A DNA stretch of 64,000 nucleotides from Methanobacteriota archaeon. GTDB taxonomy: Archaea > Thermoplasmatota > Thermoplasmata > UBA10834. Both the position numbers and the translations under genes were made by a program. The notes beneath the pieces were generated by a model, which saw nothing but the letters and a program-made list of their open reading frames with translations, was not told the origin of the DNA and did no database searches. Of the stretch, positions 1-64,000 are shown piece after piece (within the stretch, counting starts at the first letter, position 1; every line of letters begins with the position of its first letter). Location of the stretch: positions 1,503,682-1,567,681 of the forward strand of contig CP070748.1 of NCBI GenBank assembly GCA_020348345.1, given 5' to 3'.

Positions 1-111
1 GTTGTCGGCGATGTCGCTGGTTTGGAACAGAACCTGAGGAGCCTGTCAGGTCGAGTGAAGAGGATAGAGGATTACCTCATCTCCGTATCGCGAGCTCGAA
101 GAGCGCGCTGA
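1..111 (+). CDS. 3' end of an unidentified CDS entering from upstream of the window
   Basis: Frame 1 is open from base 1 to TGA at 109-111 (VVGDVAGLEQNLRSLSGRVKRIEDYLISVSRARRAR*). Too short for the ORF track. No family recognised. Confidence 0.2.
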   Translation, partial: VVGDVAGLEQNLRSLSGRVKRIEDYLISVSRARRAR

Positions 112-134
112 TGTCTATACATTCCCACGAATGG

Positions 135-662
135 TTACAGCTGAACGGTCAGATCTTCCTTGCGCCGTTCGAGAATAAGATATGTGTTGCTCCTCTCGAC
201 TTCCTCGATTCTGATGAAGGAGTCGACAATTGATTTCAGCTCATCTCTGGATGACGCTCGCAGCAACACAGCGAAGTCGATGTTGCCCAGCAAGAAATAG
301 ACCGCCCAGACGCCAGATATCTTGGCGAGCTTCTCTCCGATCTTCTTGGAGTAATCGGGGCCATACTTGCCCGTTATCAGCGCTATGGCCAACATCTCCT
401 TGCCAACCTTGACGGGATCGACGCAGGCCTTGAAGCCCGTTATGACGCCTTCATCAAGCAGTCTGTTCACTCGGTAATGAACAGTCGATGAGGAAAGTCC
501 AGTCTTGACTCCTATCTCCTTCAGACTTATCTTGCAATCCTCTTGAAGCATTTTCAAAATGATCTCGTCGTTTTTGTCCAACGTCACAGCATCCTTACTG
601 CCCAAAAGGTCATCCTCCCCAAAATGTTCGAAACGGGTACATGAAATTCGTATTAATAACAT
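135..662 (-). CDS. Lrp/AsnC family transcriptional regulator
   Basis: Track ORF 135..764. AsnC-type HTH (LDKNDEIILKMLQEDCKISLKEIGVKTGLSSSTVHYRVNRLLDEGVI) followed by a RAM-like C-terminal domain. Start placed at the internal ATG (M35) because the first 34 aa look non-homologous; start uncertain. Confidence 0.85.
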   Translation of the reverse strand: MLLIRISCTRFEHFGEDDLLGSKDAVTLDKNDEIILKMLQEDCKISLKEIGVKTGLSSSTVHYRVNRLLDEGVITGFKACVDPVKVGKEMLAIALITGKYGPDYSKKIGEKLAKISGVWAVYFLLGNIDFAVLLRASSRDELKSIVDSFIRIEEVERSNTYLILERRKEDLTVQL

Positions 663-858
663 TTTCGCAAGGCTATGGTCGAACTGAACGTGGTTCGAGC
701 ATGGCTCATCGGGCAGCCGTGGCTGACCAAACTCGATATGATGTGCAGGTGCTGCTTGATACATTCATCAGATTGTCTGCGAAACGCAGATTATCAGAGC
801 CTGAATCCGTTCCGCAAGGGTAAAATAGCACTCGTGGTCGTTGTGTACGCTGATAGAC

Positions 859-1566
859 ATGAAACACACAATCACTGGAGACAATCTCCAGTTCGTCAAC
901 TGCGAGATCATGCCCGGCGAGTTGGTGTTCGCCGAAGCAGGCACAATGACCTACATGAGTTCGAACATAAACATGACAGCAAGAGCGCGCGGCGGGCTTA
1001 TGGCTGGCCTGAAACGCAAGATGACCGGAGAATCGTTCTTCGTGACCGAGTTCACCCCGTCAGGGGGGGCCGGTGTTGTCGCATTCGCGGGCAACGTGCC
1101 GGGGAAGATAAGAGCCCTTGATCTCAGAGGGGGCAAGGTTTGGCTCGTCCAGAAGGACGCCTTCCTATGCGCTGAGGGCGCTGTCACGCTCGACATCGCG
1201 TTCCAGAAGAGGCTGGGCACAATCTTCTTCGGAGGAGAGGGATTGATAATTCAGAAGCTGTCGGGTGAGGGCATGGTCTTTGTCCACGGATCCGGCGACT
1301 TCATCGAGATGAACCTGAAGCCAGGCGAGGTGATGAGAGTGAGCACTGGCAACGTTGTCGGCTGGGAGGAGACAGTGCAGTATAGCATCGAGAGCGTCGG
1401 CTCAATAAAGAGCGCTCTGTTCGGGGGGGAAGGCCTGTTCGTTACCACGCTGACGGGACCCGGCAAGGTCATACTGCAATCATTGACGCTTCCCAAGCTC
1501 GCTGGAGCACTCATACCCTTCCTGCCGAGGCAACAGAGCAGCGGCTCAGGTTTCACCATTCGCTGA
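859..1566 (+). CDS. AIM24 / DUF124 (TIGR00266) family protein
   Basis: Track ORF 841..1566 (TTG). The internal ATG at 859 gives MKHTITGDNLQFV.... Characteristic blocks include GESFFVTEF, VAFAG, GGEGLIIQKLSGEGMVFVHGSG and GGEGLFVTTLTGPGKVILQS. Confidence 0.8.
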   Translation: MKHTITGDNLQFVNCEIMPGELVFAEAGTMTYMSSNINMTARARGGLMAGLKRKMTGESFFVTEFTPSGGAGVVAFAGNVPGKIRALDLRGGKVWLVQKDAFLCAEGAVTLDIAFQKRLGTIFFGGEGLIIQKLSGEGMVFVHGSGDFIEMNLKPGEVMRVSTGNVVGWEETVQYSIESVGSIKSALFGGEGLFVTTLTGPGKVILQSLTLPKLAGALIPFLPRQQSSGSGFTIR

Positions 1567-1576
1567 GGCGACTCTG

Positions 1577-1825
1577 ATGAGCAGGATCACCGCTGTACTG
1601 GTACTGCTCGCAATCATATGTGCGGCGATATTGGCGCTGGAATGGCTCGGAGTGATTGCATCGATCATAGCCTTGATCGGCCTTGCAGCTCTGGTCATAC
1701 TCATCCTGGTTGCGGTGGCTGTATCGGTCATAGTGTTGTTGAGCATTCCGTATTTCTTCATAACGAAGAAGATGGAGGTGAAGGACGGATCCTTCACCCT
1801 CGACAGGCTTGAGGAGGACGAGTGA
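1577..1825 (+). CDS. small integral membrane protein, unknown function
   Basis: 82-aa ORF 10 nt after the AIM24 gene. About 60 aa of continuous hydrophobic sequence (2 predicted TM helices), then an acidic tail. Confidence 0.45.
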   Translation: MSRITAVLVLLAIICAAILALEWLGVIASIIALIGLAALVILILVAVAVSVIVLLSIPYFFITKKMEVKDGSFTLDRLEEDE

Positions 1826-1845
1826 CCCCTTTCCGCTCGCTGGTG

Positions 1846-3009
1846 CTAAATGAAGGCTCCGATGGTGGGCAGGTCTAGCATATCCATATCGAAGAAGATC
1901 ACGCCTTCTCTTATCTCATCGCGACCCAGACTGTCTGCGCCTGCAAGCTGGGCCATCAAAGAAGCTCTCCACCAGAGGTCGATGGCGCTGTTCGCTATGG
2001 CTCCTATGTAGACTTGACCGAAATTGAACTCGTAGCCCTCCAAATCGCAAAGGTATGCCGCATGACCGAGGAAACAGTCCCTGGCGTTGACGATATCGAT
2101 GTACCTCTGCAGCGCTCTTCGTCCGCGAGTCGTCAGTGGTAGAAGATCGACTGATGTCGGGTCTATCTTGCAGAACTCTCTGGTTTCTCCCGAATCTTCA
2201 AGCTCCCAGCCGATGATCGAACCTCCCTTCAGTCTGAATAGCTTCCATGATAGATCCGGGGCGACGTAGACCGGCAGATGACTCAAGTCCGCCAGGTCGA
2301 ACAGTTCAACTCCGTCGATCAACGCCCGCTGATGAATGTCCGCTTCTGGCTCCGCTTCCCTGACGGCTCTGACGAGGTCGGCAGGCGGCGAGTCCTGCGC
2401 TGTGTTGCCGTATTCTGCATAGGTCATCAGACGGCTGAGGCCGATGTCATCGGTCAGCTCGTCCCCCAGGATAGAGACTGCTCCTCTGACCGATGCGGTA
2501 GATTGGCTTACCGAAGCGTCATTGGCGTTGTTCTCGAATTGCGCGAATACCTTCGCGGCGGAGGACAGCTCCCTCGATAGCCTCCTATTCCCGTATTCGG
2601 AAAGAAGCTCGATTCCCAGCGATGAAAGGTCAACGCCGGGCAGATCTAATCCTCGACACGAAAGGTTCGCATTGAGCTGAATTCTCCAGCCCACGAAGAC
2701 GTTCAAGGGGAAGGTTCTGCAGAAGTGTGGTCTGCGGTCGTAGATGCTGCATCGTCTTTCCGTGAGGAAGTGACAAGCACCGTGGCTTCCCTTCAATCGC
2801 AGCGCTGCCCCTCTCACGTCGGGCGATATGTGTGCGCTCACGACCCCTCTTCTGAGATCAGGGTCGCCGTTGAATACTCTCTCCTCATTAGGAAGGAGCT
2901 CTGGCTGACAGAGGCAGCACAGAGCACACCCTTCTATGCACGAATAGGTGCGCCCCTCCAGTTCGGTCAGATCAGGTTTCGGAATCACTCCCGCTCTCTC
3001 GCTTGCCAA
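1846..3009 (-). CDS. YkgJ-type CxxCxxCC cysteine-cluster protein with a long uncharacterised C-terminal region
   Basis: N-terminus has CIEGCALCCLC ... GACHFL...RCSIYDRRPHFCRTFP, the UPF0153/YkgJ pattern. The remaining ~270 aa are not recognised. Overlaps the pyrC 3' end by 38 nt, so the start is uncertain. Confidence 0.55.
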   Translation of the reverse strand: MASERAGVIPKPDLTELEGRTYSCIEGCALCCLCQPELLPNEERVFNGDPDLRRGVVSAHISPDVRGAALRLKGSHGACHFLTERRCSIYDRRPHFCRTFPLNVFVGWRIQLNANLSCRGLDLPGVDLSSLGIELLSEYGNRRLSRELSSAAKVFAQFENNANDASVSQSTASVRGAVSILGDELTDDIGLSRLMTYAEYGNTAQDSPPADLVRAVREAEPEADIHQRALIDGVELFDLADLSHLPVYVAPDLSWKLFRLKGGSIIGWELEDSGETREFCKIDPTSVDLLPLTTRGRRALQRYIDIVNARDCFLGHAAYLCDLEGYEFNFGQVYIGAIANSAIDLWWRASLMAQLAGADSLGRDEIREGVIFFDMDMLDLPTIGAFI

Positions 3010-4261
3010 CGACGTCCCTTCCAGCGCGTTCTCCCACCAGGGAGCCGTTCTCCATCATGATCTCCCCTCTTAAGAAGACCGCCCTAGGGAAGATTCCAGA
3101 TGTGCCCTCATATGGTGTCCAAGCGCATCTGGAGTGCAGCATGTCGGCCTTTATCTCCGTGCTCTTGGTCAGATCTACCACCATCAGATCGGCGTCCCTT
3201 TCGAGATCGATTCTCCCCTTGTTCAGGCCGAAGACTTCAGCGGGTCTCTCGCTCAGCGCCCCGACGAAAGTCTGGATTGTGACGTGCCTGTCCTTAACGA
3301 GCTGCAGCATCAGCGGGACCATCGTCTCCACACCAGGCATACCACAAGGCGCAAAGTCGAAGTCCTCTTCCTTCTCGTCAACGGTATGTGGGGCGTGGTC
3401 TGAGGCGATGATATCCAAAGCTCCGTTGTTGAGCCCATTGAACAACGCCTGCCTATCCTCTCTCTTCCTCAAGGGTGGGTTGACCTTCCCAAACGCTCCG
3501 AGCTTCGAGTCCACGTCAAGGAGGAGATGGTGGGGCGTTACCTCGGAAGTCAAGTCTCTCGCTCCTCCAATGATCTGAAGAGATTCCCTGGCAGAAACGT
3601 GGCAAACGTGTCTCTTGAGGTTTCTGATGGCTATGTCAGTCAGCTTCCTGATAGCACTCTTCTCGCATTCGTTTGGTCTGTTTCTCAGGTGGTCGCTCAG
3701 CGATCCTTCCGCGCCCTTCTTCCTCAGCGCCTCATCCTCCGCGTGTATTGCGAGCACTTTTCCAGACGACGCGACTTCATCGAGCTCGGTCCTTACAGTA
3801 TCGAACGATGGTACTCTGAGACCGCCTGTCGTTCCAGCCATGTACAATTTGAATCCGACTGCTCCCGCTGATAATCCTCTCACATCGCATCCGGGAACGA
3901 TGCCCGCAAACAGGCCGAAGTCGGCGAAGCTCCTGGACTCTGCAACCGCAGCCTTCTCCTGCAGAGCCTTGACAGTCGTCGTGGGTGGGTTCGTGTTAGG
4001 CATGTCCAGCACGCAGGTCACTCCGCCGTGCAGCGCTGACAGCGTTCCTGAAGCGAAGTCCTCCTTGTGAGTAGCGCCAGGATCGCGCATGTGGACGTGC
4101 GAGTCCACCGCAGAAGGCAGTATCAGCTTGCTCCCATAGTCGAACACTTGGTCGCCGTCGAGATCGCCCGAGATATCCGCTATTCTGCCGTTCACGATGC
4201 CCACGCATCGCTCGGCAAGTCGGCCATTGATGTAGCACCTGCCCTTAACGACTACATCCAT
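2972..4261 (-). CDS. pyrC: dihydroorotase
   Basis: 429 aa. Amidohydrolase metal motifs DSHVHMRDPG, VLDMPNT, HAED and ASDHAPH. Length and motifs fit archaeal PyrC; an allantoinase or hydantoinase relative is not fully excluded. Confidence 0.8.
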   Translation of the reverse strand: MDVVVKGRCYINGRLAERCVGIVNGRIADISGDLDGDQVFDYGSKLILPSAVDSHVHMRDPGATHKEDFASGTLSALHGGVTCVLDMPNTNPPTTTVKALQEKAAVAESRSFADFGLFAGIVPGCDVRGLSAGAVGFKLYMAGTTGGLRVPSFDTVRTELDEVASSGKVLAIHAEDEALRKKGAEGSLSDHLRNRPNECEKSAIRKLTDIAIRNLKRHVCHVSARESLQIIGGARDLTSEVTPHHLLLDVDSKLGAFGKVNPPLRKREDRQALFNGLNNGALDIIASDHAPHTVDEKEEDFDFAPCGMPGVETMVPLMLQLVKDRHVTIQTFVGALSERPAEVFGLNKGRIDLERDADLMVVDLTKSTEIKADMLHSRCAWTPYEGTSGIFPRAVFLRGEIMMENGSLVGERAGRDVVGKRESGSDSET

Positions 4262-4871
4262 GCCGCTCCCTCAGATCCCTTCTGACGATATTGCCACGGG
4301 GTTCCGTTTCTGAGAACACCTCTGCTCTGAACCTGAAGACTCTTGTGTCGGGCATCAACCAGGCATCAGGTCCGACGCCAGCCTTCATGCATGTCTGGCA
4401 GAGGAACTCCTCCGGATCCCAGTTCCATTCAACCGGCACCTGGGGTAGAAGAAGCCCCCTCGCTCCGCCTCTCTCCACTATCAGGCCGTCCTCGCCCACG
4501 CTGATCTGCTCGGGCAGGCTGGACTGCTCCTCCGTGACGATCTCTTCCGGAGGGGTGAGCAGGCTGACCTCGACCGTGATTCTGTCGAGCTCATCGACGC
4601 TCACCGGTGGAAAACGCGGATCCCTAGAGGCTGCGCTTATTGCAGACTCAGTCAGCGCCCTCATCAGAGGCGCCACCGGCTCAGGGTAGCCTATGCAGCC
4701 ACGCAGCTCGTCTCCTGGATGGGTTGAGAGCGTGACAAACACTCCAGATTTCTTCTCAAAGGCGCTGGGCGCGTCGACCTCGGACGGCCTCTCATTGCGA
4801 ACATGCCCTTCGACAGCGCTTCTCGCAATGACGACCGCAATTCTTCCCTCATCGTCGGAGAACGAGGTCAT
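4245..4871 (-). CDS. AMMECR1 domain protein
   Basis: GVFVTL...LRGCIGYPEP...SAASRDPRFPPV...VEVSLLTPP...GLLLPQV is the AMMECR1 signature. Confidence 0.85.
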   Translation of the reverse strand: MTSFSDDEGRIAVVIARSAVEGHVRNERPSEVDAPSAFEKKSGVFVTLSTHPGDELRGCIGYPEPVAPLMRALTESAISAASRDPRFPPVSVDELDRITVEVSLLTPPEEIVTEEQSSLPEQISVGEDGLIVERGGARGLLLPQVPVEWNWDPEEFLCQTCMKAGVGPDAWLMPDTRVFRFRAEVFSETEPRGNIVRRDLRERHGCSR

Positions 4872-4963
4872 GTCGCCGCCGTATGGGGTCGAGGAAATAA
4901 GTACCTTTCAACATGTTGGGGGCAACGTCTCGCGCCCGCTCTGCCAGACAGGTGCACTTCGAA

Positions 4964-4980
4964 CCAAAGGTTAAATAATC
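4964..4980 (+). promoter_or_regulatory. BRE/TATA-like element upstream of the V4R gene
   Basis: CCAAAGGTTAAATAATC is centred ~33 nt upstream of ATG 5008. The same CCAAAG-N-TT(T/A)A(T/A)A(T/A)AA pattern occurs at 37204 and 60583. Implies a very short leader. Confidence 0.35.
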
Positions 4981-5007
4981 TCTATACGAATCCACGAGAA
5001 GGACCGC

Positions 5008-5421
5008 ATGAAATTCGTCAAGTATTCACAGTCTGAGTTCGAGGAGATTCGTAGGCTTTACGAGAGCGTCATGGCACAAGCGTGCCATGGACTGTTCTTC
5101 AGAGAGGGCATGATACTTGGTGAAGAGATTTCGAAGATCGCATTGCAGGAGCCCGACAAGTACTTCGAGATCTGTGCAAATCTCTTGCGCGCGAAGGGAT
5201 GGGTCGACAACGTGGTCTTCCAGGAGTCGAGCGTCGTCGTCGAGGGCTCCTTTGAGATATGCACTTCGTCTGACGACGCCACGTGCCACCGGCTGCGAGG
5301 CATCGTGCGCAGGATGTATGAAGGGCGCTTGCGGAAACGGATGCACTGTGAGGAGATTGAGTGCACCAGCAGAGGAGACAAACACTGCGTCTTCAAGGTG
5401 GAACCTGTGGGAGGGGACTGA
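5008..5421 (+). CDS. V4R (4-vinyl reductase) domain protein
   Basis: 137 aa. C-terminal V4R signature TCHRLRG...EEIECTSRGDKHCVFKV. Paralogous motif to the N-terminal half of ORF 18336..19268. Confidence 0.75.
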   Translation: MKFVKYSQSEFEEIRRLYESVMAQACHGLFFREGMILGEEISKIALQEPDKYFEICANLLRAKGWVDNVVFQESSVVVEGSFEICTSSDDATCHRLRGIVRRMYEGRLRKRMHCEEIECTSRGDKHCVFKVEPVGGD

Positions 5422-5770
5422 AACGGAGCTAAAACCGGCGCTGCGCCAACTCAGGGATGAATTCGGAGCCTTCGCTTCCGCAATCGTGAGCCGAGACGGC
5501 TTGATAATGGCTGGCGACATACCCGATGACATTTCGGGCGAAACCTTCGGCATAATGTGTGCCACGCTCCTCGGAGCCGCATCGACCGCGCACTCGGAGC
5601 TCAAGGTCGGCACTCCGCACGGCATCGTGGTCGAGAGCGACGATGCCATGATGATCGTCGTGGGCGCCGGAAGAAAGGCTCTCATCGTCTCCGCCATGCC
5701 GCGCGAGGTCGATTGTGACGCGGCGAGGAAGAAGCTAGAGGAGTTCGCGGAGACGATAAAGCTCATCTGA
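5348..5770 (+). CDS. Roadblock/LC7 (MglB-fold) domain protein; start codon unresolved
   Basis: Distal part of track ORF 5117..5770. LRQLRDEFGAFASAIVSRDGLIMAGDIPDDISGETFGIMCATLLGAASTA...IVVESDDAMMIVVGAG fits Roadblock/LC7. In-frame starts are ATG 5318, GTG 5348 and TTG 5357. All lie inside the V4R gene. Confidence 0.65.
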   Translation: MRRLSAPAEETNTASSRWNLWEGTETELKPALRQLRDEFGAFASAIVSRDGLIMAGDIPDDISGETFGIMCATLLGAASTAHSELKVGTPHGIVVESDDAMMIVVGAGRKALIVSAMPREVDCDAARKKLEEFAETIKLI

Positions 5771-5827
5771 AGGATGCTGATCTGGCTCCGCTGATACTAA
5801 TCATCCGCGACGTATCGTTATCGCATT

Positions 5828-7657
5828 TCACGTCAGATCCAACTCTTTGAGTTTATCGGGGGAAGGTTCTCCATCAGCGCTCCACTTACGAGCTGCCATG
5901 TAATCGTCCAACATCTTGTTCATCTGCTCAGAGGTGATCAGGCTGCCCTCAGATGGGCCATCGGGTATGGGATCCTCCAACACCCTGGGTGGAAGTAGCC
6001 AATCATTTCTGGTCACACCCTCTCGATGGTTGAAATGTCCTTTCATGTTGTGGATCCTTTCACCGATCTCCAGCAGCTCGTCCTCTGTGAAGCTCAATCC
6101 CGTGATTGCCTCTATGACCTCGGAGAGCTTATCGATTAGGAAGAATCCTCTCGAGAACTTGCATAGGCCCACCGAATCGTACACGCACATGAAATTCTCC
6201 ATAACAGCAACCATCGCGCCCTTGCCTTCGGGCGACTGACGGTCGATGCCTTCCCAACGCCAGAACTTTCCAACCAGCTCGGGGGCGTAGAAGCCCGCGC
6301 GCAGATGGCAGGCCCCTCTCGTCGAGGTCATGTATGCCAGTCCGTGGCCCTTCATTCCTCTGACGTCGTAGGCCGGCGGTTCCATGCCCTTGGTGTGCAT
6401 CGCATACCGTTCCGCCCCCTTGCCGATTCTCTCTGCGGCGCGTTTGACACCATCGGCGAGTATGTCTCCCAACCCTTCGCGCTTCCCTATGAGCTCAAGC
6501 ATCTGCGGGACGGCATCCTCGGCGTTGTCGAAGGTGAGCCTCATGCCGGCCTCTTCTTCCGTCAATATGCCTCTCTGCACGAGCTCCATGGCGAATCCAA
6601 TCGCAACGCCCGCCGATATTGTGTCCATACCAAAAACGTCGCATATCTCATTCCCGCGAGCAGCTGACTCTATGCTCGCGTTGCCGCACGCGCTGCCCAG
6701 TGAGTACAACGTCTCGTACTCCAGCCCGTCGATCGCGACTCCAGCGAACTTGCCGCTGTCGATCTCGAACAGCTTGCCACAGGGCTTGGTGCACGCGAAA
6801 CACGCCTTGTTCTTGCTCACGTACTTCGGGGCCCAGTAGTATGGATCTATCTTCTCTCTCGAATCGAACACGCCGGACTGCCAATTCCTGGTGGGAAAGA
6901 CTCCTTTCTCCTTGTTTATCCATCCCAGAAACTCCCCCGTGCCGTACACAGTATCCTCTTTGAACGAAGGCGCGTTCTCCATGATGTCCTGATATCTCAA
7001 TGCGAGTTCCAACAGCTTCTTTGGATCGGCTGGCTCTAGGTCCTTCGTGCCTCTTATGGCTATGGCTTTGAGATTCTTCGACGCCATGACCGCCCCAAGT
7101 CCGCCCCTTCCCGCCTGTCTCTCCTCACAGTCGATGCAGGCGAAGCGAACGAGTTTCTCTCCTGCGACGCCTATGCAGGCGATCTTGACGTCCCAGCCGA
7201 GATCCTTCTTCAGCAACTCGGGGACCTCGCGAGTACTCTTCCCCCAGAGACTGGACGCGTCCTCGATTTCAGCACTGTCATCGTCGATGAAGATGTATGA
7301 AGGGCTCTCCGCTCTGCCAGTTATCTCGAGGGCGTCGTATCCGGCATGTCTGAGCTCAGCACCGATCACTCCGCCCATGATGCTCTCCACGAGTGTTCCC
7401 GTAAGAGGCGATTTCGCTGCGAACGCTGTCTTCCCTCCTGTGGGAACTGGGAAGCCGGCGAACAACCCGCCTGCCATTGCCAAGACGTTCTCAGGCGCCA
7501 AGGCATCGGCGCCTTCCGGCATGCCATGGTATACAAGCTCGACGGCGAATCCCTGTCCCCCCAGATACTTCCTGACATACCTCTCGTCGATAGTTCTTAC
7601 GGACGATTTGCCGCTTGTCAGGTCTATCCTGAGGATTCTGCCATGATACGCTTTCAT
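5828..7657 (-). CDS. aor: tungsten-type aldehyde:ferredoxin oxidoreductase
   Basis: 609 aa. N-terminus MKAYHGRILRIDLTSGK, plus an AFOR N-domain and Mo/W-pterin and 4Fe-4S Cys motifs (CxxC...C). Typical AOR-family length. Confidence 0.9.
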   Translation of the reverse strand: MKAYHGRILRIDLTSGKSSVRTIDERYVRKYLGGQGFAVELVYHGMPEGADALAPENVLAMAGGLFAGFPVPTGGKTAFAAKSPLTGTLVESIMGGVIGAELRHAGYDALEITGRAESPSYIFIDDDSAEIEDASSLWGKSTREVPELLKKDLGWDVKIACIGVAGEKLVRFACIDCEERQAGRGGLGAVMASKNLKAIAIRGTKDLEPADPKKLLELALRYQDIMENAPSFKEDTVYGTGEFLGWINKEKGVFPTRNWQSGVFDSREKIDPYYWAPKYVSKNKACFACTKPCGKLFEIDSGKFAGVAIDGLEYETLYSLGSACGNASIESAARGNEICDVFGMDTISAGVAIGFAMELVQRGILTEEEAGMRLTFDNAEDAVPQMLELIGKREGLGDILADGVKRAAERIGKGAERYAMHTKGMEPPAYDVRGMKGHGLAYMTSTRGACHLRAGFYAPELVGKFWRWEGIDRQSPEGKGAMVAVMENFMCVYDSVGLCKFSRGFFLIDKLSEVIEAITGLSFTEDELLEIGERIHNMKGHFNHREGVTRNDWLLPPRVLEDPIPDGPSEGSLITSEQMNKMLDDYMAARKWSADGEPSPDKLKELDLT

Positions 7658-8106
7658 GCACCCTCACCCTCCAGGAACTGTCTTACCTTCTCGTATTGCG
7701 CGGCATCGGGCTCCTCATACTTGATCGCGCCCATAGGGCAGAATTTGACGCACGTGGGATCGCCTCCACACAGGTCGCACTTGAATGCCGTCTCCTCCAT
7801 GCGCATGACTCCGAACGGACACGCGTCGACGCATGCGCCACATGCCGTGCATTCATCCTCATCGATTCTAACCAGATCATCCTCGATCTTTATCGCTTCC
7901 ACGGGGCACGCATGGACACAACAATCTTCGCCGCATGCGACGCAGTGCGTGCAGACGGATGGAAAGTCTGTGCGCACGTCCTTCTTGTAAACCTGCAGCC
8001 TGGCATCGGCATGATTGACCTTCCCTTCATGAAACAGGGAACATGCCATCTCGCAGAACCTGCATCCCGTGCATCTGTCGGGATAGGGAACCAACATCTT
8101 CACCAT
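7654..8106 (-). CDS. 4Fe-4S dicluster ferredoxin-domain protein (AOR partner)
   Basis: 150 aa with several CxxCxxCxxxCP motifs. Its stop overlaps the AOR start by 4 nt (ATGA). Confidence 0.8.
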   Translation of the reverse strand: MVKMLVPYPDRCTGCRFCEMACSLFHEGKVNHADARLQVYKKDVRTDFPSVCTHCVACGEDCCVHACPVEAIKIEDDLVRIDEDECTACGACVDACPFGVMRMEETAFKCDLCGGDPTCVKFCPMGAIKYEEPDAAQYEKVRQFLEGEGA

Positions 8107-8199
8107 TTACACAACCTCCTCTCACGGGAGTAGGAAACGGTACGCAATGGAGGACACGTAATAAAGTTCTGCTCTCAGTCCCAGGTCGATATCGGACGT

Positions 8200-8532
8200 C
8201 TACTTCGATTTTCGCTTGATGGGGACTTTCTTCAGTCCTTCTTTGTCCTCGGGCATCTCCTTCTCGATCTCGGTCAAAACAGCGTCAATCATGCTCCTGG
8301 TCGCGAGCAGCACCTCGCGCTCCGCCCTGTGTATGCGCGTCCTCGTCTCCTCAGGCATCTCGAGCTGAGCCACGGCCGCGTTGGCTGCCTGCACGATCTC
8401 CATCCCAGCGCTCACGAAATGCGTCATCGTCTCCTTGCTGGTCATCTTAGTCGCTATCTCTTCGAGGTGCCTTTCGAGCTTTCTTGCCGCCTCCACGCCG
8501 CTTTCGACCTTTTCTCTTGCCAACCTCATCAC
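8200..8532 (-). CDS. hypothetical helical protein downstream of the ArsA-like ATPase
   Basis: 110-aa ORF, helical and charged. The first 29 codons overlap the ArsA 3' end out of frame. An alternative start (MTSKETM, 8445) sits directly after the ArsA stop. Confidence 0.4.
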   Translation of the reverse strand: MMRLAREKVESGVEAARKLERHLEEIATKMTSKETMTHFVSAGMEIVQAANAAVAQLEMPEETRTRIHRAEREVLLATRSMIDAVLTEIEKEMPEDKEGLKKVPIKRKSK

Positions 8533-9730
8533 CCTCGAATTCTATATTGAGCCAGCTGCCCTCCTCCTCAGCGCATAGGACTGGTTTGCCCACGAGCGCG
8601 TGGGGCAGACTGATCGACTTCTTGAACGCTCCCAGCTGCAACGTCAGAACATCCTTTCGCGTATATAGCTCTAGTTTCTGGTCCATAGTGAAAGGCAGCT
8701 TGATTGCGAGCACGATCCTGTCTCCCTTGTCTATTATCTTCATGGGGGATTCGAGCGAGTATGCAACTGTGGGATCATCCTTTCCGAAGATCTCGTCCGC
8801 GAGCTGGCTGAGCGCCAACGTGCCGATCACCTCTCTCTGCATCTGATGAGCGCGCATTATGCGAAGAGGGGAGAATATCCCGTCGATCATCTTGAGATAG
8901 CGTCGCTGTTCCTCCAGTTTGTCCCTGAAGTACTCCTCCTGGAGCTCTTCGGGCACGACTCTGTTGACGATCATGCTCTCGACAGTGTAGCCGTACATGC
9001 ACAGGTATGTGTAGGCCCGCTGTGTCTCAGTGATTACCATCTTCTCCGGGTTGAGGACAAGCCTGATGGACGTCGTCTCGGGATCCGTCAGCAGGTCCCG
9101 GACGTAGGTCAGCCTTTCCCGAAGGCTCTCGAGATCGTCCAGAAACTGCTCTGAAGGGATCGGAGCCGTCATGAGTCTGCCCACGGTGACTCTCGCGATC
9201 CTGATGACGTTTTTCACCATGTGGAAGAGGTGATCGAAGTACCAATTGGCGATATCCGGGAATGCGAGCAGGCGAAGCGTGTCCGCAGTGGGAGCTGTGT
9301 CCATGATGACGATGTCGTATTCTCCACTCTTATGCCACTCCTCCACGTAGAACAGAGCCGACATGAGCTCCATGCCGGGAAACACCGCCATCTCCTTTGC
9401 CGTGACGCCATCCATACCCTGCGAAGCAAGGAAATCCGAGAAGTACGATTGGATCTCCCTCCAGCGCGTCTCGAGTTCGAGCTGCATGTCGACCTCGATC
9501 CCATCGAGGTTGTCCGATATCTTCTGCAGCGTACCGGTGAGGCTGATGTCGAGTGCATCTGAGAGGCTGTGGGCCGAGTCGGTGCTTATGATCACAGTCC
9601 TGTGCCCGAGCTCGGCCGCCCTGAGCGCAGTCGCGGCGGCGACGGAGGTCTTTCCGACGCCGCCCTTTCCGGTGTAGACTATGACCCTCGTGCAAGCACC
9701 ACCTTGGAGAACCGTGAACACGCTGCCCAT
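8447..9730 (-). CDS. ArsA/GET3-family ATPase with C-terminal HSP20-like domain
   Basis: Deviant Walker A GKGGVGKTSVAAA, TDSAHSLSD, DTAPTADTLRLL. The C-terminal beta-sandwich-like segment ends in WLNIEFEG and is followed by a basic low-complexity tail. Confidence 0.85.
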   Translation of the reverse strand: MGSVFTVLQGGACTRVIVYTGKGGVGKTSVAAATALRAAELGHRTVIISTDSAHSLSDALDISLTGTLQKISDNLDGIEVDMQLELETRWREIQSYFSDFLASQGMDGVTAKEMAVFPGMELMSALFYVEEWHKSGEYDIVIMDTAPTADTLRLLAFPDIANWYFDHLFHMVKNVIRIARVTVGRLMTAPIPSEQFLDDLESLRERLTYVRDLLTDPETTSIRLVLNPEKMVITETQRAYTYLCMYGYTVESMIVNRVVPEELQEEYFRDKLEEQRRYLKMIDGIFSPLRIMRAHQMQREVIGTLALSQLADEIFGKDDPTVAYSLESPMKIIDKGDRIVLAIKLPFTMDQKLELYTRKDVLTLQLGAFKKSISLPHALVGKPVLCAEEEGSWLNIEFEGDEVGKRKGRKRRGGGKKARKAPRRDSD

Positions 9731-9736
9731 CGATAA

Positions 9737-9844
9737 TGGTGTCGGGGACGGGGTTTGAACCCGTGACCTTCGGATATCCGAGGAGCATCTGGTCAGAAGA
9801 ACTCCCTATGAGTCCGACGCTCCACCAGGCTGAGCCACCCCGAC
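9737..9844 (-). tRNA. tRNA-Met (elongator) or tRNA-Ile2, anticodon CAT, with a 31-nt intron at 37/38 and genomically encoded CCA
   Basis: The reverse complement folds as GTCGGGG-TG-GCTC-AGCCTGGTG-GAGC-G-TCGGA-CTCATA[GGGAGTTCTTCTGACCAGATGCTCCTCGGAT]A-TCCGA-AGGTC-ACGGG-TTCAAAC-CCCGT-CCCCGAC-A-CCA. It is not initiator-like: G1:C72 and no 3xGC anticodon stem. Confidence 0.85.
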
Positions 9845-9893
9845 TTTCTCGTGTTTGACATCAGGTTTCTGCGTAATGAAGCGAGCGCTGCAT

Positions 9894-10715
9894 CTACCGC
9901 TTATCCTCATCGGTAGGTTCGTCACCATCGCTGCTCTCCGATGGTTTCGGCGGGGCTTCGTCCCCTCCTGAAGCGGCGGAATCCTCTTGCTGCGCCGGTG
10001 ACGCCTCATCGGAAACAGCCTCTGCAGCCGCCTCCTCAGCTGGCTTATCAGTGTCCTCTGCAGCCGTTTCCTCCTGAGGTTCTGGCGCGTTTATCGGCGT
10101 CTCCTCCCCCGGAGAAGGCATCTTACCAATGCTGGTCACCTCGCTTCTCCGTATCTCAATTCTCTTGATTGGAACGATCTTCCTCGAGGCATCGGACACC
10201 GCTCGTGAGAGATCTCCCATTATCAGCTTCCTGACGAACTCGCCGATCGTGGATTCTGACGCGACACGTTTGATCTCGTCGTCCATGATTCGTCTTATGG
10301 CGGTTTCCTGTGACGCCTGGATTCTCTGCTCCGAAACCGCCATCGGCTTGACGGCAATGCCCCATCCATCCTTGGTGGTGACCTTCACCACGGTATCGGT
10401 TTTGGTACGCTTCCTCCTCGTGAGCCTTCGGACGTAATCGCTTGTGAGGTTGTGCCCAGCAAATATCGTGTGGGCATCAAGACCCCTCACGTCGTTTACC
10501 TTGAACCTCAGCTTGATGTGCATCTTCGAGAAATCGCCCGTCAGGTCCTGAACAGTGGCTTCCGTTACCCGTCCCACCAGATGGCTCGAACTTTCGGCGG
10601 GGGTCTCTCCCAGCTGCATCTGGCTGAACATGTCCGGAGCATACACCTTGTACCATTCCTTGGCCCGCCATCTGTCCTTGACCTTCTTCGCTGCAGCCCT
10701 TGGTTTTTGAGCCAT
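9894..10715 (-). CDS. rps3ae: 30S ribosomal protein S3Ae (eS1) with a long acidic C-terminal extension
   Basis: Inside track ORF 9894..10883. The start at M57 gives MAQKPRAAAKKVKDRWRAKEWYKVYAP..., typical of S3Ae. The last ~75 aa are E/D/A/P/S-rich. Confidence 0.9.
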   Translation of the reverse strand: MAQKPRAAAKKVKDRWRAKEWYKVYAPDMFSQMQLGETPAESSSHLVGRVTEATVQDLTGDFSKMHIKLRFKVNDVRGLDAHTIFAGHNLTSDYVRRLTRRKRTKTDTVVKVTTKDGWGIAVKPMAVSEQRIQASQETAIRRIMDDEIKRVASESTIGEFVRKLIMGDLSRAVSDASRKIVPIKRIEIRRSEVTSIGKMPSPGEETPINAPEPQEETAAEDTDKPAEEAAAEAVSDEASPAQQEDSAASGGDEAPPKPSESSDGDEPTDEDKR

Positions 10716-10907
10716 GTGATACCTCTGGTTCGACGATTGGAATGCCTCGATAACGGAATTCCGTATTAAAAGGTTGCTGCGGACCATGGGGGTGAAATCG
10801 AGCGCGACCGCCACGGCGCGGAGACCGGCCACGATTCCGGGCACCCGGAGCTCGGCAAGCCTGGATATCAGTGCATCCATCATCTGGACGGCTAACAGAT
10901 TCGTGGC

Positions 10908-12299
10908 CTACGATCCCTTCTCTGAAGTCTCGACGAACTTCCAGAACAGTGTAACGACGCTCTTCTCGAACTCCCTCATTCCATCGACCACGGCGAACTC
11001 GTTCGGCGCGTGTGCCTTTCCGCCATGGCCTAGTCCGGCGCAACCCCACGGAACACCTAGGAACTGATCGAACAGGTAGAACGGGGCGGAGCCTGCAGTC
11101 ATAGGCCAGATCTCGGGCTCTCTTCCATGGTATCTCATGGCTTCGATGCAGGCCTTTGACACGGTCTCGTTCACAGAGACCTTGGTCCAAGGATAGTCCT
11201 CGTATCTGCCGATCTTCAGATCCGAGAATCCCCGCTTCTTCAGATGGTCCGCTACCCTCTTGTAGGTCCTCTCGATTGACATGTTGGGTACGAGGCGAAT
11301 GTCTATCTTCGCTCTTGCGCTGTCTGGGAGGATAGTCTTCGACCCTTCTCCATTGTAGCCTGCGACTATGCCGTCTATGTTGAGGGAAGGCTCGAACAGG
11401 TATTTTCTGAGCAGCTTCTCCTTCGAGCCCTTCACCTTGAATTTCTCCACGCCAGCCTCTCGGGCGTAGTTCACGGGATCGAATACCTTGCAGAGCTTCC
11501 TCACCAGCGCGAGGTCCTCTTTGGAGGGCTCCACCACGTCTTCCCACATGCCGTCTATTGCTGGGTCTTGGTTCTCGTCCACCATGCTGGAGATCGCCTT
11601 CACCAGCCTCCAGACGGGGCTCTCGATGATGACCGCATCGCTACTGTGTATATCGCCGTTCATCGGTCCGCCGCGCTTCGACCCCCTAGTTGATAGATCG
11701 AGGTACATGCAGCCTTTCATACCCAGCGATATCACAGGAATCCCGTTCGCGTTCTCACCGTAATCGAATCCGAAGGCGACGTCCGCTTTGGATAGCTTCG
11801 TCTTGTTCTTGCGCACATACTTGGGGAAGCTGTCTCCGCCAAGCTCCTCCTCTCCTTCAAGGAGGAAATGCACGTTCATCGGAAGCTCGTCCCGTTCGAG
11901 CATTGTCTCTATAGCAAGAAGGGTTCCGACCAGCGATGCCTTCGAATTGAAGACCCCACGGTTCACCAACACCTTGCCAAATGGCTCTCGTTTGACGATG
12001 GTCGCGCCGAACGGAGGCTGGTCCCAGAGGTCTGGGTCTCCAGGCGGCTGCACATCGTACATTCCATAGAGCAGTGCTGTTTTGCTGGCTCCGACATCGA
12101 GATCCCCAACAACCATTGGATGGCTGTCACTGTTTGCCTTGAACTGTGTGACTTTCGCACCCATTTCGGAGAGCATCTCGGAGAGTGCTCCTGCGGTCTC
12201 CTGTATCCCTTCGCCTGTCATGGAAACGCTCGGGATACGCAAAATATCTCTTGTCGTTCGCAGATGCCTTGGCCAGAGCTTGTCGATGTCCCTGTGCAT
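10908..12299 (-). CDS. M20 family metallopeptidase (ArgE/DapE/dipeptidase-like)
   Basis: Track ORF 10908..12401. MYDVQPPGDPDLWDQPPFG and LLEGEEELGG motifs. Start set at M35 (MHRDIDKLW) because the 5' 100 nt overlap a plausible small CDS; ATG 12401 is the alternative. Confidence 0.8.
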   Translation of the reverse strand: MHRDIDKLWPRHLRTTRDILRIPSVSMTGEGIQETAGALSEMLSEMGAKVTQFKANSDSHPMVVGDLDVGASKTALLYGMYDVQPPGDPDLWDQPPFGATIVKREPFGKVLVNRGVFNSKASLVGTLLAIETMLERDELPMNVHFLLEGEEELGGDSFPKYVRKNKTKLSKADVAFGFDYGENANGIPVISLGMKGCMYLDLSTRGSKRGGPMNGDIHSSDAVIIESPVWRLVKAISSMVDENQDPAIDGMWEDVVEPSKEDLALVRKLCKVFDPVNYAREAGVEKFKVKGSKEKLLRKYLFEPSLNIDGIVAGYNGEGSKTILPDSARAKIDIRLVPNMSIERTYKRVADHLKKRGFSDLKIGRYEDYPWTKVSVNETVSKACIEAMRYHGREPEIWPMTAGSAPFYLFDQFLGVPWGCAGLGHGGKAHAPNEFAVVDGMREFEKSVVTLFWKFVETSEKGS

Positions 12300-12370
12300 G
12301 TCCTCTATCGTCACGGTGTCCCCTCCGTTCGACTCATTTCGGTTTCGCTTTCTGACTAATGACGCGGCAC

Positions 12371-12508
12371 TCAGTTGCCGAGGAACCTCGGCTTGTGCCA
12401 TTTCTCGTCCTCAACCAAGGATTGGACCGGAGCGTTGTGGCAGGCGACAGCCTTCGCCTCTTCATCATAGACCTTTCCGCAAATGAAGCACTTGTAGATC
12501 CTCTTCAT
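12371..12508 (-). CDS. 45-aa zinc-finger-like small protein (CxxC-x12-CH)
   Basis: Hand-translated because it is below the track cut-off: MKRIYKCFICGKVYDEEAKAVACHNAPVQSLVEDEKWHKPRFLGN*. ATG at 12508, TGA at 12371-12373. Confidence 0.35.
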   Translation of the reverse strand: MKRIYKCFICGKVYDEEAKAVACHNAPVQSLVEDEKWHKPRFLGN

Positions 12509-12573
12509 CTCAGTCCGCCTTTTGGTGTGCCCGAAAAGGCGTCTGTGCTAAATGAAGCTTACTGGCGTACCGC

Positions 12574-12843
12574 TCAGGGCAGATGCATCGCCAGTGCATC
12601 TCGAGAGTCAGCAGCCAGCTTCGCATCCTGGTCTGCCAGCCTCTTCTCCAGCTCCTGAAGGCTTATCGGGTCCTTGATGAACACGGGGACATAGGAACTC
12701 GTTGTCTCGATGACGAGTATCGCAACCATCTCATCCTCGTCAAGCTCGCGCTCCTCCACGGACGCGCGGAACTCAACAAAGGGGCGGATCTCCGGAGGCA
12801 CGTTGCGCACCTCTGTCACTACCAGCAGTCTCGCAACGTGCAT
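12574..12843 (-). CDS. hypothetical protein
   Basis: 89-aa ORF 20 nt downstream of hdrB on the same strand. No family recognised. Confidence 0.4.
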   Translation of the reverse strand: MHVARLLVVTEVRNVPPEIRPFVEFRASVEERELDEDEMVAILVIETTSSYVPVFIKDPISLQELEKRLADQDAKLAADSRDALAMHLP

Positions 12844-12863
12844 CTCCGACCGTCTCCTGGGTT

Positions 12864-13715
12864 TCAGAGGTTTACCTTAACCTGGTGGCATTCGAGTCCG
12901 AGCTTCTCCTTGTCGAGTCCGAACGCGAGGCCGAGCAGCTGTGATAGGTGCAGCACAGGTATGTTGTAGTCCTTGAGCTGGGGCTGGCTGACGTCGTACT
13001 GCAGATGGCAGAACGGGCAACAATCGACAATGACCTCCACGCCCGCGCTGGTCATGTTGTCGAGGTTCTCCTTCGTCATCTTGAGCGAGACGTCCGGAGT
13101 CCTCGCCCTAACGCCTCCGCCAGCACCGCAGCAGGTGCCCTTGTCCTTGTACGCGATGCTGTCCATACCCGCGGCCTCTACGAGGTCGTCGAAGATGCGC
13201 GGCCTCTCTGCGTCGTCGATCTTCTTTATGTTGCTCGGCTTGAGGAAGTGGCAGCCGTAGTGAACAGCGGCCTTCAGTGGCTTGTCACCCTTGACCTTTG
13301 CCTTGATCGCATCGACGCCCACTTCCTTATGCAGCAGCTCGACGAAGTGTCTCACCGTTACGGTTCCGTTGTATTCGACGCCCGCGGCATCCTTCAGTAT
13401 CTTGTTCACTTTCGCTCTGAGCTCCTCGTCATGGTTCAGTTTGTGAGCTACCTCGAAGAGCGTGTCGAAGCATCCGTTGCAGATGGTGACGATGTCCACG
13501 CCCATCTTCTCGGCGATAGCCAGGTTCCTGGCGGCTACGGCCATCCAGTATGTCTGGTCGAACGATCTCATCACGCCCGGCGCGGGGCAGCAGCTCGCGC
13601 CGTTCATGTCGACGAGCTCCACGCCGAGCGCGTCGGCGACAGCTCTGGTAGAGCTCTCTATGCCCGGGTATCGGAGGGGCATGATGCAGCCCAGGAAGAA
13701 ACCGTATTTCGCCAT
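12864..13715 (-). CDS. hdrB: heterodisulfide reductase subunit B-like protein (two CCG domains)
   Basis: YGFFLGCIMP...ASCCPAPG and GTCCGAGGG / CCPFC motifs. ATG 13715 is preceded by AAGGAGG. The track start 13754 would overlap hdrC by 38 nt. Confidence 0.85.
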   Translation of the reverse strand: MAKYGFFLGCIMPLRYPGIESSTRAVADALGVELVDMNGASCCPAPGVMRSFDQTYWMAVAARNLAIAEKMGVDIVTICNGCFDTLFEVAHKLNHDEELRAKVNKILKDAAGVEYNGTVTVRHFVELLHKEVGVDAIKAKVKGDKPLKAAVHYGCHFLKPSNIKKIDDAERPRIFDDLVEAAGMDSIAYKDKGTCCGAGGGVRARTPDVSLKMTKENLDNMTSAGVEVIVDCCPFCHLQYDVSQPQLKDYNIPVLHLSQLLGLAFGLDKEKLGLECHQVKVNL

Positions 13716-13716
13716 A

Positions 13717-14241
13717 TCACTTGCCTCCTTCAGCGACGAGTTTGTCGAAACCACACAGCGAGGCTATCTTCACGACTTCCTCCTGTGCCTTCGAATCCGA
13801 GAATACCGTTGGGGGCGTCTCATCGAGTCCCAGCTTTCCTCTCAGCGCCTTGTCCTGGTCTCTTAGGGTCACGAGGTGACCCGTCTTCGATATCAGCTCC
13901 GCAACCTTTCTGTGCGGCTCAGCCATGTGACCCTGCCTCACGGCCATGTTCCTCAGGGCCATGACGATGTCGACGATCTCGACTCCTCTCGGACACCTCT
14001 CATAGCACGTGAAACATGTCGTGCAAAGCCACAGATCCTCCGAGGGCAGAACGTCCTCCTCGAATCCCAGCTGGGCTCTTCGCACCAATTTCCTTATCCT
14101 GAAGGCGGTCTGCCTCCCAGATGGGCAGCTTCCGGTGCACGTCCCGCACTGGAAGCAGAGATTGACGGTCGCACCCCCTGCTTCAATTACCTTTCTTGTG
14201 AATTCCGGTTTGGGCTCTTTGGCGTCAGCCATGCTTCTCAC
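13717..14241 (-). CDS. hdrC: heterodisulfide reductase subunit C-like protein (2x 4Fe-4S)
   Basis: CFQCGTCTGSCP and CTTCFTCYERCP motifs. Immediately upstream of hdrB. Confidence 0.85.
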   Translation of the reverse strand: MRSMADAKEPKPEFTRKVIEAGGATVNLCFQCGTCTGSCPSGRQTAFRIRKLVRRAQLGFEEDVLPSEDLWLCTTCFTCYERCPRGVEIVDIVMALRNMAVRQGHMAEPHRKVAELISKTGHLVTLRDQDKALRGKLGLDETPPTVFSDSKAQEEVVKIASLCGFDKLVAEGGK

Positions 14242-14297
14242 CGAGCGGGTGGACGGAGACGACCGTATATGAGGGTTTTGCTGAAAAGGGTATAGCG

Positions 14298-15119
14298 TTA
14301 CCTTTTAGGGTAAAGCCCAACTCTCCTGGCATGCATCACGAACTCATCGTTGTCGGCGTGTTCCGTGCACGGCAACGCCACGATTGCATGGCTAGACCAG
14401 TCCTGTTCCCTCGCGTTACTGGCGGAGAGGATGCCACGTCTCACAAGGCTGCGATTGACGAAGTAGCTGAGATCCGTCAGGTCTAGAAGCGCGGGCTCGA
14501 AGATATGGCGTGCGATGGTGTATTCGATCCCCTCCTGTTGGAGATACCTGAAGCCGAGCCTCTGAGCGCCGAACGCCAGCCTGACGTAGTCCTTCCCCGA
14601 CTTCCTGAGGAGGAGCATGTCAGGGCCGATCTCGACGCCTTCGACTCGATCTGCGAGTTCCATTGCACGCAGCGGATCGTCGACAACGACGCAGTCGACG
14701 CGCTGTTCGTCCATCAGCCTCAGGTTCTCGTCGTCGGTCGAGATGGTCACGCGGCATTCGACGCCCCTCTGTGTCAGCGCCGATGCCGCGCTCAGAAGGC
14801 ACAGCTCTGACACGAGCGTGCCCGCCACATGGATTGTGTCCCTGTCTTCAGCGCGGAGTCTGAGCGCCTCGACCTTCGCCAACAGGCTGGATCCGAACGG
14901 CGTAAGCTTCGTCCCTCGGCTGTCTGAACGCACGACTCTCTCGCCGCAACGCGTCTCCACCTCCTTCACATACTTGTGAAGCACAGGCGTGGATATGCCG
15001 AGCGAGGCCGCGGCCCGCCTCATACTTCCTCTATCCCGAACGGCGGCAAGAGCCTCGAGCTGTCTATTGGTGACCTCTCCTTCCTCGGTCACAATGATCA
15101 CTCTGGGTGCAACCTTCAT
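14298..15119 (-). CDS. LysR-type HTH regulator with a periplasmic-binding-protein-like effector domain
   Basis: N-terminus LEALAAVRDRGSMRRAAASLGISTPVLHKYVKEVETRCGERVVRSDSRGTKLTPFG is HTH_1 (LysR/ModE-like). 273 aa. Confidence 0.65.
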   Translation of the reverse strand: MKVAPRVIIVTEEGEVTNRQLEALAAVRDRGSMRRAAASLGISTPVLHKYVKEVETRCGERVVRSDSRGTKLTPFGSSLLAKVEALRLRAEDRDTIHVAGTLVSELCLLSAASALTQRGVECRVTISTDDENLRLMDEQRVDCVVVDDPLRAMELADRVEGVEIGPDMLLLRKSGKDYVRLAFGAQRLGFRYLQQEGIEYTIARHIFEPALLDLTDLSYFVNRSLVRRGILSASNAREQDWSSHAIVALPCTEHADNDEFVMHARRVGLYPKR

Positions 15120-15125
15120 GCGCGA

Positions 15126-16262
15126 TCATCCCCTCTTCTTCAGGCTGTAAGCGCTCAGCAATAGCGTCCCCGCGGCGAAACCCGCCAGCACTACAAGCTG
15201 AGGCCAGATCTCACCTGCGTCCCATCCTCTGATCATGACTGACCTGCAAGCGTCGACGGCATATGTGAGCGGAATGAAATCCGAGACGGGCCTAAGCAGG
15301 TCCGGGACCGCCTCCAAGGGCCAGAACACCCCCGCGAGGAGAATCGACGGAAACAATATGAGCGGCGTAAACTGCACTGCCTGGAACTCGTTCTTGGCGA
15401 TCGACGACAACAGGAATCCCAGTCCCTGGCTGCCTATGCCCAGGAGGAATATCGTAAGCAGGACCAACAGCGCGTTCCCTGCTATGCTAACCTGGAACAG
15501 AAGCATCGCAGCGGCGAGGATCACGGCCGATTGAACCAACGCAACCAAGCCGAATGCGAGCGCGTACCCTCCGACGATCTCGCCTTCTGTCGCGGGGGTT
15601 GCAAGGAGCCTGTCGAGCGTCCCTGTCGAGCGCTCTCGCACGAAGGATATGATGGAAAGCATGAAGGTGATCATCATAGCCGCCAGTCCCATCACCCCAG
15701 GAGCGAAGAAGTCGATGAACTCTGCATCCTCACCGTAGATCCTGTCCTCCGAAACGGTGATTGCAGGGTTCGCGCCGTAATAGCCTACAAGGACCGCCTG
15801 GACTGCCGTCTGCAGCTCCGCGACGACTGCCTGAGCGATGTTCGGATTGGACGCGTCGATATGAACTTCGACCGTCGCTGGCGCCGCGCTCGAGCCCGTG
15901 CGAGAAGCCTCTATCGCCTCCTCCACTCGAACTGTGAACTCCGGAGCGAAGATGATCGCTGCCCATGCCTCCCCGTCCTTCACAGCGTTCATGCCCTCAT
16001 CCCGGTCTTCAGAGGTCCCTATCCGCAACACATCCCTTCCAGCCAGATCCTCCCTGATAAGGGCCGCCACCGAGCCGTTCGCGCTTCCTGCGTCGAGGTC
16101 GACGACAACCACATCGACATCCTTGATGTCGCCTCCAAAGGTGTAGCCGAAGATCGCTATCATGAACAATGGCATGAGCACCAGGAATCCGGCCGTTCTG
16201 CGGTCGTGTTTCAACGACCGGAGCGTCTTCAACGCTATCGCATACGCTCTGACGAGGTTCAA
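15126..16262 (-). CDS. ABC-2 type transporter permease
   Basis: 378 aa. N-terminal TM helix, a large extracytoplasmic loop and a C-terminal 5-TM ABC-2 domain. 4-nt overlap with the ATPase gene. Confidence 0.85.
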   Translation of the reverse strand: MNLVRAYAIALKTLRSLKHDRRTAGFLVLMPLFMIAIFGYTFGGDIKDVDVVVVDLDAGSANGSVAALIREDLAGRDVLRIGTSEDRDEGMNAVKDGEAWAAIIFAPEFTVRVEEAIEASRTGSSAAPATVEVHIDASNPNIAQAVVAELQTAVQAVLVGYYGANPAITVSEDRIYGEDAEFIDFFAPGVMGLAAMMITFMLSIISFVRERSTGTLDRLLATPATEGEIVGGYALAFGLVALVQSAVILAAAMLLFQVSIAGNALLVLLTIFLLGIGSQGLGFLLSSIAKNEFQAVQFTPLILFPSILLAGVFWPLEAVPDLLRPVSDFIPLTYAVDACRSVMIRGWDAGEIWPQLVVLAGFAAGTLLLSAYSLKKRG

Positions 16263-17041
16263 GCGCTCCCCTCCCTCGCCTTGTGCAGGAACACATCCTC
16301 AAGATGGGTTTCTCCAGTCGATTCCATTAAGCCCCGTGGCGTATCCTCGGCTATCATTCTGCCGAGCCTCATCATGCCCACTCTATCGCACCTGACCGCC
16401 TCGTCCATGTAGTGCGTTGTCAGAACAATGGTCTTGCCCGCGCGCTTGAGGTCGGAGAAGTGATCCCAGAAACCCATCCTCAGCTCCGGATCGACGCCAA
16501 CCGTCGGCTCGTCCAGGAAGACCAACTCAGGATCGTGCACCAACGCACATGCCAGCGACACCCTGTGTTTCATCCCTCCACTGAGGGTGGACACAAGGGA
16601 ATCGCTCCTCTCGGTCAAGTCTATCATGTCCAGCAGAGCATCGGCCCTCTGGGCCAAGCTTTCCTTGTTCAAGGAATACATCCCTGCGAACAGTTCGAGA
16701 TTCTCAAGCACCGTGAGCTCAGCATAGATGGCCATCTCCTGTGGCATGTATCCGATGCGGCAGATGTTGACATGAACTGGAACTTCCTCCCCGAGAAGCC
16801 ATGCTCTTCCCGCGTTCGCTCTGATGAGACCGTTCAGTATCCGTATCGTCGAGGTCTTGCCGGAACCGTTCGGCCCGATCAGTCCGTAGACACAACCTCT
16901 GGGTATGCTAAGGTCGAGATCGGCAACCGCCCTGACTTCCCCGAACGACTTTGACAGCCCAATCGTGCGCACGACTTGATCGGATGAACCGCTTGCTGAA
17001 TCACTTCGTGGAAAGTCCTTGGTTTTACGCTCCTCCATCAT
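16259..17041 (-). CDS. ABC transporter ATP-binding protein (DrrA/CcmA-like)
   Basis: Walker A GPNGSGKTS, signature LSGGMKHR, Walker B LVFLDEPT. Confidence 0.9.
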   Translation of the reverse strand: MMEERKTKDFPRSDSASGSSDQVVRTIGLSKSFGEVRAVADLDLSIPRGCVYGLIGPNGSGKTSTIRILNGLIRANAGRAWLLGEEVPVHVNICRIGYMPQEMAIYAELTVLENLELFAGMYSLNKESLAQRADALLDMIDLTERSDSLVSTLSGGMKHRVSLACALVHDPELVFLDEPTVGVDPELRMGFWDHFSDLKRAGKTIVLTTHYMDEAVRCDRVGMMRLGRMIAEDTPRGLMESTGETHLEDVFLHKAREGSA

Positions 17042-17673
17042 CCGCTCCCTCCTGCACGGATCCCGTTGAGGAAGACATCGACGAAGCCCTCAAGCATTCT
17101 ATCGTCTTCTTCTTGATTTGGCTTCTTGCCTGTCATCAGATCGTGCGTCAAGAAGTACGACTGTATCATACCGACCAGCGCTCTCGCGGCGATATCAGAA
17201 TCCACCTTCCTAATCTTGCCTGCATCGATCAAAGCCTCCATGAGATCCTTGACAATCACCACTCCTTCCTCTGCGCCAGTCTGGCTGATAACGCTCCTTG
17301 CTCTGGATACCCTCCAAGCGTCCCCCATAAGCATCATCAAGACCTCGCGATTGGCACGAAGCGCTGAGAGAACCGAAGACGCATTGTCTTTCACCAGCTC
17401 GCCAATGGGAACGTTCATGTCGAAGGAGAAATCTCGTCTGATATCTGCAATCAGTGAGCGTTCGGCGATAACGGCGGCGTAAAGCTCCGCCTTCGAGCCG
17501 AAATAACGGAATAGAGTGACTTCGTTGACCCCCGCGCTGGCGGATATCTCCCTCGTGGTCGCACCTGCGAATCCCTTCTTCGCGAACATGCCGAGGCCAG
17601 CATTCAAGATGCGCGTTCGCGTTGAGGGGCGCTTCCGGTTCGCTGCCCTGTCTCGCGCCATTGTTGTATGCAA
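17038..17673 (-). CDS. TetR/AcrR family transcriptional regulator
   Basis: N-terminal HTH ILNAGLGMFAKKGFAGATTREISASAGVNEVTLFRYFGSK. First gene of the TetR-ABC operon, joined by 4-nt overlaps. Confidence 0.85.
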   Translation of the reverse strand: MHTTMARDRAANRKRPSTRTRILNAGLGMFAKKGFAGATTREISASAGVNEVTLFRYFGSKAELYAAVIAERSLIADIRRDFSFDMNVPIGELVKDNASSVLSALRANREVLMMLMGDAWRVSRARSVISQTGAEEGVVIVKDLMEALIDAGKIRKVDSDIAARALVGMIQSYFLTHDLMTGKKPNQEEDDRMLEGFVDVFLNGIRAGGSG

Positions 17674-17784
17674 GCACTTACACGCATAAAGGATTTACTG
17701 ACAGAGGCTGTATACTCTCTCATCGCGTCGTTAAATGCCCTATGAAGCGGAGCAGCGACTCGCGACCGTCTCGGATTTATGAAC

Positions 17785-17794
17785 GATTAAATAG
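17785..17794 (+). promoter_or_regulatory. TATA-like box upstream of the small GTPase gene
   Basis: GATTAAATAG is centred ~34 nt upstream of ATG 17824. Same spacing as the other putative promoters in the window. Confidence 0.3.
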
Positions 17795-17823
17795 ACTCTG
17801 GAACATTAGCGGGATGTTCTTCG

Positions 17824-18339
17824 ATGCCCCCTCAGAAGTACATATTGAAGGTTTGCCTGCTAGGTGACGGCGCGGTCGGCAAGACGAGTCTCGTAAGGCG
17901 TTTCGTCTTCAACGCCTTTGACGACAAGTACCTGCAGTCGTTTGGAACAAAGGTGTCCAAGAAGACTGTGCTCCTCGAGGATGCCGAGGTGAACCTGATG
18001 GTATGGGATATTCTGGGTCAGCGGACGCAGAAGAACCTTCATGCGGCGTACTACCGAGGTGCCTCGGGGGCACTCGCCGTTTGCGATTGCACCCGCCCCG
18101 AAACGCTGCAGTCACTGTCTTCCTGGATTGACGGCTTTCTTTCGGCGGTTGGCGAGGCGCCGATAATCGTTCTGGTGAACAAGAGCGATCTGGATCCAGC
18201 ATTTCCGCTCGATGATGTCAGGTCATTCTCCGATTCGATCGGCTCGCTCTTCATGGAGACGAGCGCCAAGACGGGGGAGAATGTCGAGGAGGCGTTCGCC
18301 GAGATTACCAGAAGGATGGTGACGGGGGATTCTGAGTGA
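17824..18339 (+). CDS. Ras/Rab-like small GTPase
   Basis: 171 aa. G1 GDGAVGKT, switch-I T in FGTKV, G3 WDILGQ, G4 NKSD, G5 TSAK. This is the full Ras-superfamily motif set and order. Confidence 0.85.
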   Translation: MPPQKYILKVCLLGDGAVGKTSLVRRFVFNAFDDKYLQSFGTKVSKKTVLLEDAEVNLMVWDILGQRTQKNLHAAYYRGASGALAVCDCTRPETLQSLSSWIDGFLSAVGEAPIIVLVNKSDLDPAFPLDDVRSFSDSIGSLFMETSAKTGENVEEAFAEITRRMVTGDSE

Positions 18340-19268
18340 GGGCCATACCTTTCTTCGTGATGCCTGGCATCGCCCTCTCCCACCTGAGGGAGGAGCTTGA
18401 GATAACCGAGGGCGATCACAGGGCTAAGCTAATGTTATACAGGTACGGTCAGAGATGCGGCAGAGCGTTGGTTGACAGCTATGGTCTGGAATGCTCCGCT
18501 CTTGAAGAGGTCAAGGCGTTAATCGGTCCTATATGGATGGAGGCAGGTCTCAGCAGGATCCGGATCGAATCAGCGGAGGAGACGGAACTTGTCGTGAATC
18601 TGGACGAATCGGTGGAGTCCAAGGAGGGCAACACATGCGACTTCGCCCGCGGGTATCTATCCGGAATCGTATCACAGCTCACTGCCAAGCGCTTCGAGGT
18701 GGATGAGATCGAATGCGCCAGTCGTGGCTATCTGTCCTGCGTTCTGCAGGTGTATGAGGTGGTGGACAACCTTCGTCCTTCCAGACAACCCGACGTAGGC
18801 ACGGAAAGGAAGTACAATCTCGAGACCGGCTACTCCTACCTGATAAAGGAGGAGATACCGGACCAGTCATTCGATATGTTCGTCGACGCCTATAGACACG
18901 GCATCCCGTCCCTCTGTGTAACTCGCGAGTATCCAGAGAAGGTGAAGGAAAAGTACGACATCCAGGGAGCTCCGTTCCTATGGCTCTCAATGGATCAGCA
19001 GAAGAGCTACTCCCGCGATCCATCCAACCTGGCACTGTTATACTCCGACATCAAGACCTTCGTGATCGAGAACCCGGGATGTATAATACTCCTCTCGGGC
19101 CTCGAGTATCTGGTGTCCCAGAACGGATTCACGAAGGTGTTGAAGCTATTGCAGCACATGAACGACAAGGTCGCCGTGACAGATTCCATTCTGCTGGTGC
19201 CTGTGAGCCCTCTCACCCTCATGGAGCAGGACCTCAAGATGCTGGAGAAGGAGCTGCGCTCCTTCTAG
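18336..19268 (+). CDS. V4R domain :: DUF835 domain fusion protein
   Basis: GTG start overlaps the GTPase stop (GTGA). N-terminal half carries V4R (TCDFARGYLSG...DEIECASRGYLSCVLQV). C-terminal half is DUF835-like (YLIKEE...CVTREYPEKVKEKY...FLWLS...ILLSGLEYLVSQNGF...LLVPVSPLTLMEQDLKMLEKEL). Confidence 0.75.
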   Translation: MRAIPFFVMPGIALSHLREELEITEGDHRAKLMLYRYGQRCGRALVDSYGLECSALEEVKALIGPIWMEAGLSRIRIESAEETELVVNLDESVESKEGNTCDFARGYLSGIVSQLTAKRFEVDEIECASRGYLSCVLQVYEVVDNLRPSRQPDVGTERKYNLETGYSYLIKEEIPDQSFDMFVDAYRHGIPSLCVTREYPEKVKEKYDIQGAPFLWLSMDQQKSYSRDPSNLALLYSDIKTFVIENPGCIILLSGLEYLVSQNGFTKVLKLLQHMNDKVAVTDSILLVPVSPLTLMEQDLKMLEKELRSF

Positions 19269-19282
19269 GTTGAGCAGATAAG

Positions 19283-19747
19283 GTGATAATGATTTCGAAG
19301 TATGGTCTTGTCATCTGTCCCGCATGCGGCAAAGCCCGCGGTGTGATAGCAAGCCGGAAGACCTCCTCGTGTCCCTGTGGTCGGCAGGTGAAGATACGCA
19401 AGTCTATGATCAAGTTCAGGACGGATTCCCCAATTGAACTCGCGGAGATGGTCGCTCAGGCGAACGCGCAGCTCGCAAGCGGGAAGAAGCTCAGGCGCTC
19501 GAAGACCAGAGCGTCATCAGATCCTTGCGTAAGGGTCGCGCAACGCGTAATGTCGGTCAGCGGCTCGTCGGAGAGGGCTGAAGCTATCGCGCGCGAGCTC
19601 ACCGACGAGATCGGCGATTTTGGCCTCGAGGAGATGCGCCGCGTCCTTGAGGTACTAGGCAGAAACAATCCCGAGGATGTGATGACCAAGCTCAAGGAGG
19701 GCAGTCTGATATACGAGATCAGCGAAGGACGGTTCAGAATCGCGTGA
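19283..19747 (+). CDS. zinc-ribbon protein (possibly DUF1922-like), third gene of the GTPase operon
   Basis: 154 aa, 14 nt after the previous gene. ICPACGKARG...SCPCGRQV is a four-Cys ribbon, followed by a helical C-terminal half. GTG 19283 or ATG 19289. Confidence 0.55.
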   Translation: MIMISKYGLVICPACGKARGVIASRKTSSCPCGRQVKIRKSMIKFRTDSPIELAEMVAQANAQLASGKKLRRSKTRASSDPCVRVAQRVMSVSGSSERAEAIARELTDEIGDFGLEEMRRVLEVLGRNNPEDVMTKLKEGSLIYEISEGRFRIA

Positions 19748-20476
19748 TCATCGTTTCTTCTTCGGCTTCGGTCCTGCCAGTCTTTTTGCGTCCTGGATGA
19801 GCACGGGGAGTGATAGCCTGTGAACCTTCACGTAGCCGTAGATCACGACGACGTATGCCGCCGCCAATCCGAGCAGGTTCAGAGGCGGCTCGATTACGTC
19901 GTACATGAAGAACGGCACCATGAACAGGTTGTAGCCGATGTGAATGAGCAGCGCTTCGGAGAAGTAGGGCTTGACCTCACCCCTCGCCACGCCGATGCCT
20001 ATGAACGCCGTTGTCGCTCCATGGAGGAGAACGAATTGGAATCCCAGGAGCGCGTATGCCGTCATATCGATGGCACTCGGTTCCTCGATGCCCAGAGCGC
20101 TCGCGTATATCGTGGCGAAGGTGAATGTCGCCGATATCCCGAGCCCGAATGACAGCCCGTAGAACGCGGTGTCGATCTTGCGCTGGAATCTCGGGAAGTT
20201 CAGTATCATCAGCTTCATCGACTCCTCCATCAGAGCGAAGCCGATGATCAGCACGAGGAGCGTCTCCGCCGACGATGCTGTACTGCCCCATTCCTCGAAG
20301 GCGAACAACACCATTCCCAGCACGATTCCGAGAGCGAAGAAAGCGAAGACCTTCCTATCATCAAAGAACGGCTTCTCGACCGCGGGGAAGGTGTAGTCTC
20401 TCAGAGTGTAGAACATGAGCGCCATGGCGGGTGCAAACCCCGCGACTCCGCTGACTATCAAGACAATATCCGCCAC
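19748..20476 (-). CDS. polytopic membrane protein, PrsW-like intramembrane protease family (tentative)
   Basis: 242 aa, ~7 TM helices. LMEESMKL (EExxK-like) and later His-containing TM motifs (LLHGATTAF, LIHIGYN). Confidence 0.5.
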   Translation of the reverse strand: MADIVLIVSGVAGFAPAMALMFYTLRDYTFPAVEKPFFDDRKVFAFFALGIVLGMVLFAFEEWGSTASSAETLLVLIIGFALMEESMKLMILNFPRFQRKIDTAFYGLSFGLGISATFTFATIYASALGIEEPSAIDMTAYALLGFQFVLLHGATTAFIGIGVARGEVKPYFSEALLIHIGYNLFMVPFFMYDVIEPPLNLLGLAAAYVVVIYGYVKVHRLSLPVLIQDAKRLAGPKPKKKR

Positions 20477-20568
20477 GATATCGCTCCCTCTACCAGACTT
20501 CGGGTGCTGTAAATGCCTATGATATGTTTATAGGGTTGGGTGGGGGTACGTGGTGCAGGTGGACGCAA

Positions 20569-20847
20569 ATGGTGAAATGCTCCAGATGCGGCAGGGAGAT
20601 AGGCGAGGCCGCGAGTTGCTCCGAATGCGGGGGCGCTCCCAGTCGGAGCGTCGTCGATAGAGGAGCCAAGAAGGTGACTACCACAACTGGCGAGGTCATC
20701 GAAGCCGGAGTTCACGCGACGGAGACGGTGGCGCGCGAGGCCAAACCTCTTGTTAAGAAGGCGCTGAGCTTGGGCAAAAGGGGTGCTTCGAGGGCCAAGA
20801 GCGAGACGCTTGGCGTCGCGAAGAAGCTGAAGGACGAGGACGGCTGA
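20569..20847 (+). CDS. small zinc-ribbon protein
   Basis: Within track ORF 20524..20847. ATG 20569 gives MVKCSRCGREIGEAASCSECGG... followed by a basic helical tail. A TATA-like TTTATA lies ~40 nt upstream. Confidence 0.5.
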   Translation: MVKCSRCGREIGEAASCSECGGAPSRSVVDRGAKKVTTTTGEVIEAGVHATETVAREAKPLVKKALSLGKRGASRAKSETLGVAKKLKDEDG

Positions 20848-22779
20848 TCATCGCCTCTTGCTGCGTGTTCTTCTACCCGACTTGGGGGCCGAATCTAGCC
20901 CCGATGCCAGTTTATCGAAGTAGTGTGCCACGACACAGCTGTCTGTGCATCTGCCACAATGAACGCATTTGCTGGCATCGACGACGGGTCTTTCTTCCAT
21001 CGACACTGCACCGCGCTCGCAAGCTCTCTCGCAGTTGCCGCACCCGGTGCAGAGGCTAGCTCTGAGCAGAGCTCGTGCGCCTTTGTCGAACAGCTCTTTG
21101 GCGGCCGAGGGCGACTCATCCGTTGCCGAGATCTGGCCGCCTGCGAAAATTCTCAATCGCCCTCCATCGGAGTCCAACCTGGCCACTCCGAATTCTTCGG
21201 AGAGATCGACTTCGTCGATGGTTTTCAGCACCTCGCCGACATCCTCAAGCGCCGCTGGTTTTGGCGTCGATAGAACGCCGTCAATCGAATAGCCTCCAGA
21301 TCCGCATGGACTGACTCCCTTCACCACTTTCAGGCTGGGGGCGTCCGCCCCGGCTGGTGCAACTTCAATCCGGAGTCTGCGGGCGAGTTCACGCATCTTG
21401 GGAGGCAGCGCCTTCCATCGCCAGAATCCGTGAGTCACGAACTCCCTTGGGAGCCCATTGCCTTCCGCCCATTCAAGAAGGCGGGCCTCCCATCCGCGGG
21501 CCATGTCCGGCGATATACGCGATATCTCCTCGGCCTCGCTAGCCAGGGCCGATGGACACATCCAACATCCGACCCTTTCGATGTCCTCGTCGTAAAGAGG
21601 ATTGTACTCGAGATTTCGCCATATTATGTACAGCCAAACGTCCAGCGCCGTCCAGTTCCTTATCGGGTTCACCGTAATCTGCCCCGGCACGAAAGGGTTT
21701 TTCTCAATCAGATCCGTGTGGGCCCTGGAGAACGACTCCAGCCTTCTGTTGCCCTCGATGGTTATCGTGCCGTCCGGAAACCTCTGCTCTATCAGCGAAG
21801 AGGCGGGAGCGAGTTTGCAAACCTTGCAGCACCATCTGAAATCCTTGGCGGGTGGTCCGAACGAGGGCAAGTGATCGTAGAAGGCATTCCCCGCATGGCC
21901 CTTCAGGAGCCTCACTCCTCTCTGTTTGACGAATCGTTCGATGTACTCCTTCGTGTGCGGATGCTCCAGCCCCGTATCGATGAATATCGCTGTAACATCG
22001 ATCGCGACCGTTTGGGCGAGGTCAAGGGCGACCAGACTGTCCTTGCCTCCGCTGAAGGAGACGGTCACCGACAGCTCCGAATCCGAAATGGCGCCTCTGA
22101 GCTCATGTTCTGCTTTGGACCGCTTTGCGACGAGATGGGGTTGATTCGCACGCACCAGCACCCTCGTTCTCGTCTTCTTGCTCTTTGGTGCTAGCGGTGC
22201 CTTCTTGGCGAAATCCCTGACCTTGACCCCCTTATTCGAGTGAAGCAGTGAGGATGCGTCAACCTTGGAGAACCCACATCCGATGAAAGCTCCCATTCTG
22301 ATGACAACCTCGTCTCCCGCTCTGATCCCGCGATCAAACGATTCGATAGCATCTGACGGGAGGTACTTCCCTCTCATGTGGCCTTCGACCTTGCGCAGTA
22401 CTATCTGCTTGCGCGAGTCCATTGCAGCAAGCATTCTCGCGCCGTCGAGACGGAGCAGAAGCTCATGGCGTCGGTGGTCGAGGTCGTATCTGAGGAGTGC
22501 GACTCTGTGCCCGTCTATAATCACCTCCTCCGCGCGGTCGTCCCCGGTCGCCTTGTTGAGAACGACGACGTCCTGCACGAGCTGCTGGACCCCGAAATCT
22601 TTCAGGAAGAGGTATCTGAGCTTCTTCTTGGTGCCGTCCAGTGCCAACCTGACATCTCCCGGCGGTACGAGCGGCACTTCTCTGCCGGCCTCGCCGCACC
22701 TACCGCAGCTGAGACCGATGAGCGGAACGTTGCACTTGTCGCACCAATGAAGCCTCGCCAGTGTTCCGTGATGGCGCAT
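20848..22779 (-). CDS. PAPS-reductase/PP-loop family protein with N-terminal zinc ribbon, PUA-like domain and C-terminal 4Fe-4S ferredoxin domain
   Basis: 643 aa. WCDKCNVPL...CGRCG; a PUA-like segment GDEVVIRMGAFIGCGFSKV; PP-loop VSFSGGKDSLVALDLA; C-terminal CTGCGNCERAC...CVHCGRCTDSC. Confidence 0.75.
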   Translation of the reverse strand: MRHHGTLARLHWCDKCNVPLIGLSCGRCGEAGREVPLVPPGDVRLALDGTKKKLRYLFLKDFGVQQLVQDVVVLNKATGDDRAEEVIIDGHRVALLRYDLDHRRHELLLRLDGARMLAAMDSRKQIVLRKVEGHMRGKYLPSDAIESFDRGIRAGDEVVIRMGAFIGCGFSKVDASSLLHSNKGVKVRDFAKKAPLAPKSKKTRTRVLVRANQPHLVAKRSKAEHELRGAISDSELSVTVSFSGGKDSLVALDLAQTVAIDVTAIFIDTGLEHPHTKEYIERFVKQRGVRLLKGHAGNAFYDHLPSFGPPAKDFRWCCKVCKLAPASSLIEQRFPDGTITIEGNRRLESFSRAHTDLIEKNPFVPGQITVNPIRNWTALDVWLYIIWRNLEYNPLYDEDIERVGCWMCPSALASEAEEISRISPDMARGWEARLLEWAEGNGLPREFVTHGFWRWKALPPKMRELARRLRIEVAPAGADAPSLKVVKGVSPCGSGGYSIDGVLSTPKPAALEDVGEVLKTIDEVDLSEEFGVARLDSDGGRLRIFAGGQISATDESPSAAKELFDKGARALLRASLCTGCGNCERACERGAVSMEERPVVDASKCVHCGRCTDSCVVAHYFDKLASGLDSAPKSGRRTRSKRR

Positions 22780-22839
22780 TCGCTGCGAGCTATGGTGCCC
22801 CTGCTAATAAGCTTCTTGCCTGTCGTGTCGGTCGGAGTA

Positions 22840-24312
22840 TCAACCTTCTTCGCAATCGCTGCTGCATCCACACCGACGATCGAGGAAGGCGGGATACCTG
22901 AGATGAGAAATGATGCTTCCTTCCCAATCGAATATCTTCCCTGGGTTCATGATGTCGTTCGGGTCGAGCGCCTTCTTAATGGCCTTCATCGCGCCGATGG
23001 AATCGCGTCGCTCCTTCTGCATGTACGGCGCCTTCGTGATCGACACTCCATGCTCGCCCGTAACGGTCCCGCCGAGTTCCAGGACCTTGTCGTAGATCTG
23101 CCCGACCGCTTTTTCCCCAGATTTCCAGCTCTCCTCTGAGTACGGTTCCACGAGCATCTTCGTGTGGAGGTTGCCGTCCGCAGAGTGGCCGTATGTGCCG
23201 ACGATGACCCCGTTCTCCTCGGCTATCTTCTGAAACGCTGCGACGGCCTCCGGTATCTTCGAAATGGGCACCGACATGTCGTCCGCCAACGCCACCGAGA
23301 CGAACTCGTCTCCATATCTGCTGAGGGACGGCAGGATCGCCTTCCTGGCCTGAGTCCACTCGTTGATCTTCTTCTTGTCGCTCGATGCCTCCGTGGAGAA
23401 TGCGCCGCTCTTCCGGCTTATCTCCTCCACCATTTTCATCTCCTCCTCGACTGCGGCTGGGTGTCCGTCCACCTCGATCATGCATATAGCCTCGCAGTCC
23501 GGAAGTCCCACGTTCATGCACTTGTTGACTGCTTTGATTGTTACGGAATCCATCAGCTCGATGGCCGAAGGCAGCAGCGGCTTGGCGATTATGTTCGAGA
23601 CGCATCTACCTGCATCCACAAGCGAATTGAAAGCGGCTACAGTCATGGCTGAGGCTCTCGGCTTGACGGCGAATCTGAGGGTTACTTCGGTTATCACCCC
23701 GAGGGTGCCCTCGCTGCCTACCATGAGCCGGTCTAGCTGGTAGCCGGATGAGTTCTTAAGCGTCCTCGTGCCAGTGTGGATGATCTCGCCCGTTGGAAGC
23801 ACCACCTCGAGCCCGAGAACATAGTCTCGAGTTGCGCCGTACTTGATCGCTCTCATGCCCGATGCGTTAGTGGCCACCATCCCCCCGATGGTGCAGGCTT
23901 CGGCGGAGCCAGGGGTCGTCGGGAACCAGAAGCCGTGCTTCCCGAGCTCGGCGTTGAGCGTGTCGTAGATGACTCCAGGCTCGACCACGCAGTACAGGTC
24001 CTCGACCCTCATCTCCTTGATCTTGGTCATCGCAGTAAGGTCGAGTATGATGCCTCCTTTGAGGGGAACGGTGTGTCCACACATCGCCGTGCCTGCGCCT
24101 CTGGGGACGATCGGCGTCAAAGTTCTGTTGGCGAGTTTCACGATCTCCGACACCTGTTCCGCCGTCGCGGGCCTCACTACGGCATCGGGCGTCTTGTGGT
24201 GTATGGATGCGTCGAAGCCGTAGACGTAGAGGTCTGCTATCTCGGTCGAGTAGCGTTCCTTGCCGACAATCCTCTCGATCTCGTCTACGACCTCTTTCTT
24301 CATGATGACCAT
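22840..24312 (-). CDS. FAD-linked oxidase (GlcD / D-lactate dehydrogenase-like)
   Basis: 490 aa. FAD_binding_4 N-domain (PDAVVRPATAEQVSEIVKLAN...VPRGAGT) and an FAD-oxidase C-domain (GGTVTGEHGVS). Confidence 0.85.
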   Translation of the reverse strand: MVIMKKEVVDEIERIVGKERYSTEIADLYVYGFDASIHHKTPDAVVRPATAEQVSEIVKLANRTLTPIVPRGAGTAMCGHTVPLKGGIILDLTAMTKIKEMRVEDLYCVVEPGVIYDTLNAELGKHGFWFPTTPGSAEACTIGGMVATNASGMRAIKYGATRDYVLGLEVVLPTGEIIHTGTRTLKNSSGYQLDRLMVGSEGTLGVITEVTLRFAVKPRASAMTVAAFNSLVDAGRCVSNIIAKPLLPSAIELMDSVTIKAVNKCMNVGLPDCEAICMIEVDGHPAAVEEEMKMVEEISRKSGAFSTEASSDKKKINEWTQARKAILPSLSRYGDEFVSVALADDMSVPISKIPEAVAAFQKIAEENGVIVGTYGHSADGNLHTKMLVEPYSEESWKSGEKAVGQIYDKVLELGGTVTGEHGVSITKAPYMQKERRDSIGAMKAIKKALDPNDIMNPGKIFDWEGSIISHLRYPAFLDRRCGCSSDCEEG

Positions 24313-24429
24313 CGACCGCTAATGCTGCTGGCGGTTAAAATCGTTTTCACGAAAATCCTATCGTCTCGCAGGCGGTCCGTGAAGCAAGCAATAAGTATCT
24401 GCTGTTAGATGCTTCGGATGGTCTTGCGA

Positions 24430-25110
24430 ATGTTGAAGCTCATCATCTTCGGCCCGCCGAGCGCAGGGAAAGGCACGCAGGCACAGAGGCTTTCGGAGAA
24501 GTACGGCATTCCTCAGATCGCCACGGGCGACCTCCTCAGGGAGGCTGTTGCTGAGAAGACGCCGCTAGGGATGGAGATCAAGTCATATCTGGACAGTGGC
24601 AGGCTAGGACCGGACGATCTCATAGTGCGGCTAATATTCGACCGAGTATCCGAGTCAGACTGCGCCGACGGTTACATCCTGGACGGCTTTCCCCGTACGA
24701 TGGGACAGGCGAAGGAGTTGGACAGGAAGACCGAAATTGACCTCGTTCTGAACATAGTCGTCGATATGGAGGAGCTGGTAGTGCGAGCTGTCGGGCGCAG
24801 GATCTGCAGCGAGTGCGCAGCGGTGTATAATGTATCGTTCAGCCCTCCCAAAGCGGTCGGGTTATGCGACAAGTGCGGAGCGCCTCTGATACAGAGGGAC
24901 GATGATAGGGAAGACACTGTCCGAAACAGGCTGAAGGTGTATGCCGAGCAGACAGCACCTCTCATTGAGCACTTCCGCAGGAAGGGCAACATAGTCGATA
25001 TCGATGGGTCGGCGGGCATCGAAGGGGTATTCAGCCAGATGGCTGAGGCGATCGATCGACTCGACAAGCGATTCGCAAGAGCCATCTCGCCCAATTGCCG
25101 CAGACCGTAA
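24430..25110 (+). CDS. adk: adenylate kinase (long, Cys4 zinc-lid type)
   Basis: P-loop GPPSAGKGTQA, GDLLR, and lid CSECAAVYN...CDKCGAPLIQRDDD. Start chosen at MLKLIIFG; track start is 24409. Confidence 0.9.
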   Translation: MLKLIIFGPPSAGKGTQAQRLSEKYGIPQIATGDLLREAVAEKTPLGMEIKSYLDSGRLGPDDLIVRLIFDRVSESDCADGYILDGFPRTMGQAKELDRKTEIDLVLNIVVDMEELVVRAVGRRICSECAAVYNVSFSPPKAVGLCDKCGAPLIQRDDDREDTVRNRLKVYAEQTAPLIEHFRRKGNIVDIDGSAGIEGVFSQMAEAIDRLDKRFARAISPNCRRP

Positions 25111-25152
25111 TCTCTTAAATATCGGTATCTGAATAGCCGCAACCATCACATC

Positions 25153-25247
25153 AGCCCCGTAGTGTAGCGGTCAATCATGCGAGACTCTGGATTGTGATTC
25201 TCGCAAGGAGAGATCTTGCGACGGAGGTTCGAATCCTCCCGGGGCTA
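25153..25247 (+). tRNA. tRNA-Gln (anticodon CTG) with a 22-nt intron at 37/38; no encoded CCA
   Basis: AGCCCCG-TA-GTGT-AGCGGTCAA-TCAT-G-CGAGA-CTCTGG[ATTGTGATTCTCGCAAGGAGAG]A-TCTTG-CGAC-GGAGG-TTCGAAT-CCTCC-CGGGGCT-A. The mature length is 73 nt. Confidence 0.8.
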
Positions 25248-25353
25248 CTCATTCCCAGCAAAGGGCCCAACGGCTTGATCATCATCCGATGACGATCATC
25301 TCCATGCTATCGCCATCATTCCAAGTGAGCCAGCAGTACGCTGATACCTTTTA

Positions 25354-27237
25354 ATGCAATCAATGGCATTAATGATGGCAACATTGGCTGGGATTCCCGT
25401 GAAGGTGAGATGGGCAATTGGAGTAGCAATGGCGATGTCGCTCTTGGCACCGATGATTTACGTCTGTAACTCGTCAGCTGAATACGAGGTCGGTTGGGAC
25501 GAACCAGAGCTGGCGGAAGATTATGATGTGGCGAGCGTGTCTAACCCAGACAGCGCCACTGATGGCAATGGAGACTTCGTCGCTGTCTGGATTCAATATG
25601 AAAGCCCGGGGTCGAGCATATGTGCCGCGATGTATGAGAAAGGGCAAGGGTGGTCGGATGCGGAGCTCCTTGAGGATTCCGATGAAGAGCCCACTGCTCC
25701 CCAGGTCGCCATGAACGAAGCCGGGAATGCAATCGCCGCCTGGGCTCAGATTAATGGCTCTACGGACAAGAGGGATGTCTGGTCAAGCCGCTATGTGAAA
25801 GGCGAAGGTTGGCTTGGGCCGGAGCGCGTCGAGGTCAACAGCTCGGCAGAGGACAGGGTCGTTGCGGTTGCGATGGATAGCGTGGGCAACGCGCTCGTTG
25901 TATGGGTCCGATACGAGGCAGCAATTGACGTCATGGCCAGCAGATATGAGGTCGGATCCGGTTGGGGCGAGCCGATCGTCCTTGACAGCAGCGAGCAGGC
26001 CGATTCAAGCTTTCCGTCTGTTGCAGTCGACGGGAACGATGACTTCACTGTAGTATGGTGTCAATGGGAAATGGCACAGCCCGCGATATGGGCGAAGAGA
26101 TACGATGCCGCGACAGGCTGGGAAGATGCCGAGATGATCTCTGACACAGGCCTGCTCGCGCAGCCTCGGGTGATTGCCGGCGCCGGAGGGGACGCACTGT
26201 GTGCTTGGCATCATATGGATGGAACTGGATTCTACGAGGTATGGTGTTGCGTGTACGAAGCAGGCGTCGGTTGGTCCCCCCCGGCCGTAATGGGTTCGAA
26301 TCCAAACACGAACCACATGGATCCTCGCGTGGCCGTCGATGGCGATGGTAACGGAGCGGTCGTCTGGGGAAGATCCGGGGGCGCGGAGGATGGTATCTAC
26401 TCGCGGTTCTATGACGTCTCATCCGGTTGGGGTGAGAACGTTACAGTGAGCAGCGATTACTATGGAGACGTCTATCTCCCGGATATCGCGATGAACAGCG
26501 ATGGCGACGCTCTGTGCATCTATGCCAGGGACGGCGGAGATTCCGACGACTTGAGGGGGGTCGTTCGCAATCCCGAAGGAGGTTGGCTGCCTTCAGAGCA
26601 GCTGACCAAGGAGGCCCTCGGCAACATAGCAGGATCTCAGGTGGTGATCGGTAACGATGGCAACGGAATCGCCCTCTGGTGCCAGGACGACGGGAGCAAG
26701 ATCAGCCTTTGGTCCGCTCGTTACTTGGCGCCTGACGAGACACCTCCGAACGTCCTCATCGAAAGTCCGGAGGACGGAGCGACAATCAGCTTGATGACCG
26801 TCGCCGTGTCGGGGCAGACAGAGCCCGGTGTCTACCTCGTCGTCAACGGCATCGTAGTCGCGGTCGAGGAGGACGGGTCCTTCGAGTGCACCATATTGCT
26901 TGATGAGGGAGAAAACGTCATCACGGCCGTTGCCACGGATGAAGCGAGCAATTCCGCGAGCACCTCGGTGACAGTCACATACGAGGTTCCTGGGAATACT
27001 GTGCAGGAAGAGCTCGACGATGTGAAGGATCAGCTGGAGGAAGCAGGCGAGAGTCTCGATGACGCTGAAAGCAGGATAGATTCTCTTGCCACTCAGATTA
27101 TGGCGCTCATGGCTCTGACCGCCGTGTTCGTGATCGTGTCTATCGTGATGACCGCCCTGTACCTTCGTCTCAAGAATGCCATGGGCAGCTCAGGAAAAGA
27201 TCTGGAGGAACAAGAGGTACCGCCGCCCCCGGAGTGA
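25354..27237 (+). CDS. membrane-anchored surface protein: signal peptide, 8 tandem ~50-aa repeats, Ig-like domain, coiled coil, C-terminal TM anchor
   Basis: 627 aa. Hydrophobic N-terminus, repeats (see repeat feature), then TPPNVLIESPEDGATIS...VTVTY (Ig-like). TM helix IMALMALTAVFVIVSIVMTALYL. Any of ATG 25354, 25363, 25372 or 25375 is possible. Confidence 0.7.
   Translation: MQSMALMMATLAGIPVKVRWAIGVAMAMSLLAPMIYVCNSSAEYEVGWDEPELAEDYDVASVSNPDSATDGNGDFVAVWIQYESPGSSICAAMYEKGQGWSDAELLEDSDEEPTAPQVAMNEAGNAIAAWAQINGSTDKRDVWSSRYVKGEGWLGPERVEVNSSAEDRVVAVAMDSVGNALVVWVRYEAAIDVMASRYEVGSGWGEPIVLDSSEQADSSFPSVAVDGNDDFTVVWCQWEMAQPAIWAKRYDAATGWEDAEMISDTGLLAQPRVIAGAGGDALCAWHHMDGTGFYEVWCCVYEAGVGWSPPAVMGSNPNTNHMDPRVAVDGDGNGAVVWGRSGGAEDGIYSRFYDVSSGWGENVTVSSDYYGDVYLPDIAMNSDGDALCIYARDGGDSDDLRGVVRNPEGGWLPSEQLTKEALGNIAGSQVVIGNDGNGIALWCQDDGSKISLWSARYLAPDETPPNVLIESPEDGATISLMTVAVSGQTEPGVYLVVNGIVVAVEEDGSFECTILLDEGENVITAVATDEASNSASTSVTVTYEVPGNTVQEELDDVKDQLEEAGESLDDAESRIDSLATQIMALMALTAVFVIVSIVMTALYLRLKNAMGSSGKDLEEQEVPPPPE
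25480..26724 (+). repeat. eight tandem intragenic repeats (~50 aa each), probable beta-propeller blades
   Basis: Recurring pattern (Y)-x4-GW-x2-(P/A)-E-x-(L/V)...P-x-VA-(M/V)-(D/N)-x2-GN-A-x-(V/A)-(V/A)-W...(I/V)-(W/Y)-(A/S)-x-RY. Examples: EKGQGWSDAELL...NEAGNAIAAW...VWSSRY; EVGSGWGEPIVL...DGNDDFTVVW...IWAKRY. Confidence 0.7.
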
Positions 27238-27287
27238 TTCCGAGTCAGTCTTCGGAGCTCGCATAGTCAGCGATGCCAATCATTGTC

Positions 27288-27500
27288 CTATATCTTCTCG
27301 TCGCCGTTGACGAACTCCAGCATATCCGGATCTCTGCGGAAAACGTCACGCCACCACGCGGCGCGCTCCTTCGGATTCAGTTTGGAGGCCGCACGAGCGT
27401 AGTTCCTGTACCTCGCCTTCGTACCGTCCACCGCTCCAAATTCGTCAAGACGCGATATGCCTTCGAGCTTTCTCTTCGTCTTCTTCCTTGGTATGGCCAT
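27288..27500 (-). CDS. small basic hypothetical protein
   Basis: 70-aa ORF 13 nt downstream of rnhA on the same strand (MAIPRKKTKRKLEG...). No family recognised. Confidence 0.4.
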   Translation of the reverse strand: MAIPRKKTKRKLEGISRLDEFGAVDGTKARYRNYARAASKLNPKERAAWWRDVFRRDPDMLEFVNGDEKI

Positions 27501-27513
27501 GATCCCATCCTCA

Positions 27514-27987
27514 TCATACTTCCTCGTCGAGAACCTTGTTGACGATGCCGTCTACGAGAACGATTCTCGGGTTCTCCCTCGGAACATACACCAAACGAAA
27601 CGAGCGGAACTTGCCGACGGCGCTCTGGATGCGGTCCACATACTTCCTCAGATGCTCCTTCTTCACGTGGTAGACGCCATTGACCTGGTGCACGACAAGT
27701 TCGCTGTCCGAGTGGAATTTCACACACTCTCTCGTGTATGTGCCAGCCCTTTCCAGTGCCCACAAGAGCGCCTCATACTCCGCCTCGTTGTTAGTGTGCT
27801 CACCGATGAACCTCGCGTTGCGCTCCAGGCAATTCCCCGATGAATCGAAGACAGCATAACCGATAGCCGCAGGACCCGGATTGCCCCGGGACGCGCCGTC
27901 CGTATAGACGAGTATGGTCGGACTATCAGTCAAGGCAGTCAACACGTCCCATCTGCCTGTGATATGAGCTCCAGCAGTAAAAAACAT
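27514..27987 (-). CDS. rnhA: ribonuclease HI
   Basis: YTDGASRGNPGPAAIGY, NNEAEYEALLWALE, HSDSELVV. This is the DEDD catalytic core of type-1 RNase H. Confidence 0.85.
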   Translation of the reverse strand: MFFTAGAHITGRWDVLTALTDSPTILVYTDGASRGNPGPAAIGYAVFDSSGNCLERNARFIGEHTNNEAEYEALLWALERAGTYTRECVKFHSDSELVVHQVNGVYHVKKEHLRKYVDRIQSAVGKFRSFRLVYVPRENPRIVLVDGIVNKVLDEEV

Positions 27988-28071
27988 GGCGATAAGCGCC
28001 TGGTTCGCGGCGCGCTTCCATAAGTTGAAATAGATAGTTCAGTGTTTTTCCGTCAGAGGGGGAGCAGCTAA

Positions 28072-30702
28072 GTGGGCAGGGCCACCACGCCAATGATGGA
28101 CCAGTATTTCAGGATCAAGGAACAGCACAGCGATTGCCTTCTGCTGTTCCGCCTAGGCGATTTCTATGAGATGTTCGGGGACGATGCGGTGATAGGCTCG
28201 AAGGAGCTAGAGATCACCCTCACCTCAAGAGACAAGGGAAAGAAGGAGAAGATACCGCTCTGTGGTGTGCCGTGGCACGCCCTCGACTCATATCTTCCCA
28301 AGCTGCTGAGCAAGGGGTACAAGGTCGCTATCTGCGAGCAGCTCGAGGACCCTAAGAAGTCGAAGGGGCTGGTCGACAGGGGAGTGGTCAGAATAGTCAC
28401 ACCTGGAACGGTGTTGGAGGGTTCGGCCCTCGACAGTCGCATGAACAACTACCTGATGGCGCTCGTCGACAGGGACGGAGTCTTCGGCATGGCGTTCGTC
28501 GACGTGTCGACAGGGGAATTCGTCACAACCGAGGCCGACGGCGAGGATGCCGAGGGGAAGGTGCTGACGGAGTTGGCCCAGCGGCGACCAAGAGAAATCA
28601 TCGTTCCCAAGAGTCTTAAGCTTGGCGCACTGAAGAACGAGCTCAACAACTCAGACACGCGCGTGACCGAGATAGAAGATTACTGCTTCATGTCTGAGAG
28701 TGCTGAGCCTTTGATCAGGAGGCACTTCAAACTCCAGTCGATCGATGGGCTTGGACTGTCGGGGAAGGCGGGAGCCATCTCAAGTGCAGGTGCTGTGCTG
28801 AGATACCTCGAGTCGACTCAGATGCGCGATCTCGAGTTCCTGACTCGGCCCAAGTTCTACTCGCTTTCGGACAAGCTCGTGCTCGACCAAACAACGCTGC
28901 GCAACCTTGAGGTCGTGCGGAACGTTAGGGACTCATCGGAAGATGATACGCTCGTTTCCGTACTGGACCATACGCTCACACCCATGGGCAGTCGGAAGCT
29001 TAGAAAATGGTTGATCGAGCCTTCAATGCACATTGAGACGATAAGCGACAGGCTCGACGCTGTACAGGAGATGGTTTCGCACACGCACTTGAGGATGGAC
29101 GTGGGCGCATCGCTCAGGAGCGTCAGGGATCTGGAACGGCTTATGGTTCGGGTGGCCCATGGAAGCGCGAACGCCAGGGACCTTCAGGGCGTGAAGGTCT
29201 GTCTCGAGGCCGTGCAGCCGCTCAGGCAATCGCTGTCAAAGGTCAAGGTGCGAAAGCTGAAGGAGATCTCTTCGGGGCTCACCGATGTCGCGGATGTGTT
29301 GCAACTATTGGGTCGGTCGATCTCCGATGACCCGCCTGTTTCCCTCAAAGATGGAGGCATTATCAGGGATGGCTTCGACGCAGACCTTGACGAGATCCGC
29401 AAGACGTCGCGAGAGGGGAAGAAATGGATTGCGAATCTAGAGCGAACCGAGCGCGAGCGAACCGGCATCAAGAATCTCAGGCTCGGCTTCAATAACGTCT
29501 TCGGATACTACATCGAGGTCTCGAAATCCAATCTGAAGAAAGTGCCCTCTGACTACATACGCAAGCAGACCCTTAGCACTGGGGAGAGATATGTCACGCC
29601 AGAACTCAAGCAGAAGGAGGAATCGATTCTAGCCGCGCAGGAGCGCATGCACACGCTCGAATACGACGTATTTGCGCGCGTGAGAGAGGAGGTCTCGAAA
29701 CACGGCGAGGAGATACGAGGCATCGCAGCGGCCATCTCTGACTTGGATGCTCTTCGGTCATTTGCTGAAGCAGCAGTCTCATACGGATACGCGAGGCCGA
29801 TCGTTGATGATGGCGACAGTATAGTATTGAAGGATGCCAGACACCCCATCGTGGAACGCGTGCTCGGAGGCTCGTTCATCCCTAACGATGTAGAACTGAA
29901 TACGAGCAAAGACAGGCTCGTGATACTCACCGGTCCCAACATGGCCGGGAAGTCCACGTATCTCAGACAGGTCGCCCACATCGTCGTCATGGCTCAGGCG
30001 GGATCGTTCGTGCCCGCCGCAGAGGCCAGGCTGGGGCTTGTGGACCGGATATTCACTCGTGTCGGTGCGTTCGACGACCTTTCCCGTGGGCAGTCGACCT
30101 TCATGGTCGAGATGACGGAGCTCGCGAACATTCTTAATTGTGCGACGAAGCATAGCCTCATACTGCTGGACGAGGTTGGACGAGGTACGAGCACATTCGA
30201 TGGCCTTGCCATCGCATGGGCAGTCGCAGAGCATCTTTACGACGAGGAGAAGGTCGGCGCGAAGGCGCTGTTCGCCACTCACTATCATCAGCTGACAGAG
30301 CTAGCCGAGTCTCTCAGCGGGGTGAAGAACTACTCCATCGCCGTGAAGGAGCAGGGCTCCGAGGTCGTCTTCCTCCGTAAGGTCGTCCCCGGAAGGGCGA
30401 ACAAGAGCTACGGCATCCAGGTAGCCCGGCTGGCGGGAGTCCCTTCGGAAGTCGTTTCGCGAGCCGGTGAGGTGCTGAGCGACATCGAGGATAGGAATGT
30501 CATCGAAGTGAAGGGCGGAAGGAAGACGCATTCCCAGGTCAGGTTTTCTCTCGGCCCGGGCGATATCGATAGAACCGTCATTGCAGAGCTGAAGAAGCTC
30601 GATCTTGCCGGAATGACTCCGATGGAAGCGTATGTCAAGCTCGGCGAACTGAAGCGAAGAAGCGGTGAATCCAGTGGGAATGATCAGGATTCTCGACAAT
30701 AA
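28072..30702 (+). CDS. mutS: DNA mismatch repair protein MutS (bacterial MutS1 type)
   Basis: 876 aa. Mismatch-binding GDFYE, Walker A GPNMAGKST, DEVGRGTSTFDG. GTG 28072 has GAGGGGGA 9 nt upstream; ATG 28093 is the alternative. Confidence 0.95.
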   Translation: MGRATTPMMDQYFRIKEQHSDCLLLFRLGDFYEMFGDDAVIGSKELEITLTSRDKGKKEKIPLCGVPWHALDSYLPKLLSKGYKVAICEQLEDPKKSKGLVDRGVVRIVTPGTVLEGSALDSRMNNYLMALVDRDGVFGMAFVDVSTGEFVTTEADGEDAEGKVLTELAQRRPREIIVPKSLKLGALKNELNNSDTRVTEIEDYCFMSESAEPLIRRHFKLQSIDGLGLSGKAGAISSAGAVLRYLESTQMRDLEFLTRPKFYSLSDKLVLDQTTLRNLEVVRNVRDSSEDDTLVSVLDHTLTPMGSRKLRKWLIEPSMHIETISDRLDAVQEMVSHTHLRMDVGASLRSVRDLERLMVRVAHGSANARDLQGVKVCLEAVQPLRQSLSKVKVRKLKEISSGLTDVADVLQLLGRSISDDPPVSLKDGGIIRDGFDADLDEIRKTSREGKKWIANLERTERERTGIKNLRLGFNNVFGYYIEVSKSNLKKVPSDYIRKQTLSTGERYVTPELKQKEESILAAQERMHTLEYDVFARVREEVSKHGEEIRGIAAAISDLDALRSFAEAAVSYGYARPIVDDGDSIVLKDARHPIVERVLGGSFIPNDVELNTSKDRLVILTGPNMAGKSTYLRQVAHIVVMAQAGSFVPAAEARLGLVDRIFTRVGAFDDLSRGQSTFMVEMTELANILNCATKHSLILLDEVGRGTSTFDGLAIAWAVAEHLYDEEKVGAKALFATHYHQLTELAESLSGVKNYSIAVKEQGSEVVFLRKVVPGRANKSYGIQVARLAGVPSEVVSRAGEVLSDIEDRNVIEVKGGRKTHSQVRFSLGPGDIDRTVIAELKKLDLAGMTPMEAYVKLGELKRRSGESSGNDQDSRQ

Positions 30703-32371
30703 CACGATCGACAAGATCGCGGCAGGCGAGGTGGTGGAGAGGCCATCATCAGTTGTAAAGGAGCTGATCGAGAACGCACTCGACGCGGGAGCAACAGAGA
30801 TAATCGTCACGGTGTCCGAAGGTGGCCGGCGCAGAATATCAGTCAAGGACAATGGCATCGGCATGTCTCCCGAGGATGCCGAGATGGCGTTCGCGCGTCA
30901 CGCGACCAGCAAGATAGGCACGATCGACGATCTTCGGAGTCTTGACACCTACGGCTTCAGGGGGGAAGCTCTCTCTTCCATCGCCGCTGTCGCGCGCGTG
31001 ACGGTCAGAACCAGAGAACACGGTCGGACCGAGGGTGCTGAGATCATCGTGGAAGGTGGTGACTTAGTGTCGTCCACACCTGTCGGTTGCCCAGAGGGGA
31101 CCGAGATCGTCGTCGAGGACATCTTCGGCAACCTGCCAGCGAGGAAGAAGCAGATGAAGTACGCCGCCGTCGAGTTGGCCCACTGCAGAGAAGTGGTGAC
31201 GGATTTCATGCTGTCCAGGCCAGCGGTTTCCTTCAGGCTCCTGAGCGACGACAAGCCGGAATTCGTGCACGCAGCGGTGGAAGGTATGAATGGTGCGCTG
31301 GCGCTTGCCTTCGGGCGCGTTGTCGCCTCAGACATGCTGGAAGGACACGCGGAGATTCGAGGTATCCACATCGATGTGAATTTGGCGCGGCTGGAACACA
31401 CCCGCTCGTCGCCTTCAGACCTGAGGTTATTCGTCAATCACAGGCCCGTCAAGAGCCGCAGGCTTCTGTCAACCGTTGCAGGCGTGTTCGGCTCTCGCAT
31501 GATGAAGGGCAGGTATCCCGTCGGAGTGGTCAAGATCCAAATCGACAGTTCCGCGGTTGATGTGAACGTCCACCCGACCAAGAGAGAGGTGCGCTTTGAC
31601 GACGACAAGCTCGTCAACAACATCGTAGAGAAGAGCATGATGAACGCGTTGGAGGGCTCGGACCTGTCGTTCAGGTACGACCTCACAGGCTTCTCAGAAG
31701 GGTTCGAAACGCGTCCGCCTTCTGCCGAGTCGGCGCCCTCATCGTCAATGCAATCGATTCTCGAAAAGCCGGAAGGCGACAGCATCACATCGATGGTCGA
31801 GGACCAGATCAACCCGCTGGCGCAGATCATGGACACCTACATATTGGCCGAATCCCACGGCAGCCTCGTCCTGATCGACCAGCACGCCGCCTCAGAGAGA
31901 ATCACCTACGAGCGCCTTCTGACGGCAATAGAGAGTAGCACCGAGGTGTCGCAGGAGCTTCTCGCCCCCCTCGTTCTAAGTCTGTCCCCGAAGGAGGCGA
32001 GAATGGTGGAGGAGCATCGAGAGAGGTTGTTGGAATCCGGTTTCGATTTGGAGCCTTTCGGTGGAGAGTCGTATGCGTTGCGTGCTGTTCCTACGGTGCT
32101 CGGTGCGGCGCAGGGCGAGAAAGCATTGAGAGATATCCTGTCAGATATGGCCGACATGGCGGTCTCGAAGAGGATGGGATTGGAGTTCATCTGGCGTGTT
32201 GCCTGCCATAGTTCGATAAGGGCAGGGCAGAGGCTGTCCCGTCAACAGATGTCGCAGCTTGTGTCCGAGCTGATGGCTACGGAGAATCCGTTCACATGCG
32301 AACACGGGAGACCAACGATGATAACGCTGACGTCTGAGGATCTGGAGAAGCTCTTCAAGAGGCGCGGGTGA
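30680..32371 (+). CDS. mutL: DNA mismatch repair protein MutL (endonuclease-proficient type)
   Basis: GHKL ATPase N-terminus IAAGEVVERPSSVVKELIENALDAGA. C-terminal DQHAASERITYE (DQHAx2Ex4E) and CEHGRP motifs. Overlaps the mutS 3' end. Confidence 0.95.
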   Translation: MIRILDNNTIDKIAAGEVVERPSSVVKELIENALDAGATEIIVTVSEGGRRRISVKDNGIGMSPEDAEMAFARHATSKIGTIDDLRSLDTYGFRGEALSSIAAVARVTVRTREHGRTEGAEIIVEGGDLVSSTPVGCPEGTEIVVEDIFGNLPARKKQMKYAAVELAHCREVVTDFMLSRPAVSFRLLSDDKPEFVHAAVEGMNGALALAFGRVVASDMLEGHAEIRGIHIDVNLARLEHTRSSPSDLRLFVNHRPVKSRRLLSTVAGVFGSRMMKGRYPVGVVKIQIDSSAVDVNVHPTKREVRFDDDKLVNNIVEKSMMNALEGSDLSFRYDLTGFSEGFETRPPSAESAPSSSMQSILEKPEGDSITSMVEDQINPLAQIMDTYILAESHGSLVLIDQHAASERITYERLLTAIESSTEVSQELLAPLVLSLSPKEARMVEEHRERLLESGFDLEPFGGESYALRAVPTVLGAAQGEKALRDILSDMADMAVSKRMGLEFIWRVACHSSIRAGQRLSRQQMSQLVSELMATENPFTCEHGRPTMITLTSEDLEKLFKRRG

Positions 32372-32377
32372 ACCGCT

Positions 32378-33835
32378 TCAGGCGTGCTCGAATATCTGTG
32401 ACCCATCAGGCATTAGGATCCCGTATTTCTTCGCCACCTCGCCGACTCTGGAGGCGATGGCGGCGTCGAACAGCGGGGGTTTGTGCGTTGAAAGCAGCTT
32501 CTCGACTCGCGTCTTTGCGAATGTGAGCAGCTCGTCCTCAATCCTATCCGGCTCCCGTTTCAGATGATAGGCCGTTATCTGGGGGATCATGAACTCCGTG
32601 CGCAGATGCTTCGCAGTGTGTACATCAGACAGGAAGGTTCCTCCCGGCCCTTGTCTGGCTATCGCGTCCACGCCGAGCGTGGCGTCATCAACCTGGATAC
32701 CCTCTCGAAGGCGCTGAAGCCACTTCCAAACCTCGCAGTCCATCACCATCTTCTCGCTCGAGATCATACCCGCTCTGTCGATGCCTCCCAGGCCGACCAT
32801 CATGTCGGCGCCCATCAGAAGCGCCCCCATGGCAGTCATCGCACCTTCTGCTGCTGCCTCAGACGATAGCGATCGCGCGGAATTCCCTGGCCCGCCCGCA
32901 CAGGTCGGTACTCCATAATGCTGCGCCATCTGTACAGCTGCAGAGTCAAGAAGAACACCCTCCGGCGTTCCGCACACGAACACGCCTGATCTGAGGTCCA
33001 TGACGCCTGAGAACGACGAATAGATGCTGGGAGCACCCTCGGAGGCGGTCTGCGACATGGTCATTCCGAACAGGTTCTCGGCGTTGACTACCGCGAGCGA
33101 GCCCGCGATTGACGCAGGCGTCACCGCTCCTGCTATGGCCATGGAAAGGTGGATCACGGGGACGCCAGCCTTTGCGAGGATGCCTATCGCATCGGCCTCG
33201 CCTGCGTCGTATCTCAGCGGCGATATCGGAGTACTGACATCGGAGAATATCGGCCGTTCCTTGAGAGCCTCCTTCGAGCCCAGTATTGCGGAGCATACCT
33301 CTATCTGGAACATGGCCTCCTCCGCGGAGGTCGCCCCGTGCTGGATGTGCTTTGATGAATATGCTATTGCAGTTAGGAATTCGTAGTATGAAGACCTATC
33401 CGCCGGCATATCGGTAGCTATGACAGTTGGCCAGATGAAACCCACCTCTGGAAGGGCGTCGGCCAGTATCATCATGTCTCTGAGATCCTTGAGCGTCGAA
33501 GTTCTCTTTTGACCTGTCTCCGCATCAAGCACAGCCGGCGGCTGGCCGTCCGGGGATATGAGCTGGACACCCTCGCTTGGTATGATGTAATCCCTGCCGC
33601 TCCTTGAGCATATGCTCACCTTCTCAGGAGCGCTCTCAATGGAGCGATCCACCATAGCCTCGTCGAGGAACACCAGCTCCTTGGAATCGGCCACACGCGC
33701 CCCCGCAGCTTTCAGAGCTTCTCTGACGCCGTCGCTTTCGACCTTGACTCCGACATCCGCGAGTATTGTCAGAGATGCTTCGTGCACTTTCTCTATGTCT
33801 TTCTTGGACAGGAGGCTCATAGCGGCAATCGTCAT
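32378..33835 (-). CDS. MttB-superfamily methyltransferase, uninterrupted (non-pyrrolysine) type, copy 1
   Basis: 485 aa with no in-frame TAG. Alignable end to end with the copy at 54581 (SPLRYDAGE, HLSMAIAG, VNAENL, DCEVW, GPGGTF). Confidence 0.8.
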   Translation of the reverse strand: MTIAAMSLLSKKDIEKVHEASLTILADVGVKVESDGVREALKAAGARVADSKELVFLDEAMVDRSIESAPEKVSICSRSGRDYIIPSEGVQLISPDGQPPAVLDAETGQKRTSTLKDLRDMMILADALPEVGFIWPTVIATDMPADRSSYYEFLTAIAYSSKHIQHGATSAEEAMFQIEVCSAILGSKEALKERPIFSDVSTPISPLRYDAGEADAIGILAKAGVPVIHLSMAIAGAVTPASIAGSLAVVNAENLFGMTMSQTASEGAPSIYSSFSGVMDLRSGVFVCGTPEGVLLDSAAVQMAQHYGVPTCAGGPGNSARSLSSEAAAEGAMTAMGALLMGADMMVGLGGIDRAGMISSEKMVMDCEVWKWLQRLREGIQVDDATLGVDAIARQGPGGTFLSDVHTAKHLRTEFMIPQITAYHLKREPDRIEDELLTFAKTRVEKLLSTHKPPLFDAAIASRVGEVAKKYGILMPDGSQIFEHA

Positions 33836-33980
33836 TGTTCCTCACCCGGTTTTCCTGACTAGCTGTGCACGCGATAGAAGCACGCCGTCGGTTCTTACTC
33901 GAAACCGAAATGGCGGTGAGGTAGATAAGCCTCCTTGGCCTCCGACGCCGCCTGATATATATCCCTTCCGACGCTGCCGA

Positions 33981-34000
33981 GCTTGACTATGCTTGACTAT
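33981..34000. repeat. perfect tandem direct repeat GCTTGACTAT x2 in a divergent intergenic region
   Basis: GCTTGACTATGCTTGACTAT, followed by TATTCTAT. It lies ~25 nt downstream of an ATATATAT tract (about 33954-33961). Confidence 0.6.
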
Positions 34001-34040
34001 TATTCTATGGCTGCACGAGTCGTTCTATCTTGAAGTCTGC

Positions 34041-34829
34041 ATGCGAAAGGTATTACATCTTAGTTCAACCTCACATTCCTCCTCGGAGAAGGTGTTGCGT
34101 ATGGGATTGAACATGGCAATCACTGAGCTGGAATCCGCGAAATCACTATGCAGGGACAAGAAGAGGACGATGGCCAAGGCGTATGTCAGCGACCCTGACA
34201 AGTGGGCCGACCTCGTCGAGGTCGACCGCGTAGCCGACCTCAGCCGCGCAAGGAGCAAGCTTGGCAAGGAGAAGGTCGACGATATACTCAAACGTTCGAG
34301 GGTGAAGGTCGAGGGCGACAATCTCTACATGGAGAAGATCAAGGATCCCGCTGATCAGAAGACACTGGAGCCGTTCGTGTCCGAGATCAAGACCAATTGG
34401 ATAGTCATGACCAACGTGCCGAAGCAGAGGAGGGACGAGGTGCTTAAGGCCGCCGTTGCCGAGGACTCCATCACCGAGTGGGACCTTCTCGAGTTTGACG
34501 AGATGTACGAGACGTGCGCCAAATGCGGCTTGTCTTGGGATAACAAGAAAGGCTGTGTGGGCAACTTCGGACCGTCGACGTCCCCCGTGCCCGAGCTCGC
34601 AAGGAAGTTCAAGTTGAACCTACTGTCGAAGGTCGACGACCTGGCGTCCTACAAGAAGGTGCTTTCCTCAAAGGACGCCGAAACACTCCTCAACGAGATA
34701 GCCATCCTGCGCAAAAGGACCCCCGAAGAGGGCAAGATGATGGTCAGACGCATCGATGGGACGCTCAAGAGGCTCGAAGCCATGGCGAACTGCTCCAAGG
34801 AATACGGCGTAGGCTTCTACTTCTTCTAA
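34041..34829 (+). CDS. hypothetical protein (charged, helical; one CxxC...C motif)
   Basis: Track ORF 33993..34829. Likely start is ATG 34041, 34101 or 34113. Contains CAKCGLSWDNKKGC and ends in GVGFYFF. No family recognised. Confidence 0.5.
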   Translation: MRKVLHLSSTSHSSSEKVLRMGLNMAITELESAKSLCRDKKRTMAKAYVSDPDKWADLVEVDRVADLSRARSKLGKEKVDDILKRSRVKVEGDNLYMEKIKDPADQKTLEPFVSEIKTNWIVMTNVPKQRRDEVLKAAVAEDSITEWDLLEFDEMYETCAKCGLSWDNKKGCVGNFGPSTSPVPELARKFKLNLLSKVDDLASYKKVLSSKDAETLLNEIAILRKRTPEEGKMMVRRIDGTLKRLEAMANCSKEYGVGFYFF

Positions 34830-34847
34830 GGCGGCGCGGAAGCCGTC

Positions 34848-35933
34848 ATGGGGGAGGTGGTTAGAACGAACGGCTCCAGGAGCGAGGTCGTCAAGATCTG
34901 TTCGCCCGAGGGTGCGCTATGCATGGAGTTCATGCCTCTCAAGGATGGCCTTGCCCGGGCATTCCTGCGTTGTTCTCCAAGGAACTTGAGGCTCAGTGAG
35001 GAGGACGGGCGTCATCTGAGCGACAGGCTCATGAGCACAGGCTACTCGCGCATGCTACTCCAGGATTCACGTCGCAAGCTGTTGCGAAGGACTCTCCAGC
35101 CACACGGTTGGGAAGCCTCGAAGGCCATAAAGTCTGAGGTGAATCAGAGGCACACAGTCGTCTCAACGAGTGACATCCCGTTGGACGAGAACCTCATCGA
35201 CCAGGACGGCAGGCCCGTCGAACTCGCGGGGACCGGTAACATGATGGGGTTGTGTGTGGAGCTTGACGATAGACGGGCATGGGCATTCTACAGCGACGAA
35301 GGCGAAACCGCGAGGATATTGACGGCCGATCCGAAGAAGACCGGAATGATAGTGGCAACGAAATCCGAGGACGTCGGATTCGCCGCCGATCAGCTTGTGA
35401 GGTTTCTTGTTGCAGTCAAGAAGTCCTGGGCGGTCTTCTCGAGAGACATGGAGACTCACATTGCGTGTTATCACCCGACTCCCGCCTTCAGGATGGAGCT
35501 GGAATCGCCCTGCAAGTACGAGCATTCGGTCGCGCCGCTATCGAAGGCGACCAGAAAGGCAACAGTCGCACTGTTCTCAGAGTACTACGATGAGAACAGA
35601 TATGCCGCAGGCGCACGTCTTCGTAGGCTTCACAGGGACGCTGCCTATACCGTCTATGTGACCGACGGTGGATTCGTGATAGTCCGCTTCGACAAGGACA
35701 TGGGGCTCTTGTACGATATCTATGTCACGCCAGCGAGGCAGGGGGAGGGGCTGGGTGACGAGCTGATGAGATGCGCGATCGATGCAATATCAGGCCGCGC
35801 GCCAATGGCGTACCTGCACACCAGCTTCCCCCGTGCAAGAAGGCTCTATGAAAAGTACGGCTTCAAGGAGACGTCGTCCCATCTCGTTCTTCGCCTGGAC
35901 GAAATCGCTCTCACACCACCTCCCTCAAGGTAG
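34848..35933 (+). CDS. protein with C-terminal GNAT acetyltransferase domain and an uncharacterised ~250-aa N-terminal region
   Basis: C-terminus LLYDIYVTPARQGEGLGDELMRCAI...RARRLYEKYGFKE matches the GNAT acetyl-CoA-binding motif (Q/RxxGxG/A). Confidence 0.7.
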   Translation: MGEVVRTNGSRSEVVKICSPEGALCMEFMPLKDGLARAFLRCSPRNLRLSEEDGRHLSDRLMSTGYSRMLLQDSRRKLLRRTLQPHGWEASKAIKSEVNQRHTVVSTSDIPLDENLIDQDGRPVELAGTGNMMGLCVELDDRRAWAFYSDEGETARILTADPKKTGMIVATKSEDVGFAADQLVRFLVAVKKSWAVFSRDMETHIACYHPTPAFRMELESPCKYEHSVAPLSKATRKATVALFSEYYDENRYAAGARLRRLHRDAAYTVYVTDGGFVIVRFDKDMGLLYDIYVTPARQGEGLGDELMRCAIDAISGRAPMAYLHTSFPRARRLYEKYGFKETSSHLVLRLDEIALTPPPSR

Positions 35934-35997
35934 ATATACAATCAACCCTATCAGTCGCGTCAGTTGCGAGTTCGCTCGTTCGTGGGGGAGGCTTGCC

Positions 35998-37155
35998 ATG
36001 ATAGACAGGGAGAAGATTCTGACCGCTCTTGAGGGCTATGACCTCAGCAAGGCGAAGGTGGGTATGGTCGCATCCCACTCCGCATTGGATGTCTGCGACG
36101 GCGCCGTGGAGGAGGGCTTTCGGACCATTGGCATCTGTCAAAGGGGAAGAGAGAAGACCTACACGAAGTACTTCAAGTGCCAGAGAGACGCGGCGGGAAG
36201 CGCTGTACGCGGGGCGGTTGACGAGTGTTGGGTCCTGGGCAAGTTCAAGGAGATGATAGGCGAGGATTTCCAGGAACGTCTCAGGAAGGAGAACGTGCTG
36301 TTCGTGCCGAACAGATCATTCACATCCTACATACCCCTGCGCGATATCGAAGAGGACTTCGCCGTCCCAATGGTCGGATCGAGAGACCTTCTCCGGAGCG
36401 AGGAGCGGGGGGAGGAACGCGACTACTACTGGCTCTTGGAGAAGGCGGGAATGCCGTTCCCAAGAAGGATCGAGGACCCGAAGGAGATCGATGGCCTTGT
36501 GATCGTGAAGTTGCATCACAAGGTCAAGAAGCTCGAACGCGGGTTCTTCACTGCCGCATCTCATGATGAATATGTCAAGAAGTCCAAGGCACTGCTGTCA
36601 GCGGATGTCATCACCGAGGAGGATCTCAAGACCGCCCGAATCGAGGAGTATGTTATCGGTCCCGTGTTCAACCTCGATTTCTTCTACTCGCCCTTGGAGA
36701 CGGCCATGGACCGCATCGAATTGATAGGGGTCGACTGGCGCTTCGAATCCTCTCTGGACGGTCACGTCCGGCTCCCTGCGCCTCAGCAGATGACGCTCAT
36801 GGAGAAGCAGGCGACGCCCGAGTACACCGTGTGCGGGCATAACTCCGCGACCATGCGCGAGTCGCTCATAGAGGGAGCGTTCGACCTCGCGGAGAAGTAT
36901 GTCAAAGCTACGCAGGAGCACTATGACCCTGGCATCATAGGCCCTTTCTGCCTCCAGACGTGCGTCGACAAGGACCTCAGGTTCCATATCTACGATGTCG
37001 CGCCACGCGTCGGAGGAGGGACAAACGTCCACATGTCAGTGGGTCATCCTTACGGAAACACAGTGTGGCGCACCAACATGAGCACGGGCCGACGCCTTGC
37101 GATGGAGATAAGAAGGGCCATCGAAACCGCGCAGGTCGACAGGATCGTTACCTAG
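35998..37155 (+). CDS. purP: 5-formaminoimidazole-4-carboxamide ribonucleotide (FAICAR) synthetase PurP
   Basis: Inside track ORF 35782..37155. ATG 35998 gives MIDREKILTALEGYDLSKAKVGMVASHSALDVCDGAVEEGF..., an ATP-grasp protein typical of archaeal PurP. Confidence 0.8.
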   Translation: MIDREKILTALEGYDLSKAKVGMVASHSALDVCDGAVEEGFRTIGICQRGREKTYTKYFKCQRDAAGSAVRGAVDECWVLGKFKEMIGEDFQERLRKENVLFVPNRSFTSYIPLRDIEEDFAVPMVGSRDLLRSEERGEERDYYWLLEKAGMPFPRRIEDPKEIDGLVIVKLHHKVKKLERGFFTAASHDEYVKKSKALLSADVITEEDLKTARIEEYVIGPVFNLDFFYSPLETAMDRIELIGVDWRFESSLDGHVRLPAPQQMTLMEKQATPEYTVCGHNSATMRESLIEGAFDLAEKYVKATQEHYDPGIIGPFCLQTCVDKDLRFHIYDVAPRVGGGTNVHMSVGHPYGNTVWRTNMSTGRRLAMEIRRAIETAQVDRIVT

Positions 37156-37203
37156 GTTCAAATGTCGACATCGTTGGAAGACTGGCCATGCACGTTCGAG
37201 CGT

Positions 37204-37223
37204 CCCTAAAGCTTATAAAGGGG
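37204..37223 (+). promoter_or_regulatory. BRE/TATA-like element upstream of the PKD surface-protein gene
   Basis: CCCTAAAGCTTATAAAGGGG closely resembles the elements at 4964 and 60583. GGGAGGGG (SD-like) lies 7 nt before ATG 37297. Confidence 0.3.
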
Positions 37224-37296
37224 CAATCTATTCGCCGGAGTACCCTTCTCGAAGGTGGCCATCGTTGGAGCTCCCAGAGAGGGAGGGGACATTAGA

Positions 37297-40200
37297 ATGA
37301 GGAGAGATGCAATGAGCAAGCTATCAGCCAGCCTATTCGCGCTGGTCGTAGTCCTATCCACCTTGGTGGTCCCGATGGGGGATGCTGAGGGAGATACGAT
37401 TGGAACGAACACTATCTATGTGCCCGTGACATCAAGCGGGTCCCCTGTCTCCGCAGGCATAACTGTCACTCTCACAAACGTACACACAGGCGAGGTCTTG
37501 CCCGCCGAATACTCATCGTCGATGAAACTGTACATCGTCAACAATGCGCCTTCGGGCTACTACAGAGTAGACGTCATCGATGTGATCAACCCAGACACTC
37601 AGCCTCAATACACCGACAAGTACTGGAACTCCATCGGCGAGAGGGATTTCAGCTTCACGGGCCTAACGTCGTATACGGTGACCCCGCAGATAGCTCTTGA
37701 CGCCTTCCCTTCCAAGCAGTGGGAGTGGAACGTCACGGTCAGGGATGCAGGCACCAACACAAAGATCGAGGATGCGGAGGTGGCCTTCTACGACCTCTCA
37801 CAGAACGAAATCGTGTCCAGGGACATGACTGACTCGCAGGGTATCGCAGTCGTCGATATGTTCAACTCCGACGTGGAGCAGGATTTCGCACTGATTGTGA
37901 CGAAGGACAACTACGAGACATATGTGGAGCCAACGACCATCGTCGCGGACAATGTGACTACTGTCCTTCTCACCAAGTCGGTGAGATTCTACGGCTTTGT
38001 CCGTGATTACGACGGCCCGGCTTCGAACGTTATCGCTTACATGCTCTCGGCCGACGCCGACCAGCCCTGGGTCAAGAGGGTTCTGAAGAGTGAGGAGGGG
38101 ACGTACTTCACATTCGATGCCTACAAGGGTATGTTCACGCTCTGCGTGGACGCCGATGGCGCCTCCGCTGAGATCATTTCTGTCGACCTTACTTCGTACG
38201 ATTCAGGCGATCTCGTTGATGTATCTACTCTTCTCGGAGACGAGATGGTGCTCGCCAATCAGACGCAAACGATGAACACCATCGATATGGTCTACGGAGC
38301 AGACTACAATTCGTTCACACTGACAGAGACGAGCGAATGGAACTTCGATGACGCCTTCCCAGGAATCGACTACAACGATATAGGGAGTCTGAGGATGCAG
38401 ATTGACCTGAACTCCGGCGATCCTGATGGTGCATTGGATTCAGGGGAGATAGCTGATTTCGTGTCCACAATTCAGAAATTCGGTCCGAGGCACGTTACGA
38501 GTTCGAGATTGCTGGTTGTCAACGACACGCTCTGCACTGCAGGCGCGCTGCCTCCAATCTCCTTGACGCTAACGGCTGGTTCGATTGACAACAAGACGTC
38601 CATCCCGTATTCTTACACCTGCGACTACACTTCCATTGAGGAGATCGATGTCGACGCCCCCACCTACACCGCGACCCTTTATGCGGCATACGACACTCCG
38701 TCGTTCAACCGCACATTCACGGTCTCGTTACCGGAGGACTATGAGCTCATCGACAACAGCAGCGGCGATCCTGGCTCCCACGTGAGCGTGACGGGTTTTG
38801 AAACCTTCACAATCGATCCTGGAATGGAGGCAGGCGGACCAGAACCAGTATCCCTGGCATTTGGATTGTCTGAGACGCCTTCTGCTGGTGCGGGGATGGA
38901 AATCGAACAGGGTCTCGTGTACGCCGTCACTGATGATGGCGGAAACGTGACGAAGTACATCGTACGCGTGGGCTCCGAGGTGAATTTCTCCGCGATGGAC
39001 TCTTATGACCCGAACGGCAACCCGATGACCTATACCTGGGATTTCGACGATTTCACAGCTCCAGTGACGACGACGAACGTGACCATCGGTCATACATATG
39101 ACAACGCTTCGGCGAGCAGAACGGTCAACCTGACTGTCACCGACGCTGTCGGCATTCAGAACTGGACGGAGATTGAGGTGCTATGCGACGATCTCGATCC
39201 TGTACCGGTCATATCGATAAAGGACAGGACGGTCAACGAGACCACCGATATGCTCGAGCTGAATCAGGGCGAGATGATGTTGCTGAACGCGACCTACTCT
39301 ACCGATGACGCCGTGACGGCCGACGATTCGCTTGGTGTGATAGACTTCTTCGAGTTCTCCTACGGAGATGGCAACGAATCCGAAAGGATATCCTGGACGG
39401 CGGACGATAAGAACGTCTCCCACGCCTTCGCGGACTCGGGCACATATGAGGTCGTGCTCAACGTTACAGACGTAACGGGTCACTGGAAGAACACGACGTT
39501 GCTGGTGAAGGTCAACGACTCCGATGCCCCCGTCGTGTCGTTCACTGTGAAGAACGCGACCTACGGGACAAGCCTGATCGAGAACGCAACGATAGTGTTC
39601 GATGCGAATGCCACGAAGGACAACCTCGACGCGCTCGAGGACATGCACTTCTCATGGTACTTCGCGGACGGACTCGGTGCGGAATCCTGGCTTAACGGCA
39701 CAGGCCTGGTCAACGTGACGCATGTGTTCAGAAAGGTCGGAACTTTCTCGGTAGAGCTGAATGTGACGGACCTGTCCAACAACAGCGGCCTGATCAAACG
39801 TTCGGTTAAGATAGACCCCAGCCCAAGACCTAATGTCATGATCGACGGGCCGATCGAGTTCAACCCCGCCGAGTTCACTGAGGGCAAAGCAGGTACAATA
39901 TCTGTCAATCTGACCAACAAGGGCAGCGTGATTGCAACAGGCATCGTCGTCACCTTTTACATCGTCGACGAGGACAGCGAGACGCTGATCGGAACTGTGA
40001 CAACTCTGCTGAACGGAACCGCAATGGTGACGGAGCTCGAGGTAGGTGGCAAGGCCCGCGCCGAATTCAAGTGGACTCCGGGGAGCAAGGGCACATACAA
40101 GATCAAGGTCAATGTGACTTCCACAAACCAGCTCATGCCGGACTCCAAGACAACCAGGGCCGATGAGGACCTCGTAGTCAAGGAGGCTCCTTGGAAGAAG

Positions 40201-40416
40201 GCCGCCCTCTGGGGAGGCATCGCTGCGGTGATCGTACTCGTGCCACTGCTTCTCTATCTCAGAGGTAGATGGTCCAGACGCGAACGCAAGGGCCCCAGGA
40301 GAGATAGGGACCGCCTCGCCAAGAGAGAACGCAGAGAGAAGGACAAGCTCGAGAAGAAGGAGCGCAGAGCGAGAGAAAAGGAAAAGGCCAAGGAGACCAA
40401 GGGCTCCGACAAGTGA
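37297..40416 (+). CDS. large surface protein with PKD/Ig-like domains, signal peptide, C-terminal TM anchor and a highly charged tail
   Basis: Track ORF 37255..40416. MRRDAMSKLSASLFALVVVLSTLVVPMG signal. PKD-type segments (e.g. VNFSAMDSYDPNGNPMTYTWDFDD...VTDAVG; FFEFSYGDGNES...VLNVTDVTG). Many N-x-S/T sequons. TM helix AALWGGIAAVIVLVPLLLYL. Confidence 0.8.
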   Translation: MRRDAMSKLSASLFALVVVLSTLVVPMGDAEGDTIGTNTIYVPVTSSGSPVSAGITVTLTNVHTGEVLPAEYSSSMKLYIVNNAPSGYYRVDVIDVINPDTQPQYTDKYWNSIGERDFSFTGLTSYTVTPQIALDAFPSKQWEWNVTVRDAGTNTKIEDAEVAFYDLSQNEIVSRDMTDSQGIAVVDMFNSDVEQDFALIVTKDNYETYVEPTTIVADNVTTVLLTKSVRFYGFVRDYDGPASNVIAYMLSADADQPWVKRVLKSEEGTYFTFDAYKGMFTLCVDADGASAEIISVDLTSYDSGDLVDVSTLLGDEMVLANQTQTMNTIDMVYGADYNSFTLTETSEWNFDDAFPGIDYNDIGSLRMQIDLNSGDPDGALDSGEIADFVSTIQKFGPRHVTSSRLLVVNDTLCTAGALPPISLTLTAGSIDNKTSIPYSYTCDYTSIEEIDVDAPTYTATLYAAYDTPSFNRTFTVSLPEDYELIDNSSGDPGSHVSVTGFETFTIDPGMEAGGPEPVSLAFGLSETPSAGAGMEIEQGLVYAVTDDGGNVTKYIVRVGSEVNFSAMDSYDPNGNPMTYTWDFDDFTAPVTTTNVTIGHTYDNASASRTVNLTVTDAVGIQNWTEIEVLCDDLDPVPVISIKDRTVNETTDMLELNQGEMMLLNATYSTDDAVTADDSLGVIDFFEFSYGDGNESERISWTADDKNVSHAFADSGTYEVVLNVTDVTGHWKNTTLLVKVNDSDAPVVSFTVKNATYGTSLIENATIVFDANATKDNLDALEDMHFSWYFADGLGAESWLNGTGLVNVTHVFRKVGTFSVELNVTDLSNNSGLIKRSVKIDPSPRPNVMIDGPIEFNPAEFTEGKAGTISVNLTNKGSVIATGIVVTFYIVDEDSETLIGTVTTLLNGTAMVTELEVGGKARAEFKWTPGSKGTYKIKVNVTSTNQLMPDSKTTRADEDLVVKEAPWKKAALWGGIAAVIVLVPLLLYLRGRWSRRERKGPRRDRDRLAKRERREKDKLEKKERRAREKEKAKETKGSDK

Positions 40417-40505
40417 CCTTCTGTTGATGCGTACCTGTGCGCTATAGCGCCCGCAAACCCCTTCCGACAAACCTCTTTAGCACGGTTTTCCATTCATTCA
40501 ATGCC

Positions 40506-41240
40506 ATGACCGTATGGCGTATTGTCGATAGCGGCCCTCTTCCAACGGCCAGATCCGCAGCGGTTGACGAGGCCGTGCTGGAGAGTCATGGGCTTGGGCT
40601 TGTACCGGACACGCTGCACTTCTACTCTCGCGCTCAGCCGACGGTCTCGCTTGGCCGCTTTCAGAAGGTCACGGAAACGGTGGACATGCGTGCCTGCAAG
40701 GCCAGGGGGGTGGCGATCGTTAGAAGGCGGTCAGGCGGAGGGTCAATATACACCGATTCCGGACAACTCATGTTCGCGGTGATAACCTCTCAGACTACCC
40801 TCGGCAACCTTCCTCACAACTCGTTTGAAACAGTCTGTGGTGCTCTGGCAAGCGCACTGAGCAGAATGGGAGTTGACGCGCGTTACCGCCCGGTGAACGA
40901 CATCGAGATTGGTGGGAGGAAGGTGTCGGGAAGCGCGCAGTTGAGACGGCGCGGATCGGTCCTACACCACGGAACCATCCTTGTGGACACGGATCTTGAG
41001 ACAATGGACCTCGTCCTGAGAAACCAGACTCTCATACCTTCCGAGCGCGTGACCACCCTTTCCCGCGTTCTTGGCGCCGCTCCTGACATCGAAATAGTCA
41101 AGCGTCATGCGACAGAAAGCATCGAAGAGGCTCTGGGTGCCCGGTTCGAACGGAATGACCTTACGGACGGCGAGCTCAGATTGATCGATGAGTACGTCGA
41201 ATCTTTCTACGGACGTGACGATTGGAATCTTAAGCTATGA
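40506..41240 (+). CDS. lplA: lipoate-protein ligase A (catalytic N-domain type)
   Basis: BPL/LPL catalytic domain: HFYSRAQPTVSLGRFQ, IVRRRSGGGSIYTDSG, KVSGSAQ. ATG 40506 lies within track ORF 40437..41240. Confidence 0.8.
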   Translation: MTVWRIVDSGPLPTARSAAVDEAVLESHGLGLVPDTLHFYSRAQPTVSLGRFQKVTETVDMRACKARGVAIVRRRSGGGSIYTDSGQLMFAVITSQTTLGNLPHNSFETVCGALASALSRMGVDARYRPVNDIEIGGRKVSGSAQLRRRGSVLHHGTILVDTDLETMDLVLRNQTLIPSERVTTLSRVLGAAPDIEIVKRHATESIEEALGARFERNDLTDGELRLIDEYVESFYGRDDWNLKL

Positions 41241-42986
41241 TCACATCTCCTCGGGCGCCTCCAACCCGAGACAATCGAGGGTGTTCCTCAGAGCCCACTT
41301 GGATGCCTCCACGAGGGCGAGCCTCGCATCCCTGGTGTCGCCCTCGGCCTTCAGCACTGGTACATAGCGATAGAACTGGTTGAACTGCCCCGCGAGGTCC
41401 TGTCCGTATGCCGCGAGTGCGTGCACTCTCCTGGTGTCCGCGCATTCTCCGACGACTGATGGCAGGGCGGCTACAAGCTTGATCAGTTCTCGTTCATGAT
41501 GGTTCACCAACTTCCTCGAACAGATCTCCGCGGAATCTTCTCTGAGCCGCGACCCTGATTTTCGGAGTATCGAGCAAGCTCTCGCGTGGGCATATTGGAG
41601 GAACGGGGCGCTGCTTCCCTCGAAGTTGAGAGCCTCCTCCCATTTGAACACTATCTGCTTCTCCGCCTGGATCCTAGCGATGTTGTATCTCAACGCCCCC
41701 AGCCCCACGATCCTCGCGATCTCCTTCATTCGTTTTTCGGTCAGATCCGTCCTTCGCTTGCGAACCTCTTCGTACGCCCTTTCGATCGCCTCATCGATAA
41801 GATCGTCCAGCGACACGACAGTGCCCTTTCTGGTGGACATCCTCCCCTCAGGAAGCGAGACGAACGCGTAGAACACGGTCTCAGGTTTCCTGTCTGAGCC
41901 AATGATCTCCAATGCCGCTGCGAGCTGCTGCATTCCCAGCTTCTGATCTTCGCCAAGCACGTTTATGGCGACATCCGATCTTGTGAACTTATCGAGGTGA
42001 TAGGCGAGATCTCTGGTTGTGTACAGCGAAGTTCCGTCCGACCTTGTGAATACCCACCTGGTGTCCCGCCCCGTGATGCCGAACGACTCGAGTTCCAGAT
42101 GATGCGCTCCCTCGGACTCGCGGCAGAAGTCAGACAGTTTCAGCTTGGATATCACCTTGTCGACGCTTCCATCCTCAACCAGCCTCGACTCCCAGGTGAA
42201 GCCGTCTATGCGGATGTTGATCTGATGGAGGCTCTCCATCATGCCTTCGAGGACGGTCTCACTGATCCTCCGATTCATCCCCACCGCCTCGGAGTCACCA
42301 TGTTCCAGCTTGTACAGGAGCGCATCCACCTCTTCGAGGACCTCGGGCTCCTCGTCGCATCTTCTATGCGCCTCCCGATAGAAGGGGACGTATCGGTGGT
42401 CTCCTTTGTCCCTTTCAGGCTTCTCGTTGATCGTGAGGTTCTTGGCGCCCCAGGTCATGGTGGCTACCTGACGTCCGACGTCGTTGACGTAGAACTCCGT
42501 TACCACGTCGTAGCCCGCCTTGCGCATTATCCTTGCCAGCGTGTCGCCGATTATCGGGTTGCGCGCCCTGCCTATGTGTATGGGGCCTGTCGGGTTCACG
42601 CTTGTATGCTCCAAGAGGACTCTAACACCCTTTGCGGAGCCAGCCCCGAAACGGTCCTTCGCGGACAGCGCCTGTGAGATCGCAGCTCTGGCCAGGCTCT
42701 CGGAATTGACGTTGAGGTTCACGTATCCGCCTTTGGCTTTAACGGAATCGATCATTCCTTGAGCGGCGATCTTTGATGCGACGGCTTCGGCAATGTCGAC
42801 CGGGTTTCTCCTCAGCCTTCTGGCCAATTGAAAGCAAGGGAACGCCAGATCGCCCATGCCCTGCGGCGGCTTCTCCAGCACCACAGGCTCCTCATCGATC
42901 CCGATCGCTTCCAAAGCTGCTTCCAGCGCCTCCTTAACCTGGTTTCGGAACGCTTCCAACGGGTCGAGGTCTCCGTTTGCCGGCAT
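41241..42986 (-). CDS. argS: arginine--tRNA ligase
   Basis: 581 aa. NPTGPIHIGRARN (HIGH variant), a DALR anticodon-binding C-terminus, ending ...EEM. Confidence 0.95.
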   Translation of the reverse strand: MPANGDLDPLEAFRNQVKEALEAALEAIGIDEEPVVLEKPPQGMGDLAFPCFQLARRLRRNPVDIAEAVASKIAAQGMIDSVKAKGGYVNLNVNSESLARAAISQALSAKDRFGAGSAKGVRVLLEHTSVNPTGPIHIGRARNPIIGDTLARIMRKAGYDVVTEFYVNDVGRQVATMTWGAKNLTINEKPERDKGDHRYVPFYREAHRRCDEEPEVLEEVDALLYKLEHGDSEAVGMNRRISETVLEGMMESLHQINIRIDGFTWESRLVEDGSVDKVISKLKLSDFCRESEGAHHLELESFGITGRDTRWVFTRSDGTSLYTTRDLAYHLDKFTRSDVAINVLGEDQKLGMQQLAAALEIIGSDRKPETVFYAFVSLPEGRMSTRKGTVVSLDDLIDEAIERAYEEVRKRRTDLTEKRMKEIARIVGLGALRYNIARIQAEKQIVFKWEEALNFEGSSAPFLQYAHARACSILRKSGSRLREDSAEICSRKLVNHHERELIKLVAALPSVVGECADTRRVHALAAYGQDLAGQFNQFYRYVPVLKAEGDTRDARLALVEASKWALRNTLDCLGLEAPEEM

Positions 42987-44212
42987 CAGCTCACCCTGAA
43001 CCTGAGTATCCCTGCCAGGCCGCCAAACGCCTTTACCAGCAATCCCCCTTCCTCGGACTCGCTAGATATGAATTCCACCGTGGTGCTGTTGGCCTGTGCC
43101 AATTCATGCAGCTCCTTCACTAGGTCGACGGAGTCCTGCGCCTTCATCGTCTCCTCGCATTCATCGCACTTCACTTCCTCGGGCGGTTCGCTTACGAGCA
43201 GCTCCTTGACACTCCCACACGAGGGGCAGGACAGCGATATCTTCTTCTTGCGGAGGTCCTCCGACACGAGCAGTGTGTCCACCGCGCCTATCATGAGAGC
43301 GTGCTTCACCTGCTCCTCGCCATACACCGCAAGGCCACCGTCCGTCATCCTTATCTCCTCAAACAAACGCTGAATGAGATCCTTCTCCCTCATCAGGTCG
43401 AGCCCTCTCAGCGTATCTCTGGCCTTTTCCACCAGCTCCTTGAGTCCATATTCGTCGGTGTAGCCTGTGTCGAAGATGTCTACTACCTTCTGTTGCAGCT
43501 CATGGTGCAAGTACTCACTCTTCACGAAGTAGTCCTTTGTCGGACCTGGGCCTCCGATGAGAAGGCCTTTGAGTTCCTTGTCCTCCAGGAATGATTCATT
43601 TACGATGTCCGCGACCTTCTTGTAGTACTCGTGCGCAGCCAACTCTATCAGTCTCTCGAATCTGCGAGCCGACTGCCCGCCTCTGCCGTGCTTGCTGGGC
43701 ACAAGCGACTGCAGGTTCTTCACCGTGACAATCCTCTTGCCGTTCAGCAACCCGACAGTAGCCTCGCCTCGGTCGATGACTATCAGGCCGTATCGATCCT
43801 TTTTCTCCAGCATATCGTGCAGTGGATCGATGTAGAACGACGAGTCGCAGCGATACACGAAAGTCTGGACCGGCTCGGGTGGTTCGAGCACATATTGCAC
43901 CATGCTCGTCTGGTCAGCACCGATAGAGCGATGTCCTACAAAGAACACAAGCCCGTTCTCCGGAGGCTGCCGGAACCCCTTGAGCCGCGACAGGATCGAC
44001 GATATCGCTGCCTGGACGTTCTTGCGCGTGCTAGCCGACTTGATATTCGATGACTGTGAATACTCGTTCTTGAGGTATCCTGCAACGTCCGATATCTGCC
44101 TTGTCGGTGGAATATAAAGCGATATGAGTTCCGTGCCTCTACCGGAGAGTCCGCTAACCTCCTCGAGGCTTCTTCGGAACTCGTATTTCTGAAAGTCTGT
44201 CAGCTCGGTCAT
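42986..44212 (-). CDS. prf1: peptide chain release factor aRF1
   Basis: Inside track ORF 42986..44404. ATG 44212 gives MTELTDFQKYEFRR.... NIKS and GGQ (HGRGGQSARRF) motifs. The stop shares one base with the argS start (TGATG). Confidence 0.9.
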   Translation of the reverse strand: MTELTDFQKYEFRRSLEEVSGLSGRGTELISLYIPPTRQISDVAGYLKNEYSQSSNIKSASTRKNVQAAISSILSRLKGFRQPPENGLVFFVGHRSIGADQTSMVQYVLEPPEPVQTFVYRCDSSFYIDPLHDMLEKKDRYGLIVIDRGEATVGLLNGKRIVTVKNLQSLVPSKHGRGGQSARRFERLIELAAHEYYKKVADIVNESFLEDKELKGLLIGGPGPTKDYFVKSEYLHHELQQKVVDIFDTGYTDEYGLKELVEKARDTLRGLDLMREKDLIQRLFEEIRMTDGGLAVYGEEQVKHALMIGAVDTLLVSEDLRKKKISLSCPSCGSVKELLVSEPPEEVKCDECEETMKAQDSVDLVKELHELAQANSTTVEFISSESEEGGLLVKAFGGLAGILRFRVS

Positions 44213-44276
44213 CTCAGAACCAGTCCGAAGCCTTTTGTACTGGTTAGAGCGTTCGCCATTATAAAGGTTGACCACG

Positions 44277-44957
44277 ATGGATACCGTAGTTCTCTCACTT
44301 GGTGGATCGATCCTGGTGAGAGAAGAGGACAATGCGCGGTATATCCAGGCCCTTGCCGAGATGCTGATCAATGTATCAAGCGCCATCAGGGTTTTTGTGG
44401 TCACGGGCGGCGGCAGAATAGCCCGATACTACATCCGCGAGGGCAGGGCATTGGGAGCCTCCGAGGATTTTCTTGACGAGATGGGCATCGAGGCTACGCG
44501 CCTCAACGCGCGGCTTCTGATCGCCGCTCTCGGAGATCATGCAAATCGCATACCCCCGAAGAATTACGAGGACGCTGTCCTCGCCGCGGAGCGCAGCAAG
44601 CTCGTGGTTATGGGCGGCGTGGCACCCGGGATAACCACCGATGCAGTCTCCTCGATATTGGCCGATCGGGTCGGCGCCGTCCGGTTGGTGAACGCAACCG
44701 TCGTCGACGGGGTGTACACGGCCGACCCCGAGAAGGAGCCGTCAGCAACAAGGATCGATAGGATGACACATGAGGAGCTGCTCGACCTCGTTGGTGCGGA
44801 CTCACACAGGGCTGGGCCGAACATGGTCTTTGATGCTGCGGGCGCTTCAATCCTGGCGCGTGCGAAGATACCTCTGATGGTCGTGGACGGTCGCGACCTT
44901 GAGAATCTGCGATCGGCGATAGTGGGCAAGCCTTTCGTCGGGACAGCCGTCAGCTAG
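44277..44957 (+). CDS. pyrH: UMP kinase (archaeal type)
   Basis: VLSLGGS, VVTGGGRIARYY, GGVAPGITTDAVS (amino-acid kinase fold). ATG 44277 lies within the TTG-started track ORF 44268. Confidence 0.85.
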   Translation: MDTVVLSLGGSILVREEDNARYIQALAEMLINVSSAIRVFVVTGGGRIARYYIREGRALGASEDFLDEMGIEATRLNARLLIAALGDHANRIPPKNYEDAVLAAERSKLVVMGGVAPGITTDAVSSILADRVGAVRLVNATVVDGVYTADPEKEPSATRIDRMTHEELLDLVGADSHRAGPNMVFDAAGASILARAKIPLMVVDGRDLENLRSAIVGKPFVGTAVS

Positions 44958-44962
44958 ACCAT

Positions 44963-47602
44963 TCAAACCGGCGGCATTCCCTCTTTCTTGTCGTCGGACG
45001 GTTCCACGCCCCTTCCGCAATTCGGGCATACGCTGCTGCCGCCGGTAAGCTGCGCACCGCAGTATATGCAGAATGACATGCCCTCCTCATCGCGCGATGG
45101 GTGTACAGTGTCGAAAGGAGATTGGCGCGCTCTTCGAGATGAGATGATCAGGACGACAACGACGACGGCCACGATTGCACCGATGACCGCGATGGTGACG
45201 AGCTGAAAGAAGTCATATTCTCCGAGCGGAAACGCGGGGTCTCCGCCCTCGTACGATTCGATTACCAGACTGTCGATGACCGTGTCGAAAACGACTTGAA
45301 GCTGGTCATGCGAACCCTTGGAGGAAGAACACATTATGGATATCAGCCTGTCGCGGCTCTCGTCGGCTACGAGAACCGCCCTCTGTTTGATATCGTAGTA
45401 ATCCCACTCGACGGTGAACTCCATAGCCGGATGCGCGGAGAGTTCGAAGAACCTTGGTCCGTCCACCACCGTTACTTCGATGCCCGCGTCGTCCAAGTCG
45501 AGCAAACCCTGGTCATACTCCGCTCTAAGGTAATCGTTATCTTCCTCGACCCGAGAATTCGTTTCCGTAGCAACGATAATGTTCGAGAGGAAGCTGTCGT
45601 ACATCGGTCCTCTCATGACGAAATCCAGCAGCTCCCCCTCCACTTTCTCGTCCATGTTCACATCCCATGTCGTCGGAGCGCTGATGTTGTAGCCGTTGGG
45701 ATGTGTATAGGTCTTCATTGACGCGACACACGAAACCTCGAACGACCAAGTCTTGGTCAGCGTGATACCTATGTCGGCGTGCATTGCAACGGACACAGTA
45801 TGCACGCCCACACCCAGAGGTCGGAGCAGGGCCACCTCATAAGTATCGTCATATTGGAAGGAACCTTGCTGCACCGTTTCGCCATCAACGGATAGCTCCG
45901 TCGATTCGATGGCTGCCGCAGGCTCGCCGAAATCCACGGTGATTGAGATGCGACTGACCTCGGTTAACCACAATGCATCATCGCCCGGGCTGACGGCCGT
46001 GATCGACGGGTAGATCCTGATTGTGAAACTCCACGAGCATGATTCGTTGCCGAGGCTCCAATCGATTCTGGCAGTCGCCACGTGTGCTCCCGTAGCAAGG
46101 TCGGTCGCCGTCGCGGAAAACACATTCCCCCCCCACACGTCCAAGTCCAGTTCCGTCTGCAATCGTATACCATCGACCTCTATGTTCACACTGTAGCTGT
46201 CGTTGAAGAGAGAGGGGTCCTGCGGCAAGCCCACGCGTGCACTTATCTTCAGCGCGCCCACAGCCATATCAGAGCCATCGATGGGGCTGTATGGGCTGAT
46301 TGTGGGCCTAATCGCCTCTTCATGGTCAGGGTCTATTACGAAGCTCCAGTTGCACCACGATGTTGAGAATAGCGATTCAATCACCACGGTGACGTTGTGG
46401 GAACCCGTTGAGAGCGGAGCTGAGAGTGCGGCAACATAGCGATAGTCCGAGACCCTCAACGCCTCGACAGTGGAGCCGTCTATGGTGATGCTCATGCGAT
46501 CCAGGGCGTATGTGATGATACCCTGTTCTACATTGTGGCTAACATAACTAGGACAATATCCAAGCACAGCTCCAGGCGCTGGAAGGTCGGGGACAGCCAC
46601 AGGGCCGAAGTTCATTCGGCGTAGTTCTGGACCAAGATACACGCACTGGAGGTCGTTTGACAAAGCAAACAGTTCAACTTGGGTGGGCAATGGAGCCGCC
46701 GCTACCCTCTCTTCCGTCGTAGTGTTGAATATGTAAATGTCGCATTCGGACAACGCCAACGACCTCCTGATTCCGCACACTACGCTGCTGTCTGAAGCCA
46801 GCGCTACGGCTACTGGATGAGGCTCCATCTCAAGGAATCCCACCCTGTCGAGTGTAGGTATTGACAGCACCTCCAGACCATATGGCACCCCCGACGCCAG
46901 GTATATGCGGTCGTTCTCCCAATCCACCGCCATCTGGCGGAAGTTGGAGCCCAGGTCGTGGTCGTCGTTTGCAGACAGGTGGAAGACGTCGTTGTTGACC
47001 GTGTATCTGTGGACTTTGATCGGGCTGATTCCCAGGGAGACGATGATAAGGCTCCTTCCATCCGGGCTGGCTTCGAGCACGCGCATGTAGGGAAGGTCCA
47101 AGCTGTTCAACACCTCGCCAGTCGTAGAGTTGATGAGTCTTATCAGACTGTCATCAAACGCGCAGCTCACATACAACCGCTCCGAATCTCCTACGCGCAC
47201 GCTCAAGGGCGAGAAGTCAAGAGAGATTTCGCGGACAACCGCTCTATCGTTGATATCGACAACCACTATCTTGTTAGAGCCGGACACGGAAATGTATAGC
47301 AATAGCCCATCATGGCTGATGTCGATGGACATCGGCGCGGCTCCGATCCAGATTATCTCCGATTCGTTTGTTGTTGTGTTGAGGAATGTGAGGGTCGAGC
47401 CGATTGGATCGACGTAGTAGAGAAGGGGCCTTACAGGGTCGACGAAGATCTCCTGATTTCCATTCACGCTGCCCCCGCTCTGATTGATGAGTCCCGAAGC
47501 ATTGCCCGTCAACATCGTTAGACCGACAAAGGCAGACGATGATAGTGTTACCATGATGGCGATTGAGAAGACCCTGCCAGGAAGAAACCACCCCTGAGCC
47601 AT
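44963..47602 (-). CDS. single-pass membrane protein: extracellular YVTN-like beta-propeller and Ig-like domains, TM helix, cytoplasmic zinc ribbon
   Basis: 879 aa. N-terminal signal/anchor. Repeated LYV(S/A)...V.VID-type blades. TM helix LVTIAVIGAIVAVVVVVLII. C-terminal CIYCGAQL...CPNCG. Confidence 0.75.
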   Translation of the reverse strand: MAQGWFLPGRVFSIAIMVTLSSSAFVGLTMLTGNASGLINQSGGSVNGNQEIFVDPVRPLLYYVDPIGSTLTFLNTTTNESEIIWIGAAPMSIDISHDGLLLYISVSGSNKIVVVDINDRAVVREISLDFSPLSVRVGDSERLYVSCAFDDSLIRLINSTTGEVLNSLDLPYMRVLEASPDGRSLIIVSLGISPIKVHRYTVNNDVFHLSANDDHDLGSNFRQMAVDWENDRIYLASGVPYGLEVLSIPTLDRVGFLEMEPHPVAVALASDSSVVCGIRRSLALSECDIYIFNTTTEERVAAAPLPTQVELFALSNDLQCVYLGPELRRMNFGPVAVPDLPAPGAVLGYCPSYVSHNVEQGIITYALDRMSITIDGSTVEALRVSDYRYVAALSAPLSTGSHNVTVVIESLFSTSWCNWSFVIDPDHEEAIRPTISPYSPIDGSDMAVGALKISARVGLPQDPSLFNDSYSVNIEVDGIRLQTELDLDVWGGNVFSATATDLATGAHVATARIDWSLGNESCSWSFTIRIYPSITAVSPGDDALWLTEVSRISITVDFGEPAAAIESTELSVDGETVQQGSFQYDDTYEVALLRPLGVGVHTVSVAMHADIGITLTKTWSFEVSCVASMKTYTHPNGYNISAPTTWDVNMDEKVEGELLDFVMRGPMYDSFLSNIIVATETNSRVEEDNDYLRAEYDQGLLDLDDAGIEVTVVDGPRFFELSAHPAMEFTVEWDYYDIKQRAVLVADESRDRLISIMCSSSKGSHDQLQVVFDTVIDSLVIESYEGGDPAFPLGEYDFFQLVTIAVIGAIVAVVVVVLIISSRRARQSPFDTVHPSRDEEGMSFCIYCGAQLTGGSSVCPNCGRGVEPSDDKKEGMPPV

Positions 47603-47657
47603 TGTGGTGTGTATTTTCTGCTCAAGTATATCAATACTATTCGGGATTTCGGGGATG

Positions 47658-48485
47658 TCACGGTAGCAGCGGCTCGAAATCGGCGCTCCTGACCTCTCCT
47701 ATTCCCAACGAGGCGAATCGCTCTGAGAGTTGCCTGTACTTCGCTTTGGGCATGCTCTTCCTGTGGAAGTAGACCCTCTCCGCTCCGCCGCTTTTGTCCA
47801 TCATCTGTGCGATCATATCGTCATCAAGCGCCTCGAGGGCGTAGTTTGCCGCCATGTGGCCCACAGCCACCTTTCTGGTGAGTGCTACATCCGTGAACCT
47901 GGGGGCGTAGTGGCCTCCGCCCACACAAACCATTTCCGGGTATCGCGTCTCCTCGAGGGACAGTATGGTCTGAGCTATCGCTGCCGCCGCCTTCTCGTCG
48001 TGCCACAGCTCCTCATAGCTGCCAATCTCGATATAGAACGCGGGCCCGTCCGTCAGTGGCCCGTGATGGGTGGTCTCGAACGAGACATCATACTTCTGGC
48101 CAGCCGCGTTCGTCTTCAGGCTTCTGAGAGCCTGCGTCATGAGCTGGGGCGATGACGGTGAGAGGCGACCAGGTAGACCGCCGAAATCTGCGTCTGAGTA
48201 GTTGCCGGTGGGATGAACCGTAAGCGTGGGTATCTTCGATGCGGCCTTGTGGCGCGAGGCGAATATCGTCACCTCGAACGAGCGTTTGAGCTGCGATTGT
48301 GCCCTGCCATCAATGCCATCTTCGCCGAGGTGTAAGCCATCGATCAGCACCATGGTGTACTCGTCCTTCTCGAGGACGGGATGACCAGAGAACTCGCCCT
48401 TTTCATGCCATCGCCCGTTCTCGAGCAACTGGGTTCTGATGTTCATAGACGCGATGTCTTCCGCTGAGGTCACTATCAGGCGCAC
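47658..48485 (-). CDS. dtdA: D-aminoacyl-tRNA deacylase, archaeal type (DtdA)
   Basis: C-terminal 275 codons of track ORF 47658..48824. GTG 48485 (GGGGG 5 nt upstream) gives (M)RLIVTSAEDIASMNI... FASRH, LTVHPTGN and TTHHGP motifs. Confidence 0.75.
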   Translation of the reverse strand: MRLIVTSAEDIASMNIRTQLLENGRWHEKGEFSGHPVLEKDEYTMVLIDGLHLGEDGIDGRAQSQLKRSFEVTIFASRHKAASKIPTLTVHPTGNYSDADFGGLPGRLSPSSPQLMTQALRSLKTNAAGQKYDVSFETTHHGPLTDGPAFYIEIGSYEELWHDEKAAAAIAQTILSLEETRYPEMVCVGGGHYAPRFTDVALTRKVAVGHMAANYALEALDDDMIAQMMDKSGGAERVYFHRKSMPKAKYRQLSERFASLGIGEVRSADFEPLLP

Positions 48486-48585
48486 GCGACCCCCAAGGGA
48501 GGTTGCAGAATAACAGCTTTGCCCAGCCGCGTCCAAGGACCGAAAAGGCTTAATCGGAGGCGACGCTGTCAATCGTCGACGAATC

Positions 48586-49503
48586 ATGAGGACGACTACG
48601 ATAGGCAGCCTGTACCGTTTCAGGGAGGACGACCTGCTCGGCTCGATTGACGACGCCTTGACTTTCCAGAAGAACCTGGGTCTCGATCTGATCACCGACG
48701 GTGAGCAGCGAACGGACATGGTGTCGTATTTTGCGGAGTCTCTTTCCGGCCTGGCTGTAGAATCCGGGCTGCCAATCATCACAGGAAAGGTCGAGCTGAA
48801 GGGAAATGCCGGCGATTTCTCCAAGGTTCAAGACCTCAGATACATACGGTCGAAGCACCCTGACTTGCCGATCAAGGTCGCAATCACGGGGCCGACCACG
48901 CTCGGCATGACATGTGGCAGCAGAAAGATAGCATCCCATTACAGAGGGATCACGGACTTCAGACTGTGCGAGGATATCGCATCTGCACTTGCACCGATTG
49001 CGGGGGAGATAACGAATCTCGGAGGACTCGTTCAGATTGACGAGCCGTTCCTTTCTCAGGGATATCGGGATCTCAAGGAGCGTGTGGCTCTCCTTGATGT
49101 GATTGTATCGGCGGTTCCGCGCGAGCGCGCCTCCGTCCATGTATGTGGGAGTGTGGGACGGTTCGGAGTCGTCAGCCACCTCCTTGAATTGGAGAATGTG
49201 TCGACCCTTAGCTTCGGATTCTCAGGCAGACAGGAGCGACCAAACATAGACGTTCTCAGGCGTGAGGACTTCGAATCCGCTGATAAAAGGCTTGGCGCAG
49301 GGTGCATTTCAGTCATGCCCCTATCGGAGGATGAGGTGGAGTTACCAGAGACCGTACGAGACCTACTGAAGAACGTCATCGATCGCGTTGGTGATGAGCG
49401 AATAGCGTATGCCCATCCGGACTGCGGTTTGAGAGCAACTCGCGAATCATTGGTCCCGATGATTGTAGCGAACCTATGCAAAGGCGTGGCTTTGCTGGAC
49501 TGA
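48586..49503 (+). CDS. MetE C-terminal-domain-like (cobalamin-independent methionine synthase family) methyltransferase
   Basis: 305 aa. TTIGSL.R...L...I...QKNLGLDLITDGEQRTDMVSYF, and C-terminal HPDCGL (Zn ligands His/Cys), as in short archaeal MetE homologues. Confidence 0.7.
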   Translation: MRTTTIGSLYRFREDDLLGSIDDALTFQKNLGLDLITDGEQRTDMVSYFAESLSGLAVESGLPIITGKVELKGNAGDFSKVQDLRYIRSKHPDLPIKVAITGPTTLGMTCGSRKIASHYRGITDFRLCEDIASALAPIAGEITNLGGLVQIDEPFLSQGYRDLKERVALLDVIVSAVPRERASVHVCGSVGRFGVVSHLLELENVSTLSFGFSGRQERPNIDVLRREDFESADKRLGAGCISVMPLSEDEVELPETVRDLLKNVIDRVGDERIAYAHPDCGLRATRESLVPMIVANLCKGVALLD

Positions 49504-49703
49504 CGCTCATCGAGCGGATGCCGTCAACGTTGAAGTTGGGAAGACAACTGGCTAATTGAACTCAATCGCATTATTTGATGCCACAGGTAATCTGTATGTA
49601 GTCTAGCGCAATCGTGCGAAGTGACTATGTTGACGACGAATAGAAGCCCTTACGCCATCGAATCGTTGAGATGGCTCGCCGATGCGAACAGCGAATGATG
49701 TTA

Positions 49704-51260
49704 TCATATCTGCGGCATCTTCTTGAGCCAGTCAATGTCCGATATGTAGATGTCCCTGATATCGTTCAGACCCCACACCGGCATAGCCAGGCGTTCGAGG
49801 CCGAAACCCCACGCGAGCACAGGTCTGTGAACGCCGAGAGGCTCTGTGACCTCCGGTCGGAATATCCCCGAGCCACCGAGTTCCATCCACTGGCCATTGA
49901 AGAAGATCTCGACATCAAGAGACGGTTCCGTGTAGGGATAGTATGCTGGTCTGATTCTTATCTTGGGTATGCCCATGCGCCTGTAGAACTCTCTCAGGAC
50001 AGTGCAGAGCATGTCGAAGTTCGCCCCCTCCTCGCACACGATCCCTTCAATCTGTACGAACTCAGGCAGGTGCGTTGAATCCATCGCCTCGTTTCTGAAC
50101 ACCCTTCCGATGGAAAAGACTTTGAAGGGCAACTTCGGATCTTCTGCTATCCGTCGTATCGTGTTCACCGTCGTATGGGTTCTGAGGAGAGTCTTCTCGG
50201 CCTCCTCGCGGTTCCATTCGTATCGCCACCCTAGCGATCCTGTCTTCCAGCCGTTCTCGTGGACCTGCTTGACCACGTCCACCAGTTCGGAGTCCTTGGT
50301 TAGATTCGCCCTGCTCGGATTGGATAGATAGAATGTGTCGTGCAGCTCTCTGGCGGGATGATCCTGAGCTGTGAACAGCACATCCATGTTCCAAAAGGCG
50401 GATTCGAGGTAGTTCCCAGTGATCTCTGTGAAACCCATGGTGAGGAAGACGTTCCTTATCTTCTCAATCAGAAGCGTGATTGGGTGCGCCCTCCCTCCAT
50501 AGATCGTGGGCGCGAACGCGTCGATATCATACCGGCGGATCTCGACATCGCGCCATCCACCCGTGCTGAGGACTTCCGGTGTTAGCTGTCCGATCTCCTC
50601 TCTGATATCGAAGCCCGCCGCGACTATCTCCAAGCCATGGCTGGTGAGTTTGATAGTCCTCTCCGTTACGAGTCTCTCGTTGAGGAAGTCCTTCCTCTGC
50701 TTGAGCTGTCCGATCGCCTCCGTGCTCACGTCCTCCTCTGCAAGATCTTCTTCAGCGAGACGTTTCATCAACCGCTCGTCTTCGCCATCGACATCGAGTG
50801 CGTCGCGCCCCTTCTTTGTGAGGGTCACTACTGTTTCCCCGTCATCCTTCGAGAGCTCTCCCCAGCCTTTCTTGCGAATCCAACCTAGCGCAATCTGAAG
50901 CTCCGATTGACTGAAGGCGCCCGACTCCTTGAGTTGCTTGGTTGTCGCGCTGCCTTCGTAAGTTTCCAGAACGGTCCTGGCAACAGCCTTCTCCGGGAGG
51001 GTCCTGAGCACGCAATCGGGGTTCTTCAATGAGTACTTCCTTGTCACCTTCTCATCGATGTTCACAAGACCCTTTGCCTGTAGCCAAGAGGCGGCGTTCA
51101 TGACCTCTACAAGCTGATTGAGTTTGGCGCTGGCCAATATCTCGTTCGGGGATGCGCTGCGCAGGTCCCTTAGAGCAAGGAGGACCTTCTTCTCCAGGAA
51201 GCTCAGCTGGTCCACTACCTCTTGGTCAATCATTTCCGGGCCCCATTGGACGAGTGGCAT
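49704..51260 (-). CDS. pheS: phenylalanine--tRNA ligase alpha subunit
   Basis: 518 aa. Archaeal/eukaryal-type winged-helix N-terminal repeats plus class II core motifs (HPARELHDTFY, FRNEAMDSTHLPEF, GSGIFRPEV, AWGFGLERL). Confidence 0.9.
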   Translation of the reverse strand: MPLVQWGPEMIDQEVVDQLSFLEKKVLLALRDLRSASPNEILASAKLNQLVEVMNAASWLQAKGLVNIDEKVTRKYSLKNPDCVLRTLPEKAVARTVLETYEGSATTKQLKESGAFSQSELQIALGWIRKKGWGELSKDDGETVVTLTKKGRDALDVDGEDERLMKRLAEEDLAEEDVSTEAIGQLKQRKDFLNERLVTERTIKLTSHGLEIVAAGFDIREEIGQLTPEVLSTGGWRDVEIRRYDIDAFAPTIYGGRAHPITLLIEKIRNVFLTMGFTEITGNYLESAFWNMDVLFTAQDHPARELHDTFYLSNPSRANLTKDSELVDVVKQVHENGWKTGSLGWRYEWNREEAEKTLLRTHTTVNTIRRIAEDPKLPFKVFSIGRVFRNEAMDSTHLPEFVQIEGIVCEEGANFDMLCTVLREFYRRMGIPKIRIRPAYYPYTEPSLDVEIFFNGQWMELGGSGIFRPEVTEPLGVHRPVLAWGFGLERLAMPVWGLNDIRDIYISDIDWLKKMPQI

Positions 51261-51285
51261 ATTTATCTTTTGACCGCGTCCATCC

Positions 51286-51669
51286 TCAGTAGTCTATCTC
51301 GTCAGTCGGCGGCTTCAGGTCGAATACGGGGCTTCCATCGTACGCGTCCAGGCCTTGGACTGTGACGACGTTGCCCCTGATGCTTATCAACTTCGCGCGA
51401 GTCAGCCCGATCCTGTTGGGTCTCTTCGGGGATCGTGAGGCAAAGACGCCGACCAGTGGTTTGGTGAGGTCATGCCTGGGATGCACTCTCATCAGAGTCT
51501 TCCTCTTCTTGTGAAATCCAAAGATTACGAGGACATGCTGGAATCTGCTCAGCCTGTAGAGGCCTTCGACATACTGCTCTTCGAATACCAGCTTCGACCT
51601 CACTACCGACCAATCATCGACATCCTTCGTGACGCCATTCGACACGGTAGCTATTCGCTTCAGCTTCAT
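51286..51669 (-). CDS. TsaA/TrmO-like (YaeB, UPF0066) methyltransferase domain protein
   Basis: GVFASRSPKRPNRIGLTRAKLISIRGNVVTVQGLDAYDGSPVFDLKP is the TsaA-like beta-barrel signature. Confidence 0.75.
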   Translation of the reverse strand: MKLKRIATVSNGVTKDVDDWSVVRSKLVFEEQYVEGLYRLSRFQHVLVIFGFHKKRKTLMRVHPRHDLTKPLVGVFASRSPKRPNRIGLTRAKLISIRGNVVTVQGLDAYDGSPVFDLKPPTDEIDY

Positions 51670-51723
51670 GCCTCATCACTCTCTCCGGGAGAATCGGGTT
51701 GCGCGATAAAGATGGTTCGGCCA

Positions 51724-52842
51724 TCAATCGCGGACGAAGAAATCATCGATCTTGTCTCTGGCCTTTTCCCTCTCGGCCTGATGGTGCTCAAGGAAGGTCC
51801 ATATCTTCTCAAACAGCCGATTCTTGCATTCCCCACACAGTATATTCCCCGATTTGCAGTCTGCGAGGAGCTGGGCAAGCTTGGCATCGTCCGGTTCGAA
51901 GTGATACAGATTGTACTGATAGATCGAGCATATCTCGGGGTTGCCGCCCTCCTTCCTCTGCTCTTCGACGGATACGCGTCCTCCAGTGAATGCGTTCACA
52001 ACCTTCCTGCGGGCGGTGTCTTCGTCGTCTGTCATGAATATGGTGTCGCTCAGCTTCGTCGATGTGGACATCTTCTCGGAGCCCGTCAACGACGGCATAA
52101 GCTTGGCATGTGCCAATGCCGGCTTCGAGAATCCCAGCCCTTCAGCGATGTCCCTGGTGACCCTGAAATGTGGATCCTGGTCAATCCCGCATGGTATCAG
52201 GCAAGGCACCTTCCTTCCCTGCAGCATCGACTCAAGGAAGCAGGGGACCGTTTGGATGCTGGTGAAGAAGATGCTGCCAATGTTGTTCGAGTTATCGAAT
52301 CCGAAGACCGCTCTTATGGTCGAGAAGTTGATCTTCTTGGCGGCCTTGATCGCTGTAGGATACATGGTACCTATGTACTCGGTGTCCAGGAAGATGTTCG
52401 TTAGCTTCGGATCGAATCCGAGTGCTATGATGTCGAGGGCGTTCTCATATCCCCAACTCTTTGTCTCCTCGAGCGTCAGGTGGTCGTAGAACATGAACTT
52501 CTCGTCATCTGTGAGCTGGAACCAAAGCTTCGCCTTGAATGTATCCTGCAGGTACTTCGTGAATAGCCACGGCATCGTATGGCCAATATGAATCGGACCT
52601 GATGGCCCTCGACCCGTGTACAGAGTGAATCCGTTACCCTTCTCGTGCTCGCTCAGAATCCAATCGAGGTCTCTGTGGGAGTAGAAGATACCTCTTCGAA
52701 GCATCGTATGAACGGGTCCGAGCTGCGCAAAGCGCGCAATTATGGATTCGTCTATCTTCTTCGTACCAAACCTGTCGACGAGTTCGTCGTAATCGATGTC
52801 GCCTGATACGCCATACGGCGTGACCTCGAAGCCTTCGTTCAT
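51724..52842 (-). CDS. trpS: tryptophan--tRNA ligase
   Basis: 372 aa. Class I HIGH (GPIHIGH) and KMSKS (KMSTS). Archaeal/eukaryal-type TrpRS. Confidence 0.9.
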   Translation of the reverse strand: MNEGFEVTPYGVSGDIDYDELVDRFGTKKIDESIIARFAQLGPVHTMLRRGIFYSHRDLDWILSEHEKGNGFTLYTGRGPSGPIHIGHTMPWLFTKYLQDTFKAKLWFQLTDDEKFMFYDHLTLEETKSWGYENALDIIALGFDPKLTNIFLDTEYIGTMYPTAIKAAKKINFSTIRAVFGFDNSNNIGSIFFTSIQTVPCFLESMLQGRKVPCLIPCGIDQDPHFRVTRDIAEGLGFSKPALAHAKLMPSLTGSEKMSTSTKLSDTIFMTDDEDTARRKVVNAFTGGRVSVEEQRKEGGNPEICSIYQYNLYHFEPDDAKLAQLLADCKSGNILCGECKNRLFEKIWTFLEHHQAEREKARDKIDDFFVRD

Positions 52843-52964
52843 TGAGCCACTGCCGTGGGTTAAACGATACCATGCTATATTCTTTCCCTCACCTTCAGTG
52901 TCACGGGAAAGGTATAAGCATGAAGAATCGCGTCTACGGGAACGGGTAACGGGCCGGTCAGAAT

Positions 52965-53909
52965 ATGAAGTGGCTTCGACTCTCTGCTGTGAAGGCTGTC
53001 ACAATGGTGTTGATAGCTGTTCTTTGCCTTCCGACCGCTATCGCGGATGGATTGGAGCGTTCTGGTGGCAGTTACTATGCCTACGACATCGAAATGGTTG
53101 TCGAGGCCGTTTCTGTTCATGGGATATTGATTTATGATCACCTTGGGGCTGAGCAGGCGCAGACCGGCCATGAGGTAGACGTCTTCAGGGTTACCGGACA
53201 CTTCGAGGGTAGTTCGATTGCCACGGTGGTTAATACCTCTGTGACTGGAGCCGTCGACGGCTGGAGTTACGTATTGCGAGGCTCCATTGCGAAGGTAATG
53301 GAGGAGACAACCACATTCGTCAATACGACGAATGGCGTCGGGACCATGCTCATCGCCACATCGTATGAGACGTACGAGATGGTGCAATACTCTCCTCCAT
53401 TGATGTCCGATTTGGACGAATCCACGGTTACGGCGGATGACCGATGGAACGAAACGGTCGAGGTGACTCGTATCTCCTCTACTAGTAATGGCTCAGAACC
53501 CTCCGAGCAAACCGTCGTGGATGAGGAACACTACTCGTTTTCAATCATTTCGACAAATGAGGAAATCGAGACTGCCGCCGGCGACTTCCGTTGCATCGTG
53601 ATTAACATATCCAGTGAACATGGGAGCGAGATCGTCTGGCATTGCCCCGATACTGGCAGCTTCGTCAGAATTGAACGCTATGACAGCCAATCGTCTGATC
53701 CTCTGTACGTCGCGTCGTTGTCAGACTACTCTATCGAAAAACGAAGCAATGCTTACCTGATACTCATCGTTGGTACCGTAGCAGGTGCTTCAGTACTGGT
53801 GGTTGTCGTGATCGTCGTTATGATGGATAGACGTTCTCGCACCCCAATCGGGAAGCGCGTGGCGGATTCGGGAGGCGAAGATGATGATGAAACGGGAGAT
53901 ATCGGCTAG
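52965..53909 (+). CDS. secreted, C-terminally membrane-anchored hypothetical protein
   Basis: Signal peptide MKWLRLSAVKAVTMVLIAVLCLPTAIA. C-terminal TM helix AYLILIVGTVAGASVLVVVVIVVMM, then a charged tail. Confidence 0.5.
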   Translation: MKWLRLSAVKAVTMVLIAVLCLPTAIADGLERSGGSYYAYDIEMVVEAVSVHGILIYDHLGAEQAQTGHEVDVFRVTGHFEGSSIATVVNTSVTGAVDGWSYVLRGSIAKVMEETTTFVNTTNGVGTMLIATSYETYEMVQYSPPLMSDLDESTVTADDRWNETVEVTRISSTSNGSEPSEQTVVDEEHYSFSIISTNEEIETAAGDFRCIVINISSEHGSEIVWHCPDTGSFVRIERYDSQSSDPLYVASLSDYSIEKRSNAYLILIVGTVAGASVLVVVVIVVMMDRRSRTPIGKRVADSGGEDDDETGDIG

Positions 53910-53972
53910 CCAAGGCGAGGGCGTTAGCGAGGCTGAGTTGAGGCGCGAGTCAACTGGAGCGCGGTGATTGAA

Positions 53973-54470
53973 ATGTCTCGAATTGCCAGGAAAGTCTCAG
54001 AGTCAAGAACGGTCATAGCTAGGGTTATGATGCCTCAGGATGCGAACATTGCGGGGAACGTCTTCGGCGGCACGATATTGAAGGCAGTTGATGAGATCGC
54101 GTATGTGGTGGCGACCAAACACATACGCGCGAATGCCGTAACCGTCTCTTTGGATGGTACGAGCTTCCTCTCACCGGTTCATATAGGCGACCTTCTGACA
54201 TTAAGGGCCAATGTCAACGCAGTCTGGAAGTCGTCAATGGAAATCGGTGTAAGAGTGGAGGCGGAAAACCCCAAGACGGGCGAGGTCCGTCATACGGGAT
54301 CATCATATCTGACTGTCGTGGCCCTTGATGAGTCAGGCAGACCGTGCGAAGCTCCAGATCTCATACTTGAGACCGAAGAGGATCGCAGGCGCAACCGCGA
54401 GGCTAATGGTAGGCGGGAACGCAGATTGCACGAGAGAGGCGCAGGTGATGCTAAACCCGTGAAGCACTGA
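53973..54470 (+). CDS. acyl-CoA thioesterase (hotdog fold)
   Basis: VMMPQDANIAGNVFGGTILKAVDEIAYVVA...VTVSLDGTSFLSPVHIGD. ATG 53973 lies within the GTG-started track ORF 53964. Confidence 0.8.
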   Translation: MSRIARKVSESRTVIARVMMPQDANIAGNVFGGTILKAVDEIAYVVATKHIRANAVTVSLDGTSFLSPVHIGDLLTLRANVNAVWKSSMEIGVRVEAENPKTGEVRHTGSSYLTVVALDESGRPCEAPDLILETEEDRRRNREANGRRERRLHERGAGDAKPVKH

Positions 54471-54580
54471 ACACCTCAACCGCTAGAATCGATTGACAAA
54501 GGTTTTATTAACCTGCCCATGGCAGGAATGAGAGCGATTTTATACATGCATCAGGGTTCCCTGGCTCAAGGGAGGATAAG

Positions 54581-56038
54581 TTGGCGAACACGGTATTCAA
54601 CCCTCTGACGAGCGCGCAGGAGGAGACCATACACGAGACTTCGATTAGAATACTCGAAGAGGTTGGCATTAAAGTCACTAGCAAGTCGGTTCTGAGCATG
54701 CTCAAAGAGCACGGCGCAGACTTAGATGAGAGGACCGAGATAGCGAAGCTACCAGAGCATCTCGTCATTGAAGCTCTATCAAAAGCGCCCAGGGAATTCA
54801 AGATGTGCGGAAGAGACAAGGCGTATGATCTCGCACTCCCTGCTGACCGTCCACAAGGAGTCAACGATGGCCAACCGACCTATATGTGGGATATCGACGA
54901 GCAGCGAAAGCGATCATCAACAGCCAGAGATTTGGTTGACATAGCCATCGTATGTGATGCAATGCCCGAGGTTGATCTCTTCTGGCCCCAGGTTGTGGCA
55001 ACTGACCTCCCTCCTGAAGTGTCCAACTGCCACGAGTTCGTTGCCTCCTTGTTCTTCACCGGAAAACACGTCCAGCACGGATCAGGCAACGCCAGAGACA
55101 CGAAGTTCCTTATTGATGCCGCGGCAGCAATCGTAGGCTCGGAAAAGGAACTCGCTCGCAGAACGATCGTGTCGATAACTCATACGCCTCTCACTCCGTT
55201 GCGCTACGAGGCTGGGGATATCGACGCTGCAGTGGAGTTCGCGAAGGTCGGTTTACCAGTTGTGCATCTATCCATGGCGATATCAGGCTCGGTGGCGCCT
55301 GTATCTCTTGCCGGCACTGTGACTCTCGTGAACGCAGAGAATCTTGCAGGCGCAGTTATATCGGAGCTTTCGGCGCCCGGTGCGCCTATCCTCTATAGCT
55401 CAGAGTCGGGGCCTATGGATATGCGTTCCGGCGTGTTTCTCTCTGGCTCAACCGAAGGCTCGCTGATCAATGCGGCTGGCTGTCAGATGGCTCGCAGATA
55501 CGGATTACCCTCTCAGGTCGGAGGCATAGCAGGTTCCGGCTGTAGGCCGGGCTTCGAAATCGGCTATCAGAAAGCAATCAGCGGACTCATACCGGCGATG
55601 GCAGGCGCCGACCAGGTTGTCGGCATAGGCGGATTCGAGCGTTCCGGATGTGAATCGTTGGAGCAGATTATCATGGACTGTGAACTATGGCGTAACGTTC
55701 GCAGGGCTTGGAAGGGCGTGGACGTGAACGAATCGACGATAGCTTTTGATGCAATAGCGCGAGTCGGCCCTGGTGGATACTTCATGAAGGATCCGCACAC
55801 GCTCAAGCATTTCAGAAGCGAGATCCTATTACCCGAGATAGCTACGCTATCGGCCGAGGTTGACAGTAACGTTGAACCCATGAACGCAGCTGCGATTAAG
55901 AAAGCCAAGAGGCTCTTGGCTGAGCATAGATGCAACGAAGTAGAGCCGGAAATCAAGAAGAACGTACTAGAGCTATTGCGCGAATATGATGAAAGCCTCG
56001 TGAGCGGAGGCGTCTCCACTGATTACCTGAACCGTTAG
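54581..56038 (+). CDS. MttB-superfamily methyltransferase, uninterrupted (non-pyrrolysine) type, copy 2
   Basis: 485 aa. TTG start with GGAGG 5 nt upstream. No in-frame TAG. Paralogue of 32378..33835. Confidence 0.8.
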   Translation: MANTVFNPLTSAQEETIHETSIRILEEVGIKVTSKSVLSMLKEHGADLDERTEIAKLPEHLVIEALSKAPREFKMCGRDKAYDLALPADRPQGVNDGQPTYMWDIDEQRKRSSTARDLVDIAIVCDAMPEVDLFWPQVVATDLPPEVSNCHEFVASLFFTGKHVQHGSGNARDTKFLIDAAAAIVGSEKELARRTIVSITHTPLTPLRYEAGDIDAAVEFAKVGLPVVHLSMAISGSVAPVSLAGTVTLVNAENLAGAVISELSAPGAPILYSSESGPMDMRSGVFLSGSTEGSLINAAGCQMARRYGLPSQVGGIAGSGCRPGFEIGYQKAISGLIPAMAGADQVVGIGGFERSGCESLEQIIMDCELWRNVRRAWKGVDVNESTIAFDAIARVGPGGYFMKDPHTLKHFRSEILLPEIATLSAEVDSNVEPMNAAAIKKAKRLLAEHRCNEVEPEIKKNVLELLREYDESLVSGGVSTDYLNR

Positions 56039-56127
56039 GATGAGATTGAGATTGGCAAGCATGTGATCGAATAGTGTTGTCGTCTGCATTCTCAACACTT
56101 AAGTCTGAGGCAGTTCTTACTGCATTC

Positions 56128-57261
56128 ATGTCTGAGATTCCGGGATTTGGTGGCGGAAAGGCGTATTCTCGATCGTTGGTACGAGGCGCAAGAGCGGCGA
56201 TCAGGGATGTCTTGTCTGTGAGGAAGGGCGAACGCATCCTCATAGTGTCGAATCCCAACCCAGGAACGCGAGACATCGCAATGGCTCTGTTCGATGCGGC
56301 CCTGAGATCGAAGGCGTCTCCCGTTCTGGCATTCCAAGGTGAGAAAGGGCAGTTCGATTACACGGAAGAGGAGATTATCAAGGCTTTGGCGGCCGAGCCA
56401 GAGATAGTTCTATCCATAAGCAAGGACCGCATGGGCCTCGACCGATACGGCCTGAAGCACGGATACAAGGGCAAACGTCGCTATGACAGTCTCTTCGACA
56501 TGCTGTACTGTGAAGGCAGAATGAGGGCTTTTTGGTCGCCAGGCATAACTACCGATACCTTCGCCAGAACGGTCGCGATCGATTACACGGTACTCAGGAA
56601 GGACTGCAAGCGGCTTGTGAAGGAGATGGCAAAGGCCGAGGCGATCAGAGTCACGTCTCCCTCGGGAACGGATGTAGTCGTGGGAGTGAAAGGGCGCACT
56701 CCCAAGTCGGACGATGGCGATTTCAGGAAGCCTGGGCTGGCCGGAAACATACCTTCGGGTGAGGTGTATGTATCACCTAAAATCGGCGGTGTGAACGGCT
56801 CGATAGCTTTTGATGGATCCATCGCTCTCAACGACGGTGAAGTAGTGATACGAAAACCCATCGTGGTCGAAGTCGAGAAGGGTTATGTCAAGTCAATCTC
56901 GGGCGGCTCCGAGGCTGAATTGCTCCGGCGATCGATCCGCTTAGGAGAGTCAAATGCAGATAGGATGGGCAAGAAGGGCGAATTGAAATCATCCGAGGCT
57001 CGAAGATACCGACGGAACGCGAGGGCCATTGGGGAGCTCGGCATCGGCCTTAATAGAAAGGCCAGGATCGTTGCCAACATGCTCGAGGATGAGAAGGTCT
57101 ATGGAACATGCCATTTCGCTGTGGGCAGCAACTATGATGGCGACGCTGACGCATTGATACACCTCGACGGGCTCGTCAAGACTCCAACGGTATCAGTATC
57201 CAGCAAGAGGCCATGCAACGAGAAACAATTGATGGTTGATGGTAGACTCGTGTGGGATTGA
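56128..57261 (+). CDS. M29 family aminopeptidase (AmpS/PepS-like)
   Basis: SGEVYVSP, GTCHFAVGSNY and IHLDG motifs. ATG 56128 lies within track ORF 56074..57261. Confidence 0.75.
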   Translation: MSEIPGFGGGKAYSRSLVRGARAAIRDVLSVRKGERILIVSNPNPGTRDIAMALFDAALRSKASPVLAFQGEKGQFDYTEEEIIKALAAEPEIVLSISKDRMGLDRYGLKHGYKGKRRYDSLFDMLYCEGRMRAFWSPGITTDTFARTVAIDYTVLRKDCKRLVKEMAKAEAIRVTSPSGTDVVVGVKGRTPKSDDGDFRKPGLAGNIPSGEVYVSPKIGGVNGSIAFDGSIALNDGEVVIRKPIVVEVEKGYVKSISGGSEAELLRRSIRLGESNADRMGKKGELKSSEARRYRRNARAIGELGIGLNRKARIVANMLEDEKVYGTCHFAVGSNYDGDADALIHLDGLVKTPTVSVSSKRPCNEKQLMVDGRLVWD

Positions 57262-57324
57262 ATCCGGCCATATAGGCCTTATCGCCTCTTAACTCAGCAC
57301 AGGGGGAAATAATCAGATCCTCTG

Positions 57325-57612
57325 ATGCCTGACTTGGATAGATTCAGTTATGCAATAATGGGCTGGTATCATTCTCACCCCGGTCACACCTGCTTCATGT
57401 CGAAGACTGATCTCTCCACGCAACGAGTAATGTTCACACAACCATATCACTGCGCACTTGTGATAGATCCCGTCAACAGGGAGATCGAGGCGTTCAAGCT
57501 TCTGGGCGAAGGCTGTGTCACTGTCCCATTTGCTGTTGTGGACTGCAAGATGCCAAGGACCCGCAGGCTCAGGTACAAAGCAGGCTGGGAGCCTTCTCGA
57601 ACTGGAATATAA
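57325..57612 (+). CDS. N-terminally truncated JAMM/MPN+ domain protein (possible gene remnant)
   Basis: 95 aa. GWYHSHPGHTCFMSKTD is the HxHx7Sx2D JAMM motif, only 13 aa from the N-terminus. The upstream Glu-containing segment is absent, and there is an in-frame TAA 5 codons upstream of the ATG. Confidence 0.5.
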   Translation: MPDLDRFSYAIMGWYHSHPGHTCFMSKTDLSTQRVMFTQPYHCALVIDPVNREIEAFKLLGEGCVTVPFAVVDCKMPRTRRLRYKAGWEPSRTGI

Positions 57613-57659
57613 GCCTATCTCTCATCGCCGCGAAAGGTTATTCGGAGTCCAGAGCGATT

Positions 57660-58820
57660 ATGTGTAAGGGAAGGAAGAGAGTGAATACCACGGTCCCTTG
57701 CTGCGTGCTCGTGGCGTTTGCATTCATGGCCTCGTCAATGGCCATGCCTGCCGAATCGGAGAATGGCGGGCCGAACGATTACTCTCTCTCCGTCAACGAA
57801 AGCGATACGGTTGTAAGCTTCATATCGGGCAACTTCAGCGTGGCGATTACCAGCGATTGGCCGCGAATGATCTTCAGGCACGAAGAGGATCCGTTCAGCC
57901 CGACTTTCGAGGTGGGCTGCCCCCGCCTGTATGCCCACAACGACTCCGACGGCGACGGCATGTTCGACCCTTCGGAGGTAGTACTGACGATATTCTTGGA
58001 CTCAAACCATATCGAGTGGAATCGAACGCCAGTGAGCCAGGGATACAGCGATGAGCTCGGAGAATACGCGTATTTCGGCATGAGAGCGGAACTCAATGCC
58101 TATATTATTGGTGAGAACGAAACACTGGCTCGACCGAAATGGGCTAACATGTCTTTCTGGTTCTCGATATCAGAGAAGTCCGTCGAGTATGAGAATGCAA
58201 GAGGAATCTATGTTGTCGAGGGCGGCACTCAGCTAAGAATGAACTACTCCCTTGATGTCAGAGACTGGATTGGCCAGAACGCCATTGTCCTGGAGCAGTT
58301 CCTACAGGGTGGCGGATCCACCAACATGTTCCATCTGGTAGAAGAAGAAGACGGGGCGACGTTCATCACTGAAATCCCTGGAACCGTCGATGAGAGAGAG
58401 ATAGGAGAAGACTACTGTCATGAGCTCGAGGAAATATCTGAGCCCATGCGGGAGATCCTCTTTGCAAAGGAGGATGGCACTGTTCAGGCATTCTACAGTT
58501 GGTGCTCTGAGACCGCCGCCCTTATCGCTGGGAACCAATCGTCTCTGGGGATGAACTCGACTTACTTCACGACCGGCACTGGTATGATGCTCCATTCCCA
58601 GATCATGATGGACAATCGCACGAGCCAGATTGAGCACGAATCATGCATTGGAATCTATGAATCCGGATTTGTAGGCAGTATGAGTGATTGGATCAAGGAG
58701 TATTCCTGGCCGCTTCTGGCCGTTTGCTGCGTGGCGGCGGCGTTGGCATCTTTCCCGCTTCTGCGATGGAGGAAGAAAAGGCGAATGCGCGGCGATGGAA
58801 GCGGCGGGGTTAGCGAGTGA
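57660..58820 (+). CDS. secreted, C-terminally membrane-anchored hypothetical protein
   Basis: Signal peptide (CCVLVAFAFMASSMAMPA). A DSDGDGMFDPSE Ca-binding-like loop. C-terminal TM helix WPLLAVCCVAAALASFPLL followed by RWRKKRRMR. Confidence 0.55.
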   Translation: MCKGRKRVNTTVPCCVLVAFAFMASSMAMPAESENGGPNDYSLSVNESDTVVSFISGNFSVAITSDWPRMIFRHEEDPFSPTFEVGCPRLYAHNDSDGDGMFDPSEVVLTIFLDSNHIEWNRTPVSQGYSDELGEYAYFGMRAELNAYIIGENETLARPKWANMSFWFSISEKSVEYENARGIYVVEGGTQLRMNYSLDVRDWIGQNAIVLEQFLQGGGSTNMFHLVEEEDGATFITEIPGTVDEREIGEDYCHELEEISEPMREILFAKEDGTVQAFYSWCSETAALIAGNQSSLGMNSTYFTTGTGMMLHSQIMMDNRTSQIEHESCIGIYESGFVGSMSDWIKEYSWPLLAVCCVAAALASFPLLRWRKKRRMRGDGSGGVSE

Positions 58821-58838
58821 GCAGAATAACACTCAGTA

Positions 58839-59375
58839 CTATACCCAGATCGCATGCCTCTTTCGCATAGACCCTTCGCTTTGCCCAAGCCTTTCCATCA
58901 CTTGCGCAACAATGCTGTCTAGATAGATCATTGCGGCGTCCTCGAACAGCGTGCCGAGCGGTGCGAGACGTTTCCTATCCTCGTCTCCCTTCGGTTTGAT
59001 CTTGATGACAAGGTTTGACGCGGTCGCCAGCTTCGAGTGATCGTTGGAGGTAATGCTGATCACATCTGCGCCCACCCTTCTGACGATGTTTGCCGTCTGC
59101 ACACATGACATCGTGTCGCCTGTGTGAGAGACAATGATAACAAGATCCTTCTCTCCGACAATGGGCGTCACCGTCTCCCCCACGAAGAAGACCTCCAGCC
59201 CCATCTGAACCAGTCTTATCGCAAACGCTTTCGCTATGAGCCCGGAACGACCGACGCCGTAGATGAATATCCTAGGCGCTCCAACGATCATGTCGACGAA
59301 TCTATCGGTATCTGGGCTGTGCTCCTTCAGGGTCTTCTGGATGTTTTCGATTATGTAATCTACGCTTCCTTTCAT
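58839..59375 (-). CDS. hxlB: 6-phospho-3-hexuloisomerase (SIS domain)
   Basis: 178 aa. IFIYGVGRSGLIAKAFAIRLVQMG...VIIVSHTGDT. PHI-type SIS protein. Confidence 0.75.
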   Translation of the reverse strand: MKGSVDYIIENIQKTLKEHSPDTDRFVDMIVGAPRIFIYGVGRSGLIAKAFAIRLVQMGLEVFFVGETVTPIVGEKDLVIIVSHTGDTMSCVQTANIVRRVGADVISITSNDHSKLATASNLVIKIKPKGDEDRKRLAPLGTLFEDAAMIYLDSIVAQVMERLGQSEGSMRKRHAIWV

Positions 59376-60415
59376 TTCGACCCAGCTTTTTCCTTCTTCG
59401 AATTGCCTTTGATTTCCTTTGAAACCTTCTTAGTCAGTACTCTCTCCAGAATGACTTTCATGTACATCGCGTCGTGTTCGAGGAGAGGAGAACTCGAGAT
59501 GATTGTGATTGGCTGATTCCGATCAACCAGTGATTCCGCAAGAGGTTCGAAGCGAAGATCGCCCTTCTTGATCGAGGTGAACCTCTTCTCGTTGCCTCCT
59601 TCGTGTTCGACGCCTGAGAAGTGTGCATACAATTCCCCGCTTGAGCACCCCTCGAGCGTGTCCAGGAGCTTGTCGAAGTTCTTCGGTTCGCGCAGCACAC
59701 CCCCCTCGCGCGAATGGTAGTGCGCGAAATTAACCACAGGCACAAGCTCCTTTGACTCCTTGCATAACCTCGACACCTCACTGAGTGAGCCGAAGACTTC
59801 CTGTCTCCCGCTCAGTTCAAGTCCGATTGGCGATTTGATGCCGTGCTTGCGATACCATTTAGCCAGCTCCGTGAGCCGCTCCTTGGCCCTCTTGAATGCC
59901 GTCCTTGGCGTTACATCCCCGTAGAGGCCTATGTGTGTGACAACAATACGAGCACCGAGTTCGTTAGCTATCAGCCCGGCCCACCTTATCGAATCCATGC
60001 TCTTGAAACAGAGTTCGCCCTCTCCAATCACATCCATGTAATACGGAGTGTGGATTGCCAGCTGGACGTCCAGCTCATCAGCCATTGTCCTCAAGTTTCT
60101 GAGTTCGGAGTAGCACCTGGAGATTCCGCTCGACAGCACCACCAGTGTGTCCCCGTTCCTGATGGGCTCATCGAGGTTTGATATGGCCGTCTCCTTTGAA
60201 CCCTTCTTGCGGATTATCTCGATTACCATGTCCGTTTTGAGATCTCTCGGCGCCATACCGACCTCTTCGAGATCAGCGGACCTCTCCTGGACATTAGCCC
60301 TGACCAGCTGTCCCTCCATTGCAGTCAAGCCGAGGTTATGAACATCCTCAATACCATCCCTGAGGGTTCTTCCCTTGCATGAAAGGGGTATGCCAGCTGG
60401 TCCAAAACGAATCAT
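59372..60415 (-). CDS. xylose-isomerase-like TIM-barrel protein (endonuclease IV / sugar-phosphate isomerase superfamily) with an internal insertion and a Lys-rich tail
   Basis: MIRFGPAGIP... N-terminus, HTPYY, VVTHIG, GLELSG, NFAHYH. A ~70-aa insert follows the first strand. Its stop overlaps the hxlB start by 4 nt. Confidence 0.6.
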   Translation of the reverse strand: MIRFGPAGIPLSCKGRTLRDGIEDVHNLGLTAMEGQLVRANVQERSADLEEVGMAPRDLKTDMVIEIIRKKGSKETAISNLDEPIRNGDTLVVLSSGISRCYSELRNLRTMADELDVQLAIHTPYYMDVIGEGELCFKSMDSIRWAGLIANELGARIVVTHIGLYGDVTPRTAFKRAKERLTELAKWYRKHGIKSPIGLELSGRQEVFGSLSEVSRLCKESKELVPVVNFAHYHSREGGVLREPKNFDKLLDTLEGCSSGELYAHFSGVEHEGGNEKRFTSIKKGDLRFEPLAESLVDRNQPITIISSSPLLEHDAMYMKVILERVLTKKVSKEIKGNSKKEKAGSK

Positions 60416-60582
60416 ACTCTCAGATTACCCCCAACAGTCAGGAGTCTTCGAGTATCGCATAAGCCATATATATCTTCTGTTGATTGCCACCGGGTCCGAT
60501 GCAATCAGCCTGAGGGGAGGGCCGAGATCGAACGATCGAGACAGTCTATTGGAGCAGCTTCTGGCCAGACCTCTGGGTATAT

Positions 60583-60598
60583 CCAAAGCTTTATAAAC
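60583..60598 (+). promoter_or_regulatory. BRE/TATA element of the L18e-L13-S9-RpoN operon
   Basis: CCAAAGCTTTATAAAC is centred ~35 nt upstream of ATG 60628. Confidence 0.4.
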
Positions 60599-60627
60599 GG
60601 AACGCACATTAAGTCGCCTGCTCTCTG

Positions 60628-61011
60628 ATGTCGGAGGAGTCAGAAATGGGAAGAAGCAACAGAAAAACCAACCCCAGCCTCTTGAGCCTGATACAGCGTC
60701 TCAAAGACGCTGGCAGAACCAATGAGGCACCCGTCTGGCGAGACATAGCGTTGAGGCTTGAGGGCCCTGCGAGCAATTGGGCCGAGGTCAATGTCGGTAG
60801 ACTTAACAGGTACGCCAATGATGACGAGGTCATTGTCATCCCAGGCAAGTTGCTGGGCGCGGGTGAGATAAGCAAGAAGGTTACGGTTGCGGCGTTCAGC
60901 GCCTCCGGCCAAGCGAAGATGAAGGTTGTCAGCGCGGGAGGCCGCAGCGTTACCATCGAGGAGCTCGTCGATAAGAACCCCAAGGGGTCTAGAGTGAGGA
61001 TAATGGGGTGA
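60628..61011 (+). CDS. rpl18e: 50S ribosomal protein L18e
   Basis: NPSLLSLIQRLKDAGRTNEAPVWRDIALRL...VIVIPGKLLGAGEI...VAAFSASGQAKMKV is typical of L18e. Confidence 0.9.
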   Translation: MSEESEMGRSNRKTNPSLLSLIQRLKDAGRTNEAPVWRDIALRLEGPASNWAEVNVGRLNRYANDDEVIVIPGKLLGAGEISKKVTVAAFSASGQAKMKVVSAGGRSVTIEELVDKNPKGSRVRIMG

Positions 61012-61042
61012 TTTCCTGGCGGTCATCGATGCACAGGAACAG

Positions 61043-61429
61043 GTGCTTGGAAGACTCTGCACCCACGTGGCCAAGCGGCTGCTGAGCGGTGAGGAGATCA
61101 CTATTGTGAACGCGGAGAAGGCGAGGATCTCCGGCAACAGAGCCCAGATCATCGCGCACTATAAGCAGAGATGGGCTCGTGGCAAGAACTTCAGCGGGCC
61201 GAAATATCCGCGCGCCCCGGATATGATATTGAAGCGCTCCGTCAGGGGCATGCTCGACTACCGGAAGTCGTCGGGGAAAGAGGCCTTGAGACGATTGAAG
61301 GTATACGTGGGCGTCCCGCCTGAGCTGAAGGACATCAAGACGGAGGATATGGGAGCCGCAAAAAAGCCACCCGCCAGGTCCATCTACCTGGGAGAAGTTT
61401 CCAGGGAACTGGGCTCAGGGAGGTTGTGA
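61043..61429 (+). CDS. rpl13: 50S ribosomal protein L13 (uL13); true start probably upstream at a non-canonical codon
   Basis: LGRLCTHVAKRLLSGEEITIVNAEKARISG.... The conserved VIDA motif is encoded in frame at 61022-61033, upstream of the first ATG/GTG/TTG (GTG 61043). Confidence 0.85.
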   Translation: MLGRLCTHVAKRLLSGEEITIVNAEKARISGNRAQIIAHYKQRWARGKNFSGPKYPRAPDMILKRSVRGMLDYRKSSGKEALRRLKVYVGVPPELKDIKTEDMGAAKKPPARSIYLGEVSRELGSGRL

Positions 61430-61433
61430 TCGC

Positions 61434-61832
61434 ATGAAGGTAGTTGTTGTCAGTGGAAAGCGCAAGAGCGCGGTCGCCCGCGCTACGGTGAGGAAGGGGA
61501 AAGGGCTGGTTCGCGTCAACAGCGTTCCGATTGAGGTCTATGAGCCCTACCTCGCCCGCGTCAAGATCATGGAACCTCTCACTTTGGCTGGCGAAAAAGC
61601 CGCCAAGGTGGACATCGATATCAATGTCAACGGAGGCGGATTCATGGGGCAGGCCGCAGCATCGAGGACGGCTATCGCCAAAGGATTGGTGCAGTTCCTG
61701 GGAGACGAGGGGCTTCAGGAGATGTACGCCAGATATGATCGATCACTTCTTGTGTCCGACCCGAGGAGGAAATTGCCCAAGAAGCCTCTTGGGAGAGGCG
61801 CAAGGAAGAAACGTCAGAAATCGTACAGGTGA
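61434..61832 (+). CDS. rps9: 30S ribosomal protein S9 (uS9)
   Basis: 132 aa. GKRKSAVARA...GGGFMGQAAASRTAIAKGLV...RRKLPKKPLGRGARKKRQKSYR. Confidence 0.95.
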   Translation: MKVVVVSGKRKSAVARATVRKGKGLVRVNSVPIEVYEPYLARVKIMEPLTLAGEKAAKVDIDINVNGGGFMGQAAASRTAIAKGLVQFLGDEGLQEMYARYDRSLLVSDPRRKLPKKPLGRGARKKRQKSYR

Positions 61833-61836
61833 TGAC

Positions 61837-62028
61837 TTGATAATTCCGGTCCGATGCTTCACTTGTGGCAAGGTGGTCGGCAGCGCGTTCGAGGAGTTCG
61901 TTAGAAGGACGAACATGGGCGAAGCCCCCAAGGAAGTGCTGGATGCCCTGCATATCGACAGATACTGCTGCAGAAGAATCATACTGACACACGCAGATCT
62001 GATCGATGAGGTCGCGCCCTATTATTAG
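61837..62028 (+). CDS. rpoN: DNA-directed RNA polymerase subunit N (Rpo10)
   Basis: TTG 61837 gives (M)IIPVRCFTCGKVVG...YCCRRIILTH, the RpoN/Rpb10 zinc-bundle signature. It is the distal part of track ORF 61531..62028. Confidence 0.85.
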   Translation: MIIPVRCFTCGKVVGSAFEEFVRRTNMGEAPKEVLDALHIDRYCCRRIILTHADLIDEVAPYY

Positions 62029-62054
62029 GTAAGATACGAAACGAGTTCTTCCGC

Positions 62055-62127
62055 GGGCCCGTGGGGTAGCTTGGAATCCTTCCAGCTTGGGGTGCTGGTA
62101 ACTCGCGTTCAAATCGCGGCGGGCCCA
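62055..62127 (+). tRNA. tRNA-Pro (anticodon GGG), intron-less, no encoded CCA
   Basis: GGGCCCG-TG-GGGT-AGCTTGGAA-TCCT-T-CCAGC-TTGGGGT-GCTGG-TAAC-TCGCG-TTCAAAT-CGCGG-CGGGCCC-A. Confidence 0.9.
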
Positions 62128-62398
62128 CCTGGCAATTCTGTCAACCCGACGTGATTGAACCTCGTTCCGTTGCTTTCCGTCTCGTTTCCTGCATAGCTTC
62201 CGGCAATATGCATGGAATGCTCTTTCGACAGGCCACGAGTGAATGTGGCCGGAGCGTGCGGTTCGCCCTGAGCGAACAGGCATTGCGTGACAATCATTTC
62301 CCAGGTTCTCAGGCGAGGTCGTTCGGCAATTTCGCCTTCAAGCTGATAGCCTTTCCATTGATACTCTCCCAGATTGTGAATTGGTTGCCAGCATCTTC

Positions 62399-63259
62399 TC
62401 AAGTTCCGCTTCTGGCGCGATTGGGTTTGCGAGATATACGCCATGCGATGTTGAGCGCTTGAACAGTCTCGGGAACGTCGTGCACTCGTACCACACTCGC
62501 ACCATTTGCAGCTGCGACGATTGCGGCAGCTATCGAGCCGCCCAGCCTGTCATCACCCCTCTCTCCTGAGATGCCACTGATGAACGACTTCCTAGAAGCC
62601 CCCACAACTATGGGCTTTCCGAGCGCTCCTATCTCACCGAGTCTTCGGAAGATCTCTAGATTGTGCTCTAGGGTCTTCCCAAAGCCAATTCCCGGATCCA
62701 CCATGATGCGTGTGGGATCGATTCCTTCTTTCTCCGCCACAGTGACGCGGTCCTTCAGATAATCGACTATCTCTACGACAACGTCTTTATAACTCGGCGA
62801 ATTCTGCATGGTTCTCGGCTCGCCAAGCATGTGCATGATTATGACCGACGCCCCATGCTCAGCGACGATTGATCTCATATCAGCATCCCTGAGGCCAGAA
62901 ACGTCGTTTACGATGGCAGCCCCGGCCTCTAAGGCCGCCGCGGCAACAACCGGCTTCATGGTATCAATCGACACTCTTCCGGGATATAACTCTGCCAGCC
63001 TCGACACGACCCCGATAACCCTCAACATCTCCTCCCGTTCGCTGACAGGATCAGCAAAGGGCCTGGTAGACTCGCCTCCGATGTCAACAAATTCAGCGCC
63101 TGCTTCAAACATCCCAATGCCTCGGTCAACAGCAGCATCCTCGTCCAAGTGAAGGCCGTCGCCAGAAAAAGAATCGGGCGTGACGTTGATAATTCCCATA
63201 ACGGCCGCTGGGCCGGGCTTTCGCGACACGATCTTCGGTACGGTCGTTTGATTCTTCAA
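62399..63259 (-). CDS. folP: dihydropteroate synthase
   Basis: VMGIINVTPDSFSGDG, DIGGESTRP, GFGK. Pterin-binding TIM barrel. Confidence 0.9.
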   Translation of the reverse strand: MKNQTTVPKIVSRKPGPAAVMGIINVTPDSFSGDGLHLDEDAAVDRGIGMFEAGAEFVDIGGESTRPFADPVSEREEMLRVIGVVSRLAELYPGRVSIDTMKPVVAAAALEAGAAIVNDVSGLRDADMRSIVAEHGASVIIMHMLGEPRTMQNSPSYKDVVVEIVDYLKDRVTVAEKEGIDPTRIMVDPGIGFGKTLEHNLEIFRRLGEIGALGKPIVVGASRKSFISGISGERGDDRLGGSIAAAIVAAANGASVVRVHDVPETVQALNIAWRISRKPNRARSGT

Positions 63260-63276
63260 GACACCTCGTCTCCGCG

Positions 63277-64000
63277 TCAGGCGATGAGGAGGTCATCGAT
63301 TAGCTCGGTTATGTCCTTTATCTCTATGTCCATCTCGACAAGGTCATTACCGAAGACGAGTGTGCTCACGCAGAACGGGCAGGACGTCACGAGGATATCG
63401 GCCACTTCAGATGCTGATGTCACACGTCTCGACGCGATCCGCTGGGATGCATCCGGCTCTGAAGCCCTCACTCCGCCACCGCCGCCACAGCACCTCGACG
63501 ACTCCTTGCTCTCCTTCATTTCCACGAACTCCGCCTCAGGGATCATTCGCAGCAACTCGCGTGGCTCGTTGTAGATCTTCATGTGCCTGCCGATGTGGCA
63601 CGGGTCGTGGTACGTTATCCTCTTGCGAAGGGGTTTCAGCTTCAGCTTCTGTCTGGCGAGGTACTGGACCACGTGTTCTGCCTCAAAATCATAATCAAAG
63701 TGTTTCGGGTATTCCTCCTTGAACATGTGCAGGCATCCTGCGCATGTAAAGAGCAGTCTTTTTATGCCCAGACGTTTGACCGCATCAAGGTTGGCCTTCA
63801 TCAGATTGAGTATCACTTCCTTGCTTTGACCTATCCTATGAAGCGTGCTACCGCAACAGCCTTCCTCAACGAGAGTGAAGTCAACGTCTAGCTTTTTGAA
63901 GATGGATATTGTGTGCTTCGCAATCTCGGTTGTGCGATATCTGGAGGTGCACCCGATGAAATAGCCTATCTCTGCTTGTTTGATCGGGACGCCGAAATCC
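63277..64000 (-). CDS. Fe-S oxidoreductase with two CCG domains (HdrD/GlpC/GlcF/LutA-like); 5' end beyond the window
   Basis: Track ORF 63277..63816 starts at an internal GTG. The same frame stays open to base 64000 (…IGYFIGCTSRY…EEGCCGSTLHR…FTCAGC…HDPCHIGRH…SRCCGGGGG…SCPFC). Confidence 0.75.
   Translation of the reverse strand, partial: DFGVPIKQAEIGYFIGCTSRYRTTEIAKHTISIFKKLDVDFTLVEEGCCGSTLHRIGQSKEVILNLMKANLDAVKRLGIKRLLFTCAGCLHMFKEEYPKHFDYDFEAEHVVQYLARQKLKLKPLRKRITYHDPCHIGRHMKIYNEPRELLRMIPEAEFVEMKESKESSRCCGGGGGVRASEPDASQRIASRRVTSASEVADILVTSCPFCVSTLVFGNDLVEMDIEIKDITELIDDLLIA

Follow-up and report, generated by a model that had tools for sequence, protein, structure and literature searches.

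A stand-alone V4R gene and a Roadblock/LC7 (MglB-fold) gene abut in the analysed window, a 64,000-nt stretch of DNA from an uncultured Thermoplasmata archaeon, where they occupy positions 5008–5770. The two genes almost certainly constitute a real, autonomous and coupled two-gene operon. Translation of the second gene probably initiates at or next to an ACG codon. The pair is most likely a translationally coupled sensor–adaptor complex working through an NTPase partner. The features for which coordinates are given below are all on the forward strand.

The V4R–Roadblock gene pair

The first gene (5008..5421) is an open reading frame of 137 codons ending in ...EEIECTSRGDKHCVFKVEPVGGD. Its product matched the Pfam V4R profile (PF02830) with an E value of 1.1e-11 and 45.1 bits against a cut-off of 31. 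The stand-alone 137-aa V4R protein of the original prediction is thus borne out, both in its position and in its family. The protein carries a zinc-site-like Cys/His/Glu motif (C93-H94, C114, E116, C119 and C127), and an alignment of 18 V4R orthologues shows no variation at C93, H94, E116, C119 and C127 and almost none at C114. By sequence, the nearest solved structure is MJ1460 (2osd, E 1e-3), and the V4R half of a structure model of an orthologous pair matched the sensor domains of DmpR, MopR and PoxR. With MJ1460 and these phenol-sensing domains the V4R protein shares the arrangement Cys-His...Cys-x-Glu-x-x-Cys...Cys, which PoxR and MopR have at their zinc site. In contrast to PoxR, MopR and DmpR, it consists of these 137 residues alone, without an AAA+ or DNA-binding output. 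The V4R protein is therefore classed as a putative ligand-binding sensor fold with a zinc-type Cys/His site. A TATA-box-like sequence, TTAAATAA (4971..4978), precedes the ATG of V4R by about 30 nt. This candidate promoter, read from the sequence, would leave the V4R transcript with a very short leader or with none.

The second gene (5423..5770), whose start was placed by homology as described below, encodes 115 aa followed by a stop codon. It is read in the +1 frame relative to V4R; the frame ends at 5770 and contains ...FASAIVSRDGLIMAGDIPDD... In the profile search it matched Pfam Robl_LC7 (PF03259) with an E value of 3.1e-8 and 33.7 bits against a cut-off of 23. Further profile matches were obtained with Asgard Roadblock structures (7f8m, 3.8e-13), with CvnB5 (1.4e-5), with dynein Roadblock and, weakly, with MglB. 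The model of an orthologue shows the secondary-structure order H-E-E-H-E-E-E-H, that is, the full alpha-beta-beta-alpha-beta-beta-beta-alpha form with its C-terminal helix, and has TM scores of 0.75–0.88 to MglB and Asgard Roadblock structures. On MglB, including the chains of MglA–MglB complexes, it superposes with TM scores of 0.75–0.85 and an rmsd of 1.6–1.9 Å over about 114 residues. Profile searches thus uphold both predicted folds, and the model of the orthologous pair agrees for V4R and Roadblock alike. Same Pfam family, same full-length fold and same C-terminal helix are found in MglB, in CvnB of the actinobacterial conservons and in the Asgard Roadblock homodimers (7f8m, 7yh1, 9jue). 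Unlike MglB and CvnB, the Roadblock gene described here adjoins no MglA-type or other small GTPase, no histidine kinase and no DUF742 gene, and its invariable partner is V4R. The four-gene set of the conservon CvnA-D (sensor kinase, Roadblock, DUF742, GTPase) is accordingly not what is found at this locus.

The association of the two genes was evaluated in related genomes. In each of 30 relatives taken from whole genomes, and at all 79 genome-collection loci with upstream sequence, the gene that directly precedes the Roadblock orthologue encodes V4R, and the same order is present in further classes of Thermoplasmatota. This adjacency is far beyond chance. Across the phylum the gap from V4R to Roadblock ranges from -8 to about +30 nt. 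When the flanks of the loci were compared, no third co-directional gene was found to be conserved beside the pair; its neighbours, genes for AMMECR1, dihydroorotase and an aldehyde:ferredoxin oxidoreductase, are on the opposite strand, and flanking genes are syntenic within the family only. Purifying selection acts strongly on both genes: within the genus, dN/dS is 0.065 for V4R and 0.083 for Roadblock, with dS about 1.4. Our literature search found no description of a pairing between stand-alone V4R and Roadblock proteins.

The V4R stop codon TGA (5419..5421) and the Roadblock start at 5423 are separated by 1 nt, a gap inside the -8 to +10 nt range used as a coupling criterion (PMC10666635). 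In Haloferax, gene pairs in this range are coupled by termination-reinitiation, and heteromeric complexes are 8-fold enriched among them (PMC10666635). The present pair resembles the known termination-reinitiation pairs (Huber et al. 2019, 2023) in that the genes abut, that a ribosome-binding site is contained in the upstream gene and that a complex of the products is expected. It differs from them in its probable restart codon: in place of ATG, GTG or TTG there is ACG, or CTG in two other species, and the ACG has persisted while a genus radiated. The original prediction also described a physical overlap of the two coding regions. The open frame of Roadblock does run back to 5117, but no usable canonical start was found inside the overlap. 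Since the conserved Roadblock protein starts 1 nt past the V4R stop, the coding sequences most likely do not overlap.

ACG as the probable restart codon of Roadblock

Comparison of the junctions of relatives revealed no ATG, GTG or TTG start for the Roadblock cistron in this genus. In sister genera, Roadblock has an ATG, TTG or GTG at the homologous codon, 1–5 nt past the V4R stop, and it is by homology to these starts that the ACG at 5423..5425 was assigned as the probable non-canonical initiation codon. Across the relatives this position is occupied by ATG (18), TTG (6), GTG (2), ACG (12) or CTG (2). The ACG is kept in 10 of the 11 species of the genus despite a dS of about 1.4, and the preferred Thr codon is ACC. 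The tree makes ACG the ancestral codon of the genus clade (10 ACG and one nested GTG, support 99/100). Among 46 conserved fourfold-degenerate codons, only two never vary: this ACG and the GGA of V4R Gly135, which belongs to a Shine-Dalgarno-like sequence. That sequence, GGAGGGGA (5410..5417), is situated within the last V4R codons (Gly-Gly-Asp), with 8 nt from the end of its GGAGG to the Roadblock start. A GGAGG(G/T)GA-like sequence is found at the same place in relatives with canonical Roadblock starts. The assembly, which has 30 gaps of 100 N, yielded no 16S rRNA gene, and the complementarity of the Shine-Dalgarno-like element is thus judged against the general archaeal anti-Shine-Dalgarno sequence.

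The limits of the frame in other species lead to the same codon. In several species an in-frame stop is present 3–6 codons upstream of the ACG and up to 40 codons downstream of it are devoid of a canonical start; in one of them, the stop is 4 codons upstream and the stretch without a canonical start is 40 codons long. Codons 2–21 of Roadblock are under purifying selection (pN/pS 0.145). Outside the ACG genus, Roadblock orthologues are uniformly 115 aa long. Public annotations are erratic within that genus and only there, with lengths of 87–134 aa, and an ACG start explains these gene-caller lengths. They show that annotation pipelines miss non-canonical starts such as ACG. Two other accounts of the junction were rejected: the far-upstream ATG at 5318 is not conserved and stops intervene in relatives, and a sequencing-error frameshift at the GGGG run is incompatible with the occurrence of the same junction in 11 species.

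In bacteria, initiation at ACG is very weak. In E. coli reporters, ACG is able to initiate with Met (bioRxiv 10.1101/063800). We found no conserved ACG starts described in archaea in the literature that was searched. A search of the assembly for an initiator-like tRNA reading ACG returned 31 tRNAs only, with one Met(CAT) and no Thr(CGT). In crude genome-wide scans for GGAGG, a spacer and ACG before long open frames, ACG was not in excess over other codons, and it was likewise without statistical enrichment in a stricter scan of gene junctions. A second case surfaced in the latter scan: a CooC-like ATPase gene of the same genome has ACG where relatives carry ATG (CTG in another genus), with no alternative start before the Walker A motif. 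The lack of a genome-wide excess indicates that ACG starts are rare cases and not a general habit.

A junction with a conserved Shine-Dalgarno-like element and no canonical start could also be a site of programmed frameshifting. In this alternative, an RF2-like +1 shift at GGA GGG GAY TGA would yield a single V4R–Roadblock fusion, and Roadblock would not be self-initiated. The Roadblock frame is indeed +1 relative to V4R, GGAGGGG is conserved just before the last sense codon and the UGA stop, and the canonical Roadblock start is absent. An RF2-type site, however, combines a slippery P-site codon that re-pairs in the +1 frame (CUU U) with a Shine-Dalgarno-like element 3 nt upstream. Here the element directly abuts the P-site codon, and this last sense codon varies (GAC, AAC, GAT, GGT, GAA), none of these codons being able to re-pair in the +1 frame. 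Moreover, Roadblock of the sister genera may be in frame 0, +1 or +2, with its own ATG, TTG or GTG at the homologous codon; own starts in any frame indicate that separate proteins are the conserved state. The alternative also leaves the invariant third base of the ACG without a reason, and a fused homologue was not found: no natural V4R–Roadblock fusion of this family was detected in 5.8 billion proteins, the artificial concatenate used as query returning 25 matches, all of them V4R only. Frameshifting was therefore rejected as a very improbable explanation.

The missing canonical start is equally what would be expected if the ACG became AUG by C-to-U editing of the RNA, or if the Roadblock cistron were silent or decaying in the genus. 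In plant organelles, start codons are created by ACG-to-AUG editing. C-to-U editing of mRNA is not known to occur in archaea. Decay is contradicted by the dN/dS of 0.083 and by the 115-codon frame, which is intact in all 11 species although synonymous sites are saturated. We regard editing or decay as extremely improbable, and retain initiation at or next to the ACG. If this start holds, archaea offer in it a clear example from nature of initiation, or reinitiation, at a near-cognate codon.

Candidate NTPase partners of the pair

A Ras/Rab-like small GTPase gene (17824..18339; Pfam Ras 3.2e-35, G3 motif WDILGQ) is located outside the operon, and was proposed as the target of the pair. Its stop is overlapped by 4 nt by a gene (18336..19268) for a V4R-DUF835 protein, DUF835 being inactive KaiC-like (Pfam DUF835 1.2e-27, V4R 3.9e-10). 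The predicted linkage of a Ras-like GTPase to another V4R domain in the window is therefore confirmed for both genes. The repertoire of one GTPase, two V4R domains and one Roadblock, as first proposed, is correct in that all three kinds are present, but the counts are four V4R domains, two Roadblock proteins and two Ras-like GTPases. The module at 17824–19268 resembles the pair in having V4R as the tightly coupled partner of a signalling protein. It differs in its partners, a GTPase and an inactive KaiC domain instead of Roadblock, and in the subfamily of its V4R, which has an XylR_N-like N-terminus and of which only the C-terminal 45 residues align with the V4R of the pair.

On one reading of these data, V4R and Roadblock would together form a GAP/GEF-type platform comparable to TRAPP or Ragulator, with the 17.8-kb GTPase or a paralogue of it as its target. 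The superposition of the Roadblock model on MglB is in line with such a role. Nearly all class relatives carry the pair plus several Ras-like GTPases. The co-occurrence that the original prediction proposed to check was examined in 151 genomes of the phylum: 16 have Roadblock and GTPase, 36 Roadblock only, 11 GTPase only and 88 neither. A positive association was obtained (odds ratio about 3.6), but 36 of the 52 Roadblock-positive genomes are without a Ras-like GTPase, and 11 of the 27 GTPase-bearing genomes are without Roadblock. In one distant lineage, represented by genome G067 and metagenome relatives, a co-directional operon unites a Ras GTPase, V4R-DUF835, V4R and Roadblock, thus joining both modules. 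In G029, a GTPase without the catalytic Gln (DIIGD) is followed 36 nt on by a Roadblock paralogue.

Several observations argue against this reading. No Ras-like GTPase was found within 4 kb of the pair at any of 80 loci. The pair and the GTPase locus are 12–19 kb apart in all family members in which they share a contig, a spacing that is ordinary synteny and not an operon. In this the pair departs from what would mark an MglA–MglB type GTPase/GAP system, namely a cognate small GTPase gene beside Roadblock and a small Ras-superfamily GTPase in every genome with the Roadblock partner. Family f11 (G036, G095 and G185; 97–100% complete) keeps the pair with no Pfam Ras (PF00071) match at E <= 0.01. 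The 17.8-kb GTPase already has a translationally coupled partner of its own, V4R-DUF835, and the operons of the G067 type use distant paralogues, with 26–28% identity to the proteins of the window. A published survey found no coupling to MglB for the Ras-like "Rup" GTPases (0 of 121; PMC4316618). The claim that the 5-kb pair acts on the 17.8-kb GTPase is, as it was made, not supported by these results, and we consider a GTPase platform unlikely. Distance, GTPase-free genomes and sporadic paralogue operons together indicate that a link to the GTPase is possible for the pair but at most optional. Moreover, persistence of the pair in genomes without a Ras-like GTPase implies that its NTPase partner is not necessarily of that type.

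A second candidate is the signalling network of KaiC and DUF835, the latter having been classed as an inactivated KaiC in archaeal signalling (PMC5847659). The pair would plug into this network, with V4R as an interchangeable sensor and Roadblock as one of several outputs or adaptors. The nearest V4R paralogue of the same genome, with 40% identity over the full length, heads an operon of V4R, a KaiC-like ATPase and DUF835; the 1.7 Mb genome contains 12 copies of DUF835, and the GTPase-free family f11 retains it. On the other hand, a KaiC or DUF835 gene adjoins this pair at no locus, and both are so common in these genomes that their co-occurrence with the pair says little. As a description of the pair's function this proposal is possible but rather doubtful; as a source of the NTPase partner, the KaiC/DUF835 network is as good a candidate as the Ras-like GTPase.

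Proposed sensor–adaptor complex

The preferred reading, a coupled sensor–adaptor complex, would operate as follows. Ribosomes that finish V4R at the TGA (5419–5421), or that are held by GGAGG, would start Roadblock at the ACG (5423), either by termination-reinitiation or by Shine-Dalgarno-led near-cognate initiation. Such coupling would tie Roadblock synthesis to V4R synthesis, probably at a lower or fixed ratio. A V4R dimer would then dock on a Roadblock dimer to give a heteromeric complex, in which V4R may be the sensor of a small hydrophobic or metal-dependent signal, with Roadblock perhaps acting as the platform for contact with an NTPase. By analogy with other gene pairs of this arrangement, formation of the heteromeric complex appears somewhat probable. 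The regulatory role that leads from sensor to NTPase is a more tentative proposal, which we put a little below an even chance.

As a single-chain stand-in for multimer prediction, structure models were made of natural chains whose V4R and Roadblock share a frame, the single TAG between them being read as Gly. The read-through chain with a 2-residue linker gave a pTM of 0.73 with both folds confident, and a second pseudo-fusion chain, with a natural linker of 12 residues, gave 0.60, both models being available without error maps. TRAPPC3 was not among the 50 structure matches listed. TRAPPC3-like proteins of Thorarchaea form homodimers that bind zinc and contain ligand cavities (PMC10933270), and an Asgard (Heimdall) protein fuses longin and TRAPPC3 domains. 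The V4R fold is related to that of Bet3/TRAPPC3, and the pair combines the same two fold classes as the TRAPP core and Ragulator, in which Bet3-fold subunits stand beside longin- or Roadblock-fold subunits and the targets are Rab or Rag GTPases; here a conserved operon brings the two together. In contrast to these systems, the pair also occurs in genomes without Ras-like GTPases, and its host is not an Asgard archaeon.

The most far-reaching interpretation sees in the pair a minimal equivalent, outside Asgard archaea, of TRAPP/Ragulator-type platforms: a Bet3-fold dimer that senses a ligand would rest on a Roadblock dimer and control Rab-like GTPases in trans. We hold this to be distinctly improbable. 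In such a case, the partnership would show itself in the four genes that G067 has in one operon, and a conserved ACG restart codon would fix the subunit ratio in this genus. If true, regulation of GTPases by Bet3-fold and Roadblock/longin-fold proteins would predate eukaryotes and even Asgard archaea.

The role of the pair may not be the regulation of Ras-like GTPases at all, as it survives without one. The pair unites, in archaea far from Asgard, the fold classes that build the TRAPP and Ragulator complexes of eukaryotes. Conserved phylum-wide, the unit of stand-alone V4R and Roadblock is a small and tractable system in which the function of both prokaryotic proteins can be addressed.

The V4R–Roadblock gene pair and its conservation

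The V4R gene lies on the forward strand (5008–5421) and encodes a 137-aa protein with the C-terminus ...EEIECTSRGDKHCVFKVEPVGGD, which matches Pfam V4R (E 1.1e-11, 45.1 bits, cut-off 31). It is directly followed, on the same strand and in frame +1 relative to V4R, by an open frame that includes ...FASAIVSRDGLIMAGDIPDD..., stops at 5768–5770 and matches Pfam Robl_LC7 (E 3.1e-8, 33.7 bits, cut-off 23). Both matches are above the cut-offs, which bears out the original prediction of a V4R protein followed by a Roadblock/LC7 frame. The assignments also hold in profile searches: the Roadblock protein matched the Asgard Roadblock structures 7f8m (3.8e-13), 9jue and 7yh1, Streptomyces CvnB5, dynein Roadblock and, weakly, MglB, and the V4R protein matched MJ1460. 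An AlphaFold2 model (mean pLDDT 84.7) was obtained for a natural orthologous chain with both genes in one frame, its lone TAG being set to Gly solely for modelling. The Roadblock half resembled Asgard Roadblock and MglB (TM 0.75–0.88) and the V4R half matched the phenol-sensor domains of DmpR, MopR and PoxR; TRAPPC3 was not among the 50 structure matches listed for the model. V4R keeps an invariant Cys-His...Glu-x-x-Cys...Cys pattern that resembles the zinc site reported in PoxR and Thor-TRAPPC3 (PMC10933270).

The relatives in our genome collection are all uncultured Thermoplasmata/Thermoplasmatota MAGs and include UBA10834, RBG_13_57_23, Ca. Sysuiplasma, Ca. Lutacidiplasma and one Methanomassiliicoccales MAG. 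A search of 40 relatives gave a Roadblock match in 40/41 genomes, and each of the 30 loci fetched has a V4R orthologue directly upstream in the same orientation. Among 80 further loci from a species-level collection, the same pair was present in 79/79 having upstream sequence. Other classes of the phylum also carry it (G043, G052 and G079). The flanking genes, which encode AMMECR1, dihydroorotase, aldehyde:ferredoxin oxidoreductase and ArsA, run in the opposite direction and are kept within the family only; no third co-directional gene conserved with the pair was found in the flanks of the relatives' loci. Comparison of species in the genus gave dN/dS values of 0.083 (Roadblock) and 0.065 (V4R), at a dS of about 1.4, which is close to synonymous saturation. 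V4R–Roadblock is a real, autonomous two-gene unit under selection.

Both genes share one frame, split by a single TAG and 1–10 further codons, in 16 loci (L049, L053, L055, L073–L076, L079–L081, L086, L088, L092, L097, L107 and L108), where any TAG read-through would produce a natural V4R–Roadblock fusion. This in-frame share, about 1/3 of loci, is the chance expectation.

Relation to the Ras-like GTPase and to other NTPase-related proteins

As had been predicted, the same window holds a Ras-like GTPase gene (17824–18339; Pfam Ras 3.2e-35) with a coupled V4R-domain gene, which encodes a V4R + DUF835 protein by Pfam (18336–19268; 4-nt overlap). A third gene after these two (19283–19747) encodes a zinc-ribbon protein that matches DUF1922 weakly, below the cut-off (E 1.8e-4). 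The genome repertoire proposed originally, "GTPase + 2x V4R + Roadblock", was right in its fold types and wrong in its counts: the whole assembly (1.70 Mb, scaffolded, 30 gaps of 100 N) carries two Ras-like GTPases, four V4R domains and two Roadblock genes. Most relatives have about five Ras-like GTPases. The 16S rRNA gene is absent from this gapped assembly, and ARAGORN found only 31 tRNAs, among them a tRNA-SeC(tca) prediction and a single call whose anticodon has four bases.

The pair had further been proposed to act on the GTPase at 17.8 kb. This would be one plausible role for such parts. In one relative (G067), a co-directional cluster of four Pfam-confirmed genes encodes a Ras GTPase (188 aa), V4R-DUF835 (343 aa), V4R (160 aa; XylR_N+V4R) and Roadblock (131 aa), with gaps of 13–16 nt (L123, G067:C58, 2081–4588, minus strand); clusters of this type are kept in close metagenome relatives (L125, L126). 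In another (G029), a GTPase without the catalytic Gln (G3 motif DIIGD) is followed 36 nt on by a Roadblock paralogue (L113, G029:C26, 2660–3646). That genome has at least 35 Ras-like GTPase matches. Compared with the window's pair, the G067 and G029 proteins are distant paralogues (26–28% identity).

The link is not obligate, however, and for this pair it would be at most optional. Wherever one contig holds both, the GTPase orthologue lies 12–19 kb from the pair, which is plain synteny, and a Ras-like GTPase was found within 4 kb of it in 0/80 loci. The GTPase already has its own 4-nt-overlapping partner, V4R-DUF835. Moreover, the pair persists in three near-complete genomes of family f11 that have no Pfam Ras match at E ≤ 0.01. 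In an even sample of the phylum (151 genomes), Roadblock was matched in 52 genomes and Ras-like GTPases in 27; both occurred in 16, and 11 had only the GTPase, one of them with 19 copies. Co-occurrence is thus positive by a raw odds ratio of about 3.6, uncorrected for phylogeny, but 36 of the 52 Roadblock genomes have no GTPase. Finally, the DxxGQ motif of the GTPase is that of the Ras-like 'Rup' type, which in a published survey was never coupled to MglB (0/121, vs 404/488 for MglA; PMC4316618).

Another kind of partner is suggested by the nearest paralogue of the window's V4R (40% identity over full length). It heads an operon in the same genome (G000:C1, 1280893–1282503), encoding V4R (138 aa), a KaiC-like ATPase (224 aa) and a DUF835 protein (169 aa). 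The 1.7-Mb genome has 12 DUF835 copies vs only two Ras-like GTPases, and DUF835, considered to be a KaiC signalling domain that has become inactive (PMC5847659), is retained in the GTPase-free family f11. Because of these observations, V4R looks like an exchangeable sensor module joined to various NTPase-related outputs.

The start codon of the Roadblock gene

The Roadblock frame lacks a canonical start (ATG, GTG or TTG) from after a non-conserved ATG at 5318 up to an internal GTG at codon 22. The conserved protein sequence T-E-L-K-P-A-L-R... starts straight after the V4R stop, and the CDS seems, from comparison of sequences, to be 5423–5770 with an ACG start. Sister genera have a normal start at the homologous codon, 1–5 nt past the V4R stop, which gives M-E-L-K-P...; it is ATG in most and TTG in one genus. 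In these relatives with canonical starts, GGAGG(G/T)GA is found about 8 nt upstream, within the V4R tail. ACG occupies the position in 10/11 species of the source genus, the eleventh having GTG, and in one other species. Two further Thermoplasmata species have CTG (L050, TGA t CTG GAG...; L056, TGA c CTG GAA...) and lack a canonical start in the vicinity.

In several ACG species a stop closes the frame 3–6 codons upstream of ACG, and one ACG species has no canonical start across the first 40 Roadblock codons. Codons 2–21, the first helix, are selected like the rest of the protein (pN/pS 0.145 vs 0.168) and are therefore translated. Of 46 conserved fourfold-degenerate codons in both genes, only ACG and the GGA of the GGAGG site never vary among the ten ACG species; for Thr, ACC is preferred over ACG (38 vs 19). 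In a maximum-likelihood tree, the ten ACG species and the GTG species form a single clade (support 99/100) with GTG nested inside, indicating that ACG is ancestral to the genus; the CTG species are nested within the TTG-start clade. Public gene calls for the protein range from 87 to 134 aa in the ACG genus and are uniformly 115 aa elsewhere.

The SD-like GGAGGGG directly precedes GAY-TGA, which raises the possibility of an RF2-like +1 frameshift producing a V4R–Roadblock fusion. This is unlikely, because the P-site codon is variable and unable to re-pair, in sister genera Roadblock has a start of its own in any of the three frames (0, +1 or +2), a frameshift would leave the frozen third base of ACG unexplained and no fused homologue was found among 5.8 billion proteins. 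Initiation at ACG could instead be near-cognate and Shine-Dalgarno-led, or might proceed by termination-reinitiation at the TGA that ends 1 nt before it. This spacing falls within the −8 to +10 nt distances for which coupling was experimentally demonstrated in Haloferax and E. coli (PMC10666635). ACG is able to initiate with Met in E. coli reporters (bioRxiv 10.1101/063800); no relevant paper came up when the literature was searched for archaeal ACG start codons.

Scanning the gene junctions of the genome revealed a second case, a CooC/AcsF-type ATPase gene outside the window (G000:C1, 1397099–1397863). Its open frame begins just two codons before an ACG that shares 1 nt with the upstream TAA, GGGGGTGA lies 6 nt upstream of the ACG, and no canonical start precedes the Walker A motif (residues 9–17). 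Among the relatives compared (L128–L139), this very codon is ATG in orthologues of another genus and CTG in one genome (G013). Near-cognate starts thus recur in the organism's family; genome-wide statistics from crude scans of the assembly gave no general excess of ACG starts.

Probable coupling of the two genes

Heteromeric complexes are 8-fold enriched among coupled gene pairs in Haloferax (PMC10666635), and the coupled arrangement argues for a V4R–Roadblock complex. In single-chain models, read without error maps, pTM was 0.73 with a natural linker of 2 residues and 0.60 with one of 12 residues, the latter in a distant orthologue. The pair is a conserved operon, most likely translationally coupled, and probably encodes a sensor-adaptor complex with some NTPase partner. 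Full-text literature searches found no paper describing the pairing; a mention in Makarova et al. 2017 is possible. The unusual feature of the V4R–Roadblock operon is the conserved ACG start codon.

Follow-up and report, generated by a model that had tools for sequence, protein, structure and literature searches.

Does the V4R protein encoded beside a Ras/Rab-like small GTPase in a non-Asgard archaeon form a dedicated signalling unit with that GTPase, and would such a unit be a counterpart of TRAPP and its Rab? V4R has been proposed as the prokaryotic ancestor of the Bet3 subunits of TRAPP, and the question is raised by positions 17824-19747 of the stretch of DNA analyzed here (64,000 nucleotides, hereafter the window). 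A previous sequence-only reading of this region described a candidate GTPase/TRAPP-like module in which a V4R::DUF835 fusion would be a dedicated regulator or effector of the GTPase. ORF calling recovered all three co-oriented ORFs that it had listed for the region, and the source organism, a Thermoplasmata/Thermoplasmatota MAG, is indeed non-Asgard.

The first two genes encode a 171-aa GTPase (17824..18339, + strand; Pfam Ras) and a 310-aa V4R::DUF835 protein (18336..19268, + strand; Pfam V4R and DUF835). The GTG start codon of the latter at 18336 overlaps the TGA stop codon of the former at 18337-18339, giving the GTGA overlap (18336-18339) noted in the earlier reading. Among 43 species-level genomes of the window's own clade, the stop and the start overlap by 4 nt in 32 and by 1 nt in 10, and lie 1 nt apart in the remaining one. 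On this arrangement, the two genes are predicted to be translationally coupled. The TATA-like box that the block was thought to possess belongs to a BRE/TATA promoter (BRE-like GAACGA followed by the TATA box TTAAATA; 17781..17793, + strand), identified from the sequence and an alignment of upstream regions. Its core, GAACGRTTAWATA, was kept in all 14 orthologous upstream regions aligned, in which the flanking intergenic sequence was not conserved. The GTPase ATG follows approximately 34 nt after the promoter, which implies that the leader is very short or absent. A CATTAGC motif (17804..17810, + strand) lies downstream of the TATA box, ahead of the start codon; it is kept in the closer relatives in the same alignment and may serve as an initiator region or as an operator.

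The 171-aa protein proved to be a genuine Ras/Rab-like GTPase, as had been claimed. It matched Pfam Ras (PF00071) at 3.2e-35 (121.6 bits against a cut-off of 21.6), Pfam Roc at 1.4e-26 and TIGR small_GTP at 1e-17, and its best PDB match was a Thorarchaeota Rab (7ezb, 1.6e-31), followed by eukaryotic Rabs. The motifs occur in the expected order (GDGAVGKT at 14-21, WDILGQ at 61-66, NKSD at 119-122 and TSAK at 146-149), G1-G5 are all intact, including the catalytic Gln66, and the approximately 170-aa G domain has all the defining features of the Ras superfamily. The G motifs are kept in 104-113 of the 113 unique members of the GTPase family; the intact G1-G5 and catalytic Gln across the family thus predict an active switch. 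G1, G3, G4 and G5 were as previously assigned, but the Thr of FGTKV, which had been taken as G2, was not supported, since an alignment to Thor-Rab and Rab22 spanning residues 3-167 places Ser39 of QSFG at the switch-I position. This column is Ser or Thr in 112 of 113 family members, and the switch-I signature of the family reads KY[LI]x[ST][FI]GTKV. The protein consists of the G domain only and ends in ...RRMVTGDSE, with no C-terminal Cys and no tail; the position of the RabF1 motif IGVDF reads FGTKV, and RabF4 (YYRGA) is present. Judged by RabF1-F5 and a prenylatable Cys, it would be classified as Rab-like rather than as a Rab. Placement between Ras/Rab and MglA had been suggested as a check, and it came out for the former: G3 (WDILGQ) has the canonical DxxGQ form and the protein groups with Rab/Ras. 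In the MglA family, the conserved G3 Asp is replaced by Thr, as stated in PMC3000849. Membership of that family was ruled out because Asp62 is retained (in 112 of 113 GTPase family members) and the adjacent partner is V4R::DUF835 instead of Roadblock.

To what extent the two genes belong together was examined in loci retrieved with the V4R::DUF835 protein alone as query. A Ras-like GTPase gene was found directly upstream of V4R::DUF835 in 100 of the 101 loci with enough sequence to judge, the sole exception being one locus (L046) with no adjacent GTPase, and this arrangement covered seven of the eight assessable V4R::DUF835 clusters at 55% identity. The pairing was kept across three operon layouts (types A, B and C, type B carrying two GTPases) and across differing flanking genes, and in one assembly a single ORF (P0202) fuses Ras, V4R-like and DUF835 segments. 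It should be noted that the entire 6-kb neighbourhood, including the membrane-protein gene, a 107-aa ORF, a PAPS-reductase-like gene and an ABC ATPase gene, is syntenic in the 43 genomes, which were returned by a genome-contig scan with clade-specific patterns that retrieved that clade alone; these genomes therefore add little independent weight. The wider breadth comes from metagenome contigs without taxonomy and is modest, because all named sources are Thermoplasmata/Thermoplasmatota MAGs. The survey of related genomes thus bears out the proposal of a dedicated, conserved gene pair, which holds across three operon layouts with unrelated flanks and includes one natural fusion. On the basis of the pairing in nearly every relative and the fused protein, it is very probable that the GTPase and V4R::DUF835 function jointly as a signalling switch.

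Which domain the GTPase accompanies could be seen from paralogues. Standalone V4R paralogues of the same subfamily adjoin extra GTPases or share operons with them, and paralogue expansions add GTPase and V4R genes together. The second matches in type C operons (162-192 aa) were at first taken as DUF835-only proteins, and Pfam identified them as standalone V4R. None of the four loci encoding DUF835 proteins without V4R had a Ras neighbour, which led us to abandon a general coupling of DUF835 with GTPases. The coupling of the GTPase appears to follow V4R rather than DUF835. The window contains a further standalone V4R gene followed by a Roadblock/LC7 ORF (5008-5421 and approximately 5405-5770, both + strand; Pfam V4R 1.1e-11 and Robl_LC7 2.8e-8), which the sequence-only reading had cited in support of a wider GTPase-regulatory network. 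Both genes are real, but they lend the network little support: this V4R belongs to a distant subfamily, less than 30% identical to the V4R family of the operon, and no GTPase was found near the pair at 5.0-5.8 kb.

The V4R domain occupies approximately residues 1-145 of the 310-aa protein (18336..18770, + strand), as delimited by Pfam, PDB sequence matches and Foldseek. Pfam V4R (PF02830) matched residues 95-139 at 3.9e-10, above the gathering cut-off (40.1 bits against 31), the PDB sequence matches of this half were MJ1460 and PoxR, and NCBIfam MsvR (NF053755) gave a partial match to residues 34-138 (8.8e-9; 35 bits against an equivalog cut-off of 220 bits). The AF2 model of V4R::DUF835, built from a 26-sequence alignment, had a pLDDT of 87. 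When this model was searched with Foldseek, the sensor V4Rs PoxR, MopR and DmpR were nearest to the V4R half among the matches listed (3e-8 to 1e-6), and Bet3/TRAPPC3 structures ranked below these bacterial sensors (3e-6 to 1e-4; TM 0.55-0.70, target-normalized), with Thor-TRAPPC3 at 1.2e-4; the model was matched to PoxR, MopR, MJ1460 and Bet3 with a Foldseek probability of 1.00. Four residues, C101, E124, C127 and C135, are invariant in the V4R::DUF835 alignment and align with the Cys, Glu, Cys and Cys of the PoxR segment vCwmq...yrElEC...hphC, which we take to be the zinc ligands of PoxR. They are predicted to form a zinc site of the kind common to sensor V4Rs. The V4R signature claimed for the N-terminal half of the ORF is thus confirmed by Pfam and Foldseek, and so is the Bet3-type fold, although the sensor V4Rs are closer; the homology of V4R and Bet3 that the earlier reading had invoked is indeed reported in the literature (PMC2253512).

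These results bear directly on the TRAPP-like reading, in which V4R, as a homologue of Bet3/TRAPPC3, would itself be the exchange factor or a GEF platform and the pair a minimal prokaryotic counterpart of TRAPP and Rab. In yeast TRAPP, Bet3 touches Ypt1 and inserts its C-terminus into the nucleotide pocket, which is counted in favor of this reading together with the V4R-Bet3 homology (PMC2253512) reproduced here at the fold level, the position of Thor-Rab and eukaryotic Rabs as the nearest solved relatives of the GTPase, and a pairing that tracks V4R and not DUF835. Nevertheless, a longin/sedlin-domain protein of the kind (Bet5, Trs23, Trs20) expected in the core assembly to which a TRAPP subunit belongs was looked for in all operon variants and called neighbours and not found. 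The main Rab-binding surface of TRAPP is provided by longin-type subunits. Moreover, V4R is structurally nearer to the ligand sensors PoxR and MopR, with the zinc site kept, and the Asgard TRAPPC3/V4R proteins have been judged probable ligand binders (Tran et al. 2024, PMC10933270). We regard a TRAPP-like role as rather unlikely.

The remainder of the protein, approximately residues 166-310 (18831..19268, + strand; Pfam and AF2 model), was confirmed as DUF835 (PF05763; 1.2e-27, 96.7 bits against a gathering cut-off of 33.1, residues 176-307). In the model, this half shows a beta-alpha-beta core pattern and is predicted to be an alpha/beta P-loop-NTPase-like fold without Walker A: YLIKEEIPDQSF occupies the place expected for GxxGxGK[ST], and the P-loop position reads KEEIPDQSF. 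Among the 50 Foldseek matches listed, the RecA-like ATPase Rho (6xav, 1.6e-4) was the sole one unexplained by the V4R/Bet3 fold, and the alignment to DmpR covered two domains. A PDB sequence profile search gave no match for the DUF835 half, and no significant match resulted when a DUF835 profile was aligned to one KaiC-like protein with hhalign. DUF835 occurs as the C-terminal module in many sensor architectures (PAS-GAF, 7TM and REC). Some members are named 'FlaH' by JGI, and one DUF835 gene adjoins a KaiC-like ATPase gene. The earlier description of DUF835 as lacking an assigned function is partly superseded, as the domain has been listed as an inactivated KaiC-like domain used as response-regulator output (Galperin et al. 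2018, PMC5847659).

Such an output role (REC-DUF835; PMC5847659) is one argument for a second alternative, in which the GTPase would lie upstream and its GTP form would bind V4R::DUF835 and alter the assembly of DUF835 with KaiC-like partners, so that V4R::DUF835 would be the output. The KaiC-like neighbour mentioned above is in line with this possibility, and the two-GTPase operons of type B would fit a GTPase cascade feeding one effector. However, V4R is a typical input domain and lies N-terminal to DUF835 in the same manner as PAS, GAF, 7TM and REC elsewhere, and V4R proteins that lack DUF835 are still paired with GTPases, which an output role of DUF835 would not require; an effector role appears quite unlikely. 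The remaining alternative, that the two are merely co-transcribed neighbours held together by lineage-specific synteny and serving separate processes, is disfavored and very unlikely, for although the conservation of the whole 6-kb neighbourhood in the 43 genomes means that clade conservation alone proves little, the pair persists where all other neighbours differ, its start/stop overlap is kept in 42 of 43 species, a fused gene exists and paralogue expansions involve both genes.

The third gene (19283..19747, + strand) encodes a 154-aa zinc-ribbon protein, characterized by Pfam, a PDB match and an orthologue alignment, and begins 14 nt past the V4R::DUF835 stop codon, exactly the gap given in the sequence-only reading. 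The protein has an N-terminal DUF1922/DUF5817-type zinc ribbon (weak matches to both families, and a match to MTH1184, 1gh9, at 1e-3) with C12, C15, C30 and C32 invariant in orthologues, followed by a basic linker and, at the C-terminus, a conserved domain of approximately 55 aa resembling a winged helix. The gene is present in all 43 genome loci of the window's clade and was seen only in the 55%-identity cluster of the window (74 of 78 loci) and two small nearest clusters. Operons of types B and C lack it, and in two deeper type A relatives (L099 and L126) it is set apart from the pair by a PvlArgDC (arginine decarboxylase) gene. It is an accessory gene of type A operons only, with a weak link to the pair. 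The block ends convergently, as had been described, against a multi-pass membrane-protein gene (242 aa; 19748..20476, - strand) without a Pfam match. Synteny of the latter gene is limited to the type A clade, no copy adjoins a type B or C operon, and it is doubtful that it forms part of the module.

Taken together, we somewhat favor a two-protein signalling unit, composed of V4R::DUF835 as sensor or scaffold and the Ras/Rab-like GTPase as its dedicated switch. What was observed in its favor is the identity of the domains, the intact catalytic motifs, the operon and its promoter, a coupling that is conserved, the fusion and a pairing specific for V4R. In such a unit, translational coupling would ensure that the GTPase is made in fixed proportion with V4R::DUF835. 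The zinc-stabilized V4R domain would bind a small ligand or sense the redox state, the match to MsvR suggesting redox as a possible input, and the putatively inactive, KaiC-like DUF835 domain probably mediates oligomerization or docking. The V4R part would touch the GTPase, and its signal state would either set the nucleotide state of the GTPase or read it. The GTP-bound GTPase would then hand the signal onward, in the window's clade perhaps to the co-transcribed zinc-ribbon/winged-helix-like protein. What we infer is that the two proteins touch, in which direction the signal runs, what the signal is and what output it has; gene order is silent on which protein regulates which.

Comparison with known systems shows both common and distinct features. 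MglA/MglB, conservon CvnA-D and Rup group 1 likewise place a single-domain Ras-superfamily GTPase beside a dedicated non-GTPase partner, and MglA/MglB and related modules are likewise tied to signal-transduction components (PMC4316618). In contrast with MglA/MglB, the partner here is V4R::DUF835 instead of Roadblock/LC7, and the GTPase is of the canonical DxxGQ, Rab/Ras-grouped type; V4R, DUF835 and KaiC are not mentioned in the survey by Wuichet and Sogaard-Andersen (2014; PMC4316618). TRAPP-Rab1/Ypt1 and Thorarchaeota TRAPPC3/Thor-Rab (PMC10933270) also combine a V4R/Bet3-fold protein with a Rab-like GTPase, whereas the operon here has neither longin/sedlin subunits nor a multi-subunit core, and its V4R is joined to DUF835, a putatively inactivated KaiC-like domain. 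In Asgard MK-D1, GTPase genes generally lie outside the operons with TRAPPC3, roadblock and longin genes (PMC10933270), whereas the coupling of the GTPase and V4R genes is tight here. The sigma-54 activators DmpR, PoxR and MopR, the best structural matches, share the Cys-Glu-Cys-Cys site and the order of V4R followed by a domain of P-loop type, as predicted here for DUF835; however, the second domain here, not of the AAA+ type, lacks Walker A, neither an HTH nor a sigma-54 system is present, and the NTPase is supplied by the separate GTPase. With MsvR, a redox-sensitive transcription regulator of methanogens, there is a match of a V4R with conserved cysteines to residues 34-138, but the score falls well short of the equivalog cut-off, the N-terminal DNA-binding domain is absent and the partners are different. 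In archaeal iKaiC (DUF835, MEDS) proteins (Makarova et al. 2017, as relayed by PMC5847659), DUF835 is likewise the C-terminal module of sensor proteins; compared with other DUF835 proteins, the subfamily with V4R input is tied to a Ras-like GTPase and four others are not. The Rab-like GTPases of Thermoplasmatales and Aciduliprofundum (PMC4915359), also from non-Asgard Euryarchaeota, likewise lack C-terminal cysteines; a term search of that study (Surkont and Pereira-Leal 2016) found V4R, operons and neighbouring genes unmentioned.

No description of the GTPase-V4R::DUF835 operon was found in the searchable literature (DUF835, V4R with GTPase, KaiC with V4R, and Bet3 with V4R and longin; Makarova et al. 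2017 lay outside this search), and no V4R protein tied to a GTPase in any prokaryote was found there. The operon therefore appears to be a new, V4R-partner variant of the prokaryotic theme of a small GTPase plus a partner. In MK-D1, the operon layout gives no clue to which regulator serves which GTPase (PMC10933270). The operon described here offers a defined, clonable pair (171 aa and 310 aa), of which numerous orthologues, variants among paralogues and one naturally fused form are available. This makes the control of a Rab-like GTPase by V4R, the signal sensed and the role of DUF835 testable. It is improbable, in our judgment, that V4R directly regulates a Rab-like GTPase of Thermoplasmatota as a signal-gated GEF or GAP; if it does, the partnership of the V4R/Bet3 fold with Rabs would predate TRAPP and extend beyond the Asgard-eukaryote lineage, and the operons with two GTPases and two V4Rs would represent heterodimeric precursors of Bet3-type pairs. 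Finally, a GTPase branch would join the KaiC-centred picture of archaeal signalling.

The first of three co-oriented ORFs in window 17824-19747 (+) encodes a 171-aa GTPase (start 17824, stop TGA at 18337-18339) that matched Pfam Ras (3.2e-35) and Roc (1.4e-26) and TIGR small_GTP (1e-17); its best solved relative was a Thorarchaeota Rab (7ezb, 1.6e-31), with many eukaryotic Rabs next. The Ras-superfamily motif set described in the sequence-only reading held for G1 (GDGAVGKT), G3 (WDILGQ), G4 (NKSD) and G5 (TSAK), whereas alignment to Thor-Rab and Rab22 placed the canonical switch-I residue at Ser39 (QSFG), not at the Thr of FGTKV. The C-terminal end has no cysteines. Across the 113 unique family sequences from these operons, G1, G3, G4 and G5 were intact, the G3 Gln was kept in 104 (His in 8) and switch I had the signature KY[LI]x[ST][FI]GTKV. 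Judging from sequence, the family members look like working switches, and the family looks distinct from both Rab proper and MglA. The TATA-like box reported earlier is borne out by a BRE/TATA element, GAACGA-TTAAATA (17781-17793, +), which was kept in all 14 orthologous intergenic regions compared, although the flanking sequence was not conserved; lying about 34 nt before the GTPase ATG, it would fit an archaeal promoter that gives a very short leader. A CATTAGC motif (17804-17810), placed after the TATA box and ahead of the start codon, is conserved in closer relatives and may be an operator or initiator element. The third ORF (+), for a 154-aa zinc-ribbon protein, follows V4R::DUF835 after 14 nt, a spacing that was confirmed, and ends at 19747. 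Four invariant cysteines form a DUF1922/DUF5817-type zinc ribbon; beyond a basic linker, the C-terminal domain (about 55 aa) is conserved and resembles a winged helix.

The middle ORF (310 aa, +) begins with a GTG at 18336 that overlaps the GTPase TGA, and its product matched DUF835 (1.2e-27, residues 176-307) and V4R (3.9e-10, residues 95-139), in agreement with the proposed translationally coupled fusion. Its AF2 model, run with a 26-sequence alignment, had a pLDDT of 87 and a pTM of 0.61. Among the matches listed by Foldseek against the PDB, the phenol-sensor domains of DmpR, PoxR and MopR ranked first (E 3e-8 to 1e-6), followed by Bet3/TRAPPC3 (3e-6 to 1e-4), YslB, the MJ1460 V4R and Thor-TRAPPC3 (1.2e-4). 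V4R residues C101, E124, C127 and C135, invariant in the family, pair in the alignment with Cys, Glu, Cys and Cys of the corresponding PoxR segment, which we take to be the zinc ligands of PoxR/MopR. The redox sensor MsvR gave a partial NCBIfam match. The suggested likeness of V4R to Bet3 was recovered as a fold match, in line with their known homology (PMC2253512), but the phenol sensors ranked above it in that list; that V4R is a TRAPP-like GEF for the GTPase appears unlikely, and that V4R::DUF835 is an effector of the GTPase somewhat more doubtful still. The C-terminal half of the model is a beta-alpha-beta domain with KEEIPDQSF at the P-loop position, and the RecA-like ATPase Rho (E 1.6e-4) was the only one of the 50 Foldseek matches listed that the V4R/Bet3 fold does not explain. 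DUF835 was listed as an inactivated KaiC-like (iKaiC) domain by Galperin et al. (2018; PMC5847659), citing Makarova et al. (2017). A profile search of PDB sequences gave no match for this half, and hhalign of the DUF835 profile with one KaiC-like protein gave no significant score.

All 43 species-level genomes with matches were Thermoplasmata/Thermoplasmatota MAGs, and thus the host is indeed a non-Asgard archaeon. The GTPase, V4R::DUF835 and zinc-ribbon genes had a constant order in 43 of 43 genomes; the GTPase stop and V4R::DUF835 start overlapped by 4 nt in 32 species and by 1 nt in 10, and lay 1 nt apart in one. Because other neighbours were conserved in the same genomes too (the adjoining membrane protein and a 107-aa ORF in 43 of 43, a PAPS-reductase-like gene in 41 of 43), the window's clade alone cannot tell whether function or inherited gene order is at work. 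Exhaustive HMMER searching recovered the full V4R::DUF835 architecture in about 20 representative clusters (28-47% identity); contigs were looked up for distant members, metagenome contigs were scanned with a distant-member profile, and each locus was searched for Ras-like ORFs. A Ras-like GTPase gene lay directly upstream of V4R::DUF835 on the same strand in 100 of the 101 assessable loci (those with at least about 520 nt upstream), a count unbiased towards GTPases since loci were retrieved by V4R::DUF835 alone. When nine clusters were formed at 55% identity, the GTPase was present in seven and absent in one (L046), and one was not judgeable; the pair is conserved in related genomes. The only V4R::DUF835 gene seen to lack a GTPase neighbour (L046, 5001-6017) belongs to the same MAG (GCA_030595765.1) as a single 527-aa ORF (P0202; L131, 4001-5584) that fuses Ras (residues 6-180) to a V4R-like segment devoid of cysteines and to DUF835 (375-506); the fused GTPase may serve both in that genome. 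The 100 loci, the start-stop overlap in 42 of 43 species and this natural fusion uphold the idea of a dedicated partnership: the GTPase and V4R::DUF835 are very probably dedicated partners, and their lacking any direct partnership is highly improbable.

Three operon layouts were observed. Type A (GTPase, V4R::DUF835, zinc ribbon) is that of the window's clade and also of two small, deeper clusters. Type B comprises a longer Ras GTPase (243-288 aa), a 180-aa GTPase and V4R::DUF835 between unrelated flanks (prolyl-tRNA-synthetase-like and Asn-synthase-like genes), with an extra standalone V4R gene downstream in one subgroup. Its first GTPase (L077, 2595-3446; L044, 3640-4461; L048, 2545-3276) continues C-terminally for about 60-100 aa past the G domain; in L077 and L044 this extension had no Pfam match. 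In type C, GTPase and V4R::DUF835 are followed by a second GTPase and a standalone V4R (162-192 aa). Standalone and fused V4Rs fall into one subfamily (30-43% identity) and share the motifs FFIMP, LWIEIGLGR, CDxTRGY and ExxCxSxGD. DUF835 is also the C-terminal module of other proteins (PAS-GAF-GAF, 7TM, REC, HHH, zinc-ribbon and IleRS-like giants). Two such giants, P0211 (1733 aa) and P0244 (2329 aa), are oddly built, combining a tRNA-synthetase region of class I (Ile/Val-type) with HHH/TPR segments and a C-terminal DUF835. Of four DUF835 proteins without V4R, a small sample whose contigs measured 16 kb to 1.8 Mb, none had a Ras neighbour; together with the pairs of standalone V4R and GTPase, this suggests that the link to the GTPase goes with V4R, or with this V4R subfamily. 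In one of the four (L128, 3001-4720), the DUF835 gene is immediately followed by a KaiC-like ATPase gene (PF06745) and preceded by a ParA-like gene, which fits DUF835 acting with KaiC-type ATPases.

Upstream of the operon is a divergent TetR gene. At its 3' end, the operon abuts the convergent gene noted earlier, for a 242-aa multi-pass membrane protein (19748-20476, -), whose synteny with the operon was limited to the type A clade. This protein had no Pfam match; it carries EESMK, HGATT and HIGYN motifs reminiscent of PrsW/CPBP-type intramembrane proteases. The operon is also adjoined, conservedly in the type A clade, by a gene for a 643-aa protein (20848-22779, -). This protein begins with Cys pairs and ends in a 2x[4Fe-4S] ferredoxin domain; it also contains a PAPS-reductase/PP-loop domain (1.5e-43) and gave a weak match to PUA. 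In deeper type A loci, the gene for a pyruvoyl-dependent arginine decarboxylase (PvlArgDC, 3.3e-41) lies between the V4R::DUF835 and zinc-ribbon genes (L099, 4979-5449; L126, 2433-2903), its end overlapping the zinc-ribbon start by 1 nt. Given this placement, the zinc-ribbon protein may belong with a neighbour other than the pair. Elsewhere in the window, a Roadblock/LC7 ORF (5405-5770, +; Pfam 2.8e-8) overlaps the end of a V4R gene (5008-5421). No ATG, GTG or TTG was found near the start of its N-terminal helix, and its frame runs through the V4R stop (TGA, 5419-5421). These features suggest that the start is non-canonical, that frameshifting yields a V4R-Roadblock product, or that the assembly contains an indel.

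GTPases with a co-encoded partner are already known (MglA/MglB, conservon, Rup group 1; PMC4316618), as are Rab-like GTPases in Thermoplasmatales (PMC4915359), and Tran et al. (2024; PMC10933270) state that, in the Asgard archaeon MK-D1, GTPase genes as a rule share no operon with TRAPPC3, roadblock or longin genes. The literature searched, with Makarova et al. (2017) outside it, held no description of coupling between a Ras-like GTPase and a V4R protein. DUF835, described earlier as lacking an assigned function, is already known as an iKaiC output domain (PMC5847659). The reading we lean towards, with moderate confidence, is that V4R::DUF835 is a sensor/scaffold working with its dedicated Rab-like GTPase. 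V4R would be the input domain and the inactive KaiC-like DUF835 a docking domain, and translational coupling would yield the GTPase in fixed proportion to V4R::DUF835. Through contact between V4R and the GTPase, a ligand or redox signal would be linked to the nucleotide state of the switch.
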